Shown: positions 1-64,000 of the stretch, piece by piece | How the letters are laid out: every line of letters starts with the position of its first letter | Position numbering within the stretch: position 1 is the first letter of the stretch | Assembly: GCA_958296105.1 (NCBI GenBank) | Contig: OY282441.1 | Span: 1,663,585 to 1,727,584 of the forward strand | DNA: 64,000 nucleotides | Source: an uncultured Dehalococcoidia bacterium | Lineage (GTDB): Bacteria; Chloroflexota; Dehalococcoidia; Lucifugimonadales; UBA1123 | Direction: 5' to 3' | Position numbers and translations under genes: made by a program | Notes under the pieces: model-generated | Told to the model about the DNA's origin: nothing | What the model saw: the letters and a program-made list of their open reading frames with translations, nothing else | Database searches by the model: none

Positions 1-620
1 CGGGCGAGGTCGCCGATGCCTATGACTTCGGGGTCGCCTACGTGGATGGGCGCTCCGTGCGTGGCTGGGAAGCGCGACGTGACCTGCACCGCCCTGACCA
101 CCTGCTCGCGCTTGATCGCCCTCATGGATACCACCATGGGGCCGGAGAACTCGCCCGCCGATGCCGCCGGGATGTTGGTTATGAACATCGAGACGTTCTT
201 GTCTTGGTCTATGTGCTTTAGGGGGATGCCCGCCCTGAGCATGGCAGTCTCGAACGAGAAGCTGCATCCGAGAAGGAACGAGACGAGGTCGCCGCGCCAG
301 AAATCGGATATGTCCTCGACCTCGGCGGTCATCTCGCCGTGTTCGTACACTCGGTAGAGCGGAACGTCCGTCCGTATGTCCGCGCCGGGGGCGTACTCGA
401 CAGGCTCGACCTCGCCCGCTTCGATCACTTCGAGAAGTGGGCAGGGCTTCGGGTTGCGCTGGCAGAACAGCAGGAAGTCGAATGCCATGTCTCTGGGCAG
501 TATGGCAAGGTTTGCCTGGACGTGTCCGGGCGCGAAGCCCGCGGTGGGATGCACCAGCCTTCCTTCACGAATAAGCTGCCGAACATCCGCCGGTGAAGTG
601 GGAAGGGCTGTAGTCTGCAT
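1..620 (-). CDS. DUF1445/UPF0317 putative hydro-lyase (YcsI / D-glutamate cyclase-like); C-terminus runs off the left edge
   Basis: Absent from the ORF track because no stop lies in the window. My reverse-complement translation from ATG 620-618 gives MQTTALPTSPADVRQLIREGRLVHPTAGFAPGHVQANLAILPRDMAFDFLLFCQRNPKPCPLLEV...SFLLGCSFSFE...GPMVVSMRAI...VTSRFPATHGAPIHVGDP and stays open to position 1. The motifs are typical of this family. Confidence 0.8.
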   Translation of the reverse strand, partial: MQTTALPTSPADVRQLIREGRLVHPTAGFAPGHVQANLAILPRDMAFDFLLFCQRNPKPCPLLEVIEAGEVEPVEYAPGADIRTDVPLYRVYEHGEMTAEVEDISDFWRGDLVSFLLGCSFSFETAMLRAGIPLKHIDQDKNVSMFITNIPAASAGEFSGPMVVSMRAIKREQVVRAVQVTSRFPATHGAPIHVGDPEVIGIGDLA

Positions 621-747
621 TTTTACGCTCCTGAATGGCTGCGCGCGCGTGCCTCGAAAGTATCGCCGTGCCACTAGAGTAGTACGCGCAAGGTGGAGCG
701 TCAAGGAAGTCAGGGCGGCGTGGGGGCTGAAGCCTGTGGGGGAGAGG

Positions 748-3324
748 TTACCCCTCTTTGGCGCGCTCCTGAAGCTCGTACAGCTTGTTGAGCGCCTCTA
801 TGGGCGTCATGGATGCCACGTCCAGCCGCTTCAGCTCGTCCAGCGCGGGCGAGGACGCGGGCATCAGCGCGAGCTGATGCGGCTTGGGAGGCGCAGGGGT
901 GCGCGCTCGCTTCGCCGCGCCGTTGGCGCCGTTCGACTCGAGATCGCCCAGAACGTCCCACGCTCGGTTTATCACCCCGTTGGGCATTCCAGCCAGCTGC
1001 GCCACGTGGATGCCGTAGCTCCTGTCCGCGCCGCCGGGGACGATGCGCCGCAGGAAGACGATCTCGCCCCTGTCTTCGGACACGGCTACGTTGAAGTTGC
1101 TGACTCTCGGCAGGTGGTCCGCGAGCTGGGTAAGCTCGTGGTAGTGGGTGGCGAAGAGCGTCTTGCAGCCCAGTCGCGGGTGGTTGTGGATGTACTCCGC
1201 CACCGCTCGCGCTATCGCCAAACCGTCGAAGGTGCTGGTGCCGCGCCCGATTTCGTCCAGTATTATGAGCGATCTTCGGGTGGCGTGGTTCAGGATCGAG
1301 GCAGTCTCCACCATCTCCACCATGAACGTGGACTGACCGAGCGCGAGGTCGTCCTGGAGACCCACACGGCTGAATATGCGGTCCACCAGCCCGATGGAGG
1401 CGGATTCGGCGGGTACGAAGCTGCCGATCTGCGCCATCAGCACCAAGATGGCTACCTGACGGATGTAGGTCGATTTGCCTGCCATGTTGGGGCCTGTGAT
1501 TATGGCGAGCTGACCGGATTCGCAGGACATATCGGTATCGTTAGGAACGAAGCCCTCCGCGCCCAGCATACGCTCGACCACAGGGTGGCGGCCCTGCCTT
1601 ATCTCGATGGCGTCCGACTCGCTCAGCGCGGGGCGGACGTATCCGTTTCGGGATGCCACGTCTCCCAGAGAGCAGAACGCGTCGATCCGCGCCAGCGCCT
1701 CCGCTGTGGCGGATATGGCGGAGGTATGCTCCGCCGCCTGCGCGCACACCTGACGGAACAGGCTGGATTCGAGGTCTGCCATGCGGTCCTGGGCGCTGAG
1801 TATGCGCGATTCGTACTCCTTCATCTCCGGCGTGATGAAGCGCTCTCCGCCGACCAGCGTCTGGCGGCGCACGTAGTCATCCGGCGCCATCCTCAGGTTC
1901 GGGTTGCTGATCTCGATGTAGTAGCCGAAGACCTTGTTGTAGCCCACTTTCAGGGACCTTATGCCGGTGCGCTCGCGCTCGCGCGCTTCGAGTCGCGCGA
2001 TGTACTGCTGCGCTCTGAGCGAGGCATCTCGCACCTCGTCCATATCGGAGGAGAACCCCGCCCTGATGACGCGCCCATCTCCCACCGACAGCGGGGGGTC
2101 GTCCGCTATGGCGGAGCGGATGAGCGCGACCGCCTCGGACGTGTCGAGAATGCCGCGCGCAAGCCACTCGACCCGAGCGGCGTCTTCGTCTTCCGTCAGT
2201 ATCTGCTTCAGGTGCGGCGCGGTCTCGAGGCTGGAAGCCAGAGACACCAGATCTCGCGGCGTGGCGCCGAATCCGCGCACTCTATTCAGCAGCCGCTGGA
2301 TGTCCGAGACGGTGTCGAGCAGCGCGATCACGCGCTCGCGCCTCAGCGCGCTGCGGTGGAACCACGCCACAGCCTCCTGACGCCGCTCAAGCTCCATCAG
2401 GTCGAGCAGCGGCTGGCCGACCCACGACCTCATCACGCGCCCGCCCATAGAAGTCTTGGTGCGATCGAGAGCCGACAGCAGGGACGCGGATGAGTCCCCC
2501 CAGCGTCCGCCTTCGAAAAGCTCCAAGTTGCGCCGCGTCTGCGGGTCCAGCACCATGTAGCGGCTGGTGGAGTAGGCGCGAAGGCTCGTGAGCTGGCCGG
2601 TCGCCGACTTCTGGGTCGTGGAGAGGTAGTCTAGGATCGCGCCCGCCGCCGCCGTCGCCAGCGGCAGGCGGTCGCATCCGAACGCCTCCAGGCTCGTCAC
2701 GCCGAAGTGTCGCTGGAGCGACTCGGCAGCCCACTCCAGATCGAAGCTGTCAGCGCCTATGGGCGTGATCGTGGTAGCGGCGTCGACTTCGAGCGGCTCC
2801 GACTCGTCGGCTACCAGAAGCTCGGCGGGCTGAAGGCGCGCAAGCTCGACGGCCAGCTCGGACGCGGGCAGCTGCGTCGTGGCGTACTCGCTGGTGGTTA
2901 TGTCCGTGTACGCCAGCCCAGCCTGATCGCCGCCCAGAGCCACGGCGGCGAGGTAGTTGTTCGCCTTGCCGTCCAGCAGCGAGTCTTCGACCACCGTGCC
3001 GGGAGTGACGACTCGCACCACTTCGCGGTCGACCAGCCCTCTGGATTTCGAGGCGTCAGAAGTCTGCTCGCAAATGGCGACCTTGTATCCCTTCCTGATG
3101 AGGCGCGCGAGGTACGAGTCGAGCGCGTGGTAGGGTATGCCCGCAAGCGGGATCTTGGAGCCTGCGCCGAACTCTCTGGAGGTTAGCGCGATCTCCAGCT
3201 CGCGGGAGATGACGCGCGCGTCGTCGTCGAAAGTCTCATAGAAGTCGCCCATCCTGAAAAGCAGGATGGCGTCTTGGTGTTCGCCCTTGATGCGGAGGTA
3301 CTGCCTGCGCGCCGGTGTGGTCAT
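748..3324 (-). CDS. mutS: DNA mismatch repair protein MutS
   Basis: 858-aa ORF with N-terminal FRMGDFYETF mismatch-binding motif, Walker A GPNMAGKSTY and STFMVEM motif. ATG start at 3324. Confidence 0.97.
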   Translation of the reverse strand: MTTPARRQYLRIKGEHQDAILLFRMGDFYETFDDDARVISRELEIALTSREFGAGSKIPLAGIPYHALDSYLARLIRKGYKVAICEQTSDASKSRGLVDREVVRVVTPGTVVEDSLLDGKANNYLAAVALGGDQAGLAYTDITTSEYATTQLPASELAVELARLQPAELLVADESEPLEVDAATTITPIGADSFDLEWAAESLQRHFGVTSLEAFGCDRLPLATAAAGAILDYLSTTQKSATGQLTSLRAYSTSRYMVLDPQTRRNLELFEGGRWGDSSASLLSALDRTKTSMGGRVMRSWVGQPLLDLMELERRQEAVAWFHRSALRRERVIALLDTVSDIQRLLNRVRGFGATPRDLVSLASSLETAPHLKQILTEDEDAARVEWLARGILDTSEAVALIRSAIADDPPLSVGDGRVIRAGFSSDMDEVRDASLRAQQYIARLEARERERTGIRSLKVGYNKVFGYYIEISNPNLRMAPDDYVRRQTLVGGERFITPEMKEYESRILSAQDRMADLESSLFRQVCAQAAEHTSAISATAEALARIDAFCSLGDVASRNGYVRPALSESDAIEIRQGRHPVVERMLGAEGFVPNDTDMSCESGQLAIITGPNMAGKSTYIRQVAILVLMAQIGSFVPAESASIGLVDRIFSRVGLQDDLALGQSTFMVEMVETASILNHATRRSLIILDEIGRGTSTFDGLAIARAVAEYIHNHPRLGCKTLFATHYHELTQLADHLPRVSNFNVAVSEDRGEIVFLRRIVPGGADRSYGIHVAQLAGMPNGVINRAWDVLGDLESNGANGAAKRARTPAPPKPHQLALMPASSPALDELKRLDVASMTPIEALNKLYELQERAKEG

Positions 3325-3385
3325 AGCGATTACATCTTAGCGTGAGCGCGCAGCGGTCTGAAAGTGGGTGATGGTCTTTGCGAAT

Positions 3386-3414
3386 CCAAAACAGGCGCGC
3401 GCCGCCGGGCGGTG
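3386..3414 (-). terminator. Weak candidate intrinsic terminator after the FNR-like gene
   Basis: Read on the minus strand, a GC-rich self-complementary CACCGCCCGGCGGCGCGCGCC is followed by TGTTTTGG, about 60 nt past the stop at 3473. The stem is short and ambiguous. Confidence 0.3.
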
Positions 3415-3472
3415 TCCGTATGAATGGCGGAGGCGCGGGCAGCTCGCCATTCTCGATCCATCCCCGTACTTC

Positions 3473-4222
3473 TCAGTCGTCTTTCCAGAAGCGCTCTTCT
3501 TCTACCCGGTAGCCTTTCGGGATCATCCTGTCCTTCACGTCCTCGATCATGCCCGGATGTCCGCAGGCGTACACTATGGTATCTGCGGGGGTGAGTCCGC
3601 TCTTTTCGGCGTAGGCTTCGACGATGTTGTTGACTCTGCCGGTCTCGCCAGTCCACTCGGCGTTGGGGGCTTCGTCGGGGCGGCTGACTGTTGGAACGAA
3701 CGTCACGAGGTCGGGACGCTCGGACGCGATCCGCCCCAGCTCGGCGTCGTATGCGAACTCGTTCGCGTAGCTCGCGCCCATCAGGACGTGGAAGTGGTGT
3801 CCAGACAGCCCATCGTGGAGGTACTGGCGGATGATGCTCACGTATGGCACCACGCCCGTTACCGTTGCCACGAACAGCTGGCTGGGGAGGCTCGGATGGA
3901 ATACGAACAGCCCCTTCGCCCTGGGGCGGATGGTGACGGTCTGCCCCTCTCTCATCTCGTGCAGCAGCGGGGTCAGGTTGCCGTCCGGCGGAGGCACGAG
4001 CTCGACGAACAGCTCCAGATCGTCTTCGTATGGGGCGGATACGATAGAGTAGGCGCGCTCTATTCCATCTACGCCGATGGTGCAGTACTGGCCCGCCTTG
4101 AACGTATAACCCTGCGGCTTTTCGATCCACACCTTCCACAGGTCGTGGCTGATGTCTGCGCGTTTGGTTATCGTGGTGGTCGCCAGCTTGGGTCGCCTGA
4201 TTCTTCTGCGAACAGTGGTCAA
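3473..4222 (-). CDS. Ferredoxin-NADP+ reductase-type FAD/NAD(P)-binding oxidoreductase
   Basis: 249-aa ORF with FAD motif RAYSIVS (RxYS) and a C-terminal NAD(P) domain ending ...YACGHPGMIEDV. TTG start as drawn. Last gene of the nuoEFG-like operon. Confidence 0.8.
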   Translation of the reverse strand: MTTVRRRIRRPKLATTTITKRADISHDLWKVWIEKPQGYTFKAGQYCTIGVDGIERAYSIVSAPYEDDLELFVELVPPPDGNLTPLLHEMREGQTVTIRPRAKGLFVFHPSLPSQLFVATVTGVVPYVSIIRQYLHDGLSGHHFHVLMGASYANEFAYDAELGRIASERPDLVTFVPTVSRPDEAPNAEWTGETGRVNNIVEAYAEKSGLTPADTIVYACGHPGMIEDVKDRMIPKGYRVEEERFWKDD

Positions 4223-4286
4223 GTCTCGATGTCTCCTTCGAGGGTTCGGGTTTGTGGGGTCAGTCCAGTATGGGGCCAGTCGGGGT

Positions 4287-7085
4287 TCAGTCCGCCGCTG
4301 TGTCGACGGCGGGCTTGACCAGCCTGACGGGAACGAGCGGCAGGGTAGGGACGTTCATCATGGGGTCCGGCTCATGGCTCTGGCTGAGTCCGGTCACCAG
4401 ATCGCCGAACAGGGTCGTGATGGACACCAGCCCTCGCTGGGGGCCGGACAGCTGGGCTGTGCCGGCGGCTCTGCCCTGCGACGACAGCGCCTCCACCCAG
4501 TCCCCCTGCGCGATGCCGAGCGCCGCCGCGTCTTCCGGGTGTATCTGTATGCTCTCGTCTCTCTCTATGGCGTTCTTGCCGTCTATCTGCACTATCTCCA
4601 GCTCGCGCTCCGGCTGGTGGAGAATGCGGCCATGCGCCAGTATCATCGGGAACTCGCCGTCTTCGTGAGCGGGCGCGTCTCCGAGTGAGATGGGCGCGAG
4701 CTTCGGCGCGCTGGTATCCAGCGTGTCTTGGTACAGGATGGGCGTATCCGCCATATCCGCCGCCAGACAGGGCCACTGAAGGCCGCCGGATTCCAGCCTG
4801 CCGTAGGTTATTCCGCCGTATGCTTCGACGAGGTTGTTGATCTCGTCGAAGATCGGCTCTTCGTCTTGGTAGTCGAAGCCGCGCGCGCCCATGCGCCGAG
4901 CTATATGAGACAGGATGCGCCAGTGAGCGTCCTCGTCGTTCTTTGGACCCAGCGCGGGCCGAAGCAGCTGAACCCTGCGCTCCAAGTTGGTGTAGGTGCC
5001 GCGCCTCTCGGCGAACGTCAGCGCGGGCAAGACCACGTCCGCCATGTCCGAGATACGGCTGGCGAAAGTGGCGTGCGCCACGACGAACTCCGCGCGCTCC
5101 ACCGCGTCCGCGATGTCTCCCAGCTCGCCGTTCGAGTGGGCGGGGCTCTCTCCAACCAGATGAAGCGCCTTCACGATGCCGGACTGCACGGCATCGACCA
5201 GCTGGGTGGCTCCGATTCCGGGCGAAGCGGGGATTTCGGCGCTCCAAGCCGCCGCCACCCGCGCCCTGCGTCCGTCGCTTTCGACTGCGCCGTGTCCGGG
5301 CAGCAGATCCGGCGCGCATCCCACATCTCGCGCGCCCTGCTCGTTCGCCCCCGTGAACAGCGGATAGATTCCTGAAGACGGCCTGCCCACGTTGCCCGTG
5401 ATCAGCGCGAGGTTCACCAGCGCGCGCGCGCACGGCTCGCGCGTCTCGGCTGGCAACGTCTCCAGCCCGAACAGGACAGCGCCGGGCTGACGCTCGGCGA
5501 ATATCCGCGCGGCGGCCTCGATGTCCTGCCGCGATATGCCAGTGACGCGCTCGACCTTGCTGAGATCGAACTCGTGGATGACCGAGTTTCTGAACTCTTG
5601 GATGTTCTCCACGTAGTCCGCCAGATACTCATGGTCGTCGAGCGACTGGTCCCACATGGCGCGAATGATTCCGCCGATGAGCGCGGCTTCGCTGCCCGGT
5701 CTCGGCCTCAGCCACAGCTTGGCGTGGCGCGCAAGCTCGGTCTCGCGCTGGTCTATTACGACCATCTCGGCGCTGCCCTGCGAGACTGCCTTCTTGATGG
5801 GTACGGCGACCACGTTCTGCTCTTCCGTCATGTTGGACGAGACGACCAAGAAGCGCCTGGATGCTTCCAAGCCCCATATCGGGTTGGTGGCGGCGGCGTA
5901 TCCCAGCTGCTCCCTGAGCGGACCGAGCATGTCCGAGCGCGTGTTGGAGGCGACGTCCACGCTGTTCGTCCCCATGACCGTTCTGGCGAACTTCTGGGCG
6001 ACGTAGGCGTCTTCGTTGGTGGCTCTGGGAGACGCGAGCAGCGCGTAGCTGCCGTCTCGGTAGTCGCCCAGCCTTTCTGCGACCAGATCCAGCGCCTCCG
6101 GCCAAGTGGCTTGTCGCAGCTCCCCATCTCGGCGGATCATGGGTGTCTGGATGCGGTCGCGGCGGTTCACGAAGTCCAAGCCGAACTTGCCCTTGAAACA
6201 CGCCTGACCTCTGTTCGCCGCGGCGTGGAGATCGGGTATCGCGCGAATCATGCGGTTGCGCTTGTTGACTTCGAGCGTCATCTCGCATCCGACCGGACAG
6301 TGGGGGCAGATGGTGTTGACCTTCTCGACCGCCTTATCCCATTTGTAGTCGCGCTCCACGAGCGCGCCCGTGGGGCATACGTCTATGCACGCTCCGCAGA
6401 ACTCGCAGCCGGATTCGAGCAGGCTGGTTCCCTGAGATGTTCCTATAAGACTCTTGCCAGAGCGCATCTGAAGGGTGAGCGCAGAGTCGCCGCGCACCTC
6501 GTCGCACACGCGAACGCAGCGCGCGCACACGATGCACAGGTTCATGTCCATGTCCCAGTATGGATCCTGGACGGACAGCGGCAGGTGGCGGTTGTTGTAT
6601 GTCAGCGGGGTATCCATATCCATTTCGAGATACCGCACCGTGTCCTTCAGCTCGCAGCGCTCGTTCTTGGGGCAGGTCACGCAGCGGTCGTTGACGGACA
6701 CGTGGCGCAGGCAGATGTCCGCCGGGCCGCACAGCTCGATTCGGTGACACGTAAGGCAGCCGTGCGGATGCTCGGATATGAGCATGTCCATGATTCCGCG
6801 CCGCAGATTCTGGAGGTCGCCGCTGTTGGTGGTAACTCTCATGCCGTTCGATACGGGGGTGGTGCATGACGCGGGCGATCCCGGAAGGGCGCGGTAGCTT
6901 CCGTCCGGAGTCGGCGCTTCCGCAGTGACTACGCACATGCGACAGGCGCCGAACGGCTTCATGCCCGGGTAGTAGCACAGGTACGGGATGTACAGCCCCG
7001 CGTCCATTGCCGCCTGAATGATCATCTGGCCCGGCTGGGCTGCGATCTCCTGGCCGTCCACCGTAATCTTCATCTCGTCAGCCAT
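4287..7085 (-). CDS. NuoG / formate-dehydrogenase-alpha-like Fe-S molybdopterin-oxidoreductase-fold protein
   Basis: 932 aa. N-terminal 2Fe-2S fold (CYYPGMKPFGACRMC), 4Fe-4S motifs CIVCARCVRVC and CEFCGACIDVCP, MopB cluster CPHCPVGC, then a MopB body with a C-terminal barrel. ATGGCTGA overlap with the upstream gene's stop. Confidence 0.85.
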   Translation of the reverse strand: MADEMKITVDGQEIAAQPGQMIIQAAMDAGLYIPYLCYYPGMKPFGACRMCVVTAEAPTPDGSYRALPGSPASCTTPVSNGMRVTTNSGDLQNLRRGIMDMLISEHPHGCLTCHRIELCGPADICLRHVSVNDRCVTCPKNERCELKDTVRYLEMDMDTPLTYNNRHLPLSVQDPYWDMDMNLCIVCARCVRVCDEVRGDSALTLQMRSGKSLIGTSQGTSLLESGCEFCGACIDVCPTGALVERDYKWDKAVEKVNTICPHCPVGCEMTLEVNKRNRMIRAIPDLHAAANRGQACFKGKFGLDFVNRRDRIQTPMIRRDGELRQATWPEALDLVAERLGDYRDGSYALLASPRATNEDAYVAQKFARTVMGTNSVDVASNTRSDMLGPLREQLGYAAATNPIWGLEASRRFLVVSSNMTEEQNVVAVPIKKAVSQGSAEMVVIDQRETELARHAKLWLRPRPGSEAALIGGIIRAMWDQSLDDHEYLADYVENIQEFRNSVIHEFDLSKVERVTGISRQDIEAAARIFAERQPGAVLFGLETLPAETREPCARALVNLALITGNVGRPSSGIYPLFTGANEQGARDVGCAPDLLPGHGAVESDGRRARVAAAWSAEIPASPGIGATQLVDAVQSGIVKALHLVGESPAHSNGELGDIADAVERAEFVVAHATFASRISDMADVVLPALTFAERRGTYTNLERRVQLLRPALGPKNDEDAHWRILSHIARRMGARGFDYQDEEPIFDEINNLVEAYGGITYGRLESGGLQWPCLAADMADTPILYQDTLDTSAPKLAPISLGDAPAHEDGEFPMILAHGRILHQPERELEIVQIDGKNAIERDESIQIHPEDAAALGIAQGDWVEALSSQGRAAGTAQLSGPQRGLVSITTLFGDLVTGLSQSHEPDPMMNVPTLPLVPVRLVKPAVDTAAD

Positions 7086-8826
7086 TCTGCGCTCCAGTGG
7101 GTACGAAGTCGTGGGCGTATGGTCTGGTGTTCTTCGGCGCGATGCGCGGACCCAGACAGCTTCCGGTCGGGCATCTGCGCTCCTCGATGTGGGCGAGGAA
7201 GTCGGATTCGAAATGGGTCAGCGCCGATCTGATTGGGCCGAACCCCAGCTGTCCATGCCCGCACAGGGAGCTTGCCTCCATGGTGGTTCCGACGGAGCGC
7301 ATCAGGTCGAGGTCTCCCGGTCTGCTCTCGCAGCTCGCTATGCGCTCGGTGATCTCCAGCAGATGCTCCATGCCGAGCCTGCACGGGAAGCACTTTCCGC
7401 AGGATTCGAACTGGCAGAAGGCTACGAGTATGCGGGTAAGATCGACGGCGCACACGTCTTCGTCTCCGACTATTATTCCGCCGGAGCCGAGAATCGCCCC
7501 CGCATCGCGCATCTCGTCGAAGTCTATGTGAATGGCCATGCTGTCCGCGCCCAGCACGCCGCCGAGCGGCCCTCCCGTCTGGAGCAGCTTGAGCCGCTTG
7601 CCGTTCGGCACGCCTCCGCCGATGTCGTTGACCACCTCGCCGAGCGTAACGCCCATCGGCACCTCGTAAAGACCGGGGTACTCCACGTTGCCAGTCAGGC
7701 AGATGATGGCGGTGCCGGTGCTGCGGTTGACGCCGATGGAGCTGAACCACTCCGCGCCGCGCGATATGATCTCAGGCGTGTAGGAGTATGTCTTGACGTT
7801 GTTGATAGTCGAAGGGTAGCCCCACACGCCGAACGCGGCGGGGAACGGCGGGCGGTAGCGCGGCTGGGAGCGCTTGCCCTCGATTGCCTCCATCAGCGCG
7901 GTCTCCTCGCCGGCGACGTAGGATTCGCCAGTGAGCGCCACTTCTATATCGAAGCTGAAGTCCGAGCCGAAGATGTTCTCGCCAAGAACGCCAGCCTCGT
8001 ATGCCTGCCTTATCGCCTGCTCGGTTCGGTCTATGGGGCCGTCGTGTCCGTGCCTAATGAATACTATGCCGTTGGTGGCGCGCGTGGCGTAGCCGCCGAT
8101 CATCAGCCCTTCGAGCAGCGTGTGCGGGTCGCTCTCCAGGATTCCCTTGTCGTTGTACGCGCCCGGGTCGCCCTCCTCGCAGTTGCACAGCATATACTTG
8201 GGCGGGCCGGGCGAGCGCACCATGAAGCTCCACTTGACACCGGTGGGGAAGGCTGCGCCGCCGCGCCCGCGCAGTCCGGAGTCGGACACCTCCTTTATGA
8301 CGTCGTCCGGCTGCATCTGAGTCAGCGCCTTGTGGATGCCGGCGTATCCGCCGTTGGCGATGTACTGGTGGATGTCGCTCGGGGCAACGTGGCCTGCGTT
8401 TCTGAGCGCGATCCGCCGCTGGGCGCTGATGCCCGGCAGTCTGTTCAGGTCTTCTACGCCTGCTATCGGCTCGTCTCCGAGCCAGCCCAGCGCCCTGCCG
8501 CGCGGCTCAGCGCCATTGGCGATGTAGTCCGCGATTGCGCCGACGTCGGCGGCGTCCACGTTTCCGAAGAACAGCCTGCTCTTGGCTCCGGGCAGGAGAA
8601 CGTCCGCCAGCGGCTCGGCGTAGCAGATGCCAAGACAGCCGACTTCGTCTATGTTGGCGTCTATGCCGCGCCGATCCAGCTCCGCTCTCAGGGCGGCTAT
8701 CACATCGTATGCGCCCGCCGAGTGTCCGCACATGGCAGCGCCGACCCTGACCCACGGGATGGGGCCGTCCGTCAGCAGACGCCAGCGCTCGTCCGCCGCC
8801 TGCTTCAACGATTCATAGCTGGGCAT
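7078..8826 (-). CDS. NuoF-like NADH dehydrogenase flavoprotein subunit with N-terminal thioredoxin-like domain
   Basis: The ORF track gives 7078-8970. I start it at ATG 8826 (MPSYESLKQ) because the longer form overlaps the nuoE-like gene by about 100 nt. FMN/NADH motif GRGGAAFPTGVKW; 4Fe-4S motif ESCGKCFPCR. Confidence 0.85.
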   Translation of the reverse strand: MPSYESLKQAADERWRLLTDGPIPWVRVGAAMCGHSAGAYDVIAALRAELDRRGIDANIDEVGCLGICYAEPLADVLLPGAKSRLFFGNVDAADVGAIADYIANGAEPRGRALGWLGDEPIAGVEDLNRLPGISAQRRIALRNAGHVAPSDIHQYIANGGYAGIHKALTQMQPDDVIKEVSDSGLRGRGGAAFPTGVKWSFMVRSPGPPKYMLCNCEEGDPGAYNDKGILESDPHTLLEGLMIGGYATRATNGIVFIRHGHDGPIDRTEQAIRQAYEAGVLGENIFGSDFSFDIEVALTGESYVAGEETALMEAIEGKRSQPRYRPPFPAAFGVWGYPSTINNVKTYSYTPEIISRGAEWFSSIGVNRSTGTAIICLTGNVEYPGLYEVPMGVTLGEVVNDIGGGVPNGKRLKLLQTGGPLGGVLGADSMAIHIDFDEMRDAGAILGSGGIIVGDEDVCAVDLTRILVAFCQFESCGKCFPCRLGMEHLLEITERIASCESRPGDLDLMRSVGTTMEASSLCGHGQLGFGPIRSALTHFESDFLAHIEERRCPTGSCLGPRIAPKNTRPYAHDFVPTGAQNG

Positions 8827-8864
8827 TGCCAACTCCGGATGGTAGTTACTGGTGGACAGTGTGG

Positions 8865-9347
8865 CTAGTGGCTGGCATCCGTCAGATCGGCGACTCGCTC
8901 GCAGGCTGCTTCGGGCGTAAGGCGTCCGCTCAGACGGTGGTTCACGCTCATCACGGGGGCGACTGAACACGCGCCCAGGCAGGTGTTGAACTTGAAGGAG
9001 ATGCTGCCGTCCGCGGTCTCCCCTTCGTCATCTAGGCCAAGCTGGTCCATGAGCCGCCGCAATATGCGGGACGCGCCCTTCAGGTGGCAGGTAGGCCCCC
9101 AGCACACCTCTACGCTGTGCTTGCCGGGCGGCGTGAATCTGAAGTTGGTGTAGAAAGACGCCACGCCCCACACCTCGTTGATCGTGGTGTCGTTGAGCGC
9201 GGCTACCTCTTCGATCGCCTCGTCCGGCACGTAGCCCAGCTCGTCCTGCGCAGCCAGCAACGACGACAGCACCGTTACGGTGGGGCGGCGCTGGTTGTTG
9301 ATCGCTTCGAGCAGCCGCTCTCTTTCCGCTTCGCTGATGGCAGCCAA
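8865..9347 (-). CDS. NuoE-like 2Fe-2S thioredoxin-like ferredoxin subunit
   Basis: 160 aa with CWGPTCHLKG ... CLGACSVAPVM cysteine motifs. TTG start. Confidence 0.85.
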   Translation of the reverse strand: MAAISEAERERLLEAINNQRRPTVTVLSSLLAAQDELGYVPDEAIEEVAALNDTTINEVWGVASFYTNFRFTPPGKHSVEVCWGPTCHLKGASRILRRLMDQLGLDDEGETADGSISFKFNTCLGACSVAPVMSVNHRLSGRLTPEAACERVADLTDASH

Positions 9348-9406
9348 ACCGTCCCTCGCCAGCTTGAAGAATTCGTCACAATGATAACAGATAACATCAG
9401 GATTGG

Positions 9407-11203
9407 TTAGTGGCTAGTCGTCAGGACTCTCAGCTTCAGCTCGTCCAGCTGAGCCTGATCCACAGGCGAGGGCGCGCCGAACAGAGGGTCTATGCCGTTC
9501 TGCGTCTTGGGGAAGGCGATCACGTCGCGGATGTTGTCCATGCCGGTAAGCACCATCAGCAGCCTGTCTATGCCCGGCGCAATGCCGCCGTGCGGGGGAG
9601 CGCCGTACTCGAAGGCGGTGAGCAGCTGTCCGAATCGCTCCGCGACCTCCTCTTTGGTGTAGCCCAAGACCTCGAACACGCGCTCCTGAAGCTCGCGTGT
9701 GTGGATTCTGATGCTGCCGCTCGCCAGCTCGAAGCCGTTGGCTACCAGATCGTACAGGCGGCCCGTCACCCTGCCGGGGTCGGTCTCGATGTACTTTTCG
9801 GAGCCGTACTTGGGCATGGAAAAGGCGTGGTGCATGGCGTCCCATCTGCCCTCGTTCTCGTTCCACTCGAACAGCGGGAAGTCGTTGACGAACGCGAACG
9901 CGATGAGGTCGGGGCGCGCCATGTCCAGCCTGCGTCCCATCTCGTGGCGCAGGTTGCTCAGGGCTTGGTTGGTGGTCTTCTCCGCTCCCGCGACTATCAG
10001 AATCATGTCTCCCATATCCGCCCCCGTTCTGCGCGCGATCTGTCTGATCCGCTCCACGCTGAGGAAGCGCGAGGCGGCGGATCTGACCTGCGCCGCGCTC
10101 AGGTCTTCGAGCGCGCCATCGCCGTTCAGGGCGATGGTAACCAAGCCGCGCGCGCCCCACGCCTTTACGAACTCGATCAGCTCGTCGGTCTGGCGGCGCG
10201 AGTAGGCGGCGCATCCGGGCGCGCTGAACCCCTTGACGATGCCGCCGCTCTGCACGGCTCCGGTGAACACGCGAAAATCCGTGTTCGCCGCGATGTCCGA
10301 GAGATCTGCCATCTTCATGCCGAAGCGCAGATCGGGCTTGTCCGTGCCATACGATGCCATCGCCTCGGCGTATGTCAGGCGGGGGAAGGGCTTGATCAAG
10401 GATTTGTGCGGCGTTACGCTCTCGATGAGCGCGGTGTACAGACCTTCGATCAGGTCTAGTACGTCGTCCTCCTCCACGAAGCTCATTTCGAGATCGAGCT
10501 GTGTATGCTCCGGCTGGCGGTCGGCGCGCGGGTCTTCGTCTCTGAAGCAGCGCGCGATCTGGAAGTACTTCTCGACTCCCGCCGCCATGAGCAGCTGCTT
10601 GAGCTGCTGGGGAGACTGCGGCAGCGCGTAGAAGCTGCCGGGGTACAGTCGGCTGGGAACGAGGTAGTCCCTTGCGCCTTCGGGCGTACTCTTGATGAGA
10701 ATGGGCGTCTCGACTTCCAGGAAGCCGCGCTCGTCCAGATAGTCGCGGATGAACTTGACCACGCGATGGCGGAGGATGAGCATGTCGCGCATTCGGGCGC
10801 GGCGCAGATCGAGGTATCGGTACTGCATTCGCAGAAGCTCATCCACTTCCGAATCTTCGTTCACGTAGAACGGGGGCGTCAGCGATCTGTTCAGCGGCAC
10901 GGCGCGGGACGCCATCACCTCCACCTCGCCGGTGGGGATGTTTGGGTTGCGGGTGCCCTCCGGTCTCAGACGAACTTCGCCCTCCACCTGCACCACCCAC
11001 TCGCTGCGGAGCTGGCCTGCGACTTCGCAAGCCTCCGGCGCGATCTCGGGATTGAACACCACCTGAGTCAGCCCGTCTCGGTCTCTGACGTCTATGAAGA
11101 CCAGAGAGCCGTGATCCCGCCGTCGGTTGACCCAACCGGCCAGGGTGACGATCTTCCCTGCGTCTTCAGCAGTGAGACTCCCGCAGCTTGTGGACTTGAG
11201 CAA
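9407..11203 (-). CDS. aspS: Aspartate--tRNA ligase
   Basis: 598 aa with OB-fold GWVNRRRDHGSLVFIDVRDRDG, class II motifs FRDED and GGIAPGIDRL. TTG start. Confidence 0.95.
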   Translation of the reverse strand: MLKSTSCGSLTAEDAGKIVTLAGWVNRRRDHGSLVFIDVRDRDGLTQVVFNPEIAPEACEVAGQLRSEWVVQVEGEVRLRPEGTRNPNIPTGEVEVMASRAVPLNRSLTPPFYVNEDSEVDELLRMQYRYLDLRRARMRDMLILRHRVVKFIRDYLDERGFLEVETPILIKSTPEGARDYLVPSRLYPGSFYALPQSPQQLKQLLMAAGVEKYFQIARCFRDEDPRADRQPEHTQLDLEMSFVEEDDVLDLIEGLYTALIESVTPHKSLIKPFPRLTYAEAMASYGTDKPDLRFGMKMADLSDIAANTDFRVFTGAVQSGGIVKGFSAPGCAAYSRRQTDELIEFVKAWGARGLVTIALNGDGALEDLSAAQVRSAASRFLSVERIRQIARRTGADMGDMILIVAGAEKTTNQALSNLRHEMGRRLDMARPDLIAFAFVNDFPLFEWNENEGRWDAMHHAFSMPKYGSEKYIETDPGRVTGRLYDLVANGFELASGSIRIHTRELQERVFEVLGYTKEEVAERFGQLLTAFEYGAPPHGGIAPGIDRLLMVLTGMDNIRDVIAFPKTQNGIDPLFGAPSPVDQAQLDELKLRVLTTSH

Positions 11204-11256
11204 TGCGCCACCTCGAACGTGGAAATAGGGGGGCCGGCGGCCCCTCCAGCAACTAA

Positions 11257-11286
11257 ATCATAGCCGTGTTCGAGGGGGTATGTAAA
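11257..11286 (-). promoter_or_regulatory. Candidate aspS promoter
   Basis: On the minus strand, TTTACA (11286-11281), 18 nt, TATGAT (11262-11257). The leader then contains hairpin GGGGCC-gcc-GGCCCC (11244-11230) and a GAGGTGG RBS before TTG 11203. Confidence 0.5.
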
Positions 11287-11288
11287 AC

Positions 11289-11298
11289 GGGGGGGGGG
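11289..11298. repeat. G10/C10 homopolymer tract
   Basis: Ten consecutive G on the plus strand, 3 nt upstream of the aspS -35 box, flanked by G5 runs at 11274-11278 and 11307-11311. Confidence 0.9.
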
Positions 11299-11366
11299 AA
11301 GAAGACGGGGGATATCCCGAATAGCGGCGCTGACGGACGCGCAGGGGTTTGCGGCTCTGCGGCCCC

Positions 11367-11834
11367 TCAGTCAGCGCGAGGCTGACCCAGCAGCCCCAGC
11401 GTGTCCTTGCCGACGACTAGGACTGCGTTCGGTTCGGTTCGCAGGACTCCGGGTATGGCGCCGAGACGGTTTAGGAACTCGTTGAGCATCTCGGAGCTTT
11501 CCACTCCCACAAACGCCACTATGTCGTAAACGCCGGTGGTGATGGCCACGAACATCACCTCGTCCAGATCGTGCACTCGCTTCAGCACATCGTCTATTAG
11601 GCTCGGCTCGACCGTTATGTACACGATCGACGGAAAGTCTCGTCCCGAGCCGCGAGAGACGACGATGACGCGCACCTCGATAAACCCCTCGTCTATCAGC
11701 TTCTTGAGGCGGCGGCGAATGGTTCCCTCGCTCACGCAGACCTCTCGCGCTATCTTGGCGTTCGATGCGCGACCGTCACATTGAAGGACGTCTACGATGG
11801 CGATATCCAACTTGTCCATATCCGACTTGTCCAT
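11367..11834 (-). CDS. Lrp/AsnC family transcriptional regulator (full length)
   Basis: 155 aa with wHTH LDIAIVDVLQCDGRASNAKIAREVCVSEGTIRRRLKKL plus a C-terminal RAM domain. The second ATG at 11819 (MDKLDIA) is an equally good start. Confidence 0.85.
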   Translation of the reverse strand: MDKSDMDKLDIAIVDVLQCDGRASNAKIAREVCVSEGTIRRRLKKLIDEGFIEVRVIVVSRGSGRDFPSIVYITVEPSLIDDVLKRVHDLDEVMFVAITTGVYDIVAFVGVESSEMLNEFLNRLGAIPGVLRTEPNAVLVVGKDTLGLLGQPRAD

Positions 11835-11879
11835 GCGCCGCCCCGTCCTGCGCTCTGGGTCTGGGTTGCTTAAAAAAAC

Positions 11880-11907
11880 CTTATAGCTGTTCTTGGAAGT
11901 CTGTCAA
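11880..11907 (-). promoter_or_regulatory. Candidate promoter of the Lrp/AsnC gene
   Basis: On the minus strand, TTGACA (11907-11902), 16 nt, TATAAG (11885-11880). The same sequence is duplicated upstream of the truncated copy near 12553-12586. Confidence 0.45.
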
Positions 11908-11913
11908 ACACAT

Positions 11914-11964
11914 TGTTCAACACCAGAACAGCATATAATGAATGTTCAACAGCATTGTCGAACA
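11914..11964. promoter_or_regulatory. Three TGT(T/C)(C/G)AACA palindromic boxes (candidate operators)
   Basis: TGTTCAACA at 11914-11922 and 11943-11951, and TGTCGAACA at 11956-11964, all just upstream of the -35 box. Confidence 0.4.
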
Positions 11965-11994
11965 GCGTAAAGTTCGCCAAATTTTCAGCTACGC

Positions 11995-12327
11995 TTAAAA
12001 CTTGGTGATGGACAGGTAGAAGAAGCCCACTGCCCCAGCCAGCAGATAGATGGTGGCGAAACCAGCCTCCGTCACTATGATGATGAGCGTAAGCATCATG
12101 CAGAAGCATGCCGTCATCTTCAGCTTGGTTCCTCGCTTGCGATTCGTCGCCAAGCTGATCGCCTCGCCGATCGCGTACCCAAACGCGCCGATCAACAGCG
12201 TGGGTATCGCCGTCAACAGGCGCGGCGCCGTCTGCGGCGTGAGGAGGATTGCCAGCACGATCACCGCGACGGCTATCACCGCCGCTGAAAGTCTCGTCCC
12301 GAGCCGCGAGAGGCGGCGATGACGCAC
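11995..12327 (-). pseudogene. Truncated paralog of the zinc-ribbon membrane protein (zinc ribbon missing)
   Basis: The 110-aa ORF aligns with residues ~95-204 of ORF 12642-13256 (AVIVLAILLTPQTAPRLL...AIGEAISLATNRKRGTKLK...FATIYLLAGAVGF). Homology stops near 12287, where Lrp-like sequence begins. Confidence 0.55.
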
Positions 12328-12521
12328 ACCTTGATCAGTACGTCGATCAGTTCCTCGTCTATCATCGGCCCCTTAAGGCTCAGTTGTTCCTCGTATTTCA
12401 GCCTGTTGAGGCGGCGACGAATGGATCCCTCGCTCACCCCGACGATTCGCGCTATCTTGGCGTTCGAGGCGCGACCGTCACACTGAAGTATGTCTATTAT
12501 GGCGATATCCAACTTGTCCAT
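12276..12521 (-). pseudogene. Truncated Lrp/AsnC paralog (HTH only) fused at a duplication junction
   Basis: The 81-aa ORF MDKLDIAIIDILQCDGRASNAKIARIVGVSEGSIRRRL... loses the RAM domain. Its 3' end (ASRGSGRDF) matches 11637-11660 of the intact gene and overlaps the truncated membrane ORF. Confidence 0.5.
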
Positions 12522-12589
12522 GCGTCGCCCCGTCCTGAACTCTGGGTTGATTCCAAAACCTTATAGCTGTTCTTGAAAGTCTGTCAAAT

Positions 12590-12611
12590 TGTTCAACAGC
12601 ATTGTCGAACA
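12590..12611. promoter_or_regulatory. Duplicate pair of TGTTCAACA / TGTCGAACA boxes
   Basis: 12590-12598 and 12603-12611, with the same 13-nt centre spacing as 11943/11956. This copy lacks the ~34-nt segment carrying the third box. Confidence 0.35.
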
Positions 12612-12641
12612 GCGCAAAGTTCGCCGAATTTTCCGCTGCGA

Positions 12642-13142
12642 TTAAAACTTGGTGATGGCTAGGTAGAAGCCCACTGCCCCAGCCAGCAGATAGATGGTGG
12701 CGAAACCAGCCCCCGTCATTATGGTGATGAGCGTGAACGCAAGCAGCATGCAGAGGCATGCCGTCACCTTCAGCTTGGTTCCGCGCTTGCGATTCGTAGC
12801 CAAGCTGATCGCCTCGCCGATCGCGTACCCAAGCGCGCCGATCAACAGCGCGGGTATCGCCATCAACAGGCGCGGCGCCGTCTGCGGCGTGAGGAGGATT
12901 GCCAGCACGATCACCGCCGCGCCGAGAAGCGCGACGGCTATCCCCGCCCCCGCTCCGCGCGCCAAGAAGATGGGGGATACGTCGAACGTGGGCGCAGGCT
13001 TGGAGCGTCCGCAGTCCGGGCAGCGCACGCCCACCGGCGCGTGTACGAGGCACCTGGGACAGATTGGGTCGCCGCACCGACCGCACGAGACGCTCGTCTC
13101 GAAGCTGGGGTGGCGTTTGCAGTATGTGGCAGCCTGCGACAT
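12642..13142 (-). CDS. Zinc-ribbon (B-box-like) multi-pass membrane protein
   Basis: The ORF track gives 12642-13256; I start at ATG 13142 (MSQAATYCKRHP). CxxH..CxxC..CxxC..CxxC motif YCKRHPSFETSVSCGRCGDPICPRCLVHAPVGVRCPDCG, followed by about 4 hydrophobic helices. Confidence 0.7.
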   Translation of the reverse strand: MSQAATYCKRHPSFETSVSCGRCGDPICPRCLVHAPVGVRCPDCGRSKPAPTFDVSPIFLARGAGAGIAVALLGAAVIVLAILLTPQTAPRLLMAIPALLIGALGYAIGEAISLATNRKRGTKLKVTACLCMLLAFTLITIMTGAGFATIYLLAGAVGFYLAITKF

Positions 13143-13200
13143 TCTATCGTTACCTCGAATCGGGCGCCGGTCCGTCCGCACTTGTAAACATAAACGCCCT

Positions 13201-13450
13201 CTAAAACTTGGAGAGCGCCAAGTACAATCCAACCCCTCCCGCCAGCAGACAGGCAAGCGCGAAAGCCGCTCCCTTCATCATGGTGGTCTAGCGTAAGCCC
13301 TAGCAGTACCCAGAATCAAGCAGTATACAAAATCAAGCCGTATTATCAGCAGCCCGGTTCCGCGCTTGCGACTCGCCGCAAGGCTGATGGCTGCGCCGAT
13401 CCCCTGCCCAAGTCAAGCAATCAGCCACATGGGAAGTATCAGCAGCACGC
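13201..13450 (-). pseudogene. Third, degenerate remnant of the zinc-ribbon membrane gene
   Basis: Minus-strand reading gives ...MMKGAAFALACLLAGGVGLYLALSKF* (compare TGAGFATIYLLAGAVGFYLAITKF*). Further upstream it gives ...GQGIGAAISLAASRKRGTGLL (compare YAIGEAISLATNRKRGTKLK), interrupted by stops. Confidence 0.55.
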
Positions 13451-13469
13451 GCAGCACTATATCGCTGGC

Positions 13470-14135
13470 TCAGCCCGGTCGCCGGTCCGTCCACTCCACT
13501 CTCTTGGGGACGTCCCTGTCCCAAATCAGCCTGTACAGCAGAACGCGGCCCAGACCGTATCCAGACGGTGGACGCTCCCAGTTGGCGGTCAGCCGCTTTG
13601 CCAGCAGCAGCAGCGCAATGATCGCGGCGGCCAGCGCTATCTCCCAACGCTGGCCGAATGCGAGAGTGGTCGGAGGGAGCGCCAGCAGCGCGATGAACGT
13701 CCAGAAGCCCGTGTCTCTGGTCATTAGCCTGCCGATCAGGAATATGATCAGCCCTAGTACGAGTATCTCGCGCCACATCGTCAGCGCCAGCGCGCCGCCG
13801 ATGGCTGTCGCCACTCCGCGCCCGCCCGTGAAGCCCAGAAAGGGCGACCAGTTGTGCGCCGCGATGGAGACGAAGCAGGCGGCGCACTGAGTCCATATGT
13901 CCAAGCCCAGCCATCCGCCCGCCAGCACCGGCAGCGCGCCCTTTACGATGCAGTCGAACGCCCCGATCAGAACGCCTGCCCACGGGTTGACGTGTTCCAT
14001 CACGTTGGAAGCGCCCACGTTGCCGGAGCCGTACTTCCTGATGTCGATTTGGACGGCGAACCTTGCGGCGAGGTAGCCGCTCGGCATCGAGCCGAGAAGC
14101 AACGCCCCGATGACGAGCAGAACAGATTCGATCAA
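13470..14135 (-). CDS. plsY: Glycerol-3-phosphate acyltransferase PlsY
   Basis: 221 aa with GSMPSGYLAAR, GSGNVGASNV and GGRGVATAIGG motifs, and a C-terminal extension. Confidence 0.85.
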   Translation of the reverse strand: MIESVLLVIGALLLGSMPSGYLAARFAVQIDIRKYGSGNVGASNVMEHVNPWAGVLIGAFDCIVKGALPVLAGGWLGLDIWTQCAACFVSIAAHNWSPFLGFTGGRGVATAIGGALALTMWREILVLGLIIFLIGRLMTRDTGFWTFIALLALPPTTLAFGQRWEIALAAAIIALLLLAKRLTANWERPPSGYGLGRVLLYRLIWDRDVPKRVEWTDRRPG

Positions 14136-14147
14136 CAGCGCAGCCCG

Positions 14148-15029
14148 CTAGCCACGTCTCGACTCTCGCATGACTCGTTCACGCGCGCGCCGCAGCCGGG
14201 CGACCGTCTCCATGGGAGGCCCCACGCTGCCCGGCTCCGGCTCGCCGGGGTTGCCGGAGCAGTGGTAGTCGCTGCCTCCACAGGGGATCATGTCCAGCTC
14301 GTCCGCCAGCGCCTTCAGAGAGCCGACCTGCTGCGGCGTGTAGTCTCCATAGAACACTTCCACCCCCATCAGGCCGCACGCCTTGAGATTGGCGAGCGTC
14401 TCTCTCAGGCTATGCACCTCGCCCCTGTCCGATTTCACCTTCGAGTAGGTAGGGTGCGCCATAACCGGCACCGCGCCGTTCTCGCGCAGCAGGCGTATGG
14501 CGTCTTCGGGCGACAGCTTCACGCGCTCCACGTATGCCGCCCCCTGCCGTCCGATGAGATCGGCGAAGACCTGGTTGGGATACTCGAAGTATCCCGCTTC
14601 CACTATGGCGCTGGCGATGTGCGGCCTCCCGATCGAGGCGTCGCCGGCGATCTCCTGCACGCGCTCCCATGTTATGTCGTAGCCAAGATCGTTGAGCTTG
14701 GCCACCATCGCGCTCGCTCGCTCGTGTCTGCCCTTCCTGAATTGCATCAGCGTCTGCTGGAACTCGGCGTCGGACGTGTCTACGTAGTACCCCAGAACGT
14801 GAATCTCGGAGCCGGGGATATCCGTACTCAGCTCTATGGCGGGGATTATCTCCAGATCGGGGTGCGCTTCCGCCGCCGCCTGCGCTTCCGCAAGGCCCTC
14901 GGTGGAGTCGTGATCGCTGACGGCTATGACCTTCAGGCCGCGCGCGGCGCACAGGTCGACCAGCTCGGCGGGGGGGAGCGTCCCATCCGAGGCGCGCGTG
15001 TGCAGGTGCAGATCCACTTCGATTGTCAC
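14148..15029 (-). CDS. PHP-domain metal-dependent phosphoesterase (TrpH/YciV-like)
   Basis: 293 aa with VDLHLHTRASDG ... IAVSDHDS ... MAHP ... GGSDYH motifs. GTG start. Confidence 0.8.
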   Translation of the reverse strand: MTIEVDLHLHTRASDGTLPPAELVDLCAARGLKVIAVSDHDSTEGLAEAQAAAEAHPDLEIIPAIELSTDIPGSEIHVLGYYVDTSDAEFQQTLMQFRKGRHERASAMVAKLNDLGYDITWERVQEIAGDASIGRPHIASAIVEAGYFEYPNQVFADLIGRQGAAYVERVKLSPEDAIRLLRENGAVPVMAHPTYSKVKSDRGEVHSLRETLANLKACGLMGVEVFYGDYTPQQVGSLKALADELDMIPCGGSDYHCSGNPGEPEPGSVGPPMETVARLRRARERVMRESRRG

Positions 15030-15119
15030 CAGAGTCGTCTCCGTTCAGCCACTAACCAGACGCAGCGGCCGGATACACCGCGCCGCTGCGTTCCCTAATG
15101 AGACCGTGATCCGTCCGAG

Positions 15120-16646
15120 CTAGCGCGCGTACTCCACGCTCCTGCTCTCGCGTATCACCATTACCTTGATCTGTCCCGGGTATACTAGCCTGTCCTCCAC
15201 CCTCTTGACGATATCCCGCGCCAGCTTGGCTGCGCTGACGTCGTCCACCGAGTCGGGTCTGACCATCACGCGCACCTCACGCCCGGCCTGTATGGCAAAG
15301 CAGCGCTCGACGCCCTCGAAGTCGCCGGCGACCTCTTCGAGCGCGCGCAGCCTCTTGATGTAGTTCTCGACCGTGTCCTTGCGCGCGCCCGGTCGCGCCG
15401 CGCTTATCGCGTCTGCCGCCGCTACGATGAACGCCTCCGGCGAGCTCATCACGTCGTCGTGGTGTTCGGCGATGCACGCGCACACCTTCCGCGCCACGTT
15501 GTACTTGCTCGCCACCTCCGCGCCGATCTCGGCGTGCGGCCCCTCCACCTCGTGGGTCAGCGCCTTGCCGATGTCGTGCAGAAGACCGCCTGCCTTGGCG
15601 ATCTTGACGTTGGCGCCGATTTCGGACGCCAGCATTCCCGCTATGTGGCAGACTTCCAGCGAGTGCTGAAGCACGTTCTCGCCGTAGCTGTATCTGAACT
15701 TCAGCCTGCCCAGTAGCCTGATGATCTCTGGATTGAGGCCGCGGACGCCTGCGTCGAAGACAGCCTCCTCTCCGGAGGACCATATAGAATCGTCGACCTC
15801 CTTCTCGGCGCGCATCACCATATCTTCGATGCGCGCCGGGTGTATCCTGCCGTCTGCGATCAACTTGCTCACAGCCAGTCTTGCGGTCTCCCGTCTGACC
15901 GGATCGAAGCAAGAGAGGGTCACGGACTCGGGCGTATCGTCGATTATCAGATCGACACCCGTACTCTTTTCGATTGCTCGTATGTTCCGTCCTTCTCGGC
16001 CTATCAGACGACCTTTCATGTCGTCACTGGGAAGGGGTACGGTCGTTACTGTCATCTCGGAGACGACGTCGGAAGCCATGCGCTGGATGGTAGTGGCGAG
16101 TATTCTGGAGGAGACCTCCTGCGCGTCCTCACGTGCCTGCTCCTCGATGTCTCGGTAGCGTCGGGCTATCTCGTGCTGCATCTCTTCCTCGGCCTGGCGC
16201 ATGAGAATGTCCTTGGCCTCGGAGGTGCTGAGCTCCGCCATCTCCTCCAACTTTGCCAGAGCCTGCTCCTTGATGTCGTCAAGCTCTTGCTCGATCTTCT
16301 CGGCTCGGCGCTCCTTCTTGGAGATGCCGCCTTCGCGCCGGTCCAGGTTGCTGGCGCGCTTTTCGAGGTTCTCCTCCCTCCTGCCAAGCCTGCGCTCCAT
16401 CTTCTTCATCTCCGAGCGATGACCTCGCAGCTCGGACTCCCAGTCCGAACGCAGCTTCAGAGCCTCTTCCTTCGCCTCGATGACGATGGTCCGCCCCTGG
16501 TCATGCGCGGTTTCTACTATATGAGCGGCCTCTGCGCGAGCGCCGTCAATGCGTCTGCCTGAAACCAGCCTGCGACCGTAATAGCCGGCTCCAGCCCCTG
16601 CCGATAGGCCTATGAGAACGGCGAGCAGTGGAATTACGATATCCAT
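15120..16646 (-). CDS. rny: Ribonuclease Y
   Basis: The ORF track extends to 17696. The real start is ATG 16646 (MDIVIPLLAVLIGL), preceded by GGAAGGTGAG. N-terminal TM helix, coiled coil, KH motif GRLIGREGRNIRAIE, HD motif LLHDIGK. Confidence 0.92.
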   Translation of the reverse strand: MDIVIPLLAVLIGLSAGAGAGYYGRRLVSGRRIDGARAEAAHIVETAHDQGRTIVIEAKEEALKLRSDWESELRGHRSEMKKMERRLGRREENLEKRASNLDRREGGISKKERRAEKIEQELDDIKEQALAKLEEMAELSTSEAKDILMRQAEEEMQHEIARRYRDIEEQAREDAQEVSSRILATTIQRMASDVVSEMTVTTVPLPSDDMKGRLIGREGRNIRAIEKSTGVDLIIDDTPESVTLSCFDPVRRETARLAVSKLIADGRIHPARIEDMVMRAEKEVDDSIWSSGEEAVFDAGVRGLNPEIIRLLGRLKFRYSYGENVLQHSLEVCHIAGMLASEIGANVKIAKAGGLLHDIGKALTHEVEGPHAEIGAEVASKYNVARKVCACIAEHHDDVMSSPEAFIVAAADAISAARPGARKDTVENYIKRLRALEEVAGDFEGVERCFAIQAGREVRVMVRPDSVDDVSAAKLARDIVKRVEDRLVYPGQIKVMVIRESRSVEYAR

Positions 16647-16706
16647 GCGACTCACCTTCCTATACATTGTCCAAAACACGCCGAACGGCGGTTTGGGAAT
16701 AGCTTC

Positions 16707-16735
16707 ATAGTAAGGTTGGGGATCCGATATGTCAA
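16707..16735 (-). promoter_or_regulatory. Candidate rny promoter
   Basis: On the minus strand, TTGACA (16735-16730), 17 nt, TACTAT (16712-16707), about 60 nt upstream of the rny ATG. Confidence 0.55.
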
Positions 16736-16906
16736 GCAGGGACAACGATGCCAGCGTGTACTTCCCACGACCGTTCTTACTGCGCGAGCGCCCCTCGCGG
16801 CCGCCTGCAATCTTCACTGTGGAAACCAGTATCACGCGCGCCGCCTGCGTCCAGACCCTATTTTCCCGTACCGCCTCCGCGTATCGAGAATGCCGACCTG
16901 CGCCTA

Positions 16907-16943
16907 TTGTATGGACATGGCGACAGTGTTGTAGAATAGCCGT
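16907..16943 (+). promoter_or_regulatory. Promoter-like block, array copy 1 (leaderless geometry)
   Basis: TTGTAT (16907-16912), 19 nt, TAGAAT (16932-16937). The -10 box ends 6 nt before ATG 16944 and there is no room for an RBS. Confidence 0.45.
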
Positions 16944-17615
16944 ATGACCCAGATGGCAGTACAGTTGGATCCCGAGTCGCTCGTCGCGCGCATCATCGCT
17001 GAGCTTCAGGCCAACCCCGAAGCTCAGCAGATGCTCCTGCGCGCGCTCCTGACCAATGAATTCTTGGGTATGCCCGCTCGCCTCGACCGAATCGAGGCGG
17101 ACATAGCCGAGATCAAGGCAAGAGTGGGGAGGCTCGAAACGAGTGTCGGAAGGCTCGAAATCAACGTAGCTCACCTCAGAGGGGACATGCTGGAAGTGAG
17201 GATAGAGCGCAGAATTCGGCCTTTGCTTAGCCAGAGACTCGGACTCCGCCGCTCGCGTATCATGCTGAGTCCAGCGTTGGACTCGGACACCGATTTCGAC
17301 GACGCAATCGAGAGGGCGCTCCGTGGCGGCGCGATAACCTCCGCGCAGGAGGCCCGCGTCTACGCCACCGATTTCATCTTGCGCGCTCAGCGCATCGCTG
17401 ACGGCTCCTCCGTATGGGCAGCCATCGAGGTGTCGAACACCATCAACTATTACGACGTGGACAGGGCGAGAGAGACCGCCGAAATTCTCGGCATTGTGTT
17501 CGGGACGGAAAGCATCGCGGTCGCCATGGGTTACAGCATCGCTCCGCAGGATCAGCGGCGCGCTGAAGATGACGGCGTCCACGCGCTTCTGGTCGATGAC
17601 GGCAGATCTCCGTAG
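16944..17615 (+). CDS. Uncharacterised coiled-coil protein, array copy 1 (223 aa, 2 heptad units)
   Basis: MTQMAVQLDPESLVARIIAELQANPEAQQMLLRALLTNEFLGMPARLDRIEADIAEIKA + RVGRLET SVGRLEI + conserved C-terminal domain ...ATDFILRAQR..VWAAIEVSNTINYYDVDRARETAEILG... Confidence 0.85.
   Translation: MTQMAVQLDPESLVARIIAELQANPEAQQMLLRALLTNEFLGMPARLDRIEADIAEIKARVGRLETSVGRLEINVAHLRGDMLEVRIERRIRPLLSQRLGLRRSRIMLSPALDSDTDFDDAIERALRGGAITSAQEARVYATDFILRAQRIADGSSVWAAIEVSNTINYYDVDRARETAEILGIVFGTESIAVAMGYSIAPQDQRRAEDDGVHALLVDDGRSP
17121..17162 (+). repeat. 21-nt heptad-coding repeat, 2 units
   Basis: Starts at codon 60 (nt 178) of copy 1: agagtggggaggctcgaaacg / agtgtcggaaggctcgaaatc. Confidence 0.9.
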
Positions 17616-17748
17616 TCTCGTTGAATCCGAGAACCGGCACCTGCCCCTCCATCTCCTACTGCCGCAGCGCCGCCTGCCATACCACCCAGGTACCACTCAC
17701 TTTTGCCGTACCGCCTCCGCGTATATCGAGAATGCCGACCTGCTCCTA

Positions 17749-17785
17749 TTGTATGGACATGGCGACAGTGTTGTAGAATAGTCGT
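17749..17785 (+). promoter_or_regulatory. Promoter-like block, array copy 2
   Basis: TTGTAT 17749-17754 and TAGAAT 17774-17779; ATG at 17786. Confidence 0.45.
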
Positions 17786-18520
17786 ATGACCCAGATGGCA
17801 GTACAGTTGAATCCCGAGTCGCTCGTCGCGCGCATCATCGCCGAGCTTCAAGCCAACCCCGAAGCTCAGCAGATGCTCTTGCGCGCGCTCCTGACCAATG
17901 AATTCTTGGGTATGCCCGCTCGCCTCGACCGAATCGAGGCGGACATAGCCGAGATCAAGGCAAGAGTCGGAAGGCTCGAAACAAGTGTCGGAAGACTTGA
18001 AACGAGTGTCGAAAGACTCGATACAAGAGTGGGGAGGCTCGAAACGAGTGTCGGAAGGCTCGAAATCAACGTAGCCCACCTCAGAGGGGACATGCTGGAA
18101 GTGAGGATAGAGCGCAGAATTCGGCCTTTGCTTAGCCAGAGACTCGGACTCCGCCGCTCGCGTATCATGCTGAGTCCAGCGTTGGACTCGGACACCGATT
18201 TCGACGACGCAATCGAGAGGGCGCTCCGTGGCGGCGCGATAACCTCCGCGCAGGAAGCCCGCGTCTACGCTACCGATTTCATCTTGCGCGCTCAGCGCAT
18301 CACTGACGGCTCATCCGTATGGGCAGCCATCGAGGTGTCGAACACCATCAACTATTACGACGTGGACAGGGCGAGAGAGACCGCCGAAATTCTCGGCATC
18401 GTGTTCGAGACGGAAAGCATCGCGGTCGCCATGGGTTACAGCATCGCTCCGCAGGATCGACGGCGCGCTGAAGACGCCGGCGTCCACGCGCTTCTGGTCG
18501 ATGACGGCAGATCTCCGTAG
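17786..18520 (+). CDS. Uncharacterised coiled-coil protein, array copy 2 (244 aa, 5 heptad units)
   Basis: Same N- and C-terminal domains as copy 1. Heptads: RVGRLET SVGRLET SVERLDT RVGRLET SVGRLEI. Confidence 0.85.
   Translation: MTQMAVQLNPESLVARIIAELQANPEAQQMLLRALLTNEFLGMPARLDRIEADIAEIKARVGRLETSVGRLETSVERLDTRVGRLETSVGRLEINVAHLRGDMLEVRIERRIRPLLSQRLGLRRSRIMLSPALDSDTDFDDAIERALRGGAITSAQEARVYATDFILRAQRITDGSSVWAAIEVSNTINYYDVDRARETAEILGIVFETESIAVAMGYSIAPQDRRRAEDAGVHALLVDDGRSP
17963..18067 (+). repeat. 21-nt heptad-coding repeat, 5 units
   Basis: Starts at codon 60 of copy 2. Confidence 0.9.
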
Positions 18521-18638
18521 TCTCGTTGAATCCGAGAACCGGCACCTGCCCCTCCATCTCCTACTGCCATACCACCCAGGTACCACTCACTTTTGCCGTA
18601 CCGCCTCCGCGTATATCGAGAATGCCGACCTGCGCCTA

Positions 18639-18675
18639 TTGTATGGACATGGCGACAGTGTTGTAGAATAGTCGT
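18639..18675 (+). promoter_or_regulatory. Promoter-like block, array copy 3
   Basis: TTGTAT 18639-18644 and TAGAAT 18664-18669; ATG at 18676. Confidence 0.45.
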
Positions 18676-19368
18676 ATGACTCAGATGGCAGTACAGTTGG
18701 ATCCCGAGTCGCTCGTCGCGCGCATCATCGCTGAGCTTCATGCCAATCCCGAAGCCCAGCAGATGCTCCTGCGCGCGCTCCTGACCAATGAGTTCTTGGG
18801 TATGCCCGCTCGCCTCGACCGAATCGAGGCGGACATAGCCGAGATCAAAACAAGTATCGAAAGACTCGATACAAGAGTGGGAAGGCTCGAAACGAGTGTC
18901 GGAAGGCTCGAAATCAACGTAGCCCACCTCAGAGGGGACATGCTGGAAGTGAGGATAGAGCGCAGAATTCGGCCTTTGCTTAGTCAGAGACTCGGACTCC
19001 GTCGCTCTCGAATCATGCTGAGTCCAGCGTTGGACTCGGACACCGATTTCGACGACGCAATCGAGAGGGCGCTCCGTGGCGGCGCGATAACATCCGCGCA
19101 GGAAGCCCGCGTCTACGCCACCGATTTCATCTTGCGCGCTCAGCGCATCACTGACGGCTCCTCCGTATGGGCAGCCATCGAGGTGTCGAACACCATCAAC
19201 CATTACGACGTGGACAGGGCGAGAGAGACCGCCGAAATTCTCGGCATCGTGTTCGAGACGGAAAGCATCGCGGTCGCCATGGGTTACAGCATCGCTCCGC
19301 AGGATCAGCAGCGCGCTGAAGACGCCGGCGTCCACGCGCTTCTGGTCGATGACGGCAGATATCCGTAG
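18676..19368 (+). CDS. Uncharacterised coiled-coil protein, array copy 3 (230 aa, 3 heptad units)
   Basis: Heptads: SIERLDT RVGRLET SVGRLEI. Otherwise near-identical to the other copies. Confidence 0.85.
   Translation: MTQMAVQLDPESLVARIIAELHANPEAQQMLLRALLTNEFLGMPARLDRIEADIAEIKTSIERLDTRVGRLETSVGRLEINVAHLRGDMLEVRIERRIRPLLSQRLGLRRSRIMLSPALDSDTDFDDAIERALRGGAITSAQEARVYATDFILRAQRITDGSSVWAAIEVSNTINHYDVDRARETAEILGIVFETESIAVAMGYSIAPQDQQRAEDAGVHALLVDDGRYP
18853..18915 (+). repeat. 21-nt heptad-coding repeat, 3 units
   Basis: Starts at codon 60 of copy 3. Confidence 0.9.
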
Positions 19369-19373
19369 TCTCG

Positions 19374-19478
19374 TTGAAGCCGCCGGTTCTCGCCTCGCTC
19401 ATCCTGGTCGCTCTGCTGGCGGTGGCGTGCAGCCAAGAACCGGCGTCTGCCGCAGCAGTGCCGCCTGCCATGTATTGA
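19374..19478 (+). pseudogene. Orphan lipoprotein signal-peptide remnant in the spacer between copies 3 and 4
   Basis: TTG-started 34-codon ORF MKPPVLASLILVALLAVACSQEPASAAAVPPAMY*, clearly homologous to the first codons of gene 21117 (MKPTAISALILIALLAVACGREPAPAPP). Confidence 0.65.
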
Positions 19479-19497
19479 GAATGCCGACCTGCGCCTA

Positions 19498-19534
19498 TTG
19501 TATGGACATGGCTACAGTGTTGTAGAATAGCCGT
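19498..19534 (+). promoter_or_regulatory. Promoter-like block, array copy 4
   Basis: TTGTAT 19498-19503 and TAGAAT 19523-19528; ATG at 19535. Confidence 0.45.
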
Positions 19535-20290
19535 ATGATCCAGATGGCAGTACAGTTGGATCCCGAGTCGCTCGTCGCGCGCATTATCGCTGAGCTTCAG
19601 GCCAACCCCGAAGCCCAGCAGATGCTCCTGCGTGCGCTCTTGACCAATGAATTCTTGGGTATGCCCGCTCGCCTCGACCGAATCGAGGCGGACATAGCCG
19701 AGATCAAGGCAAGAGTCGGAAGGCTCGAAACGAGTGTCGAAAGACTCGATACAAGAGTGGAAAGGCTCGAAACAAGTATCGAAAGACTCGATACAAGAGT
19801 GGAAAGGCTCGAAACGAGTGTCGGAAGGCTCGAAATCAACGTAGCCCATCTCAGAGGGGACATGCTGGAAGTGAGGATAGAGCGCAGAGTTCGGCCTTTG
19901 CTTAGTCAGAGACTCGGACTCCGCCGCTCTCGAATCATGCTGAGTCCAGCGTTGGACTCGGACACCGATTTCGACGACGCAATCGAGAGGGCGCTCCGTG
20001 GCGGCGCGATAACATCCGCGCAGGAAGCCCGCGTCTACGCCACCGATTTCATCTTGCGCGCTCAGCGCATCACTGACGGCTCATCCGTATGGGCAGCCAT
20101 CGAGGTGTCGAACACCATCAACCATTACGACGTGGACAGGGCGAGAGAGACCGCCGAAATTCTCGGCATCGTGTTCGGGACGGAAAGCATCGCGGTCGCC
20201 ATGGGTTACAGCGTCGCTCCGCAGGATCGGCGGCGCGCTGAAGATGACGGCGTCCACGCGCTTCTGGTCGATGACGGCAGATCTCCGTAG
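19535..20290 (+). CDS. Uncharacterised coiled-coil protein, array copy 4 (251 aa, 6 heptad units)
   Basis: Heptads: RVGRLET SVERLDT RVERLET SIERLDT RVERLET SVGRLEI. Confidence 0.85.
   Translation: MIQMAVQLDPESLVARIIAELQANPEAQQMLLRALLTNEFLGMPARLDRIEADIAEIKARVGRLETSVERLDTRVERLETSIERLDTRVERLETSVGRLEINVAHLRGDMLEVRIERRVRPLLSQRLGLRRSRIMLSPALDSDTDFDDAIERALRGGAITSAQEARVYATDFILRAQRITDGSSVWAAIEVSNTINHYDVDRARETAEILGIVFGTESIAVAMGYSVAPQDRRRAEDDGVHALLVDDGRSP
19712..19837 (+). repeat. 21-nt heptad-coding repeat, 6 units
   Basis: Starts at codon 60 of copy 4. Confidence 0.9.
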
Positions 20291-20423
20291 TCTCGTTGAA
20301 GCCGAGAACCGGCACCTGCCCCTCCATCTCCTACTGCCGCAGCGCCGCCTGCCATACCACCCAGGTACCACTCACTTTTGCCGTACCGCCTCCGCGTATA
20401 TCGAGAATGCCGACCTGCGCCTA

Positions 20424-20460
20424 TTGTATGGACATGGCTACAGTGTTGTAGAATAACCGT
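20424..20460 (+). promoter_or_regulatory. Promoter-like block, array copy 5
   Basis: TTGTAT 20424-20429 and TAGAAT 20449-20454; ATG at 20461. Confidence 0.45.
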
Positions 20461-21111
20461 ATGATCCAGATGGCAGTACAGTTGGATCCTGAGTCGCTCG
20501 TCGCGCGCATCATCGCTGAACTTCAGGCCAACCCCGAAGCTCAGCAGATGCTCCTGCGCGCGCTCCTGACCAATGAGTTCTTGGGTATGCCCGCTCGCCT
20601 CGACCGAATCGAGGCGGACATAGCCGAGATCAAGGCAAGAGTGGGGAGGCTCGAAATCAACGTAGCCCATCTCAGAGGAGACATGCTGGAAGTGAGGATA
20701 GAGCGCAGAATTCGGCCTTTGCTTAGCCAGAGACTCGGACTCCGCCGCTCGCGTATCATGCTGAGTCCAGCGTTGGACTCGGACACCAATTTCGACGACG
20801 CAATCGAGAGGGCGCTCCGTGGCGGCGCGATAACATCCGCGCAGGAAGCCCGCGTCTACGCCACCGATTTCATCTTGCGCGCTCAGCGCATCACTGACGG
20901 CTCATCCGTATGGGCAGCCATCGAGGTGTCGAACACCATCAACCATTACGACGTGGACAGGGCGAGAGAGACCGCCGAAATTCTCGGCATCGTGTTCGAG
21001 ACGGAAAGCATCGCGGTCGCCATGGGTTACAGCATCGCTCCGCAGGATCGGCGGCGCGCTGAAGATGACGGCGTCCACGCGCTTCTGGTCGATGACGGCA
21101 GATCTCCGTAG
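20461..21111 (+). CDS. Uncharacterised coiled-coil protein, array copy 5 (216 aa, 1 heptad unit)
   Basis: Single heptad RVGRLEI. The stop TAG lies 5 nt before the TTG start of the downstream lipoprotein gene. Confidence 0.85.
   Translation: MIQMAVQLDPESLVARIIAELQANPEAQQMLLRALLTNEFLGMPARLDRIEADIAEIKARVGRLEINVAHLRGDMLEVRIERRIRPLLSQRLGLRRSRIMLSPALDSDTNFDDAIERALRGGAITSAQEARVYATDFILRAQRITDGSSVWAAIEVSNTINHYDVDRARETAEILGIVFETESIAVAMGYSIAPQDRRRAEDDGVHALLVDDGRSP
20638..20658 (+). repeat. 21-nt heptad-coding unit, single
   Basis: Starts at codon 60 of copy 5. Confidence 0.85.
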
Positions 21112-21116
21112 TCTCG

Positions 21117-22571
21117 TTGAAACCGACAGCGATCTCAGCACTCATCCTGATCGCTCTGCTGGCGGTGGCGTGCGGCAGAGAACCGGCGCCTGCCCCTCCA
21201 TCTCCGATCGCAGCAGCTCCGTCTGAGCCTCCGATTGCCGTCCCCACCGCCACCGCGATCCCCACGCCGCCGCCCACGTCCACACCTGCGCCCACGTCCA
21301 CGCCTGCGCCCACACCCACGTTCACGCCTCCCCCTGCCATACTGCCCACCGCCCAGCTGCCGCTGGAGACTGTCACGCCCACCACCGGCGCGCCGCCGAA
21401 CATCGAGCGCAAGCTGGACGCAATCGCCTTGACGACCTCGGCCATACGCGATCTGTCCGCGCTCGGCCCGGTGGAGCGGCAGCTGCTCAGCAAGGAGGAG
21501 CTGCGCGCGCTGCTGGCTGAGGACTTCGAGGAAGAAGCCGAGTCCGTCGCCATCGCGGGGCGGCTGTACGCGAGACTCGGAATCATCGAGCCGGACGTAG
21601 ATCTTGGCGACCTGCTCGTCGACGTGTTCAGCGACGTCGTAGTCGGGCTGTTCGACACGGAAGACGAGATACTCTACGTAGCCGCCGACGAAGACGGCTT
21701 CTCACTCGAGAACGAGCTGACCGTGGCGCACGAGTTCGCGCACAGCCTTCAGCAGGCGCACTTCGACATCTATGCGCTGGCGCAGAGCGTGGAGGACAAC
21801 TCCGACCGCAGCGCCGCACTCAGAGCGCTCGTGGAAGGCGACGCCACGATTACGGACTACATCTACTACCTCGAAGTCTTCAGCGAGTATGAGCAGCAGA
21901 CGCTCCGCGAGCAGCGCGCGGACAGCGAGCCGCCATCCGCGTTCTTGGGCGCGCCCGTGTTCATACAGCGAACCATTGCGTTCCCATACGTAGATGGGCG
22001 GCAGTTCGCCGTCAGCCTGTACACGCGCAGCGGCGATTTCTCCGCCATAGACGCGGCATACGAGGCGCTTCCCGCATCCACAGAGCAGATCATCCATCCC
22101 GACAAGTACGGCGTCGAGCAGCCCGTGTCCGTGGACGTGCCGGATGTTGCCGCCATACTCGGCGAGGACTGGTCCGAGGTGGAGCGCGACGTCATGGGCG
22201 AGCTGTTCTTCAGGTCTCTTCTGGAAAACCAGAGCGGAACCAGAGCATACGCCGGCGAGTCCGCCGCAGGGTGGGGCGGCGATGGCTACGCGCTTCTGGA
22301 GAGTCCGTCATCCGAAGACGCCCTCGTCTCGCTCAGCGTTTGGGACACGCAGGAGGAGGCCGCCGAGGTCGCGGCCGCGCTTCGGGCTTACTTCGCGGTG
22401 CTGGCCGGCGCCAAGTGGGAGCGGGCTGAAGACACGGACGCCGCCACGCTCCGCCTGTTCGCGGAGGGAACGGCAGCCGAGCTGCGCGAACAGGGGCGGG
22501 AAGTACGCCTGATCATCGCAGGCTCGGCTGACGATCTGGAAGCGATATCGGCTGCGCTCAGCGGCCAGTAA
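21117..22571 (+). CDS. Putative lipoprotein zinc metalloprotease (HExxH, MA-clan-like) with PT-rich linker
   Basis: 484 aa. TTG start, signal peptide plus Cys (LLAVAC), linker PTPPPTSTPAPTSTPAPTPTFTPPP, motif LTVAHEFAHSLQ and downstream LVEGDAT. Confidence 0.7.
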   Translation: MKPTAISALILIALLAVACGREPAPAPPSPIAAAPSEPPIAVPTATAIPTPPPTSTPAPTSTPAPTPTFTPPPAILPTAQLPLETVTPTTGAPPNIERKLDAIALTTSAIRDLSALGPVERQLLSKEELRALLAEDFEEEAESVAIAGRLYARLGIIEPDVDLGDLLVDVFSDVVVGLFDTEDEILYVAADEDGFSLENELTVAHEFAHSLQQAHFDIYALAQSVEDNSDRSAALRALVEGDATITDYIYYLEVFSEYEQQTLREQRADSEPPSAFLGAPVFIQRTIAFPYVDGRQFAVSLYTRSGDFSAIDAAYEALPASTEQIIHPDKYGVEQPVSVDVPDVAAILGEDWSEVERDVMGELFFRSLLENQSGTRAYAGESAAGWGGDGYALLESPSSEDALVSLSVWDTQEEAAEVAAALRAYFAVLAGAKWERAEDTDAATLRLFAEGTAAELREQGREVRLIIAGSADDLEAISAALSGQ

Positions 22572-22581
22572 CCGACGGCAG

Positions 22582-23916
22582 TCAGCCGCCGAGCATCCTC
22601 ATCAAGTTCTGCCTGCCTCTGCCCGAAGACATCTGCCGCATCATCTTCTGCATCTGGCGGAACTGGTTCAGCAGCTGGTTCACATCGCGCGGCGTAGTGC
22701 CGCTTCCTCTGGCGATCCGCCGCCGCCTGCTGCCCCCGATTATCTCCGGCCTACGACGCTCCTCCGGAGTCATGGAGTAGATGATCGCCTCGATCCGCTT
22801 CGTGCTGTCCACGTCGAGCTGGTCAGTCGGCAGCCTGCCCCTGACTGCGGAGAAGCCGGGGATCATCTCCAGCACCTGGCTGAGCGGCCCCATCTGCCTG
22901 ATCTGCTGAATCTGCTGAAGGAAGTCGTCCAGATCGAATCTCGACTGTCTCAGCTTGCGCTCCAGATCCAGCATCTGCTGTTCGCCCAAGTTCTGCTCTG
23001 CCTTCTCGATGAGGCTGAGCATATCGCCCATGCCCAAGATCCGAGAGGCGAGCCTGTCGGGGTGGAACTGCTCCAGCGCCTCTATGCGCTCGCCGGTTCC
23101 CATGAACTTGATCGGAACGCCTGTCACCTTGGTGATCGACAGCGCGGCTCCGCCTCGCGCGTCGCCGTCCATCTTGGTCAGCGCCAATCCGGTGAGGTCG
23201 ATCCTCTTATGGAACTCCTCTGCGACCGAGATCGCCTCCTGCCCGGTCATCGCGTCGAGTACGAGGAGCGTCTCCGTGGGCTTGACGGCCTTGTGGACGG
23301 ACTCCAGCTCGTCCATGAGCGCGGCGTCCACCTGAAAGCGTCCTGCGGTATCCACGATGACCCAGCCGACCCCGATCTCCCTCGCCTTCCGAATCCCGGC
23401 GACGGCTACGGTTACCGTGTCCGAGGTGTTCCGATCCGAGTACACCCTCGTGTTGGTCTGTCGTCCGAGCGTCTCCAGCTGGTCGATAGCCGCCGGACGG
23501 CGCAGGTCGGCTGCCACCAGCAGCGAAGTCTGGCCGCTCTGGGCAAGGTGGCGCGCCAGCTTTGCCGCCAGCGTGGTCTTGCCTGCCCCGTTCAGCCCTG
23601 CCATCAGCGCCACCGTCGGCTGAGATGGGCCGCTCTCCAGCCTGTGGCTGCCGCCGCTGAGAATAGCGGTCAGCTCGTCGTTGGTGATCTTCACCACCTG
23701 CTGGCCGGGCGTCAGGCTCGTGAGCAGGTCCTCCTGCATCACCTTCTCTTTGATGCCCGCCACCAGCTCGCGCGCGACCCTGAAGTTCACGTCCGCTTCC
23801 AGCAGCGCCATGCGCACCTCGCGCAGCGCCGAATCCACGTCTCGCTCCGTGAGCCGCCCCTTCGATCTGAGACGGTTGAACACGACATCCAGTTTTTCGG
23901 TAAGCGCTTCGAACAT
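22582..23916 (-). CDS. ffh: Signal recognition particle protein Ffh
   Basis: 444 aa with N domain, GTPase motifs GLNGAGKTT and DTAGR, and a Met-rich M domain ending QMQKMMRQM. Confidence 0.95.
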   Translation of the reverse strand: MFEALTEKLDVVFNRLRSKGRLTERDVDSALREVRMALLEADVNFRVARELVAGIKEKVMQEDLLTSLTPGQQVVKITNDELTAILSGGSHRLESGPSQPTVALMAGLNGAGKTTLAAKLARHLAQSGQTSLLVAADLRRPAAIDQLETLGRQTNTRVYSDRNTSDTVTVAVAGIRKAREIGVGWVIVDTAGRFQVDAALMDELESVHKAVKPTETLLVLDAMTGQEAISVAEEFHKRIDLTGLALTKMDGDARGGAALSITKVTGVPIKFMGTGERIEALEQFHPDRLASRILGMGDMLSLIEKAEQNLGEQQMLDLERKLRQSRFDLDDFLQQIQQIRQMGPLSQVLEMIPGFSAVRGRLPTDQLDVDSTKRIEAIIYSMTPEERRRPEIIGGSRRRRIARGSGTTPRDVNQLLNQFRQMQKMMRQMSSGRGRQNLMRMLGG

Positions 23917-23943
23917 CGGCTGCTTACGCCCCTCACTACTCTT

Positions 23944-24963
23944 TCAGTACAGCGACTCTACCATGCTGTTCATAATCGACGAGATGAACCTCACCCCTGA
24001 AATCGCCCGGTCGTACTCCATTCTCGTTGGCCCCACCACGCCCACGCTGCCGAGCGCGTGGCCCGGAATTCCGTAGCGGCATATGACCACGCTCAGCGGC
24101 CTCAGCACGTCGCCCCGATGCTCTCGGCCTATGACCACCCTCACCACCTGCCCCATCGGCGCCTCGTCCAGCGCAGCCTCGATCAGGCTTCCATCGTCCA
24201 CGCCGCGGATGATCGGGCGCACCTTCTCGTAGTCCACGAACTCCGGCTGATCGAGCAGATTCCGCAGCCCGCTGGCGTAGTGATCCGTATGCTGAGACTC
24301 GTCCTCCTCCTTCAGCATCACCAGAGTGGCGTCCACAGCCCGGCGCTCGGGCTGCGTCAGGCCCATCGTCCGTTCGGCTATCTCCTTGCGGCTCAGCCCC
24401 AGAACGTGGCTGCGTATCCTGACAGACATCGACTCCAGCTCGGAGGTCTCGACCGGCTTGTCGAACCTCAGCAGCTGCTTTCGCAGCTTCGCCTGCTCCA
24501 TCACCACCACCAGCAGCGCCAGCACGTCGCGCACTGGAACCAGATCGAGGTGCTTGACTCTGGACACGGTCGTCTTTGGGAAAGTGGCGATTCCCAGATT
24601 GTCCATCAGCTGCGCGAGCAGCGCCGCCGCCACGTCTCCCCACTGATCCACGTCGTCCCACACGTCCATGAAGCGGCTGCTGATGGTCGTGCGCGTCTGC
24701 GATGGCACGCGGTCTTCGGCGTCCGACAGGAACGACTCCACGTACAGCCTGTACGCCTTGTCCTGCGGCACGCTGCCCGCCGACGAGTGCGGACGAGAGA
24801 TGAACCCCTGCTCCTCCAGCGCCGCAACCTCGCTGCGAACCGTCGCGGGGCTGACCCCGAGCTGGTGGCTGCGCGTCAGGCTCTCCGACGAAATCGGAGA
24901 CGCATCGCGGATATAGTCGTCCACGATGTGCCTGAGAATAAGCTGTTGACGCTCGGTCACCAT
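23944..24963 (-). CDS. hrcA: Heat-inducible transcription repressor HrcA
   Basis: 339 aa. N-terminal wHTH ERQQLILRHIVDDYIRDASPISSESL ... ATVRSEVAALEEQGFISRPHSSAGSVP. Confidence 0.9.
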   Translation of the reverse strand: MVTERQQLILRHIVDDYIRDASPISSESLTRSHQLGVSPATVRSEVAALEEQGFISRPHSSAGSVPQDKAYRLYVESFLSDAEDRVPSQTRTTISSRFMDVWDDVDQWGDVAAALLAQLMDNLGIATFPKTTVSRVKHLDLVPVRDVLALLVVVMEQAKLRKQLLRFDKPVETSELESMSVRIRSHVLGLSRKEIAERTMGLTQPERRAVDATLVMLKEEDESQHTDHYASGLRNLLDQPEFVDYEKVRPIIRGVDDGSLIEAALDEAPMGQVVRVVIGREHRGDVLRPLSVVICRYGIPGHALGSVGVVGPTRMEYDRAISGVRFISSIMNSMVESLY

Positions 24964-25160
24964 ACCAAGAACCGTCCGCTGAGAGTCGCTACACCCGAAA
25001 GTTTAAGTAGCCTTCAGAGGTTCGTCAACCCAGTACAGCGCAGGTGTAGAGGTGTTTATCGGTGGGTGGGCGCTCTTTCCCCGTCCCTCGCCCTTCACTT
25101 ATACTCTAAGCCAGCGGCCCCGCCGCGGCGGAAGCGTGAAGAGCATTGGAGAGCGGCTAA

Positions 25161-25790
25161 ATGGAGATATTCTGGCTCGGACAATCATCGGCGAGACTCG
25201 TGAGCAACGACGTTGCGCTGATCACCGACCCGTTCGCGGACGCTCCCGCCGGCTCAGACGCCCAGATCGTGGCGATCACCCACCACGCCCCCACCCTCCC
25301 CAGCCGTGCCGACTTGGGCGAAGACGCCAGAATCATAGACGGACCGGGCCAGTACGAGGCGCTCGGATACAACATCACCGGCATCGGCACCGCGCTGAAC
25401 GACGAGGAGGGCAGCCGTCGAATAAACACGGTTTACGTAATCCGCTCCGAGGGAGTGTCTGTCTGCCACCTCGGAGCGTTGAGCGCGAAGCTGAGCGCGA
25501 GACATCTGGACTCGCTCGGCTCCATCGACGTGCTGCTGACTCCGACACGCGGGCGCGGCGGTCTTGGGACGAGCCAGATCGTCCAGCTCGCCAACGTGCT
25601 GAACCCGCGCATCGTGATCCCGGTCGGATACGAGGTCGATGATGAGAGCGAGGAAGAGCAGTCACCGCTAGACGCGCTCCTAGACCAGATGAAAGTCGAG
25701 CGACCCGACCCGCAGCCTCGCCTGAACGTCACCCGAACCAATCTCCCTAGAGAGAGCCGGGTGGTCATCCTAACCCCACGTCGCCGCTGA
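25161..25790 (+). CDS. MBL-fold metallo-hydrolase-like protein (UPF0173-like)
   Basis: 209 aa starting MEIFWLGQSSARLVSNDVALITDPF...VAITHHAP. The histidine motif is atypical. Confidence 0.6.
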   Translation: MEIFWLGQSSARLVSNDVALITDPFADAPAGSDAQIVAITHHAPTLPSRADLGEDARIIDGPGQYEALGYNITGIGTALNDEEGSRRINTVYVIRSEGVSVCHLGALSAKLSARHLDSLGSIDVLLTPTRGRGGLGTSQIVQLANVLNPRIVIPVGYEVDDESEEEQSPLDALLDQMKVERPDPQPRLNVTRTNLPRESRVVILTPRRR

Positions 25791-25832
25791 AGCCCAGCCG
25801 TTTCGCCCATACTAAGAGATCATCCCTATCTC

Positions 25833-25881
25833 GGCAAAGAAGAGAGCGGAGGGGAGGGCGCGCTGCCCCCGCTCCTCCGCT
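25833..25881 (-). terminator. Candidate intrinsic terminator for the 389-aa surface protein gene
   Basis: Read on the minus strand, a long imperfect hairpin AGCGGAGGAGCGGGGGC-agc-GCGCCCTCCCCTCCGCT is followed by CTCTTCTTTGCC. Its right arm is partly repeated at 25899-25921. Confidence 0.5.
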
Positions 25882-25965
25882 GTGAGAAGTCGATGTATCC
25901 CCGCTCCTCCACTGTGAGAGGGCAAGGGTGAATGCCCCCTTACCCTCTTGGATTGGATACCCGAT

Positions 25966-27135
25966 CTATCCCTTCGACGCCCTTATCCTGAGCCTTCTCA
26001 AGCCCACTGCGAGACCCAGCGGAGCCAGCAGAAGCGCCATGTTTGCCGCTCCCGTCCCGAAGGACACGGGGCCGACCGAGCCACATGCGCCTCCCGAATC
26101 TCCTGTGTCCGGTGGCGGCGAGGGTGCCTGAGCCCGGGGCGTAGCCGTCGGCGGAGGAACCGGCGTGCTGGTCGGCGGCGGCACTGGCGTAGCAGTCGGC
26201 GGCGGAACCGGCGTGCTGGTCGGCGGCGGCACTGGCGTAGCAGTCGGCGGCGGAACCGGCGTGCTGGTCGGCGGCGGCACTGGCGTAGCAGTCGGCGGCG
26301 GAACCGGCGTGGCAGTGGGCGGCGCTGGTGTAGGCGTGGGCGAAGGAGGCTGCGTGCTGGTCGGCATCGGCGTATGCGTAGCCGTAGGCTCGACCTGCGG
26401 CAGACCCACGAACACGATGTCGAACTGCCGCTCGAAGCCGCCGCTCTCGAACGGAACCGTAGTGCGCGCCTTGTGACCGTCTAGGTAGAACTCCACGTCC
26501 TGCCCTATCAGGCTGACGTCGCCCGGATCGACCAGCAGACCCACGAAGCCGCCGTCGGGCGTCAGCGCGGCAGGCTCGGACTCGTAGCTCCCGATGCGCG
26601 CCACCAGCGCCCCGTCCGCCGGCACCGGCCCGCCGGACACCGACACCACGAAGCCAGACACGAACGTCATCGCGTTGGCGACTGTCGGGGTGGCCGTCGC
26701 CGGCACCGTGGGCGTGGGAGTCGGCGTGTCCGTCGGCACCGCAGTCGGCGTTGGCGTAGGCTCCGGCAGCTTGGCGAAGGTCAAATCGAAGTTGGACTTG
26801 ATGATGGGCAGATTGGTGCGACGGAACACGTCCGTTTGTGTGGCAGGTTCGCCATCCAAGTAGAACATGATCGTCTTGTTCTCATAGTTCCTCCCCTCTC
26901 CGGGGAGAACGTTAAGCGGCCCGTACCGTCCGTTCGAGACGGTCACCGACTCCGAGCGGTAGTCCTCGACCTGCGCATACACGCTGTAGCCGTCCGGCGC
27001 GGGAGCGTCCCCCACCTGCACGGCTCCAGAGTAGATTATTGGGGCAAGCGGAAGCTGCTGGGCTGCGCTCTCCCCAGCAGAGAGGAGGAGCGCCACCAGA
27101 GCAGCCGCCAGCGCCAGCAAACCTTTTGTCTTCAT
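25966..27135 (-). CDS. Secreted cell-surface protein with two ~100-aa repeats, PT-rich linkers and a C-terminal hydrophobic anchor
   Basis: 389 aa. Signal peptide MKTKGLLALAAALVALLLSAGESAAQ, two related domains ending FYLDG..A, (PPTxTPVP)n, and tail GGACGSVGPVSFGTGAANMALLLAPLGLAVGLRRLRIRASKG. Confidence 0.75.
   Translation of the reverse strand: MKTKGLLALAAALVALLLSAGESAAQQLPLAPIIYSGAVQVGDAPAPDGYSVYAQVEDYRSESVTVSNGRYGPLNVLPGEGRNYENKTIMFYLDGEPATQTDVFRRTNLPIIKSNFDLTFAKLPEPTPTPTAVPTDTPTPTPTVPATATPTVANAMTFVSGFVVSVSGGPVPADGALVARIGSYESEPAALTPDGGFVGLLVDPGDVSLIGQDVEFYLDGHKARTTVPFESGGFERQFDIVFVGLPQVEPTATHTPMPTSTQPPSPTPTPAPPTATPVPPPTATPVPPPTSTPVPPPTATPVPPPTSTPVPPPTATPVPPPTSTPVPPPTATPRAQAPSPPPDTGDSGGACGSVGPVSFGTGAANMALLLAPLGLAVGLRRLRIRASKG
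26140..26324. repeat. 48-nt tandem repeat (about 3.5 units) encoding PPTATPVPPPTSTPVP
   Basis: Units at 26156-26203, 26204-26251 and 26252-26299 are identical, with partial units on both sides. Confidence 0.9.
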
Positions 27136-27195
27136 TATGATCTCTTTCCTTTCGGAGTCTTGGATTATGGATGGATAGAACTTCGGTCATTGTTC

Positions 27196-27225
27196 ATTTT
27201 GTCAGCGCCATATGAGCGAGGTCAA
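27196..27225 (-). promoter_or_regulatory. Candidate promoter of the 389-aa surface protein gene
   Basis: On the minus strand, TTGACC (27225-27220), 18 nt, extended -10 TGaCAAAAT (hexamer 27201-27196). Confidence 0.4.
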
Positions 27226-27249
27226 GGGATTGGGGATACAAGAGTGGGA

Positions 27250-27287
27250 CGAAGAAAAGACCTCCCCGCCCGGTGGGGGCGGGGAGG
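27250..27287 (-). terminator. Intrinsic terminator after the 1130-aa surface protein gene
   Basis: Read on the minus strand, an 11-bp perfect stem CCTCCCCGCCC / GGGCGGGGAGG with a 5-nt loop (27287-27261) is followed by TCTTTTCTTC (27260-27251), 77 nt after the stop. Confidence 0.75.
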
Positions 27288-27364
27288 CCGCTTGTGTCTC
27301 GTCTGCTGTCTAGGCGGCGGTCAGGCCGCTTCGACTACGGGGCTGTGACGCCCCCTTGGATTGG

Positions 27365-30300
27365 CTACGGGACTATGAAGCCCGGCTTGGTGGCGTACAC
27401 CCAGTAGCCCTTGCCGATCTCCACGTCCATCGGCTCGACTCTCGACCACGAGTTGTTCACCGTGTCGAAGCCGTAGATGGCGGCTACCGTGCCGGCGGTC
27501 AGGCCGGAGAAGTAGTTGTTCGTGGCTGTCATTTCGGCCAACTCGAAGTCGCCGTCCACGTCGAGGATCGGAACCAGGTTCCAGCCCTGCACGATGTTGA
27601 TCGTGGGCAGCAGCGTTGCCGCGCCAGCCGAAGGCTTGGGGATGTCCACGTTGAGCGCCTCGAAGGAGTCCGTGAGGATCCAGTACGCCCTGCCGGCTTC
27701 GATCGTTTCGAGCGTGCCGGTGAACATCGTGTCTCCGCCGCGCACTGCCGTCAGCCAGCCGCCCGGCATGGACGGATCGTAGCTCAAGACCGTGTCCGCC
27801 GGATGGTCGGCCGGGATGACCGCGTTGACGTCGGTGTCGTCGGGCGTGCCGGGTACGGATATGAGGTTCCAGCCGGGGTTGAGATCCAGCTTGAACTTCT
27901 TGCGCTCGATGATCGTGATGGTGCCCTTGTGAGGCGCGGCGTTCTTGTTGCCAGCCTCGTCCTGGACGACCAGCTCGATCTCATGCTTGCCCAAGGACAG
28001 CCCAGTCGCGCGGTACAGGAAGACGTTCTCGTCCGTGTTGGGATCCAGGCCGTCGGTGATGTCCTCACCGTCCAGGGTGGCGGTCACGATGGTTATGACC
28101 TTGTGAGTGTCGAAGTCCTCGCTCGTGCGCCTGACGTCGTCGTCCTCCTCGGCGTCCCTAGGAGCAATGTAGTACTCGTTGGCTTCGCCGGAGTAGTCGA
28201 TGCGGATGAAAGCGTTGGGGTCGTCGATCTCGAACTTGTCCTGCACTCCGCCCTTGCTGGAGTCGAAGTCGGGAGCGGAGATGTTCTTGTCCCGCTCGAA
28301 CAGGATGGCGGTCGTGTCGTCGTCCACGTCGACGGGCTCGGTCTTGTCGCCGGTCGTGCCGGTGTTGCCTCCGGCGGAGTCGTCAGCGGTCACGTACACG
28401 GTGTACAAGCCGTCCGTGTTGGGCGTGATCTTCGCCGTATGCTCCCTGGCGGACTTGAAATCGACGACGGCGTCGGTCTTTTCGACGCCTATTACCTGCG
28501 TCTCCACGTCGTCGTCAGCGTCGGTATTGCCCTGATCGTCGGTCTCGGACTGGATCAGGTAGTAGGTCACGGTTGGCGAGCCGATGTCCTCGTCGGAGGT
28601 GATGGTTAGGGTCACGGACTCCCTGGTAACCGGGCGGTCGCCTTCGTTTATGGTGACGGTGAGGGTCGGCGCAACGCGGTCGTCCGCGCTGTCGTCCCTC
28701 TGGTCTGTGGTCTGCCTGTTTCCAGCCAGGTCGCGGACCTCGTCCACCAGCTCGACCTTGGGCTGAGCGTTCGGGGACATCTCGCTGACGGTGAGGAACA
28801 CGTAGCCCCTCTTGAGGCCAACGTCCTGCACGCTGTCGCCCAAGATATTGGGGTTGCCGTCCCCGGTGTCCGGGTCTGGGTTGGTACTCGTGGCATTATC
28901 GGTTTGGTAGTCATCCTGGACGGGATTTCCCGCGGTCGTCAGGAACTCGTCGTCGCGCACCGTGACGTTGAACACGTCCGCGCCGAGCGGCGTGGAGTCG
29001 TTGACCTCGAAGTCGCGCGCCTGAACGGTCGACGTGTCCAGATGCTCGTTGAACACCACGAGGATGCTGGTCCGGTCGCCCTTGGTCACGCGGTACTCGG
29101 TCTTGTCGTCGCTGTCGCCGGTGCTGAGGGAGGTGTCCCACCACCTGCCCGTCTCGGCGCGCAGCATGTCGGGCTTGGTACCGTCCACTTCCACCACATA
29201 GGGCTGGCAGCCTTCGAAGTCGCTCTGTGTGAGATCGACGTCCGCATCAGCATTGCAGGGGTTGGAGACGCCGTCCACGTTGGTCTGGCGGTCGGAGTAG
29301 GCTACGTTGCCCGCCTTGTCGGTGGCTTTCACCCACCACTTGAGGGTGGCGTCGCCGCTGGGGTCTTCGTCGCCGGACAGCCGCTGGCGCACCGTGAAGC
29401 CGCCGGAAACGGTGTCGGTATCGCCATCGTCCTCCGGCGTCTTGACGATGAGCGAACCGTCGTCTATCTGGAAGATGACCTGAATGTCTTCCTCGTCGAG
29501 GCCCGAGTCACCGTCGATCGCCTGCGCGCTCACCTCGGGGCGGCTGTTGGTGCCGCGGGTGTTGTGACCGGGGGAGAAGTTGGAGAACACCGGCTTGGTG
29601 GTCTCCACCGTGATGGACTCGGAGCCGTCGGGATGGTTCACCACCACCACGTCGCGCGGGTTGACCGGCAGCGTGGGAATAGGGAGGGAGAAGTCTGGCT
29701 CGACTTCTTCATTGTCGGCATCCCTGGGCTTGATGGTCGCGATCTTCGCCGCGAACTCGCCGGATCTGGCAGTCGTCTCCCGGAGAACGAGGGTCATCCT
29801 CGTCTGATGCGCCTGCGACCTGACCGTGACCGAGGAGCCGGTCTCGTTCTTCTCGGCAGCCCAGTAGATCAAGTAGGTGCTGGCAACCACATTGTGGGCG
29901 CCAGTCAGAGTGATGAACGTGTCGTTGATGAAACGAACCGCATTGCCATCAGCGTGACTGCCGAGTTGGACTTCAGTCACGGTGTTGGCGCTAGGGTCGG
30001 CCACCACTAGGAGGACGTCACTCTTGTTGACGTTGCCGGAGGGGTTGGAGGTCAGGCGGCGGCTAGCGCCAGCGGGGAGGCCACCAGCGCTATCCACGCC
30101 GCTGTCCATCACGGTGTATGTCGATTCGATATTCTCGACACCACTAGCCACCGGTATCGCCTGCGCCATGGCGAAGTCTTTGTAGTTGTCGCCGTCATCG
30201 AACTCGTCGAGGTCGGTGACGACGTCCTTGATCCTGTGCATGGTCACGTCGGAATCGGCTTCGGCGAATGCCCTGTCGAGGGTCACTTCGGTCTGGTCGC

Positions 30301-30757
30301 CGGTGGTGTCGGGGTCGGCATCCGTCACGACCTTCGTGACCTTGCGCACGGTGTAGTCGGAGTTGACATCGGCCAGCAGAACGTAGTCGTCCTTGGCCAG
30401 CAGCTGGTCGCCGTCCGCCGTGTCGTAGTCGACCAGGGTCACGTCAGTCAGCACCTTGGAGTGCGCCTCGATGTCTGCCGTACCCGCATTTTGGGCGTCT
30501 ATGGCCGGTATGAGCACGCGCTTGATGGGCGTGTCAAGGCCGTCGTCCTCGAGGAGGATGCCGATCTCTCCGCCCTGCCGCGCCCACTCCTGATCGTCAG
30601 GGGTGCGGTCGGTCAGCCTGCCGTCGTTGTCGTCGTGTATGTCGTCAGGGTCGATGAACTTGACCTCTCCCGCGCCGAACACCGGAAGGACGGCGAAGAG
30701 TGACAGGATGATCGCCCCGATCACTGCTATGGATATGTATCTCGTCTTACTGTTCAC
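27365..30757 (-). CDS. Giant acidic secreted/cell-surface protein (S-layer-like candidate)
   Basis: 1130 aa. GTG start with AAGGGGG RBS, N-terminal signal/anchor YISIAVIGAIILSLFAVLPVFGAG, a very Asp/Thr-rich body, and a C-terminal pair of GWNL(I/V)..P ... G(R/K)(A/G)YW modules. Confidence 0.8.
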   Translation of the reverse strand: MNSKTRYISIAVIGAIILSLFAVLPVFGAGEVKFIDPDDIHDDNDGRLTDRTPDDQEWARQGGEIGILLEDDGLDTPIKRVLIPAIDAQNAGTADIEAHSKVLTDVTLVDYDTADGDQLLAKDDYVLLADVNSDYTVRKVTKVVTDADPDTTGDQTEVTLDRAFAEADSDVTMHRIKDVVTDLDEFDDGDNYKDFAMAQAIPVASGVENIESTYTVMDSGVDSAGGLPAGASRRLTSNPSGNVNKSDVLLVVADPSANTVTEVQLGSHADGNAVRFINDTFITLTGAHNVVASTYLIYWAAEKNETGSSVTVRSQAHQTRMTLVLRETTARSGEFAAKIATIKPRDADNEEVEPDFSLPIPTLPVNPRDVVVVNHPDGSESITVETTKPVFSNFSPGHNTRGTNSRPEVSAQAIDGDSGLDEEDIQVIFQIDDGSLIVKTPEDDGDTDTVSGGFTVRQRLSGDEDPSGDATLKWWVKATDKAGNVAYSDRQTNVDGVSNPCNADADVDLTQSDFEGCQPYVVEVDGTKPDMLRAETGRWWDTSLSTGDSDDKTEYRVTKGDRTSILVVFNEHLDTSTVQARDFEVNDSTPLGADVFNVTVRDDEFLTTAGNPVQDDYQTDNATSTNPDPDTGDGNPNILGDSVQDVGLKRGYVFLTVSEMSPNAQPKVELVDEVRDLAGNRQTTDQRDDSADDRVAPTLTVTINEGDRPVTRESVTLTITSDEDIGSPTVTYYLIQSETDDQGNTDADDDVETQVIGVEKTDAVVDFKSAREHTAKITPNTDGLYTVYVTADDSAGGNTGTTGDKTEPVDVDDDTTAILFERDKNISAPDFDSSKGGVQDKFEIDDPNAFIRIDYSGEANEYYIAPRDAEEDDDVRRTSEDFDTHKVITIVTATLDGEDITDGLDPNTDENVFLYRATGLSLGKHEIELVVQDEAGNKNAAPHKGTITIIERKKFKLDLNPGWNLISVPGTPDDTDVNAVIPADHPADTVLSYDPSMPGGWLTAVRGGDTMFTGTLETIEAGRAYWILTDSFEALNVDIPKPSAGAATLLPTINIVQGWNLVPILDVDGDFELAEMTATNNYFSGLTAGTVAAIYGFDTVNNSWSRVEPMDVEIGKGYWVYATKPGFIVP

Positions 30758-31001
30758 TTGTACCCCCTTAGGTCTCCGTGATTACAGATGATTATGACCT
30801 TGCGGCTGGTAAACACGCTAGTATCCCCGGAGCGGACCGGTCCACTCCGAGGAGAATCTTCTCGGTAATGACAGAATGCGGTCAGTGCCTGCATCTGCGC
30901 CTCACTTTGGAATTTGACAACGCTAAGATTTGTACACCTTGCCATATCGAGTTGTCAAGGTCTGATCGCCCGTCTCTGGAAGTCAGTTTCGGCGGCAGCT
31001 G

Positions 31002-31113
31002 CCCCATCCCAGCCTTCCCCCAAAGGGGGAAGGGACGAGATGCTCTGTATGAACCTTCACCCGCAGGGGAGAGGATAGCATACTCTCCAAGACCTTCTCC
31101 TACAGGGGGTCTC
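31002..31113. repeat. REP-like palindromic element cluster
   Basis: CCCCATCC-cag-CCTTCCCCC-aaa-GGGGGAAGG-GACG (31002-31037; perfect 9-bp stem at 31013-31033), followed by two degenerate copies: ccttcacccgcaggggagagg (31054-31074) and ccttctcctacagggggtctc (31093-31113). Confidence 0.75.
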
Positions 31114-31192
31114 TGAGAACCGCAAAGTCTCTCCACATGGGCGCTATGCTGATATAATCAGCCTATCCGAACATCAGCTTGCGAGGGGGATT

Positions 31193-31957
31193 ATGAGAGG
31201 CAGCATAGACTTCAACTGCGATATGGGCGAGAGCTTCGGGATGTACAAGATGGGGTTCGACGAGGAGGTGATAAAGCACGTCACCTCGGCGAACATAGCG
31301 TGCGGCTTCCACGCCGGAGATCCGGGCTGGATGCGCAAGACTGTCGAGCTGGCGGAGGAGCGCGGCGTGGCAGTCGGCGCGCATCCGAGCTTCCCGGATC
31401 TGGCGGGGTTCGGACGGCGCAACATGATCGTATCGCCGGAGGAGGCGCGCGATGACGTGGTGTACCAGATGGGCGCGCTCGCGGCGTTCACGCGCGCAGG
31501 CAGGCTTCAGCACGTCAAGCCGCACGGCGCGATGTACAACATGGCGGTGAACGACGAGAGCCTCGCCAGAGCGATATGCGAGGCGGCGCTGTCGGTGGAC
31601 GAGGACATCGCCCTGCTCGCGCTGGCAGGGTCGCGCTGGATCGAGGTCGCCCGAGACATGGGGCTGCGCGTAGGGCGGGAGATATTCGCGGACCGCGCGC
31701 TGAACGCGGACGGAACGCTGGTCGCCAGGTCTCAGCCCGGCTCGGTGATACACGACACGGCGGAGGTGGTCGAGCGCAGCCTGCGCATGGTCACAGAGGG
31801 CAGGGCGGAAGCCATCGGCGGCGAGCTGATAGACGTGGAGGCGGACAGTCTCTGTCTACACGGAGACACGCCGGGCGCGGTGGAGATGGCGCGCGCGCTG
31901 AAGCAGGCGCTGGAGGCCGAGGGCGTGCGCATCCGCCCGCTCGGGGAGCTGGTGTGA
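31193..31957 (+). CDS. pxpA: 5-oxoprolinase subunit A (LamB/YcsF family)
   Basis: 254 aa with IDFNCDMGESFG ... ANIACGFHAGDP ... GAHPSFPD motifs. Confidence 0.92.
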   Translation: MRGSIDFNCDMGESFGMYKMGFDEEVIKHVTSANIACGFHAGDPGWMRKTVELAEERGVAVGAHPSFPDLAGFGRRNMIVSPEEARDDVVYQMGALAAFTRAGRLQHVKPHGAMYNMAVNDESLARAICEAALSVDEDIALLALAGSRWIEVARDMGLRVGREIFADRALNADGTLVARSQPGSVIHDTAEVVERSLRMVTEGRAEAIGGELIDVEADSLCLHGDTPGAVEMARALKQALEAEGVRIRPLGELV

Positions 31958-31964
31958 TCTCCAG

Positions 31965-32453
31965 ATGAACGAGACGAAAGACAGGGCAGCCGAAGAGTCG
32001 CCAAGATACTCCATATGGAGCGTAAACGCAGAGTGGATAGCCGCGTACTTCGTGGCGTTCGAGGCGCTGGGTATCGTCGGGGCCGCGTATATCGTCTGGT
32101 TCCATACGACTCAGCAGACGTCGGATACGCTCCACGAGACGATCACAGCTATCATCATGGGAGTCACCGCGGTCGGCGCGGGGGCGGCTTTCGTGAGCTT
32201 CTTATCAGTGGGAATAGCGAGGCAAATAATGCCACTTGCCGCATTCATGGAATACAAACTGAAGCAGATGAAGATGCGCCGCGAAAGAGAGCTGGCCGAG
32301 GCGAGGGCCGAGGCGAGGGCCGAGGCGAGGGCCGAGGCGAGGGCCGAAGCGAGGGCCGAAGCAAGGGCCGAGGTGCGAGAGTGGAACGACCGCCGTCTGG
32401 CGGCCGAGGCGAGGGGCGAGAAGTTCGACGAGCCGCCGCCAACGCTGGAATAG
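31965..32453 (+). CDS. Small two-TM membrane protein with (EARA)6 coiled-coil tail; founder copy of tandem family 2
   Basis: 162 aa, with its ATG 7 nt after the pxpA stop. TM1 WIAAYFVAFEALGIVGAAYIVWF, TM2 ITAIIMGVTAVGAGAAFVSFLSVGIA, then KLKQMKMRRERELAEARAEARA...VREWNDRRLAAEARGEKFDEPPPTLE. Confidence 0.7.
   Translation: MNETKDRAAEESPRYSIWSVNAEWIAAYFVAFEALGIVGAAYIVWFHTTQQTSDTLHETITAIIMGVTAVGAGAAFVSFLSVGIARQIMPLAAFMEYKLKQMKMRRERELAEARAEARAEARAEARAEARAEARAEVREWNDRRLAAEARGEKFDEPPPTLE
32295..32366 (+). repeat. 12-nt in-frame microsatellite (gccgaggcgagg) x6 encoding (AEAR)n
   Basis: Six consecutive units, the last two with single substitutions. Confidence 0.9.
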
Positions 32454-32833
32454 ACGGCTCGATCCACGAGACGATCACAGCCATCATCATGGGAGTCGGC
32501 GCGGTCGGCGCGGGGGCGGCTTTCGTGAGCTTCTTATCAGTGGGAATAGTGAGGCAAATAATGCCACTTGCCGCATACATGGAATACAAACTGAAGCAGA
32601 TGAAGATGCGCCGCGAGAGAGAATTCGCGGAGGCGCTGGACGCAGCCGTGGCCAAGGCGGTGGCCAAAGCTATGAACGAGGCGGTGACCGAAGCCGTGGC
32701 CACGGCGGTGACCGAAGCGAGGGCCGAAGCGAGGGCCGAAGCAAGGGCCGAGGTGCGGGAGTGGAACGACCGCCGTCTGGCGGCCGAGGCGAGGGGCGAG
32801 AAGTTCGACGAGCCGCCGCCAACGCTGGAATAG
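32381..32833 (+). CDS. Tandem family 2, copy B (lacks TM1; start uncertain)
   Basis: Homologous from HETITAIIMGVGAVGAGAAFVSFLSVGIV... to ...EKFDEPPPTLE, with the repeat tract replaced by AEALDAAVAKAVAKAMNEAVTEAVATAVTEARAEARAEARAE. Candidate starts are GTG 32381 (overlapping copy A) or ATG 32489. Confidence 0.5.
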   Translation: MERPPSGGRGEGREVRRAAANAGIDGSIHETITAIIMGVGAVGAGAAFVSFLSVGIVRQIMPLAAYMEYKLKQMKMRREREFAEALDAAVAKAVAKAMNEAVTEAVATAVTEARAEARAEARAEVREWNDRRLAAEARGEKFDEPPPTLE

Positions 32834-33177
32834 ACGGCTCGATCCGAGATACGATCACAGCCATCATCATGGGAGTCACCGCGGTCGGCGCGGGGGCGGC
32901 TTTCGTGAGCTTCTTATCAGTGGGAATAGCGAGGCAAATAATGCCACTTGCCGCATACATGGAATACAAACTGAAGCAGATGAAGATGCGCCGCGAAAGA
33001 GAGTTCGCGGAGGCGCTGGACGCAGCCGTGGCCAAGGCGGTGACCAAAGCGAGGGCGGAAGCCGTGGCCGAGACGAGGGCCGAAGACGAGGCGCAGGTGC
33101 GGGAGTGGAACGACCGCCGTCTGGCGGCAGAGGCGAGGGGCGAGAAGTTCGACGAGCCGCCGCCAATGCTGGAATAG
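32761..33177 (+). CDS. Tandem family 2, copy C (lacks TM1; start uncertain)
   Basis: 138-aa ORF from the track. Same architecture with tract AEALDAAVAKAVTKARAEAVAETRAEDEAQ. An alternative ATG lies at 32869. Confidence 0.5.
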   Translation: MERPPSGGRGEGREVRRAAANAGIDGSIRDTITAIIMGVTAVGAGAAFVSFLSVGIARQIMPLAAYMEYKLKQMKMRREREFAEALDAAVAKAVTKARAEAVAETRAEDEAQVREWNDRRLAAEARGEKFDEPPPMLE

Positions 33178-33219
33178 ACGGCTCGATCCGAGATACGATC
33201 ACAGCCATCGGCGCGGGGG

Positions 33220-33255
33220 CGTCCCTTCCCCCTGTGGGGGAAGGTTAGGATGGGG
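33220..33255. repeat. REP-like palindromic element, inverted relative to 31002-31037
   Basis: CGTC-CCTTCCCCC-tgt-GGGGGAAGG-tta-GGATGGGG. Its reverse complement matches the 31002 element arm for arm, including the CCCCATCC flank. Confidence 0.75.
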
Positions 33256-33284
33256 GATCGAATCGCGTCCAAAGCACCGAGAAA

Positions 33285-33977
33285 GTGAGTCACCAAGTGC
33301 CAACATACGACAACCCGCTGTTCATGCCCGCCGGCGATCGGGCGGTGGTCATGGAGCTTGGATCGGGGATAGATCCCGATCTGAACGCGCTCGTCCACCG
33401 CTGGGCGGCGATGATCGAGGGCGCGCAGGTCGAGGGCGTGGTGGAGACGGTGCCGACCTACGCATCGCTGCTGATCCACTACGACCCGCTGCTGACTGCG
33501 CTCGACGATCTCGAAGAGGCGCTGCTGACGCTCGACGGCGCTGAACATGGCGAGGGCGAGGCGTCCGCCGTCCGCAACGTGGTCGAGCTTCCGACCGTGT
33601 ACGGCGGAGAGCATGGCCCAGACCTTGCGGACGTGGCTCGGAACGCGGGCATGAGCGAGTCCGAAGTCGTCGAGCTGCACTCCGCCACCGACTATCTCGT
33701 CTACGCGATGGGGTTCAGCCCCGGCTTTCCATATCTCGGCGGGCTGGACCCTAGGCTCGCCACGCCCAGACTCAGCACGCCGCGAACGCTCATCCCCGCT
33801 GGATCGGTCGGAATAGCGGAGACGCAGACGGGCGTCTACCCGGTGGCCAGTCCGGGCGGCTGGAGGCTCATCGGCAGGACGCAGACGCGACTGTTCGATC
33901 CACGCGCCAACCCGCCCTCGGTCATCACACCCGGAGACAGGGTGAGGTTCGTTCAGATCAATGACGCGGGAGAGTAG
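33285..33977 (+). CDS. pxpB: 5-oxoprolinase subunit B (KipI / allophanate hydrolase subunit 1 family)
   Basis: 230 aa with FMPAGDRAVVMELG ... ETVPTYASLLIHYDP ... GFSPGFPYLGGL ... YPVASPGGWRLIGRT. GTG start. Confidence 0.9.
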   Translation: MSHQVPTYDNPLFMPAGDRAVVMELGSGIDPDLNALVHRWAAMIEGAQVEGVVETVPTYASLLIHYDPLLTALDDLEEALLTLDGAEHGEGEASAVRNVVELPTVYGGEHGPDLADVARNAGMSESEVVELHSATDYLVYAMGFSPGFPYLGGLDPRLATPRLSTPRTLIPAGSVGIAETQTGVYPVASPGGWRLIGRTQTRLFDPRANPPSVITPGDRVRFVQINDAGE

Positions 33978-34077
33978 CGGATGACTAAGTACGCAGAAGG
34001 GCGGCGCGCAGATCCGATAGGCGAATTCGCGACGGACTGCGGGCGCGGGTATCCGGAAGACGTGGGCGGCGTGTCCA

Positions 34078-35220
34078 ATGGATAGCGTCAACGCCGCCGT
34101 CCGAGTGATCGAACCGGGACTGCTGACGACCGTGCAGGATCTCGGCAGGCGCGGATTCCAGAAGTACGGCGTCCCGGTGTGCGGCGCGCTGGACGCCGTA
34201 TCCCTACGCATCGCCAACGTACTGGTGGGCAACCGCGAGTCGGCGGCGGGCTTGGAGATGACCGCCATCGGCCCCAAGCTGAGATTCGAGCGCGAGAGCG
34301 TGATCGCAGTCGCGGGCGCGGACTTCACCCCTCTCATAGACGGAAGGGCGGCGCGGGCTTGGGAGTCGGCGCGCGTCCCCGCCGGCGCCACGCTGAGCTT
34401 CGCCCCCCCAAATGACGGTCTGCGCGCCTGCCTCGCCATCGCCGGGGGCATCGCCGTTCCGCCGCTGATGAACAGCAGGGCGACCGACCTCAAGGGAGGG
34501 TTCGGCGGACACGAGGGGCGCGCTCTGCGCGGAGGCGACGTCCTGCCCGTGGGCTTCTCCCCGCATCTCGACGCCGCCCCCAAGCGCCTGCCGGAGGCGA
34601 TCAGCCGCCAGCCCACATACAGCCAGTCGTTCCAAATAAGGGTCGTGCTGGGACCTCAGCTCGACAGGTTCACCGAAACGGGGATAGCGGTGATGCTCAC
34701 GTCCGAGTATACTGTATCCATAGACAGCGACAGGACAGGGTGCAGGCTGGAGGGTCCAGCCATCGAACACGTCAGCGGCGCGGACGTGGTGTCGGACGGG
34801 AGCGCGCTGGGGTCGGTGCAGGTTCCGGGCAGCGGAACGCCGATAGTGCTGCTGTCCGACAGGGGGACGACCGGCGGCTACACGAAGGCGGCAACGGTCA
34901 TCAGCCCGGACATCGGCCTGCTCGCTCAGGCGATGCCGGGCGCGAAGGCGCGCTTCGCGGCGGTCTCCGTGGAGGAGGCGCGCGAGGCGCTGATCGAACA
35001 GGAGCGGATGATGGGCGAGATCAAGTCGTTCGTGGGTCTCGACCTCAGCGGCGCGGTCTCGCTCAGCGTGGACGGGGCGGATACGCGGGTGACCGATGCG
35101 GACGGCGGCGCGATAACGGCGGCGCCCGCGTTGCGAACGGCGAGACGCGCCGCTAGAAGGGTTTCCGCCACGCTGGAGGGGGAGCGGTTCGATTTCGAGG
35201 TGGAGGTGGGGATCGCGTGA
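34078..35220 (+). CDS. pxpC: 5-oxoprolinase subunit C (KipA / allophanate hydrolase subunit 2 family) with C-terminal extension
   Basis: 380 aa with VIEPGLLTTVQDLGRRGFQKYGVPVCGALD ... DRGTTGGYTKAATV. About 50 extra C-terminal residues compared with what I recall for the family. Confidence 0.9.
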   Translation: MDSVNAAVRVIEPGLLTTVQDLGRRGFQKYGVPVCGALDAVSLRIANVLVGNRESAAGLEMTAIGPKLRFERESVIAVAGADFTPLIDGRAARAWESARVPAGATLSFAPPNDGLRACLAIAGGIAVPPLMNSRATDLKGGFGGHEGRALRGGDVLPVGFSPHLDAAPKRLPEAISRQPTYSQSFQIRVVLGPQLDRFTETGIAVMLTSEYTVSIDSDRTGCRLEGPAIEHVSGADVVSDGSALGSVQVPGSGTPIVLLSDRGTTGGYTKAATVISPDIGLLAQAMPGAKARFAAVSVEEAREALIEQERMMGEIKSFVGLDLSGAVSLSVDGADTRVTDADGGAITAAPALRTARRAARRVSATLEGERFDFEVEVGIA

Positions 35221-35229
35221 GCGCAGAGT

Positions 35230-35259
35230 TTGCCGAGCGAACCCATAACTCGCTACAAT
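35230..35259 (+). promoter_or_regulatory. Candidate tRNA-Pro promoter
   Basis: TTGCCG (35230-35235), 18 nt, TACAAT (35254-35259). The -10 box ends 20 nt before the mature 5' end. Confidence 0.35.
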
Positions 35260-35279
35260 AGAGTTACGGTGATTAGAGT

Positions 35280-35355
35280 CGGGGCGTAGCGCAGTCGGTA
35301 GCGCGCCACGTTCGGGACGTGGAGGTCGCTGGTTCAAGTCCAGTCGCCCCGACCA
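35280..35355 (+). tRNA. tRNA-Pro (anticodon CGG), CCA encoded
   Basis: Acceptor stem CGGGGCG/CGCCCCG, D-arm AGCGCAGTCGGTAGCGC, anticodon arm CCACG-TTCGGGA-CGTGG, T-arm GCTGGTTCAAGTCCAGT, discriminator A plus CCA. Confidence 0.9.
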
Positions 35356-35422
35356 GCTCTCGATACTCTGGCCTGCTGCCAGACGCCGGCGGGGAAGCCG
35401 ACCGCGCTAGGAGAGAGACTTC

Positions 35423-36706
35423 ATGGACGGTGACAGGGGCCGCGTGGGAATTCTCATGGGCGGCGGACCTGCTCCAGGCATCAACAGCGCCATCAGCTCG
35501 GCAGCCATCGAAGCCGTGAACCTTGGCCACGAGGTACTGGGCATACTGGACGGCTTCTCCCACCTGATGAACGGCCGCACCGACATGACCATACCCCTGA
35601 GCATCTCGGACGTGTCTCAGATTCACCATCGGGGCGGATCCATCATCCGCACCTCGCGCCAGAACCCCACGCGGAGCGCCGAGCATCTGGACAACACCAT
35701 CTCCGCGCTCGAACGGCTGGGCATATCGTACCTGATCACCATAGGCGGGGACGATACCGCGTTCAGCGCGTCCGAAGTCTCGCGGCGCGCCGGCAGACAC
35801 GTGAGGGTGGCGCACATCCCCAAGACCATCGACAACGACCTTCCGCTGCCCGACAACATGCCCACGTTCGGCTACGAGACCGCGCGACACCTGGGAACCG
35901 AGCTGGTGCGCAACCTGATAGAGGATTTCAGGACGACCAACCGCTGGTACTTCGTGACCGCGATGGGACGCGCCGCCGGACATCTTGCGCTCGGCATCGG
36001 CAAAGCCGCCGCCGCCACGCTGACGATCATCCCCGAGGAGTTCACCGCCGAGCGCATCGGACTGAACGACGTGTGCGACGTGCTCGAGACGGCGATGATC
36101 AAGCGGCGCGTCATGGGAAAGGAGCGCGGCCTAGCGGTGGTTGCGGAGGGTGTGGCGGAGAAGTTCGACCCGCAGGATCTGGCGCGGATGCCCGGCGTGG
36201 AGGTGTCCAAAGATCAGCACGGCCACCTGCGGCTTGGCGACGTCCAGCTCGAAAAGGCGCTGAGGCGCGAGGTTCAGCGCAGATTCGCGGAGCGAGGCCA
36301 AGACCTCGCCATCATCGACAGCAGCGTGGGCTACGAGCTTAGGTCCTACCCGCCCATCCCGTTCGACATAGACTACACGCGCAGCCTCGGCTACGGCGCG
36401 GCGAGATTCTTGCTGGACGGCGCGGACGACGGCGCGAGCGGCGGCATGATCTGCCTAGTGGGCGGGAAGATCGAGACGCTGCCCTTCAGCCAGCTCAGAG
36501 ACCCCGAGACCGGCAGAACACGGGTGCGAACCGTGGATATCCACGGCGAAGGCTACCGCGTGGCGCGCAAGTACATGATAAGGCTGGAAAAAGCCGACCT
36601 CGCAGACCCCGAGATGCTGGGGAATCTGTCGAAAGAGGCCCGAATGTCGCCCAAAGAGTTCGTCCAAAGATTCGGCGGCGTGGTAGAGTTGGCGGGATCA
36701 CTTTAG
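35423..36706 (+). CDS. pfp: 6-phosphofructokinase, pyrophosphate-dependent type by signature residues
   Basis: 427 aa with GILMGGGPAPGINS, IGGDDTAFSA (Asp where ATP-type PFKs have GGDG), PKTIDNDL (Lys where they have PGTIDND) and TAMGR. Confidence 0.8.
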   Translation: MDGDRGRVGILMGGGPAPGINSAISSAAIEAVNLGHEVLGILDGFSHLMNGRTDMTIPLSISDVSQIHHRGGSIIRTSRQNPTRSAEHLDNTISALERLGISYLITIGGDDTAFSASEVSRRAGRHVRVAHIPKTIDNDLPLPDNMPTFGYETARHLGTELVRNLIEDFRTTNRWYFVTAMGRAAGHLALGIGKAAAATLTIIPEEFTAERIGLNDVCDVLETAMIKRRVMGKERGLAVVAEGVAEKFDPQDLARMPGVEVSKDQHGHLRLGDVQLEKALRREVQRRFAERGQDLAIIDSSVGYELRSYPPIPFDIDYTRSLGYGAARFLLDGADDGASGGMICLVGGKIETLPFSQLRDPETGRTRVRTVDIHGEGYRVARKYMIRLEKADLADPEMLGNLSKEARMSPKEFVQRFGGVVELAGSL

Positions 36707-36708
36707 AG

Positions 36709-37749
36709 GTGCAAAAGAGGATGAACGCTCGATCCTTGGTGGATACCGCCAAGGCGCTGGTCGCTCCGGGCAAGGGCATACTCGCCGCCGATGAGAGCAC
36801 GCGAACCATAGGCAGCCGATTCGACTCGATTGGCGTCGAGAACACCGAGACGAACCGCCGCGACTACCGCGAGATGCTGTTCAGAACCCCGGGGGTCGAT
36901 CAGTTCATCAGCGGAGTCATCCTGTACGACGAGACTCTGCGCCAGAATTGCGCAGACGGCGGCTCGATGGTCGATCTCCTGACTGGGCGCGGCATCATGC
37001 CGGGCGTCAAGGTGGACAACGGCGCGCAGCAGCTGGCGGGCGCGCCCGGAGAGCTGATTACCGAAGGGCTGGACGGTCTGCGCGACCGTCTGCGAGAGTA
37101 TCGGGATCTGGGCGCGCGCTTCACGAAGTGGCGAGCTGTCATCGCCATCGGACGCGACATCCCCAGCGAATACTGCATAGAAGTCAACGCCCACGCCCTC
37201 GCGCGCTACGCCGCACTCGCTCAGGAGGCGGGGCTCGTACCGATAATCGAGCCGGAGGTGATGCTGGACGGCGACCACTCCATAGACCGCTGCGGCGAGG
37301 TGACCGAAGCGACTCTGAGAGAGGTCTACGCGCAGCTCGCGCGCCATCGCGCGCTGCTGGAAGGCACGCTGCTGAAGGCGAACATGGTCGTATCCGGCAG
37401 GGACGCGACGGAGCGAGCCGACAGCTGCGAGGTGGCGGAAAAGACCGTGGACTGTCTCATGCGCTCGGTGCCCGCGGCGGCGGCGGGCGTCGTGTTCCTA
37501 TCAGGGGGGCAGAGCGACGAGGAATCCACCGCCAACCTGAACGCGATATGCAAGAGGGGAAACGAGCGGGGCGCGCCGTGGGAGCTGAGCTTCTCTTTCG
37601 CCAGAGGGCTGCAATCCGCGCCGATGAGCGCATGGGCGGGAAGCGCAGCGAACGCCGCCGCCGCTCAGGAGATATTCCATACCAGAGCAGTCCTGACCAG
37701 CGCTGCCAGATGCGGCAAGTACACGCCCCCGAAGACGGCGGCGCGCTAG
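36709..37749 (+). CDS. fba: Fructose-bisphosphate aldolase, class I
   Basis: 346 aa with GKGILAADES ... ISGVILYDETL ... LLKANMVVSG (Schiff-base Lys context). GTG 36709 or ATG 36721 as start. Confidence 0.9.
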   Translation: MQKRMNARSLVDTAKALVAPGKGILAADESTRTIGSRFDSIGVENTETNRRDYREMLFRTPGVDQFISGVILYDETLRQNCADGGSMVDLLTGRGIMPGVKVDNGAQQLAGAPGELITEGLDGLRDRLREYRDLGARFTKWRAVIAIGRDIPSEYCIEVNAHALARYAALAQEAGLVPIIEPEVMLDGDHSIDRCGEVTEATLREVYAQLARHRALLEGTLLKANMVVSGRDATERADSCEVAEKTVDCLMRSVPAAAAGVVFLSGGQSDEESTANLNAICKRGNERGAPWELSFSFARGLQSAPMSAWAGSAANAAAAQEIFHTRAVLTSAARCGKYTPPKTAAR

Positions 37750-38480
37750 GGAATGTCCATCGTCTTCAGGCGGCGCGTGGTCAGCCCGAAGAAGAGTATG
37801 GATACGACGACCGCCCCAACGACTGCCGCAGGCAGCTCGACAGCCCTTTCGGACAAGGCCTCCATGCCCTCTCTGTCCAGTCCGTACATCACGCCCAGCA
37901 CGTATCCGCGCGCGCTGAGGTAGCTTGCGCCGCCGATGAACGAGACCACCAGCCCCTCCCACAGGAACACGTAGACTATCGCCAGCGCGAGCGCGCGGGA
38001 GGTCACCAGCCCCAGCCACGTGAACAGCGAGCAGTAGGTGAAGACTCCCGCCAGAAGCGCGACGGCGACGGCGAGCGTCGAACGCGCCGCCCCGTCTCCC
38101 AGCGCGCTCAGCTCGATGTAAGCGGCGGCGGCAACGCTCACTGTAACCAGCGGCGCGGCGAGCGCGAGGGGAGCGAGCAGCTTGGCGAGCGCGATCTTCC
38201 AGCGAGCCACAGGCTTGAGCGCGATGTAGCTGAGCGTCCTGTCCTCGACCTCGCTGCCGAAAGATACGGTTGCCAAGGACATGACGATGAGCGGCATGAC
38301 GGCGCTCACCGCCAAGCCGTCGACCAAGACGGTGATCGACTCATCTACGCTTCCGCCTTCGTCCGACAGCAGCCTGCCGAGCAGCGTCAGGCCCAGCGGC
38401 AGCAGCGCCAGCAGCCCCACGAGCGACAGCCGTCTAACGCCCGCCAGCTGTCTCAGCGTCAGCCAGAATATCTGCGACAT
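37746..38480 (-). CDS. ABC-2 type transporter permease
   Basis: 244 aa with about 6 hydrophobic helices. Its stop shares the palindrome CTAG (37746-37749) with the convergent fba stop. Confidence 0.7.
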   Translation of the reverse strand: MSQIFWLTLRQLAGVRRLSLVGLLALLPLGLTLLGRLLSDEGGSVDESITVLVDGLAVSAVMPLIVMSLATVSFGSEVEDRTLSYIALKPVARWKIALAKLLAPLALAAPLVTVSVAAAAYIELSALGDGAARSTLAVAVALLAGVFTYCSLFTWLGLVTSRALALAIVYVFLWEGLVVSFIGGASYLSARGYVLGVMYGLDREGMEALSERAVELPAAVVGAVVVSILFFGLTTRRLKTMDIP

Positions 38481-39410
38481 CTAACGCTCTACCATGTATT
38501 CGAACAGGCTTTCGAGCGACTCGTCCATAGGCTCGACCCTCGTAAGCCGTATGCCGCTCTCACGAGCCAAGCGCGGCAGCGCCAGCTGAAGCTCGGACAC
38601 GTTGCGGCTGTAGACGATGAGCGAGCCATCGTCTGCGATGCTCGCGGAGTCCACCGAGTCCATCATCAGAATCGAGGCCGCCAAGCGGCGCGGCTCGCTC
38701 GCCACCACCCTTATCTGGTAGGCGCGCTCGTCCAGCGCGGCTCGGATCGCGCGGAAGTCGCCGGACGCCGCCAGCTTGCCGCTGATCATCAGCAGGATGC
38801 GGCTTGCGAGCGTCTCCACCTCCTCCAGTATGTGGGACGATACGAGAATCGTCTTGCCGGATGCCGCCAGCCGCTCCATGGAATCCTGAAACTCCATGCG
38901 CTGGCGCGGGTCCGTGCCGTTCAGCGGCTCGTCCAAGACTATCACGTCCGGGTCGTGGACGAGCGCGGCCGCCAGACGCATCCGCTGGCGCATACCGCGA
39001 GAGTACGCGCCGAGCCGTCTGCGCTGGGCGTCCTCCAGTCCGACCATGGCTATCGCTCGGTCGACCGAATCGGAGACGTTCGCCATGCCGTTGAGCTTGG
39101 CGGACATCTCCACCAGCTCGCGGCCTGTCAGGAACGGATAGACGGTCTCGCGCTCTGGCATGAAGCCCAGTCTGCGGTACAGCTCCGGGTTGTCGCGCAC
39201 AGGCTCTCCGAGAACCGTCACCTCGCCCCGCGAACAGCCAGCCAGCCCGACTATCATGTACAGGAGCGTGGTCTTGCCCGCGCCGTTTGGCCCCAGCAGC
39301 CCGGTTATTCCGGGCGCGACCTGAAGCGAGACCTCGTTGACCGCTACCACGTTCCCGAACCACTTGGACACGTCCGAGACGCTTATCGTGGGATCGCCGC
39401 CCGCGCTCAT
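38481..39410 (-). CDS. ABC transporter ATP-binding protein
   Basis: I start at ATG 39410 (MSAGGDPTISV), giving an ATGA overlap with the upstream stop. Walker A GPNGAGKTT, signature YSRGMRQR, Walker B VIVLDEP. Confidence 0.88.
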   Translation of the reverse strand: MSAGGDPTISVSDVSKWFGNVVAVNEVSLQVAPGITGLLGPNGAGKTTLLYMIVGLAGCSRGEVTVLGEPVRDNPELYRRLGFMPERETVYPFLTGRELVEMSAKLNGMANVSDSVDRAIAMVGLEDAQRRRLGAYSRGMRQRMRLAAALVHDPDVIVLDEPLNGTDPRQRMEFQDSMERLAASGKTILVSSHILEEVETLASRILLMISGKLAASGDFRAIRAALDERAYQIRVVASEPRRLAASILMMDSVDSASIADDGSLIVYSRNVSELQLALPRLARESGIRLTRVEPMDESLESLFEYMVER

Positions 39411-40288
39411 CTCGCCAGACTCCTGTATCGCCACCACAGCGCATACGCCGCGCCGCCTCCGATGAGCGTGTACCACGCGATCATCAGCGCGCGCGGCAGA
39501 TTTTCGGCAGATTCGTATTCGCCGAAGATCATGTCGCTGATCTCAGTCTGAATGCCCCCTATGTCGATCAGGCGCGCCCAGCGCGCGATCTCGCCAAACT
39601 GCCCCTCGTTCGCCACCATGCCGGACACGACGCTGGACAGGACGAACAGCCCGATCACGCCTGCGGAGGCATACGCCCGCCGAGTCGTGAGCGAGGCGGC
39701 TGCCAGCGGTATCGTGGTGGTGATGACTGCGATAGCGAGTCCCGCGGCGAGGAAGCGGGGGATGTCCAGCCAGTTCTCTCGCAGGTATTCGAGCGGCTCC
39801 TCCGCCCCCAGAGTCAGCCCCGCCAGAAGAAGCAGCTGCCCGGAGTAGATGAACGCCACGCTCACGAGAAAGAATGCCGACCAGCGGCCCAAGACGTAGT
39901 CGGTGGCGGTCATGGGGCGAACTAGGTAGAGGTCGATGACCCTTTCGCGTCTGTCGGGACACAGCAGCTCGGGCGCGATGATCGCCGCGAAGATGAACAG
40001 GATGGGCGAGACTATCCCATAGTAGTCCTCGTGGCCCGGCAGATCCACGATGTCCACCAAGACGTCCCCAAGCAGGCCGCCCATGACAGAAAAAAACGCT
40101 GCGGGCGTCATCACCGAGACGAAGAACAGAATCGGCAGCAGCTTGGCCCATGCCCCTCTGCCGAGACCGAAGCAGGTGCGTATTCCGTTCACGAACAGCG
40201 CCTGCCTTGCGCGCGCCCGTCCCTCGCGTGCGCCGTCGTAGCGTCGGTAGCCTAGATCGAATACCCTGCCTTCGGGGGCGTCGTTCAC
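39407..40288 (-). CDS. ABC transporter permease (membrane protein)
   Basis: 293 aa, multi-pass, with a 4-nt overlap with the upstream ATPase gene. Confidence 0.65.
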   Translation of the reverse strand: MNDAPEGRVFDLGYRRYDGAREGRARARQALFVNGIRTCFGLGRGAWAKLLPILFFVSVMTPAAFFSVMGGLLGDVLVDIVDLPGHEDYYGIVSPILFIFAAIIAPELLCPDRRERVIDLYLVRPMTATDYVLGRWSAFFLVSVAFIYSGQLLLLAGLTLGAEEPLEYLRENWLDIPRFLAAGLAIAVITTTIPLAAASLTTRRAYASAGVIGLFVLSSVVSGMVANEGQFGEIARWARLIDIGGIQTEISDMIFGEYESAENLPRALMIAWYTLIGGGAAYALWWRYRSLAR

Positions 40289-41175
40289 CTAAAGATCTCA
40301 GTCAGCCGGCGGCGGCGCGGGCCCAGCCTGCGCAGGCGCGCGCCCACTTCCGCCAGCGCGTCGCGGATGTGATCGTATTCGGCGTCTCCCACGTCTCGCA
40401 CTGCCACGGAGACGCCGTCCACGGACGCCGACAGCCCGCGCGATGTCAGCTCCTCGATCAGCTCGTCCACTCCGATGTCCACGTCTATGAAGATCGTCTC
40501 GCTCTCCGCCGTAAATCCGGCGACCTCTCCAGACTCCGAAACGCGCCCGTCTTCCAAGACTATGATCCTGTCGCAGGTCGTCTCCACGTCTCCCATCAGG
40601 TGAGTCGAAAGAACTATGCTGATTCCGAATTCGCGCCCTGTGCGCCGTATCAGCGCGAGCATCTCCTCGCGGCCCACGGGGTCCAGCCCGGCGGTCGGCT
40701 CGTCGAGGAAGACGACCGAGGGGTCGTGCGCCAGCGCCTGCGCGAGCTTGACGCGCTGGATCATGCCGGTGGAATACTCCCCAATCGAGCGGTAGCGCTC
40801 CTCGTCCAGCCCTACGTGCCTCAGCGTGTCCGCCGCGCGCGTCCGTGCCGCGCTCGGCGGCAGCCCGCTGATCTGCGCCATGTGAGCGAGAAACTCGGTG
40901 GCTGTCATGTTGGAAGGGATACAGTCATGCTCGGGCATGTAGCCCAGGTGGGCGCGAATCTCGACGTTCTCGCTGGGGCTTTCGCCCATCACCAGCGCGG
41001 CGCCCTCCGTGGGCGTCAGCAGGCCGAGGAACAGCTTGATCGCGGTGCTCTTTCCGGCTCCGTTGGGTCCCAGAAGTCCGGTAATGCCGCGCTCCACCTC
41101 CACGCTGACCCCGTCGAGAGCGATGGCGCCAGAGTAGCGCTTGGTGAGATTTCGAGCTTCCAGAAGTGGCGGCAT
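40285..41175 (-). CDS. ABC transporter ATP-binding protein
   Basis: 296 aa with Walker A GPNGAGKST, signature YSTGMIQR and Walker B VVFLDEP. Confidence 0.88.
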   Translation of the reverse strand: MPPLLEARNLTKRYSGAIALDGVSVEVERGITGLLGPNGAGKSTAIKLFLGLLTPTEGAALVMGESPSENVEIRAHLGYMPEHDCIPSNMTATEFLAHMAQISGLPPSAARTRAADTLRHVGLDEERYRSIGEYSTGMIQRVKLAQALAHDPSVVFLDEPTAGLDPVGREEMLALIRRTGREFGISIVLSTHLMGDVETTCDRIIVLEDGRVSESGEVAGFTAESETIFIDVDIGVDELIEELTSRGLSASVDGVSVAVRDVGDAEYDHIRDALAEVGARLRRLGPRRRRLTEIFR

Positions 41176-41195
41176 GGCTCAAGTATAGCAGACTC

Positions 41196-42101
41196 TCACA
41201 CGAACACCTTCTCCGGCCTCCACTGCCGCCGCGAGGCGGAGAAGCGCGCGATGGCGAGGAAACGTCCATCCGCGGAGTATGCGCGGATGCGCTCGTCCGG
41301 CCGGTCGGGGTCCGGCGCGGCTGCCGGCGGTATCGCCCCGCCGCTGCAAACCATCTTCTCGACCCGCTCGTCCACCACGAGCGCGCGCATCGAACCCAGA
41401 GCGACGTCCGCGCCGTGGAGAATGTCGTGCCATGATCCGTCTGCGAATCGCTCCTCCACCTCATCCAGAGATACCGAGTCTCGCAGGTGGAACGGTCCAG
41501 CCTTGCGCCGCGTGAGCGACTTCAGATGTCCTCCGCAGCCCAGAGCTTCGCCGAGATCGTGGGCGAGCGAGCGCACGTAGAAGCCGCGCCCGCAGCTGAT
41601 CTCGACGGTGGCGACGGGCGGATCCCATCCCGCCAGCCGAACGCCGTGGACGACCACTCGCCGCGCCTCGCGCTCGACCTCCACACCCTGCCGCGCCAGC
41701 TCGTACAGCCGCCTGCCTCCGCGCTTGAGCGCGCTGTACATGGGGGGAACCTGCATTGTCTCTCCCTCGAACTCGGTCAGCGCGATCTCCACCCGCTCCC
41801 TGCCGATGGACGACGCATCTCGCTCGCGGGTGATCTCCCCCGTGGCGTCGTAGGTGTCTGTGGATACGCCCAGCCGCACTTCGCCAACGTACTCCTTGGA
41901 GCCGGACATCAGATACTCCACCACGCGGGTGGCGCGGCCCACGCACACCGGGACGACTCCGGTCGCCATGGGGTCCAGCGTGCCGCCGTGTCCCACGCGC
42001 CTGATTCCGCAGGCGCGCCTGACGTGGCGGATGACGTCCATCGAGGTCACGCCGTAGGGTTTGTCGATGTTGAGAATGCCCGATACGAGCGTGTCGCTCA
42101 T
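41196..42101 (-). CDS. truB: tRNA pseudouridine(55) synthase TruB
   Basis: 301 aa with ILNIDKPYGVTSMDV and GHGGTLDPMATGVVPV motifs. Confidence 0.93.
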   Translation of the reverse strand: MSDTLVSGILNIDKPYGVTSMDVIRHVRRACGIRRVGHGGTLDPMATGVVPVCVGRATRVVEYLMSGSKEYVGEVRLGVSTDTYDATGEITRERDASSIGRERVEIALTEFEGETMQVPPMYSALKRGGRRLYELARQGVEVEREARRVVVHGVRLAGWDPPVATVEISCGRGFYVRSLAHDLGEALGCGGHLKSLTRRKAGPFHLRDSVSLDEVEERFADGSWHDILHGADVALGSMRALVVDERVEKMVCSGGAIPPAAAPDPDRPDERIRAYSADGRFLAIARFSASRRQWRPEKVFV

Positions 42102-42475
42102 GGCGAGGCGATGGTGTCCGGAGGGTTGGGGATCTGATTCGACAGAGAGTCCAAGAGGTCGAGCATCTTGTTGCCCTCGGTCAGCGTGTCGTCCAGTATG
42201 AACCTGAGAATGGGAACCTGTCTGGTGTCGAGCCTGTCTCTGAGCTGGCGTCTGAGGAAGCCGGCCGCCGACCCAAGCGCGGCTAAGGTCGTCTCCTTCT
42301 CTCTCAGGTCTCCATAGACGCTCACGTACACCTTGGCGTGCTGGAAATCCGCTGAGATGTCGACTCGGGTGACACTGACGACGCCGATCACTCTGGGGTC
42401 TTTGACCTCCGTTCGTATCAGCTCGCTCAGGTCACGCCGAATCTGCGAATTGAGCCTTTCGATTCTTCGGGACAC
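42098..42475 (-). CDS. rbfA: Ribosome-binding factor A
   Basis: I start at GTG 42475 ((M)SRRIERLNSQIRRDLSELI), 4 nt after the infB stop. The longer track ORF would overlap infB. Confidence 0.85.
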   Translation of the reverse strand: MSRRIERLNSQIRRDLSELIRTEVKDPRVIGVVSVTRVDISADFQHAKVYVSVYGDLREKETTLAALGSAAGFLRRQLRDRLDTRQVPILRFILDDTLTEGNKMLDLLDSLSNQIPNPPDTIASP

Positions 42476-42479
42476 GGTA

Positions 42480-44327
42480 CTAGCGCACCTGCTCGGAGCG
42501 GTAGGACTCCACGAGGTCATCCTCCCTCCAGTCGTTGAACCCGTCGATGGTCACGCCCCCCTCGAAGCCGTTGGCGATCTCCCGAACGTCGTCTTGGAAG
42601 TGCTTGAGGCTGGCGACTGGGCCTTCGGCTGCCAGCCGGCCGCCGCGCATGACTCGCAGGGTGGCGCCGCGCGCGATCTTGCCATCGTTTACGTATATTC
42701 CGGCAACCTTGGCGCGTCTGCCCAAGTTGAATATGGCGCGAACGGTCGCGCGCCCTTCCAGGACATCCTCGAAGACGGGTTCGAGCATACCGACAAGCGC
42801 GCGCTCCACGTCTTCGGTCATGTGATAGATCACGTCGTAGTTGCGGATCTCCACGCTCTCCTGATTGGCCAGCGCCCTCGCCCCCTGTTCCGGGGGGCTG
42901 TTGAAGCCGAGAATTATCGCCTGTGAAGCCACTGCCAAGAGTATGTCGCTCTCGGTGATTCCGCCACTGGCTATGTGAACGATGTTGACGCGGGTTTCGT
43001 CGCCGTTCAGCCGCTCCAGAGCGCCTCTCACCGGCTCGACCGTGCCTTGAACATCGGTCTTGACTATGAGGTTTAGGGATTTGACCTCGCCCGTCTGGAT
43101 GCGCGTGTGGACGTCTTCGAGGGTGGGGCTGGTCTGACGCTCGCGCCGCGCTTCCAGCTCGTACTCCTGAACCATCTGGCGAGCTTCGCGCTCGTCTTCC
43201 GCCACCTCGAACAGAGTTCCAGCCTCCGGAAGGCTGCTGAGACCGAGTATCTCGACCGGGGTGGATGGGCCGGCAGAGTCGATCCTGTTCCCGGAGTCAT
43301 CGAACATCGCCCTGATCTTGCCCCGTATCCCGCCGATGACGATGCTGTCTCCCACCTCCAGGGAGCCGGTCTGCACGAGCAGCGTGGCAACGGTTCCCCT
43401 GCTCCTGTCTCGGCGCGCCTCGACGACCACGCCCAGCGCGTAGCGATCGGGGTTTGCCTTCAGCTCGCTGACTTCAGCCAGCACGATCACGTTCTCGATG
43501 AGATCGGGAACGCCCTCGCCGGTCAGGGCGGAGACGGGCACCGCTATGATGTCTCCGCCCCACTCCTCGATCAGCAGATTCTGCTCGGCGAGCTGCCGCT
43601 TGACCCTCTCTAGGTCGGCGCTGGGGAGGTCCACCTTGTTGACTGCCACGACGATGGGGACTTCCGCCGCGCGCGCGTGATCTATGGCTTCGATGGTCTG
43701 GGGCATTATGCCATCGTCCGCAGCCACTATGAGAATCGCTATGTCCGTGACCTGCGCCCCTCTTGCGCGCATTGCGGTGAACGCCTCGTGGCCCGGCGTA
43801 TCCAGAAAGGTCACCGGCGTACCCTCGTAGTCGATCTGGTATGCGCCGATGTGCTGGGTTATGCCGCCCGCCTCTCCCGCCACGACGTTGGCGTTTCGGA
43901 TGGTGTCGAGCAGGGTGGTCTTGCCGTGATCCACGTGTCCGAGAATAGTTATGACCGGCGGACGCGGCTGGAGGGCATCCTGATCTTCCTCCTCGTCCGC
44001 AGAGATCACCAGCGAAGTGGAACCCGCGCTCTTTGACGACTCCGCATCCAGCGGAAGGACTCCGAATCCAAATCCGGGCGCGACGAGCGAGGCGAGGTCG
44101 TGTTCGATGACGTCGTTTATGGTGAACATGTAGCCGGAGCGCATCAGCTCCTTGATGACCTCCACGGGGCCGACGTCCATGACGGACGCCAAATCGGCCA
44201 CGGTAACCGCGGGAGGAATGTCGAGAGGCTCAAGGCCCTGAAGCCTTATCGCGGTCGCGATCTCTTCCAAGCTGTGCTCACGGAGCGCGCCGCCGCTCTG
44301 CGCTGATTGAACTCGAGTAGTGGTCAT
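42480..44327 (-). CDS. infB: Translation initiation factor IF-2
   Basis: G domain [12 protein letters not shown] / DTPGHEAF / NKVD. I prefer ATG 44327 (MTTTRVQ), 13 nt after AGGAGG; the track start is TTG 44357. Confidence 0.93.
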
Positions 44328-44379
44328 ATTGCCCCATATACCTCCTGAGCTTTGCAAGATACTCGCCTAGTGGAGTCCG

Positions 44380-44664
44380 TCAGCGCGCGCCGCCTGTTTC
44401 GGCGGACAGCGCGCCCAGCAGACCCCTCCATTCGTCCTCGCCTATCTTGGTTTTCAATGAGTGTTCCAGCCGCGCGCGGCTGAGGCTCTGCGGAGACTGC
44501 CTGCACGAATCGCAAACATAGGCGCCTCTGCCGTTCCGCTTTCCGCTCGCGTCCACCGCGACCGCCGAGTCGGGAGACGACACGACCCGCAGCAGCTCGC
44601 GCTTCGCCGCCTTGCCGCGACAGGATACGCATGTCCTCATCGGAACGTGTCTTCGCTTTGCCAC
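44380..44664 (-). CDS. ylxR: YlxR/RnpM family (DUF448) RNA-binding protein
   Basis: 94 aa with PMRTCVSCRGKAAKRELLRVV ... GRGAYVC motifs, in the canonical position between nusA and infB. Confidence 0.85.
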   Translation of the reverse strand: MAKRRHVPMRTCVSCRGKAAKRELLRVVSSPDSAVAVDASGKRNGRGAYVCDSCRQSPQSLSRARLEHSLKTKIGEDEWRGLLGALSAETGGAR

Positions 44665-44677
44665 AGCAGCCAGCCCC

Positions 44678-46351
44678 CTACCTCCGCCTTCTGGAGGGTC
44701 TGCCGCCGCCGCGCCGCCTTCGTCCTCTAACGGCGGTTGCCGCGTCGTTGGCTGCCGGCCCCCCTGCCCTTCTGGATCGTCTGGCAGTAACGCCGCCTCT
44801 GAGTCCGGCGATGTCCTCGGCGAACCTTATTCCACCGGGTCCGGACATGCCCGGCGCAGTCGGGATGGTCCAGACGTCCTCCGGCAGATCGCGCAGGGAT
44901 GTGGCTTCGGCCTCCGCCTCCCGCTCTTCTTCTTCCGCTTCGAGGGCTGCGAGAAGCTCTGCCTCTTCGCGCTCCAGCTCGGCAAGGATCGCTGCCTCCT
45001 CCGCCTCGATCTCAGCCTGTGAGCGGGTATCCACCGGCTCAGGCTCGACAACGACGACCGGCTCCGGCTCGGGATCCTCGACAGGCTCGACCACAGTCAC
45101 CGGCTCGGCTTCCGCCTCTGCCACATGCTCTTCCTGCGCCTCTGCCATATGCTCTTCCTGCGCCGCCGCCGCCACAGGCTCGGGATCCTCTGCGGGAGCT
45201 TCCACTGCGCCCATCGCCGCGGCTTCCGCCTCTGCCGCCTGTCTCGCGGCTTCGGCTTCGGCGGCCTGTCTTGCTGCCTCTTCCGCCGCTATGCGCGCTC
45301 GCTCCAATGCCAGCGCCTCCGCCTCGGTGGAGCTCTTTATGTCTACGCTCCAGCCGGTGAGCTTCGCCGCCAGCCGCGCGTTCTGCCCCTCCTTGCCGAT
45401 GGCGAGTGAGAGCTGTCTGTCCGGCACGACTGCGATGGCGGTCTGGGACATGTCGTCAAGCTCGACCCTGAGAACATGGGCAGGGTTGAGGGCGTTGGCG
45501 ATGAACCGCGCGGTGTCTTTGTTCCACTCCAAGACGTCGATCTTCTCGCCCTGAAGCTCGTTGACTATGTTCTGGATGCGAACTCCCCTCAGTCCCACGC
45601 AGGACCCCACGGGATCCACCCCGTCTTGGCGCGCGCGAACGGCAACCTTGCTTCGGGATCCTGCCTCGCGCGCGACCGCGGCCATCTCCACGGCGCCGCT
45701 GTATATCTCGGGCACCTCCATCTCGAAGAGTCGGCGGAGCAGGTCTCTGTCCGCGCGGGACACGATCAGCTCCGTGCCTCTGGAAGTTCGTTCGACCGAG
45801 CACAGCAAGACCTTGAACTTCTGCCCCTGTCGGTAGCGCTCCGTTGGCATCTGCTCGGAGTGGGGCAGTATGGCTTCGCCCCTCACCATGTCGACCACCA
45901 CGTGGCGAGGCTCGATTCGCTGGACGGTTACCGCGAACACCTCTCCCACCTTGTCGGTGAACTCTTGGAATACCAAATCCCTCTCGGCTTCGCGCAGACG
46001 CTGCATGACGACCTGCTTGGCGGTCTGAGCGGCTATGCGCCCCGCGCTGTGCGGTATGCTGTCCGTTGGGATGACGTCGCCAACTTGGGCGTCGGCTGAG
46101 ATGCTCCGCGCCTCGTCGAGGTCGATCTCGACAACGGGGTCTTCGACCTCGCTGACGACCGTCTTGAGTATGTTGACGGTTACGTCCCCAGAGCCGGGGT
46201 GGAGCTTGACCGATATGTTCTGCCCGGCGGCGATGGCGTCCTTTCGGTATGCCGAAGCCAAGGCGGCCTCGATCGCGGAGAGGACTATCTCTCGGGGCAG
46301 ATTGCGCTCGGCGGCCAGCTGGGTTAAAGCGATCACGAAATCGCTTTTCAT
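44678..46351 (-). CDS. nusA: Transcription termination/antitermination factor NusA with long acidic, then Arg-rich, C-terminal extension
   Basis: 557 aa with N-terminal domain, S1 and KH1/KH2 (...LAIGKEGQNARLAAKLTGW), then about 200 aa of A/E/P-rich low complexity ending RGRRRRGGGRPSRRRR. Confidence 0.93.
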   Translation of the reverse strand: MKSDFVIALTQLAAERNLPREIVLSAIEAALASAYRKDAIAAGQNISVKLHPGSGDVTVNILKTVVSEVEDPVVEIDLDEARSISADAQVGDVIPTDSIPHSAGRIAAQTAKQVVMQRLREAERDLVFQEFTDKVGEVFAVTVQRIEPRHVVVDMVRGEAILPHSEQMPTERYRQGQKFKVLLCSVERTSRGTELIVSRADRDLLRRLFEMEVPEIYSGAVEMAAVAREAGSRSKVAVRARQDGVDPVGSCVGLRGVRIQNIVNELQGEKIDVLEWNKDTARFIANALNPAHVLRVELDDMSQTAIAVVPDRQLSLAIGKEGQNARLAAKLTGWSVDIKSSTEAEALALERARIAAEEAARQAAEAEAARQAAEAEAAAMGAVEAPAEDPEPVAAAAQEEHMAEAQEEHVAEAEAEPVTVVEPVEDPEPEPVVVVEPEPVDTRSQAEIEAEEAAILAELEREEAELLAALEAEEEEREAEAEATSLRDLPEDVWTIPTAPGMSGPGGIRFAEDIAGLRGGVTARRSRRAGGPAANDAATAVRGRRRRGGGRPSRRRR

Positions 46352-46389
46352 GTTCAGCTACCTCCTAGTTCTGGCGAGATTTCATTTCC

Positions 46390-46416
46390 CGTTCTAACAA
46401 AGCCGTTCTAACAAAG
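46390..46416. repeat. Tandem 13-nt direct repeat cgttctaacaaag x2 in the nusA leader
   Basis: Copies at 46390-46402 and 46404-46416, immediately next to the leader hairpin. Confidence 0.8.
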
Positions 46417-46418
46417 AA

Positions 46419-46435
46419 AGTGGGCATGGCCCACT
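46419..46435 (-). promoter_or_regulatory. nusA leader hairpin with U-rich tail (candidate attenuator)
   Basis: AGTGGGC-cat-GCCCACT (7-bp stem), followed on the minus strand by TTCTTTGTT. It lies between the predicted promoter and the nusA ATG at 46351. Confidence 0.45.
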
Positions 46436-46467
46436 TCTCAGCGACTTACAACTAGATTATAGGTCAG

Positions 46468-46496
46468 ATTATAGCATTTAGACAGTACGCTAACAA
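46468..46496 (-). promoter_or_regulatory. Candidate nusA operon promoter
   Basis: On the minus strand, TTGTTA (46496-46491), 17 nt, TATAAT (46473-46468). A second TATAAT lies at 46461-46456. Confidence 0.55.
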
Positions 46497-46613
46497 GCAG
46501 GCTCCGGCCCGGCGGGGCATGTCCAGCGAGGGTGAAAGTCCGAGCGTCGACTCCCAACTCAGCCAAAAGCTGAACCGCATTCTCGTTGGAGACTCCAAAT
46601 TGTGGGTGGTAGC

Positions 46614-47693
46614 ATGGAAACTAACGTCCAGAAAGTCGCCCGCGTCCCTGATGCCTCGACGTTTGGTCTAGGAGGCTCGTTAGTGAGTATTCTGTTCCGA
46701 GTTCAGCGTATCGCCATCTCTATTACGGCTATCGCCTGCGCGTGCCTGATGCTGGTCGCGCTCGCCTGCGACTCCGCAGGTTCGCAGACGACGATAGTGT
46801 TCATCTCGGACAGGGACGGCAACTTGGAGATATACTCGATAGGCTCATCGGGCGAGGAGGAGACCAACCTCACCCAGACGGAGATGGACGAGTCCGCTCC
46901 CGTCACGTCTCGAAACCGCAGATATATCGCGTTCCTCTCCGGACGCGGCGACAACATGTCGATCGAGTCCATGCGAATAGACGGCTCGGACAGAACGGCA
47001 GCCACGCGGGCAGTGGGCGCGTACAGGGACATCAGATGGGGGCCGGACGCCGAGCGTATCGCCTTCGTCTTCGACGACGGCGGGCAGCCTGTGGTGACGA
47101 TGGCGCGCAGAGACGGCTTGAACGCCGTGCGACTGACCAGAATCGAGGGAACCGAAGTGGGCGACTGGTCCAAGAGCGGGGAATCGGTGATATTCGCCGT
47201 AGGCGACGGCGTCGAGCAGGGCATCTACAGCCGCAATCCGGACGGGGTCAACGAGTTCAGGCTCACCGACCAGCCCGACTACAGCCCGCGCTGGTCTCCG
47301 GACTCTAGGCGAATCGCGTTCCTCTCCACCAGAGACGGCAGCCCGGATCTGTACGTGATGGACGGGGACGGCGCGAACCTGCTGCGCATCACGGAGACCG
47401 AAGCGCGGGAGCAAGACATATCTTGGTCGCCAAACGGACAGTATCTCATGTTCGTGTCCGATGAGGAGGGCAACCCCGAGATCTACGCCGCGCACAGGGA
47501 CGGGGCGAATATAACCCGCCTCACCTACAATACGGTCATCGACCATCAGCCGGTATGGTCGCCGGACGGAAATCGAGTGGCATTCGTCAGCTATCTGGAC
47601 GGCGACGCCGAGATATTCATAATGGATTCCGACGGCGGCAATCAGCGCCGCCTGACCAACAACGACGCGCAGGACACCAACCCTTCTTGGTAG
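46614..47693 (+). CDS. TolB-like PD40/WD40 beta-propeller repeat protein, probable lipoprotein
   Basis: The track starts at GTG 46602; I prefer ATG 46614. Signal sequence plus LVALAC, then repeated DG..(I/L)(Y/F)....(D/S)G....LT motifs. Confidence 0.8.
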   Translation: METNVQKVARVPDASTFGLGGSLVSILFRVQRIAISITAIACACLMLVALACDSAGSQTTIVFISDRDGNLEIYSIGSSGEEETNLTQTEMDESAPVTSRNRRYIAFLSGRGDNMSIESMRIDGSDRTAATRAVGAYRDIRWGPDAERIAFVFDDGGQPVVTMARRDGLNAVRLTRIEGTEVGDWSKSGESVIFAVGDGVEQGIYSRNPDGVNEFRLTDQPDYSPRWSPDSRRIAFLSTRDGSPDLYVMDGDGANLLRITETEAREQDISWSPNGQYLMFVSDEEGNPEIYAAHRDGANITRLTYNTVIDHQPVWSPDGNRVAFVSYLDGDAEIFIMDSDGGNQRRLTNNDAQDTNPSW

Positions 47694-47783
47694 AGGGGCA
47701 GGGCGCTTCTCAGGGGCGCTTTGACACGCGCGCCGTCTCGCCATATGATTCTGGTCATCATCGACCCATCGGCGGAGGCGCTA

Positions 47784-48572
47784 ATGTCCGGTAGCACTGT
47801 CTTGACGGAAAGAGTTGGCGATGTCGGCGTGGTCACGCTGAATCGGCCCGAGAAGATGAACGCGATAGATCGCGCGCTGATCGAAGATTTCGAGGCGGCG
47901 ATTCGATCCTGCGAGGCGGACGGCGTCCGCGCGCTGCTGCTGACGGGCGCGGGACGCGGGTTCTGCGCCGGGGCGGATCTGACCGCGCAGGAAGGGAGGG
48001 GCCACACACCCGGCACGGAGACGCTTCGGACGAAGGGTATGCCGCTCGGCTATCCGTCCCTGCTGCTGCGCGAGTTTCCGCGCCCCACCATAGCGGCGGT
48101 GAACGGCGCGGCGGTGGGAGCGGGGTTCGGGCTTGCGCTGGCGTGCGACATCAGGATTGCCGCCCAGAGCGCGCGCTTCTCTGCCATCTTCGCCAAGCGC
48201 GCGCTGTCGCCGGACTACGGATGCACGCAGCTGCTGCCCATGTCGGTGGGCATGTCCAAAGCCATGGAGCTGATGTACACGGGCGACATCATAGACGCAG
48301 ACGAGGCAGAGCGTATCGGCTTGGTCAGCTGCGCCGTCCCTGACGACGAGCTTTCGGAGCGCGCTATGGACCTCGCCCAGAAGCTGGCTTCTGGTCCCTC
48401 GGTCGCCCACGCGCTGACCAAGAAGATGGCGTACTCGTCCATGCTGAGAACGCTGGAAGATCAGCTGTGGCTGGAGGGACAGGCGAGCCAAGCGAGCGGA
48501 TCGAGCGAGGATCGCGCCGAGGGCGTCAGGGCGTTCCTAGAGCGGCGCGAGCCTGTCTTCCGGGGGCGCTGA
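47784..48572 (+). CDS. Enoyl-CoA hydratase/isomerase family protein
   Basis: I start at ATG 47784 (MSGSTVLTERVGDVGVVTLNRPEKMNAI). Oxyanion-hole motif GAGRGFCAGADL. Confidence 0.88.
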   Translation: MSGSTVLTERVGDVGVVTLNRPEKMNAIDRALIEDFEAAIRSCEADGVRALLLTGAGRGFCAGADLTAQEGRGHTPGTETLRTKGMPLGYPSLLLREFPRPTIAAVNGAAVGAGFGLALACDIRIAAQSARFSAIFAKRALSPDYGCTQLLPMSVGMSKAMELMYTGDIIDADEAERIGLVSCAVPDDELSERAMDLAQKLASGPSVAHALTKKMAYSSMLRTLEDQLWLEGQASQASGSSEDRAEGVRAFLERREPVFRGR

Positions 48573-48595
48573 GCGCGCTTCGGGCGAGTCCATCG

Positions 48596-49555
48596 CTAGA
48601 ACCCCGCGCTCTTGTCGCAGACGTATATGAACGGCTCGTTCGCCAAGAAGCGGCGCAGGTTCTCCCTGAATATCTCGCGCCTCCCCTCCCACATCTCCAC
48701 CGTGAGCGCCGAGGCGTGGGGGGAGATGATTACGTTGTCGAGGTCCCACCAAGCGCTGTCCTTCGGCAGCGGCTCGGTCTCGAAGGCGTCTATGCCCGCC
48801 CCGGCGATCCTGCGACTGCGGAGCGCGTCGAACAGCGCGTCCTCGTCCACTATTCCGCCCCGAGATATGATGACGATATGGGCAGTGGGCTTCATCAGCG
48901 CCAGCCTCTCGGCGGCGATCATCCCCCTGGAGTCTGGGGTGTAGGGCGCGGTGACGACGAACCAGTCCGACATCGCCAGCAGATCGTCCAGCCTGTCCAG
49001 CCCCCACAGCTCGATCACCCCCGGCGGCGGTGGAAACGGGTTCTTGTCCACCGCGTAGACGTTCATGCCGAATCCGGCGGCGCGGCGCGCGACGGCGGAG
49101 CCTATGCCGCCCAGCGCCAGAATGCCCATCACGCTTCCTTCCATCTCGATGAAGCTGCGGTCGTACTTGCGCATCTCCCAGCGATGCGCCTTCTGATCCG
49201 CCATCATCTCGTGGGCGCGGTGCGAGAACGCGAGGCACATGGATATCACGTGGTCCGCCATCGGCGCGGCGTGCGGCCCGCGCGCGTTGGTGAGGACGAC
49301 GTCGCTGTCCACTATCTCGGGTATCTCCGTCAGCTTGTCTATGCCCGTTCCCGGGCAGTGCATCCAGCGCAGATGGTCTGCCGCCACGAACACCTCGCGG
49401 CTCGGCGTTCCCATGAACACGTCCGCATCCTCGATCTCGCGCATCTGGTCTTCCTGCGAAGAGACGAATACGAAGTCCATACCGGGAAACTCGCTTGTCA
49501 GACTCTCCTCGAATCCGTCTCCGAACAGGCTCGTGACGACTACCTTCATGGACAT
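48596..49555 (-). CDS. D-isomer-specific 2-hydroxyacid dehydrogenase family protein
   Basis: I start at ATG 49555 (MSMKVVVTS), after GGAGGAGG. NAD motif GILALGGIGSAVARR, and RGGIVDE ... PHAS motifs. Confidence 0.85.
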   Translation of the reverse strand: MSMKVVVTSLFGDGFEESLTSEFPGMDFVFVSSQEDQMREIEDADVFMGTPSREVFVAADHLRWMHCPGTGIDKLTEIPEIVDSDVVLTNARGPHAAPMADHVISMCLAFSHRAHEMMADQKAHRWEMRKYDRSFIEMEGSVMGILALGGIGSAVARRAAGFGMNVYAVDKNPFPPPPGVIELWGLDRLDDLLAMSDWFVVTAPYTPDSRGMIAAERLALMKPTAHIVIISRGGIVDEDALFDALRSRRIAGAGIDAFETEPLPKDSAWWDLDNVIISPHASALTVEMWEGRREIFRENLRRFLANEPFIYVCDKSAGF

Positions 49556-49574
49556 GGACGCCTCCTCCAGCTTT

Positions 49575-50348
49575 TCAGCTGATCCAACGGGGCGGGCGCT
49601 TCTCCAAGAATGCGCTGACGCCCTCTCGCCCGTCTGGATGCTGTAGATTTTCCACCATGACGCGCTGCGCCAGAGAGTACGCCTGCGGCCGGTCGAGCGC
49701 GGCCTGCGCGTAGAAGGCGGTCTTGCCCATCGCCACCGCGCTGGCTGGCGCGGACGCCAGCTTTCGCGCCAGATCGCGCGTGGCGCGCCCAAGCTCCGCG
49801 CTCGGCGCGACTCGATTCACCAGCCCCGCCTTCAGCGCGTCTTGCGCCGAGATCGGCTCGCCCGTCAGCAGCATCTGCATAGCCACCTTCGTGGGAACAG
49901 CCCTGCCGAGAGCCACCGAAGGGGTGGTGCAGAACACGCCGATATCCACGCCGGGCGTGGCGAACTCGGCGTCCTCGGAGGCGACGGCAAGATCGCACGT
50001 CGCCACCAGCTGGCAGCCCGCAGCCGTAGCCAAGCCCTGCACGCTGGCGATCACGGGCTTTCTCAGCAGGCGTATCGCTTCCATCACCTTCGTACACAGG
50101 GCGAAAACCAGCGTCTGGCTTTCGCGGCTGCCCTGCGACAGCTCGCGGAGGTCGTGTCCAGAGCTGAAGACCGGCCCCGCGGCGGCAATTATCAGGACGC
50201 GAGCGGCTGGGTCGTCTTCCGACAGCCGAATCGCCGCCAGCATCTCTTCCAGCATCTCGGACGACAGCGCATTGCGCCGCGCGGGGCTGTTCAGGGTCAG
50301 CGTGGCGATGCCGTCCTGTACTTCGTATAGCGTCAGCGGTTCGGACAC
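49575..50348 (-). CDS. Enoyl-CoA hydratase/isomerase family protein
   Basis: GTG 50348 (VSEPLTLYEVQDGIATLTLNSPARRNAL) is preferred over the track's TTG 50387, to leave room for the divergent promoters. Motif AAGPVFSSGHDL. Confidence 0.85.
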   Translation of the reverse strand: MSEPLTLYEVQDGIATLTLNSPARRNALSSEMLEEMLAAIRLSEDDPAARVLIIAAAGPVFSSGHDLRELSQGSRESQTLVFALCTKVMEAIRLLRKPVIASVQGLATAAGCQLVATCDLAVASEDAEFATPGVDIGVFCTTPSVALGRAVPTKVAMQMLLTGEPISAQDALKAGLVNRVAPSAELGRATRDLARKLASAPASAVAMGKTAFYAQAALDRPQAYSLAQRVMVENLQHPDGREGVSAFLEKRPPRWIS

Positions 50349-50420
50349 TCTGAGCCTCTGGTTTGGGTGGATGCTGTGATTATACAATGTTCCTCAGCAA
50401 AAACTACATGGAGAGTGATC

Positions 50421-52469
<2,049 letters not shown>

Positions 52470-52552
52470 CCCGCCCCGCCGCAAGTCTGAGCTGAGCCGA
52501 AACGCCGCTCATGTCTGCGCGTGAAGGTGAAGGTCGATGCAGACGAAACGCG

Positions 52553-53041
52553 CTACGACTTCCCCCGACTGTAAGACTGCTCCAGCTCGCGCGCTTCGAG
52601 AAAGTCCCGGTAGGACGCATCCGGGCTGCCGAGAAGGTGATGAACCACGCTGCGGTGGCGGTAGGCGGGCCAGTAGGCGGGGTCCAGCTCGATGGCTCTG
52701 TCGAAGTCCGCGAGCGCAAGCTCTAGCTGGTCTGTCTCTGCGCGCGCCAGGCCCCGGTTGTGGTAGGCGTCGCGGTAGTCGGGGTCCAGCTCGATGGCGC
52801 GTGTGGTATCGCCGACGGCTCTGCCGAACTCTCCCAAGCACAGGTTGGCGACGCCCAGGTTGTTGTATGCCATGCCGTTGAGGGGATCCAGCTCGATGAC
52901 GCGCTCCATGTCGTCCCGCGCCCGCGCGTAGTCGCGCGCGTTCGAGTAGGCGTTTCCGCGCCGAAAGTACGCGCTCGCGTCGAGCGGATCGCGCTCGATG
53001 GCGCGCGTCATACGCTCGATGACGTCAGCTAGGTCGGTCAT
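52553..53041 (-). CDS. Tetratricopeptide repeat protein
   Basis: 162 aa with four consecutive TPR units bearing A..D..RAIELDP signatures. Confidence 0.85.
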   Translation of the reverse strand: MTDLADVIERMTRAIERDPLDASAYFRRGNAYSNARDYARARDDMERVIELDPLNGMAYNNLGVANLCLGEFGRAVGDTTRAIELDPDYRDAYHNRGLARAETDQLELALADFDRAIELDPAYWPAYRHRSVVHHLLGSPDASYRDFLEARELEQSYSRGKS

Positions 53042-53104
53042 TCTGACAGCGTCGTTTCACGATGGTACTGACACTCTCCCAGCAAGGCGGGGGACGGCTT
53101 GGCG

Positions 53105-53953
53105 CTAGACCGGATTGGCGGAGTATTCCGACAGCGCCTCTATGACTTTGCCGTTCATAGTGTAGCTCTCCGCGCCGGTCGGGAAGCGCAAGTCGCGGAC
53201 GTCGTGGGCGTAGGCTGTGGCGGCGCTGACTATCGCCTCGCCAATCTCGGCGTAGCGTCTGGCGTGTCTAGGCTCGAAGTCCTGATACATGCCGAGTAGG
53301 TCGTGGAACACCTGCACCTGACCATCGCAGTCCGCGCCCGCGCCGATGCCGATGGTCGGCACGTACACGCGCTCGGTTATCATCTTTGCCAGTGGAGCGG
53401 GAACGCACTCGATGACGATGGCGTACACTCCGGCCTCCTCCAGCGCGCGCGCATCCCCGATGAGGCGAGCGGCGGAGTCGATGCTCTTGCCCTGCACGCG
53501 GTAGCCGCCCAGCTGGTTGACCGACTGCGGAGTCAGCCCAATGTGGCCCATGACCGGAATGCCGCTCTGGACGATGCGGCTCACCGTCTCCGCATGGGCG
53601 TGACCGCCCTCCAGCTTGACCGACTGCGCGCCCCCCTCCTTGAGCAGCCTGCCCGCGTTTCTGATCGCCTCGGCCGCGTCTGCCTGATAGCTGAGGAACG
53701 GCAGATCGCCCACCACGTGGGCGCGCTCCGAGCCGCGAACGACGGCCCTGACGTGATGGATCATGTCGTCCATGTTCACGGGAACGGTGGAGTCGTAGCC
53801 CAGCACGACCTGCCCAAGGCTGTCTCCGACCAGAATCAGCGGGATGCCTGCGCGCTCTACCAGCTGCGCGGAGGTGTAGTCGTAGGCGGTGATCATGGGG
53901 ATCTTCTCGCCTCTGCGCTTCATCCGTTTCAGGTCTCTTATGGTAACACGCAT
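53105..53953 (-). CDS. panB: 3-methyl-2-oxobutanoate hydroxymethyltransferase
   Basis: 282 aa with MITAYDY ... LVGDSLG ... VKLEGG ... GHIGLTPQS motifs. Confidence 0.93.
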   Translation of the reverse strand: MRVTIRDLKRMKRRGEKIPMITAYDYTSAQLVERAGIPLILVGDSLGQVVLGYDSTVPVNMDDMIHHVRAVVRGSERAHVVGDLPFLSYQADAAEAIRNAGRLLKEGGAQSVKLEGGHAHAETVSRIVQSGIPVMGHIGLTPQSVNQLGGYRVQGKSIDSAARLIGDARALEEAGVYAIVIECVPAPLAKMITERVYVPTIGIGAGADCDGQVQVFHDLLGMYQDFEPRHARRYAEIGEAIVSAATAYAHDVRDLRFPTGAESYTMNGKVIEALSEYSANPV

Positions 53954-54000
53954 CTCTGGTACCTCCTCTGTTAGAGTGAAGTCCGATGTCGTTCTGTCTG

Positions 54001-54897
54001 TCAGCTTTCCCCGCTCTCTCGATAGCTCTTGACGATGTCTCCTATCTCCCGCGAAAGCTCCTCGCTAAGCGCTCCCTTCTCGACCGCGAAGGGCAAGCCT
54101 GCCAGAGCCAGCTCGCAGTATAGCGGGAGATATTCGGGCGCGCTCGACCGCAGCGCTTCGAGGTGCTTGCGGATGGTGCCGATGTCTCCGCGAGGGTAGG
54201 GGCCGGCTACCCCCTGCGGCACGCCGTTGGCGTCCAGATTTCGGGCTGCCGCGCCCATCATCGGGATGAGCGCGCGTATGCCCTCGTCTCTCGTGTGGTC
54301 GAACTTCGGCCACAGCGACGCCGCCACGGACGCCAGCGCCGCCAGCAGGTTGCCCATCAGCACGCCTGATACGTGGTACAGCGCCTTGTCTTCCGGGCGC
54401 AGGAAGATGGGGCTGCCGCCGATGTCCTGCGCCATGCGTTCGAGGTAGCCGCGCAGCGCCGGCCCCGCCTCGATGCCGAACGTTGCGCCTGAGATGTTCC
54501 TCGCGCCCTCCTCGACCGAGGAGAACGCCTGAAGCGGGTGGAACGCGGCGGCCGCCGCGCCCTGATCGACCGCGCTCTGGAGCGGCTCCAAGCTGGCGGC
54601 TCCGGAGCAGTGCGCCACGCCCTGCCCCTCGCGCCACCTCAGCGACTGGCACACGGGGCCGATGGCGTCGTCGGAAGTGGTGACGAACACGAAACGCGCC
54701 GAATCCACGAGTTTCTGAAGGCTCTTGTAAGGGACGCATCCGGGAATCCGCGAAGCGAACGTCTGCGAGGAGGCGCGCGTTCTGCTGGCGACGGAGACGA
54801 CTGGGTATCCGGCGGCGTGGAGGGCGAGCGACAGCGAGCCGCCGACCGCGCCCGCGCCAATGAAGCCTATGGGAGTGGATCCGTCGAATGGGCGCAT
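54001..54897 (-). CDS. Rossmann-fold plus DUF2520-like protein, candidate PanG-type ketopantoate reductase
   Basis: 298 aa starting IGFIGAGAVGGSLSLALHAAGY. The C-terminal helical domain and the position directly upstream of panB support the assignment, which rests on family resemblance plus context. Confidence 0.55.
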   Translation of the reverse strand: MRPFDGSTPIGFIGAGAVGGSLSLALHAAGYPVVSVASRTRASSQTFASRIPGCVPYKSLQKLVDSARFVFVTTSDDAIGPVCQSLRWREGQGVAHCSGAASLEPLQSAVDQGAAAAAFHPLQAFSSVEEGARNISGATFGIEAGPALRGYLERMAQDIGGSPIFLRPEDKALYHVSGVLMGNLLAALASVAASLWPKFDHTRDEGIRALIPMMGAAARNLDANGVPQGVAGPYPRGDIGTIRKHLEALRSSAPEYLPLYCELALAGLPFAVEKGALSEELSREIGDIVKSYRESGES

Positions 54898-54899
54898 CG

Positions 54900-55904
54900 C
54901 TATGTCTCTGGCTCTATCTCTATCTCTGGCTCCGTAAGCTCAGATACCGATTTCACTCCGCCTATCCCCGTCGCCTGCTGGATTCCGCGCACGACCGCCC
55001 TGCTCACGCACACTGCCGCCGCCGCGCACAGGCGGTTCATGCTGACCTCGCCCCGTCGCTTTCTGGTAGCAAGCGCGAACAGCGTATCGCCGTCGCTCAT
55101 AAGGTGCGCCGGACGCACCGCCAGCGCCAGCCCGTCGTGAGCGACGGACGCCAGCTTGTTCGCCTGCGCCTTGCTCAGGTCGGCGTTGGTGGCGACCACG
55201 CCTATCGTGGTGTTCTCCCCTGTACCCGGGCGCGCCTCGACGAAGCCCGGATCGGTTATCAGCGACACGGAATCGAACATGGTAACGCCGTCATCCGCCA
55301 GCGGCCCGGCGACGATCTCGGCGGTGTCCGGATCCACCACGCCGCCAACTGCGTTCACCGCCACGATCGCGCCGACCACGAGGCCATCTCCCAGATCGAG
55401 GCTGGCGGTGCCGATGCCGCCCTTGACGCATCTGTGGCGTCCGAGCAGCTTGGCTGCGGTCGCGCCGGTGCCCGCTCCCACGCTGCCCTCGGTGACGAAG
55501 CCGGAGCTTGCCGCCGCGCACGCGAGACGTGCCTCCGCCGGTCCCGGACGGACGCTGGCGCTGACGAGTCCGAGATCGAACAGGACCGCAGCCGGAACTA
55601 TCGGGATGATGGCGCCGCCGAACTGAATTCCGACGCCCTTGTCCTCCAGATAGCTGGCGACTCCGGTGGCGGCGGCGAGTCCGAACGCGCTGCCGCCGGT
55701 CAGCAGGACTGCGTGGACACTGTCGATCATCGCGGTGGGCGCCAGCAGGTCGGTCTCCCGCGTGCCGGGAGCGGATCCCCGAACATCCACCCCGCCCACT
55801 GCGCCATCCTCGCACATCACCACCGTGCATCCTGTGGCGTTCTGCCTGTCGGTATAGTGTCCAACTCGCAAGCCGGTCACCGCTGTTATGCCATGCCCGT
55901 TCAA
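54900..55904 (-). CDS. P1/S58 family peptidase (DmpA/BapA-like aminopeptidase)
   Basis: 334 aa with GLRVGHYTD...TGCTVV ... GGVDVRGSAPGTRETDLL ... NTTIGVVATNA (self-processing region). Confidence 0.85.
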   Translation of the reverse strand: MNGHGITAVTGLRVGHYTDRQNATGCTVVMCEDGAVGGVDVRGSAPGTRETDLLAPTAMIDSVHAVLLTGGSAFGLAAATGVASYLEDKGVGIQFGGAIIPIVPAAVLFDLGLVSASVRPGPAEARLACAAASSGFVTEGSVGAGTGATAAKLLGRHRCVKGGIGTASLDLGDGLVVGAIVAVNAVGGVVDPDTAEIVAGPLADDGVTMFDSVSLITDPGFVEARPGTGENTTIGVVATNADLSKAQANKLASVAHDGLALAVRPAHLMSDGDTLFALATRKRRGEVSMNRLCAAAAVCVSRAVVRGIQQATGIGGVKSVSELTEPEIEIEPET

Positions 55905-56065
55905 TCAACCACCTCGCGCGCGTCTTAGCAGCATTCCGTACCCAAAAATCGCCGCGGCGGACTCCCTCCGCCGACAGACTGCCGTCCCGTGAGCCATTCT
56001 ATACAGAACCGCACCAGCGTCCAACTGGCAGAATATCAATCATCAGCGACTGTATCAACATACTC

Positions 56066-56151
56066 TGATCATAACTGCCGCGATCGACACGAGCAGTTCG
56101 AGCCATTCCACCCGCCCATACTCCACTGATTATAACTGCCCCGATTGACAC
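56066..56151 (+). promoter_or_regulatory. Pair of 25-nt direct repeats in a ~300-nt AT-richer intergenic region
   Basis: tgatcataactgccgcgatcgacac (56066-56090) and tgattataactgccccgattgacac (56127-56151), period 61 nt, each preceded by catactc. Confidence 0.35.
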
Positions 56152-56230
56152 CGTCTCATGCTCAACTTTAGAATGCAGGCACTTTCCACTGTGAGAATAC
56201 CCTAAAAAAGCTCTTTAGGAGGCTAGACTG

Positions 56231-56470
56231 ATGAACACCAAAGCCTATGTCTTGATAGAAACCGCCGTCGGCGAGTCGGGGGAAGTGACGACAGCCCTCG
56301 CATCACTGCCCGGCGTGGATACGGTGGACACTGTTACGGGCCCATACGACATCATAGCGGTGGTGTCCGCCAACGATCTGAACTCCGTAGGCGAGATCGT
56401 CACGCGCGAGATCCACACCGTCTCCGGAATCGTCAGGACGGTGACTTGCATGGTCATAGGCAGCTCCTAG
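56231..56470 (+). CDS. Stand-alone Lrp/AsnC ligand-binding (RAM) domain protein
   Basis: 79 aa: KAYVLIETAVGESGEVTTALASLPGVDTVDTVTGPYDIIAVV...IVRTVTCMV. AGGAGG RBS upstream. Confidence 0.8.
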   Translation: MNTKAYVLIETAVGESGEVTTALASLPGVDTVDTVTGPYDIIAVVSANDLNSVGEIVTREIHTVSGIVRTVTCMVIGSS

Positions 56471-56506
56471 ACTGGGGCTGCCTGCGTAAGACGAGTATTT
56501 CGAGAT

Positions 56507-56529
56507 GGGGCGCGCTGAATGTGCGCCCC
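56507..56529 (+). terminator. Weak candidate terminator hairpin after the RAM-domain gene
   Basis: GGGGCGC-gctgaatgt-GCGCCCC, with no clear U tract. Confidence 0.25.
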
Positions 56530-56552
56530 ACGCCATTTACGGGGGCTGTCCA

Positions 56553-57677
56553 TTGGACCTTGGACTGAACGAGACTCAGCAGATGCTCAGGAACAGCGCG
56601 CGTGACTTCCTCGCGGCTGAGTGTCCCGCGTCTTACGTGCGCGACATGGAGCGAGACGAGCGAGGCTACACCCCCCAGATGTGGGACGCGCTCGCGGAGA
56701 TGGGCTGGCTTGGGCTGGCGCTCCCGACCGAGTACGGGGGGGAGGGCATGAGCTTCATGGAGCTTGCGATTCTGCTGGAAGAGATGGGCGGCGCGCTGCT
56801 GCCCGGTCCCTACTTCTCGACCGTGGTCATGGCGAGCGCCGCAATCGAGCGCGCAGGGTCGGACGAGCAGAAGCGCGAGTACCTAACGCGCATCGCCAGC
56901 GGGCAGCTCATCGCAACGCTCGCCATCACCGAGCCGAACGGGCTGTGGGACGCGGGCGGCATCGAGACGAGCGCCCGGGACGCGGGCGAGGCATACGTAA
57001 TCGACGGCGTCAAGCTGTACGTACCCAACGCGCACGTGTCCGACTGCGTCGTCGTGGCAGCGCGGACGGGTGACGACGCGGCGGACGTCAGCCTGTTCAT
57101 CGTGCCGTCGAACGCGGACGGGCTGAGCCAGACGCAGCTCCAGACGATAGCTTCCGACCGCCAGTCCGAGCTGGTATTCGACGGCGTCGAGCTTCCCAAG
57201 TCGGCGCTGCTCGGAGAAGCCGACGACGGCTGGGACACCATCCAGAAGGTCTTGGAATGGGGAGCGGTGGGCAAGTGCGCCGAGATGCTGGGGAGCGCTC
57301 AGCGAGTGCTGGACATGACGGTGGAGTACACGCGGCAGCGCATCCAGTTCGGCAGGGCTGTAGGCTCGTTCCAAGCCATACAGCACCACGTGGCGGATAT
57401 GGCGACCGACGTAGAGGGCTGCCGCCACATAACCTACAAAGCCGCGTGGACGCTGGCGCAGGGTATGGACGCCGCTCAGGAGGCGGCGATGTGCAAGGCG
57501 TGGGTGTCCGACGCCTGTCAGCGCGTCTGCGCGCTCGGCCACCAGTGCCACGGAGCGATCGGATTCACCAAGGAACACGACTTGCAGCTATACTCGCGCC
57601 GCGCGAAGGCAGCAGAGCTGATGTTCGGAGACGCCGCCTTCCACCTCGAAGGCGTGGCCTCTGCAATGGGGCTGTAA
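56553..57677 (+). CDS. Acyl-CoA dehydrogenase family protein
   Basis: I start at TTG 56553 ((M)DLGLNETQQMLRNSARDFL, a typical ACAD N-terminus). The track's ATG 56505 lies inside the hairpin. C-terminal FGDAAFHL. Confidence 0.88.
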   Translation: MDLGLNETQQMLRNSARDFLAAECPASYVRDMERDERGYTPQMWDALAEMGWLGLALPTEYGGEGMSFMELAILLEEMGGALLPGPYFSTVVMASAAIERAGSDEQKREYLTRIASGQLIATLAITEPNGLWDAGGIETSARDAGEAYVIDGVKLYVPNAHVSDCVVVAARTGDDAADVSLFIVPSNADGLSQTQLQTIASDRQSELVFDGVELPKSALLGEADDGWDTIQKVLEWGAVGKCAEMLGSAQRVLDMTVEYTRQRIQFGRAVGSFQAIQHHVADMATDVEGCRHITYKAAWTLAQGMDAAQEAAMCKAWVSDACQRVCALGHQCHGAIGFTKEHDLQLYSRRAKAAELMFGDAAFHLEGVASAMGL

Positions 57678-57734
57678 GGGGGCTGCAAGCCGCCAAAGGC
57701 ATGGGACCGAAATGACCTCGACCCTGACACGCAC

Positions 57735-60700
57735 ATGACCACGACATCATTCGTCCTGAAGCGTCTGGCGGACGACTGGAAACTTCTCGTGGCGATATTC
57801 ACGGGGATAACGGTCGCCGCCACACTTCTATCGGGCGCGCCAATCTACATCAGCACGCTCGAACGGCAGGGCATAAACACCGCCATAGACCGAGCCGACC
57901 AGTACTTCCTGAATATCTACGCCATAGCCCCATACGTCACACTGTCCAGAGAGTCGCTGGACACCACCGAGCAGGCGTTCGAGGACGCGGCGAACGGCAG
58001 CATAGCGGAGATATACCGCAGTCGAGAGCGCTATCTCAAGACGCCTACCTTCCTCGCAGGCACGGGCCGCGCGCCGCTGATTAGCGCGGACAGGATTACG
58101 GCCGACGCCAGCCGCGCCTCGCGGGGATACTTCCAGCACCTGACCAATCTCGCCGATCACGTCACCTTCAGAGAAGGGCGCATGGCTGGCGACGATGTCT
58201 CGTGGAGCGGCGGCCAGCCGAGTCTGGAAGCGGTGGTCAGCAGCCGCTCGGCGACGGCGTTCGGCCTCGAGGCGGGGGATGTGGTCGTGTTCACGCCCTC
58301 GCTGTCCGACCCGACGCGCGCGAGCGTGGAGATAGTCGGCATACTGGAAGTGACCGACCCCAGCGAAGAGTACTGGCAGCAGAACGCCAACATATACATA
58401 GACCCGTCCCCGCTGGACGAGATACCGGACGCTGGGGTCGAGGTGGATCCCAACGAGCCGCCGCTGCCGCTGTTCGTCAGCCGCAGCGCGCTGATCGAGG
58501 GCATAGGCGGCGCGTACCCCGGAACCCTGCTCACCTCCACTTGGTTCGTGTTCATAGACAAGGAGGGACTCAAGGGCTGGGACAAGACCGAGACCAGGGC
58601 GCGTCTGGCGGCCATGGAGTTCGAGGTATCGAGCGCGATGCAGGGTTCGGCAGTGCTGACGGGCATCGAAAGGCTGCTCGACAGATTCGAGCGGCGCAGC
58701 TTCTTCACCAGCGTGCCGCTGCTGGTGCTTCTGGTCGTGACCGCCGTCACCGTGCTGTACTACATCCTGATGATGGTGTCCTATCTCGTGTCCAGCCGAG
58801 AGAAGGACGTGGCTCTGCTGAGGAGCCGCGGGGTCGGCGCGTGGCGACTGTCGCACATCTACGCCGTAGAGGGGCTGGCGATTACGCTGATCGCCGCTGC
58901 GCTGGCGCCGTTCCTGGCGATGGGGGCTGTTGCGCTGGCGGGCAAGCTGGCTTACTTCCAAGAGATCACGCTGGGCGCGTTCCTGCCCGTCTCCATACAG
59001 TGGGAGGCGTTCGCCGTCTCCGCCGGCGCTGGGCTGCTGTGCATGGCGATCTACGTCATACCGGGCGTCGTCGGCGCGAGAACCGGACTGATCGTCCACA
59101 GGCTGCGCTCGTCCAGGCCGCCGTCCGCGCCCTTCTTCCAGCGCTACTACGTGGACGTTGGACTCATGGCTGTCGGCGGCCTCGTGTTCTGGGAGCTGTT
59201 CTCGCGCGGGCAGATAATCTCCGGCGGGCTGTTCGGCGAATCGGGGGTCAACGAGGCGCTGCTGTTCGCGCCGGTGCTGCTCCTGACCGTAGTCGCGCTG
59301 CTGTTCATGCGCTTCTTTCCGCTGATCGTGCGCTACCTGAGCGGAGACTCGCCCGCGCTGGCGCACCTGACAGGCTCGGCGGTCTTGGCGCTGCTGGCGG
59401 CAATGGCGATCATCGAGGCGGTCAGGGGCGGCGAGATGCTCGGCTGGGTCTTGCGCGTGGCGCATCTGGCAGCGATAGGCGCGCTGTACGCCGGGACGTG
59501 GAAGGCGAGGCGGCGCGTGTTCACAGTCGGCGGGTTCGCGGCGCAGACCGCGCTGATCGCGCTGTTCGTATATCGCTACGCGCCATCGCCCGACGCTGCC
59601 GCCTACGTTCCGACGGTCATGCTCGCCGCGCTGCCGCCTACGCAGCTGCTGTTCGTGGCGCTCCGAAGCCTATCGAAGGCGTATCCGGTCTGGGCGTCCC
59701 TCGCCATCTGGCGAATGGCGCGCAACCCGCTTCAGTACAGCTGGCTGGTGCTTCTGGTCGTCATGGTCACCGGGCTGGGGATTCTGGCGACCACCGTGGG
59801 CGGAACGCTCGACCGCTCATACGAGGAGCGCGTTCTGTACGAGGTGGCGGCAGACCTGCGGATAACGGGCGTCCCCTCGTACTCCACGCAGGGGAACGAG
59901 TCGATGAAGCGCAGGTATCTCGCCATGCCCGGCGTGTCCTCCGTATCCTTGGCCCTTCGCGGCGAGGGATCCGTAGGAGCCACCTATTCGGGCAACGCCT
60001 TCAACGTGCTGGCGGTGGAGTCGGAGGAGTTCCCATACATGTCTTGGTACAGGGACGATTTCTCCGTTCGCCCCCTTCCCCAAGTGATGAGCCTGCTCAG
60101 AACGGGCGCGAACCTGCCCGCCATCACGTTGCCCGAGGGCGCGGATACGCTCCACGTGTGGGCGAGGCCCGTAGAGGAGTATTCCAACATATACCTGTGG
60201 ATGGTGATTCAGGACAAGCGGGGGATCACGGAGACCATAACTTTCGGGCCAGTGATCGGCGCGGAGTGGGCGCTCATGGAGTCCCAAGTGCCGCGCCACC
60301 TGCAATCGCCGATGAGCTTGGTCAGCGTCCAGATATACGAGCCGGCATTCGGCCCCGGCGGCACCGCGGGGACGATACTCTTGGACGACATCCACGCCAC
60401 CGCCAACGGCGGCGAGACGCACATGCTGGACGACTTCGAGGGGCAGAACAACTGGACGCCGCTGTCCACTTCGATGATCTCGCGTGACACCATCGGGTTC
60501 ACGAGGCGGGAGGTCAAGAACGGCGAGAGATCGGGCGCGTTCGTATTCGGCAAGGACACGGACAGGGGCATACGCGGCTTCTACCGCAGTCCGAGCGGAG
60601 GCCCCGTGCCTGTGGTGGCGAGCGCGAGCTTCGCAAGGCGCACGGGAACCGCGGCGGGCGACTCGATCATAGTCAACGTCTTCAGCAGGCTGATTCCGGT

Positions 60701-61394
60701 GCGCATCATGGACACGGTCGACTACTTTCCCACGATGAATCCGGCGGGCAACGGCTTCCTGATCAGCGATCTGGAAGCTATACTCAGACACCTGAACATC
60801 CTCAGCCCCGTAGGCAGCATACACCCCAACGAGCTGCTGGTGGACGAGGCGCCGGGCGCAGAGGACGAGGTCTACAGGCTGGCGCTGTCTCTCGCGGCTG
60901 CGCCGGATATGGTTCATCACAGGGCGAGGCTGCTCGATGCCATCCGACTGGATCCGCTCATAACGGCGGGATGGCGCGCCATGATGCTCGTGGCTCTGTC
61001 CATCGTCATATTCGTGACGGCGCTCGGCTACGCAACCTATCTGCTGTCGTTCTCGGCGCGCAGCAGAAACGAGATGGGCTTCCTGCAAGCTCTCGGCTTC
61101 AGGCACGCTCAGATGACTCGCCTGCTCAGCGCCGAACATCTGGTGATCGCAGTCATTGGACTCGTGATAGGCACGGCGGCGGGCTTTGCGATGAGCAGCG
61201 TCATGGTATCCGCGCTTGCCATAACCGAAGACGGCAGGCCGGTGGTGCCGCCGTTCATACTGACGACCGACTGGGCGTACATGGCGGCAGTCTACGCGGC
61301 TATGTGCGCCATCTTCGTGGGCGCGCTGCTGTGGCTCGCGCGCTCGGTCACGCGGGTGAAGCTGCACGAGATGGCGCGCTTGGAGGGTGAGTAG
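57735..61394 (+). CDS. Giant FtsX/MacB-type ABC transporter permease (two FtsX 4-TM modules, large extracytoplasmic domains)
   Basis: 1219 aa. N-terminal TM, an FtsX-like block near aa 330-480 (SREKDVALLRSRGVGAWRL), further TMs, and a second block at the C-terminus (RNEMGFLQALGFRHAQMTRL). Confidence 0.8.
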   Translation: MTTTSFVLKRLADDWKLLVAIFTGITVAATLLSGAPIYISTLERQGINTAIDRADQYFLNIYAIAPYVTLSRESLDTTEQAFEDAANGSIAEIYRSRERYLKTPTFLAGTGRAPLISADRITADASRASRGYFQHLTNLADHVTFREGRMAGDDVSWSGGQPSLEAVVSSRSATAFGLEAGDVVVFTPSLSDPTRASVEIVGILEVTDPSEEYWQQNANIYIDPSPLDEIPDAGVEVDPNEPPLPLFVSRSALIEGIGGAYPGTLLTSTWFVFIDKEGLKGWDKTETRARLAAMEFEVSSAMQGSAVLTGIERLLDRFERRSFFTSVPLLVLLVVTAVTVLYYILMMVSYLVSSREKDVALLRSRGVGAWRLSHIYAVEGLAITLIAAALAPFLAMGAVALAGKLAYFQEITLGAFLPVSIQWEAFAVSAGAGLLCMAIYVIPGVVGARTGLIVHRLRSSRPPSAPFFQRYYVDVGLMAVGGLVFWELFSRGQIISGGLFGESGVNEALLFAPVLLLTVVALLFMRFFPLIVRYLSGDSPALAHLTGSAVLALLAAMAIIEAVRGGEMLGWVLRVAHLAAIGALYAGTWKARRRVFTVGGFAAQTALIALFVYRYAPSPDAAAYVPTVMLAALPPTQLLFVALRSLSKAYPVWASLAIWRMARNPLQYSWLVLLVVMVTGLGILATTVGGTLDRSYEERVLYEVAADLRITGVPSYSTQGNESMKRRYLAMPGVSSVSLALRGEGSVGATYSGNAFNVLAVESEEFPYMSWYRDDFSVRPLPQVMSLLRTGANLPAITLPEGADTLHVWARPVEEYSNIYLWMVIQDKRGITETITFGPVIGAEWALMESQVPRHLQSPMSLVSVQIYEPAFGPGGTAGTILLDDIHATANGGETHMLDDFEGQNNWTPLSTSMISRDTIGFTRREVKNGERSGAFVFGKDTDRGIRGFYRSPSGGPVPVVASASFARRTGTAAGDSIIVNVFSRLIPVRIMDTVDYFPTMNPAGNGFLISDLEAILRHLNILSPVGSIHPNELLVDEAPGAEDEVYRLALSLAAAPDMVHHRARLLDAIRLDPLITAGWRAMMLVALSIVIFVTALGYATYLLSFSARSRNEMGFLQALGFRHAQMTRLLSAEHLVIAVIGLVIGTAAGFAMSSVMVSALAITEDGRPVVPPFILTTDWAYMAAVYAAMCAIFVGALLWLARSVTRVKLHEMARLEGE

Positions 61395-64000
61395 GTGGCG
61401 CGCCTGATATCCAGACTGGTCACGGCGTGGCCGCAGGTGGCGCGCCGCGCCATCGCCAACTGGCGGCTGATGTCCACCGTCATCGTGGGCGTGCTGCTGG
61501 CGTCCGCGATCATGTCCGGCACCGTCATATACTTCGACGCGCTCAGAGAGCTGGCGCTCAAGAACGAGCTTGGCCGTCTGAGCGTGAACGAGACGAACAT
61601 AGCCATCAAGTCCGACAGAGGCCCCACCACCTACGCCGAAAGGGACAAAGTGGTCGGGGAGACCGAGAGGGAGATACGCGACCGAGTCTCATGGATGCTC
61701 AGAGACCGAACGAGCGGGGCGAAGACGGCGACCTTCTTCCTGTCCGAAGTGGGGTACGAGACCTTCGCCGACACCGACGGACCGCGAACCTTCTTCGGAC
61801 ACCTGCCCGACCTGTACGATCACGCCACCATACAGCCGGGCGGCCGCTCGTCCGGCGACGGACTCGTTCCAAGCCCTTACGGAGTCGTGACCATCGAGGC
61901 GGTCGTCCCGCTGGAGGCCGCGGAGGATATGGGCGTAACCGTAGGACACGTCATGGCAGCCGTCCCGTACTGGACGGACTCCTACCCATACATACACGTC
62001 CTCATCACGGGTACGTTCACGCGAGACGACCCGGACCACGAATTTTGGCATCTCAACGACAGGATATTCCTCGCGTCCACCGGAGACAGCTTCCAGACGC
62101 TCCCCTTCTATCTCACGGAGAGAGCCTACTACGAGATACTCGGAGACACCTTCGACCAGATGGACTCCACGTTCGGCTGGCTGCTGATGACCGACGTGGG
62201 CAGGCTGAACGCGCGCAACTCCACGTTCGCCCATCGCTCGATCAGGGCGATGGAGGACAGGCTTTCCACCAATCTGTTCAGCTATCGCCAGATCAGCGCG
62301 CTCGATGACGCGCTGCGCGAATACGACAGGCGGCTGTTCTTCTCCCGTCTGCCCATGTTCGTGATCCTAATTCTCATATCCGTGGTGATCCTGTACTACG
62401 TGGTTACGCTCTCGTCGCTGGTGGTCGAGCAGCAGAGGGGCGAGATAGTGCTTCTCAAGAGTCGCGGCGCCAGCGGCGCGCAGGTGCTGGCGGTCTACGT
62501 GCTGGAGGGGGTTACGATTGCGGTCTTGGCAATCGCGGCAGCCCCGCTGCTTGCGGCGACGGTCATCAGCCTGCTAGGCGCCACCCCCGCCTTCTCAGAC
62601 CTGAGCGGGGGGGCGAGGCTGGGCGTGGCGATCTCCCCGGCGGCGTACCTCATGAGCGCGGCCGGGGGGCTGCTCAGCTTCGCCGCCCTGATGGTGCCGG
62701 CGGTGCAGGCATCCCGCATGAGCGCAGCCACCTTCCGCCACCAGTCCGCGCGCCCATACACTCAGCCCTTCTATCAGCGCTTCTACCTAGACGTGCTGCT
62801 GCTGATCATCGGCGCGCTGCTGCTGAGGCAGCTTTCGGATCAGGGATCGGTGGTGGCGGTGGGGATATTCGGAGAGATCACCGTAGATCAGCTGCTGCTG
62901 GCGGTTCCTGCGGTCGTTCTCGTGGCGTCGGCGTTGGCGCTTCTCAGGCTGTTCCCGCTGTTCATGCGCGTCTCCAGCGCGCTGCTCTCGTCGTTCCTGT
63001 CCGCCGGTCTGGTGCTGGGCATCTGGCAGATGGCGCGCAACCCCACGCACTACGCGCGGCTGTCGCTTCTACTGATACTCATGACAGGGCTGGGCATCTT
63101 CGCCGCCAGCTTCGGAGGCACGCTCCAGCGCAGCTTCGAGGAGCGCGCGCTGTACTCGACGGGCGCGGACGTGCGCCTGGAAGGGACGCTGCTCAACACC
63201 AAGGGGGCATCCAAGCCGGTGCGCGAGTCTTACCAGAGCCTGCCGGACGTGCGCGAGGTGGCGCTGGCGTACAGGGGGTTCGGCTCCGACCTGTCCCGCC
63301 TGATCGCAGACAGCTACACCATGTTCGCAGTGGAGGGCGACCTGATAAAGGACATGGGCTGGTTCAGGGACGACTTTTCCGAGATATCCATGAGCTCGAT
63401 GCTGACGTCGCTCGCGCTCGATTCGCTTCCCGAGGGCCTGCCCATCCCCGCCGAGGCGGAGGCGATAGGCGTCATCGCAAGGGCAGACAGGCCGCACCCG
63501 AGCGTTACGCTGGCGGCTCGCGTGCGAGACTCCAACGGGCGACACTTCACGTACCCTCTCGGCGCGCTGAAGTCCGGCGAGTGGGAGTATCTGCGCTCGC
63601 CGCTCGCCCGCGTGGGCGCAGGGCTGGCGCAGGACAGCCTTCAGCCCGCGCCGCCCCTCTCTCTGGTATCGCTCACGCTGATCGAGACCGACTCGCGCAA
63701 TCGGCTGAGAGCGGGTTCGCTGGTGGTGGACGACATCCACGCGCTCATGCCGAGCGGCGAGACCCGCATCATCGAGCCTTTCGACTCGATAGCGGGCTGG
63801 AGCATGGTAAGGGCAGTTCCAGAAGCGCGCTCCGACGTTCTCAAGCCAGCCGACGGCCCCGGCGCGGCAAACTTCATCTGGGTCGAGGGCAGACCGCTGA
63901 TCAGCAGGGGCATCTTCTACGGGACGCCGCTGGAGCCGCTGCCCGCCATAGCCAGCGCCAGGTTCCTGCGCGTCAACGAGCATAGAATCGGCGAGACGAT
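61395..64000 (+). CDS. Second giant FtsX/MacB-type permease, 3' partial (runs off the right edge)
   Basis: Not in the ORF track because no stop lies in the window. GTG 61395 directly abuts the preceding TAG (TAGGTG). My translation gives VARLISRLVTAWPQVARRAIANWRLMSTVIVGVLLASAIMSG...QQRGEIVLLKSRGASGAQVLAVYVLEG..., and the frame stays open to 64000. Confidence 0.75.
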   Translation, partial: MARLISRLVTAWPQVARRAIANWRLMSTVIVGVLLASAIMSGTVIYFDALRELALKNELGRLSVNETNIAIKSDRGPTTYAERDKVVGETEREIRDRVSWMLRDRTSGAKTATFFLSEVGYETFADTDGPRTFFGHLPDLYDHATIQPGGRSSGDGLVPSPYGVVTIEAVVPLEAAEDMGVTVGHVMAAVPYWTDSYPYIHVLITGTFTRDDPDHEFWHLNDRIFLASTGDSFQTLPFYLTERAYYEILGDTFDQMDSTFGWLLMTDVGRLNARNSTFAHRSIRAMEDRLSTNLFSYRQISALDDALREYDRRLFFSRLPMFVILILISVVILYYVVTLSSLVVEQQRGEIVLLKSRGASGAQVLAVYVLEGVTIAVLAIAAAPLLAATVISLLGATPAFSDLSGGARLGVAISPAAYLMSAAGGLLSFAALMVPAVQASRMSAATFRHQSARPYTQPFYQRFYLDVLLLIIGALLLRQLSDQGSVVAVGIFGEITVDQLLLAVPAVVLVASALALLRLFPLFMRVSSALLSSFLSAGLVLGIWQMARNPTHYARLSLLLILMTGLGIFAASFGGTLQRSFEERALYSTGADVRLEGTLLNTKGASKPVRESYQSLPDVREVALAYRGFGSDLSRLIADSYTMFAVEGDLIKDMGWFRDDFSEISMSSMLTSLALDSLPEGLPIPAEAEAIGVIARADRPHPSVTLAARVRDSNGRHFTYPLGALKSGEWEYLRSPLARVGAGLAQDSLQPAPPLSLVSLTLIETDSRNRLRAGSLVVDDIHALMPSGETRIIEPFDSIAGWSMVRAVPEARSDVLKPADGPGAANFIWVEGRPLISRGIFYGTPLEPLPAIASARFLRVNEHRIGET

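Follow-up and report, generated by a model that had tools for sequence, protein, structure and literature searches.

Between positions 16944 and 21111 of the window (the whole 64,000-nt stretch of DNA analysed here), five near-identical ORFs follow one another on the forward strand: copy 1 (16944–17615; 223 aa), copy 2 (17786–18520; 244 aa), copy 3 (18676–19368; 230 aa), copy 4 (19535–20290; 251 aa) and copy 5 (20461–21111; 216 aa). The ORF list and a protein alignment (97–98% identity) bear out the initial annotation in this respect, and place the sole difference in length in one tract after K58. Cutting this tract into 21-nt units from codon 60, in the frame of the initial annotation, yielded 2, 5, 3, 6 and 1 units in array order (17118–17159, 17960–18064, 18850–18912, 19709–19834 and 20635–20655, respectively), all in-frame, and recovered the previously proposed protein lengths of 216 + 7n aa with n = 1, 4, 2, 5 and 0. 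These assignments draw on the ORF list, the alignment and the unit split for every copy, together with TRF for copies 2–4 and AF2 models for copies 4 and 5; TRF found the period-21 arrays independently. The frame and the counts hold throughout, with a local deviation in copy 3, whose first unit reads TSIERLD and whose residues 59–60 are not A-R. The proposed heptad pattern (a = V/I, d = L) was confirmed in the tract, and its register runs unbroken in all copies from L47 to an invariant L-(R/K)-G-D at the end of the helix. The stalk of copy 5 has the minimum length seen in the family described below.

Repeat homology begins at 16861, and the conserved forward-strand segment upstream of copy 1 (16861–16943) recurs before each of the five copies. 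It includes a promoter-like pair, TTGTAT and TAGAAT, which ends 8 nt before the ATG and was missed by a simple promoter scan because its spacer measures 19 nt. As no Shine–Dalgarno sequence precedes the ATG of copy 1, the mRNA may be leaderless.

The spacers between the copies, all read on the forward strand, are of two types. Type A, found between copies 1 and 2 (17616–17785) and again between copies 4 and 5 (20291–20460), consists of remnants of the gene downstream of the array followed by the promoter segment; in 17616–17785 the remnants are 36 nt and 28 nt of that gene's 5′ end (matching 21091–21126 and 21178–21205), and the spacer between copies 2 and 3 (18521–18675) is the same type with a 15-nt deletion. 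Type B, between copies 3 and 4 (19369–19534), matches the start of the downstream gene (84.6% between 19348–19451 and 21091–21194) and retains ~78 nt of its signal-peptide coding start. The gene itself (21117–22571, forward strand) encodes a lipoprotein-like protein of 484 aa with a HEFAH motif, which lies outside the nuclease-like family, and the duplication junctions are recognisable by the 5′ end of the gene. Since the spacers hold pieces of this gene, the array arose through segmental duplication: unequal recombination copied a unit that runs from the promoter segment through the ORF into the downstream gene, of which it includes the initial 80–100 nt.

Repeats of ~850–920 bp with 96–98% identity are a classic risk in short-read assembly, by which one or two real copies could have been inflated into five. 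Such an artefact is hardly credible here: each copy is marked by substitutions of its own (45 of the 630 positions outside the repeats vary, with variants shared as a mosaic) and by a private arrangement of repeat units, the spacers are of two types and one bears a 15-nt deletion, the source contig is 3.18 Mb long, and an independent conspecific contig (L001; ERZ19489113 ptg011506l) carries an array at the same site. The name of the latter suggests a hifiasm long-read assembly. Its flanks are 97–98% identical to those in the window, and its three copies comprise 2, 4 and 6 units, the 6-unit tract being a duplicated 3-unit block, unlike that of copy 4. The possibility of mis-assembly raised in the initial annotation is thus answered by the mosaic variants, the spacer types and the three-copy contig. 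Purifying selection acts on all five intact copies (pN/pS 0.07–0.26, about 0.15; pS 0.05–0.10).

AF2 monomer models of the 216-aa and 251-aa copies (pLDDT 86–87), together with the alignment, agree with the architecture put forward initially, namely a conserved N-terminal module, a graded heptad stalk and a conserved C-terminal globular domain. The N-terminal module is acidic, strongly conserved and built of three short helices (approximately residues 10–41, as in the model of copy 5); the first 45 residues are the best conserved stretch of the protein in the family alignment, and to judge by its sequence the module does not resemble a DNA-binding domain. The stalk helix spans residues 43–74 (32 residues) in the 216-aa copy and 43–109 (67 residues) in the 251-aa copy, meaning that the additional repeats make an uninterrupted helix exactly 35 residues longer, and the repeat part of the longer copy is modelled as a single helix with pLDDT 94–97. 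As expected of a coiled coil, a continuous helix coincides with unbroken hydrophobic a/d heptads in both sequence and AF2 model. Across the five copies the helical stalk covers 4 to 9 heptads, and the helices of 32 to 67 residues would measure about 5–10 nm if fully helical. Along the whole stalk the helix is amphipathic, with V/I/L at a and L/I at d; the combination of V at a and L at d fits dimers or trimers. An invariant Gly-Asp kink separates it from the C-terminal alpha/beta domain. Inspection by eye revealed no signal-peptide-like hydrophobic stretch at the N-terminus of the array proteins; because of this and of the nuclease-like fold of the C-terminal domain, a role in surface variation, one of those considered initially, is unlikely.

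The C-terminal domain (residues 76–209 in copy 5; pLDDT above 90) is predicted to adopt a PD-(D/E)xK (restriction-endonuclease-like) fold with an alpha-beta-beta-beta-alpha-beta core. Nearly all Foldseek matches were PD-(D/E)xK nucleases, with probabilities of 0.95–1.0 and E-values of only 3e-3 to 0.5; they included MspJI, EndoMS/NucS, Cdn1/Can2, BbvCI, NucC, Ecl18kI and PspGI in the PDB, and restriction endonuclease, Mrr and RPB5-like proteins in BFVD. Acidic residues occupy the canonical positions (E77 in alpha-1, D136 at the start of beta-2, E155 in beta-3), E77 and D136 being invariant and E155 nearly so (at least 90% conserved) in the family alignment. The position of the canonical (D/E)xK lysine is taken by Ser in most members (E155-x-S157) and by Ala in the Spirochaetia copies, for which reason nuclease activity is no more than putative. 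Sequence profiles gave the domain no link to known nuclease families.

The family numbers 133 clusters (50% identity) at E ≤ 1e-30, 909 at 1e-10 and 2271 at 1e-3. Its hosts are represented by MAGs from six groups at phylum or class level (Chloroflexota, Latescibacterota, Acidobacteriota, Spirochaetia, Gammaproteobacteria and Binatia), a set of taxa reminiscent of a marine-sponge consortium. Identity between phyla reaches 81–85%, and the family is spread by lateral transfer among phyla apparently sharing this habitat. Searches of Pfam-A, NCBIfam, PADLOC and PHROGs gave no match at curated thresholds, returning sub-threshold coiled-coil noise and a weak DUF6602 hit only, so that the array proteins do not fall into a well-characterised family, a placement that the initial annotation had named as a possible refutation. 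A literature search found no source naming the family and no paper describing the array proteins; the initial annotation likewise knew of no described system organised as a genomic series of rod lengths. Membership in DUF6602 (PF20247) was rejected, as the C-terminal matches of the window copies (E 0.05–0.2; 12–14 bits) fall far short of the gathering score of 27 and only 2 of 40 family members match even below threshold. RmuC (PF02646) was likewise dismissed: neither the window copies nor 40 homologues matched its nuclease domain, and one distant member matched sub-threshold in the coiled-coil part alone.

The genomic neighbourhoods point to a solitary gene. No conserved partner gene and no defence-island context emerged among the neighbours of family loci, which are mostly metabolic or housekeeping genes. 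A Type II or Type IV restriction-modification system was discarded, there being no linked methyltransferase (a DNA methylase domain occurs in 2 of 136 immediate neighbours) and no detected modification-reading or DNA-recognition domain. PADLOC models of known anti-phage systems matched nothing in the protein beyond coiled-coil noise, a result that a new defence gene would also give. The contexts, the PADLOC result and the absence of the family from collections of phage, plasmid and IMG/VR sequences speak against a defence role.

Stalk length is labile throughout the family. Its length was 37 + 7n residues (n = 0–12) in every one of the 126 close homologues measured, a strict heptad quantisation. 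A single cluster at ≥90% identity spans lengths of 229, 236, 243, 250, 271, 278 and 285 aa, and syntenic orthologues differ as well (42 stalk residues at locus L030 vs. 70 at L064). As in a coding VNTR, even very close relatives with conserved flanks differ in their number of units. The initial annotation had foreseen that arbitrary, frame-disrupted unit numbers in relatives would indicate neutral slippage in decaying genes: the numbers are indeed arbitrary and differ between close relatives, but they never disrupt the frame, and the genes show no decay (pN/pS 0.07–0.26). Most loci (77 of 82) hold a single copy and three hold full-length tandem arrays; in an independent pair in a Spirochaetia MAG (L076), the copies lie two heptads apart. 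At the locus in the window, one solitary chromosomal gene of a large, as yet uncharacterised bacterial family has been amplified in tandem, to an extent that varies between strains.

Do the unequal lengths themselves serve the cell? A need for graded stalks, as rulers or spacers or in staggered hetero-oligomers, with selection keeping the copies unequal, would accord with the differing lengths of all five copies in the window, all three in L001 and both in L076, with the intactness of every copy under purifying selection behind its own conserved upstream segment, with the heptad quantisation in close homologues, which shows that register matters, and with the retuning of DNA target spacing by coiled-coil repeat number in HsdS (PMC3874165). 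We nevertheless regard it as unlikely. That no two copies are equal is true of all five, yet exceeds chance only weakly (P = 0.145 for lengths drawn family-wide, 0.06 for a range of 0–5 extra heptads), and the window and L001 cannot be counted as two independent cases. The two genomes are 97–98% identical and yet differ in copy number and unit content, the 4-unit rung (237 aa) is present in L001 and absent from the window, and a 21-nt unit makes in-frame change automatic. The proposal of a locus built as a ladder of rod lengths is left further unsupported by the lability of heptads family-wide, the predominance of single-copy loci, the three copies in L001 and the ordinary segmental-duplication spacers. 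The differences in length find their best explanation in slippage of the repeats of a recently amplified gene, not in a designed ruler set, and the ladder is probably a by-product. If it is selected after all, this account understates it, the five-, three- and two-copy arrays all being unequal.

Two further readings concern what is being amplified. An inactivated nuclease fold might serve as a non-catalytic scaffold that binds nucleic acid or protein, with the N-terminal head docking to a partner, which would make the family a structural or tethering coiled-coil protein; the replacement of the lysine (E-x-S or E-x-A), the exceptional conservation of the N-terminal 45 residues, the RPB5-like non-catalytic folds among the structural matches and the housekeeping or metabolic contexts all fit. 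The retention of three acidic residues at canonical positions, two of them invariant, speaks against it, and real nucleases with the lysine replaced exist (e.g. BamHI and BglII), leaving the scaffold somewhat unlikely. Alternatively, promoter and ORF might spread as a selfish cassette, homing-endonuclease-like or addiction-like, with the array as a local burst. Dispersed copies, several per genome, share just the ORF and ~50–115 nt upstream and are 87–97% identical within one genome; the cross-phylum identities, the GC content of the array (0.58–0.60 vs. 0.62–0.66 in the flanks) and IS-like fragments beside one copy (L069) point the same way. However, the family encodes no transposase or integrase, no terminal repeats were noticed, synteny within lineages is stable at many loci, phage, plasmid and IMG/VR collections lack the family, and the tandem junctions are ordinary unequal-crossover products with host-gene fragments, all of which renders a mobile cassette distinctly improbable.

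We lean, with reasonable rather than high confidence, towards a joint account of an amplified gene with slippage-varied stalks that encodes a nucleic-acid enzyme, oligomeric and with a stalk that sets its geometry. The 21-nt coding minisatellite gains and loses whole units in all lineages of the family, presumably by slippage or unequal exchange, so that duplicated copies soon come to differ in heptad number. The stalk would form a putative parallel coiled coil, probably a dimer and possibly a trimer; a dimer would fix two nuclease-like domains at a set register from the N-terminal heads. Such a protein would act on DNA or RNA, its heptad number setting reach or geometry, and amplification would raise dosage and add isoforms of differing stalk length as a by-product or bonus. 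The most plausible setting would be genome conflict or a defence-type use.

A bolder version of this account, which we consider improbable, casts the proteins as stand-alone distance-measuring nucleic-acid enzymes, with heptad slippage as contingency retuning and the five-reach array selected for breadth. If so, the head would anchor to a target or partner and paired nuclease domains would act one stalk length away, each slippage step shifting the reach by ~1 nm, much as HsdS repeats retune Type I specificity, and one cell would hold five reaches simultaneously; the occurrence in unrelated phyla of a common habitat (probably marine sponges) would then fit a role in genome conflict. What is new in any case is a large family (at least 900 clusters at 50% identity) outside every curated model, in which a nuclease-type fold joined to a fast-evolving, heptad-quantised stalk offers a natural experiment on coiled-coil length and enzyme geometry. 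Should stalk length set reach or target spacing, this would be a programmable-spacer nuclease, with contingency variation acting on geometry and not on expression; should it set no reach, the locus would be a well-documented case in which amplification together with a coding minisatellite gives the appearance of a designed series.

Within the PD-(D/E)xK superfamily, the solved structures closest in fold are those of the MspJI catalytic domain, EndoMS/NucS, Can2/Cdn1, NucC and BbvCI, from which the array proteins differ by two helices inserted between beta-1 and beta-2 and by fusion to a novel N-terminal head and a heptad stalk of hypervariable length. RmuC, a recombination protein encoded by a stand-alone chromosomal gene, likewise has an N-terminal coiled coil followed by a restriction-endonuclease-like domain; its architecture is analogous, RmuC being larger, and we know of no report of hypervariable heptad number in it. 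In streptococcal M proteins and trimeric autotransporter stalks, in-frame coiled-coil heptad repeats vary between close strains via slippage or recombination. Those proteins are secreted, surface-exposed and immune-selected, whereas the array proteins have a nuclease-like end and, by eye, no signal-peptide-like N-terminus. In the Type I specificity subunit HsdS (EcoR124I/II, EcoDXXI), the number of in-frame TAEL repeats sets the distance between domains and with it the target, N6 vs. N7 (PMC3874165). The HsdS repeat measures 4 aa, against 7 aa for the array unit, and forms an antiparallel coiled coil that lies between its two DNA-recognition domains; HsdS partners HsdM and HsdR, whereas the array genes come without partner genes or a recognisable DNA-recognition domain. 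By analogy, HsdS offers the best precedent for a possible functional effect of stalk variation.

The array consists of five genes on the plus strand, copy 1 (16944–17615; 223 aa, 2 units), copy 2 (17786–18520; 244 aa, 5 units), copy 3 (18676–19368; 230 aa, 3 units), copy 4 (19535–20290; 251 aa, 6 units) and copy 5 (20461–21111; 216 aa, 1 unit). Open reading frames, alignment and division of the tract into its 21-nt units confirmed the copy number and the unit series 2, 5, 3, 6 and 1 reported in the initial annotation. The proteins share 97–98% pairwise identity and differ in length solely in one tract after Lys58, whose units encode the heptad (R/S)(V/I)(G/E)RL(E/D)(T/I); the period-21 arrays were recovered independently by Tandem Repeats Finder. 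A hydrophobic a/d register (a = V/I/L, d = L/I) is continuous between L47 and an invariant L-(R/K)-G-D. One unit variant, encoding TSIERLD, holds a near-perfect palindrome (GTATCGA..TCGATAC; 18854–18872 and 19776–19794, minus strand) that a scanner calls as a hairpin and that could promote slippage in the tract. GC content is 0.58–0.60 in the array (17000–21000) vs. 0.62–0.66 in the flanking 4 kb, which fits either acquired DNA or repeat composition. Every copy is overlain by long antisense shadow ORFs, a high-GC artefact; the mechanical ORF list even stretched rny to 858 aa (15120–17696, minus strand), antisense through copy 1, vs. a gene call of 571 aa in the conspecific contig ERZ19489113 ptg011506l (L001).

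According to the ORF list and comparison with L001, the array lies between rny, upstream on the minus strand, and a plus-strand gene for a 484-aa lipoprotein-like product (21117–22571; L001:10762–12234), which follows it directly and is itself followed by ffh and hrcA. The signal of the 484-aa protein (…LLAVAC) is lipoprotein-like; the protein also has a linker rich in Pro and Thr, encoded by 18-nt repeats (21261–21328), and an HEFAH (HExxH) motif, and no Pfam match is on record for it in L001. A 6-aa indel in the linker distinguishes the window from L001, constituting a second repeat polymorphism at the array locus.

Repeat mis-assembly, which the initial annotation had considered, is ruled against by private variants, two spacer types and the independent array in L001. 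Variants at 45 of the 630 positions beyond the tract are distributed among the copies as a mosaic, the arrangement of unit variants is private to each copy, and one of the spacers carries a 15-nt deletion. L001, an ENA contig that, judging by its name (ptg011506l), may come from a hifiasm long-read assembly, harbors an array in the equivalent interval, downstream of which lies the gene for the lipoprotein-like product and upstream rny, with flanks 97–98% identical to the window. The five-copy array is therefore not an assembly artefact. The L001 array comprises three copies of 223, 237 and 251 aa (2, 4 and 6 units). The six units of the longest are a 3-unit block present twice, an arrangement not shared by copy 4; hence both copy number and unit content vary between near-conspecific genomes. 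Such variation had been expected of neutral slippage in decaying genes, of which only the variability was borne out. Among the eight copies from the window and L001, pN/pS was 0.07–0.26 at a pS of 0.05–0.10, and these are maintained genes under purifying selection rather than decaying duplicates, their age being sufficient for divergence of a tract that mutates fast.

The spacers record how the array arose. Spacer 3–4 keeps ~78 nt from the start of the downstream gene, where the signal peptide is encoded (19348–19451 matches 21091–21194), the remaining three contain 36-nt and 28-nt pieces from the same region, and all then continue with a ~70-nt segment also present upstream of copy 1. Given these contents, the repeating unit comprises the promoter segment, the ORF and the start of the neighboring gene, a structure that bears the signature of segmental duplication by unequal crossover. 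Each copy is preceded by a promoter-like TTGTAT-19 nt-TAGAAT, with 8 nt between its end and the ATG and without a Shine-Dalgarno sequence, and the mRNAs may be leaderless. The proposed plus-strand promoter was not called by a simple scanner, its 19-nt spacing falling outside the scanner's spacer range; the same scanner calls a minus-strand TCTACA-18-TACAAT at the position of the promoter segment in all five spacers. An imperfect inverted repeat (CTATTGTA ... TAGAATAG; 16900–16940 and equivalent positions before each copy) brackets the promoter-like segment and could be an operator. A terminator scan found no convincing terminators between copies, and Rfam and tRNA scans no feature within the array; the sole Rfam/ARAGORN feature of the 64-kb window is a tRNA-Pro (CGG; 35280–35355, plus strand).

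The initial annotation had interpreted the unequal stalks as a graded set of rod lengths. A purpose-built ladder was, however, not supported by comparison across the family. The distance between two conserved anchors flanking the tract equals 37+7n residues (n = 0–12) in 126 of 126 close homologues, with a few off-series lengths among more distant representatives (e.g. 48 = 37+11), and the 216-aa copy represents the family-minimum stalk length. A single cluster at ≥90% identity spans proteins of 229, 236, 243, 250, 271, 278 and 285 aa. Syntenic orthologues likewise differ, with tracts of 42 vs. 70 residues at loci L030 and L064 and of 49, 77, 42 and 28 residues at L008, L052, L012 and L004, lengths being cited just for loci whose tract stops at the true L-K-G boundary. 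As heptad number is labile family-wide, the ladder reflects the repeat and is not specific to the window locus. Arrays are uncommon, with full-length copies in tandem at only 3 of 82 loci, namely the window (five), L001 (three) and L076 (two, in a Spirochaetia MAG; 235 and 221 aa, two heptads apart), and 77 loci have a single copy. That no two window copies are equal in length is itself no more than mildly unexpected, five random draws from the family length distribution being all distinct with P = 0.145, or 0.06 for a restricted range (0–5 extra heptads). Together with the differing set in L001, the evidence favors amplification of a gene whose coding minisatellite is hypervariable, a combination that would yield unequal stalk lengths, over a ladder built for purpose.

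AlphaFold2 models of the 216-aa and 251-aa copies (mean pLDDT 86.0 and 86.9) supported the proposed arrangement of a conserved N-terminal module, a heptad stalk and a C-terminal globular domain. Residues 10–41 form three short helices within the head, where conservation across the family is highest: of the first 44 residues, 16 are invariant and another 13 nearly so (≥90%). The stalk is a single long helix, spanning residues 43–74 in the shorter and 43–109 in the longer protein (repeat part pLDDT 94–97), so that five added heptads extend one continuous helix by exactly 35 residues. Extrapolating from the two models and the protein lengths, stalk helices would measure 32, 39, 46, 60 and 67 residues in the five copies, or ~5–10 nm at 0.15 nm per residue. 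An invariant Gly-Asp kink is followed by a compact alpha/beta domain (pLDDT >90), for which Foldseek searches of the PDB returned almost exclusively restriction-endonuclease folds with probability ~1 (MspJI, EndoMS/NucS, Cdn1/Can2, BbvCI, NucC, Ecl18kI and PspGI), at modest E-values from 3e-3 upward; a viral library gave restriction endonuclease, Mrr and RPB5-like folds. In our own reading of the model, alpha-1 (76–92, with invariant E77) and beta-1 (94–101) precede two inserted helices, followed by beta-2 (137–143, after invariant D136), beta-3 (149–156, E155-x-S157), alpha-2 and beta-4. This places three acidic residues, E77, D136 and E155, where a PD-(D/E)xK site would have them; the canonical lysine position is occupied by Ser in most members and by Ala in the Spirochaetia copies. 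The models thus show a nuclease-like fold, and catalysis by the predicted domain is plausible but unproven. A sequence-profile search of the PDB yielded nothing but designed or GCN4-type coiled coils. Valine at a with leucine at d is compatible with coiled-coil dimers and trimers, and subunits presumably associate through the stalk to form a parallel dimer or trimer. The paired C-terminal domains would then act on nucleic acid, with stalk length setting their geometry relative to the head.

The family is large. A word-indexed search recovered 1179 homologues at 40–60% identity, nearly all without a name, and an exhaustive profile search 133, 909 and 2271 clusters (50% identity) at E ≤ 1e-30, 1e-10 and 1e-3, respectively. 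Distant members, likewise unnamed, keep the head and the C-terminal domain with other repeat types; a search for a named relative seeded with one of them (P0282) matched only hypothetical proteins. Consistent with the initial annotation, no well-characterised family was found: when the copies, together with 40 homologues and 10 distant members, were compared with Pfam, NCBIfam, PADLOC and PHROGs profiles, no model scored at threshold and the output was just coiled-coil noise, DUF6602 matches being weak and limited to 2 of 40 members. Literature searches found no account of the family either, and it is new to curated databases; its predicted PD-(D/E)xK fold is a known one, and what is new is the heptad stalk of hypervariable length that accompanies it. 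At locus L026, a ~155-aa ORF directly upstream of a full-length family gene (9366–9917, plus strand; motifs TDYIL ... AFEVSRKV) has similarity confined to the nuclease-like domain at the C-terminus (hmmsearch E = 4e-15), lacks head and stalk, and may be a stalk-less paralogue or partner.

In a collection of species-representative genomes, family genes occurred in MAGs of Dehalococcoidia and other Chloroflexota, Latescibacterota, Vicinamibacterales and other Acidobacteriota, Spirochaetia, Gammaproteobacteria and Binatia. This host list matches a marine-sponge symbiont consortium for which enrichment and lateral exchange of defence genes have been described (PMC8163846), and record names suggest that the MAGs are sponge-derived. 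Of 78 proteins, 11 have their closest relative in a different phylum, with identities of up to 81–85%; sequence comparison supports lateral transfer. Genomes often hold several dispersed copies, which share just the ORF and 50–115 nt upstream. GenBank phages, PLSDB plasmids and IMG/VR contained no match.

Clustering of the flanking ORFs of 80 loci revealed no conserved operon partner, recurring neighbors being common metabolic paralogues. Nor was there a defence-island signal in these flanks or among 136 immediate neighbors, which belonged to common metabolic or housekeeping families (methyltransferases, 2 of 136). In two Latescibacterota MAGs, the family gene is closely followed by that for a CARF (Cas_NE0113)-sigma54 AAA-HTH_8 regulator, which PADLOC labels RtcR-like (L002:11040–12785 and L003:10832–12652). 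It was rejected as a partner, as it adjoins the gene solely there and lies thousands of bases off in L024, L039 and L064; its proximity is probably coincidental. A 444-aa ORF downstream of the L026 family gene proved dissimilar to ffh upon direct comparison, and conserved ffh synteny in Dehalococcoidia was dropped along with that identity. ORFs on either side of the family gene in L069 (8813–9739 and 10847–11440) share near-identical N-terminal stretches (…LRDWLHAYR.GGFDALYPKPRADRGRPRRLP…) similar to the HTH regions of transposases and probably represent IS remnants. Many short intergenic repeats (28–135 nt, 80–100% identity) around L021, L028, L055 and L074, all in one Dehalococcoidia MAG (CBDCOF010000002.1), look REP- or MITE-like and unrelated to the family gene.

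The family is worth experimental work. Its closest architectural analogue is RmuC, a coiled coil joined to a PD-(D/E)xK domain, to which it bears no sequence relationship. Among precedents, Type I HsdS subunits best illustrate how a change in stalk length could affect function: with one more TAEL repeat, the recognised spacer moves from N6 to N7 (PMC3874165).
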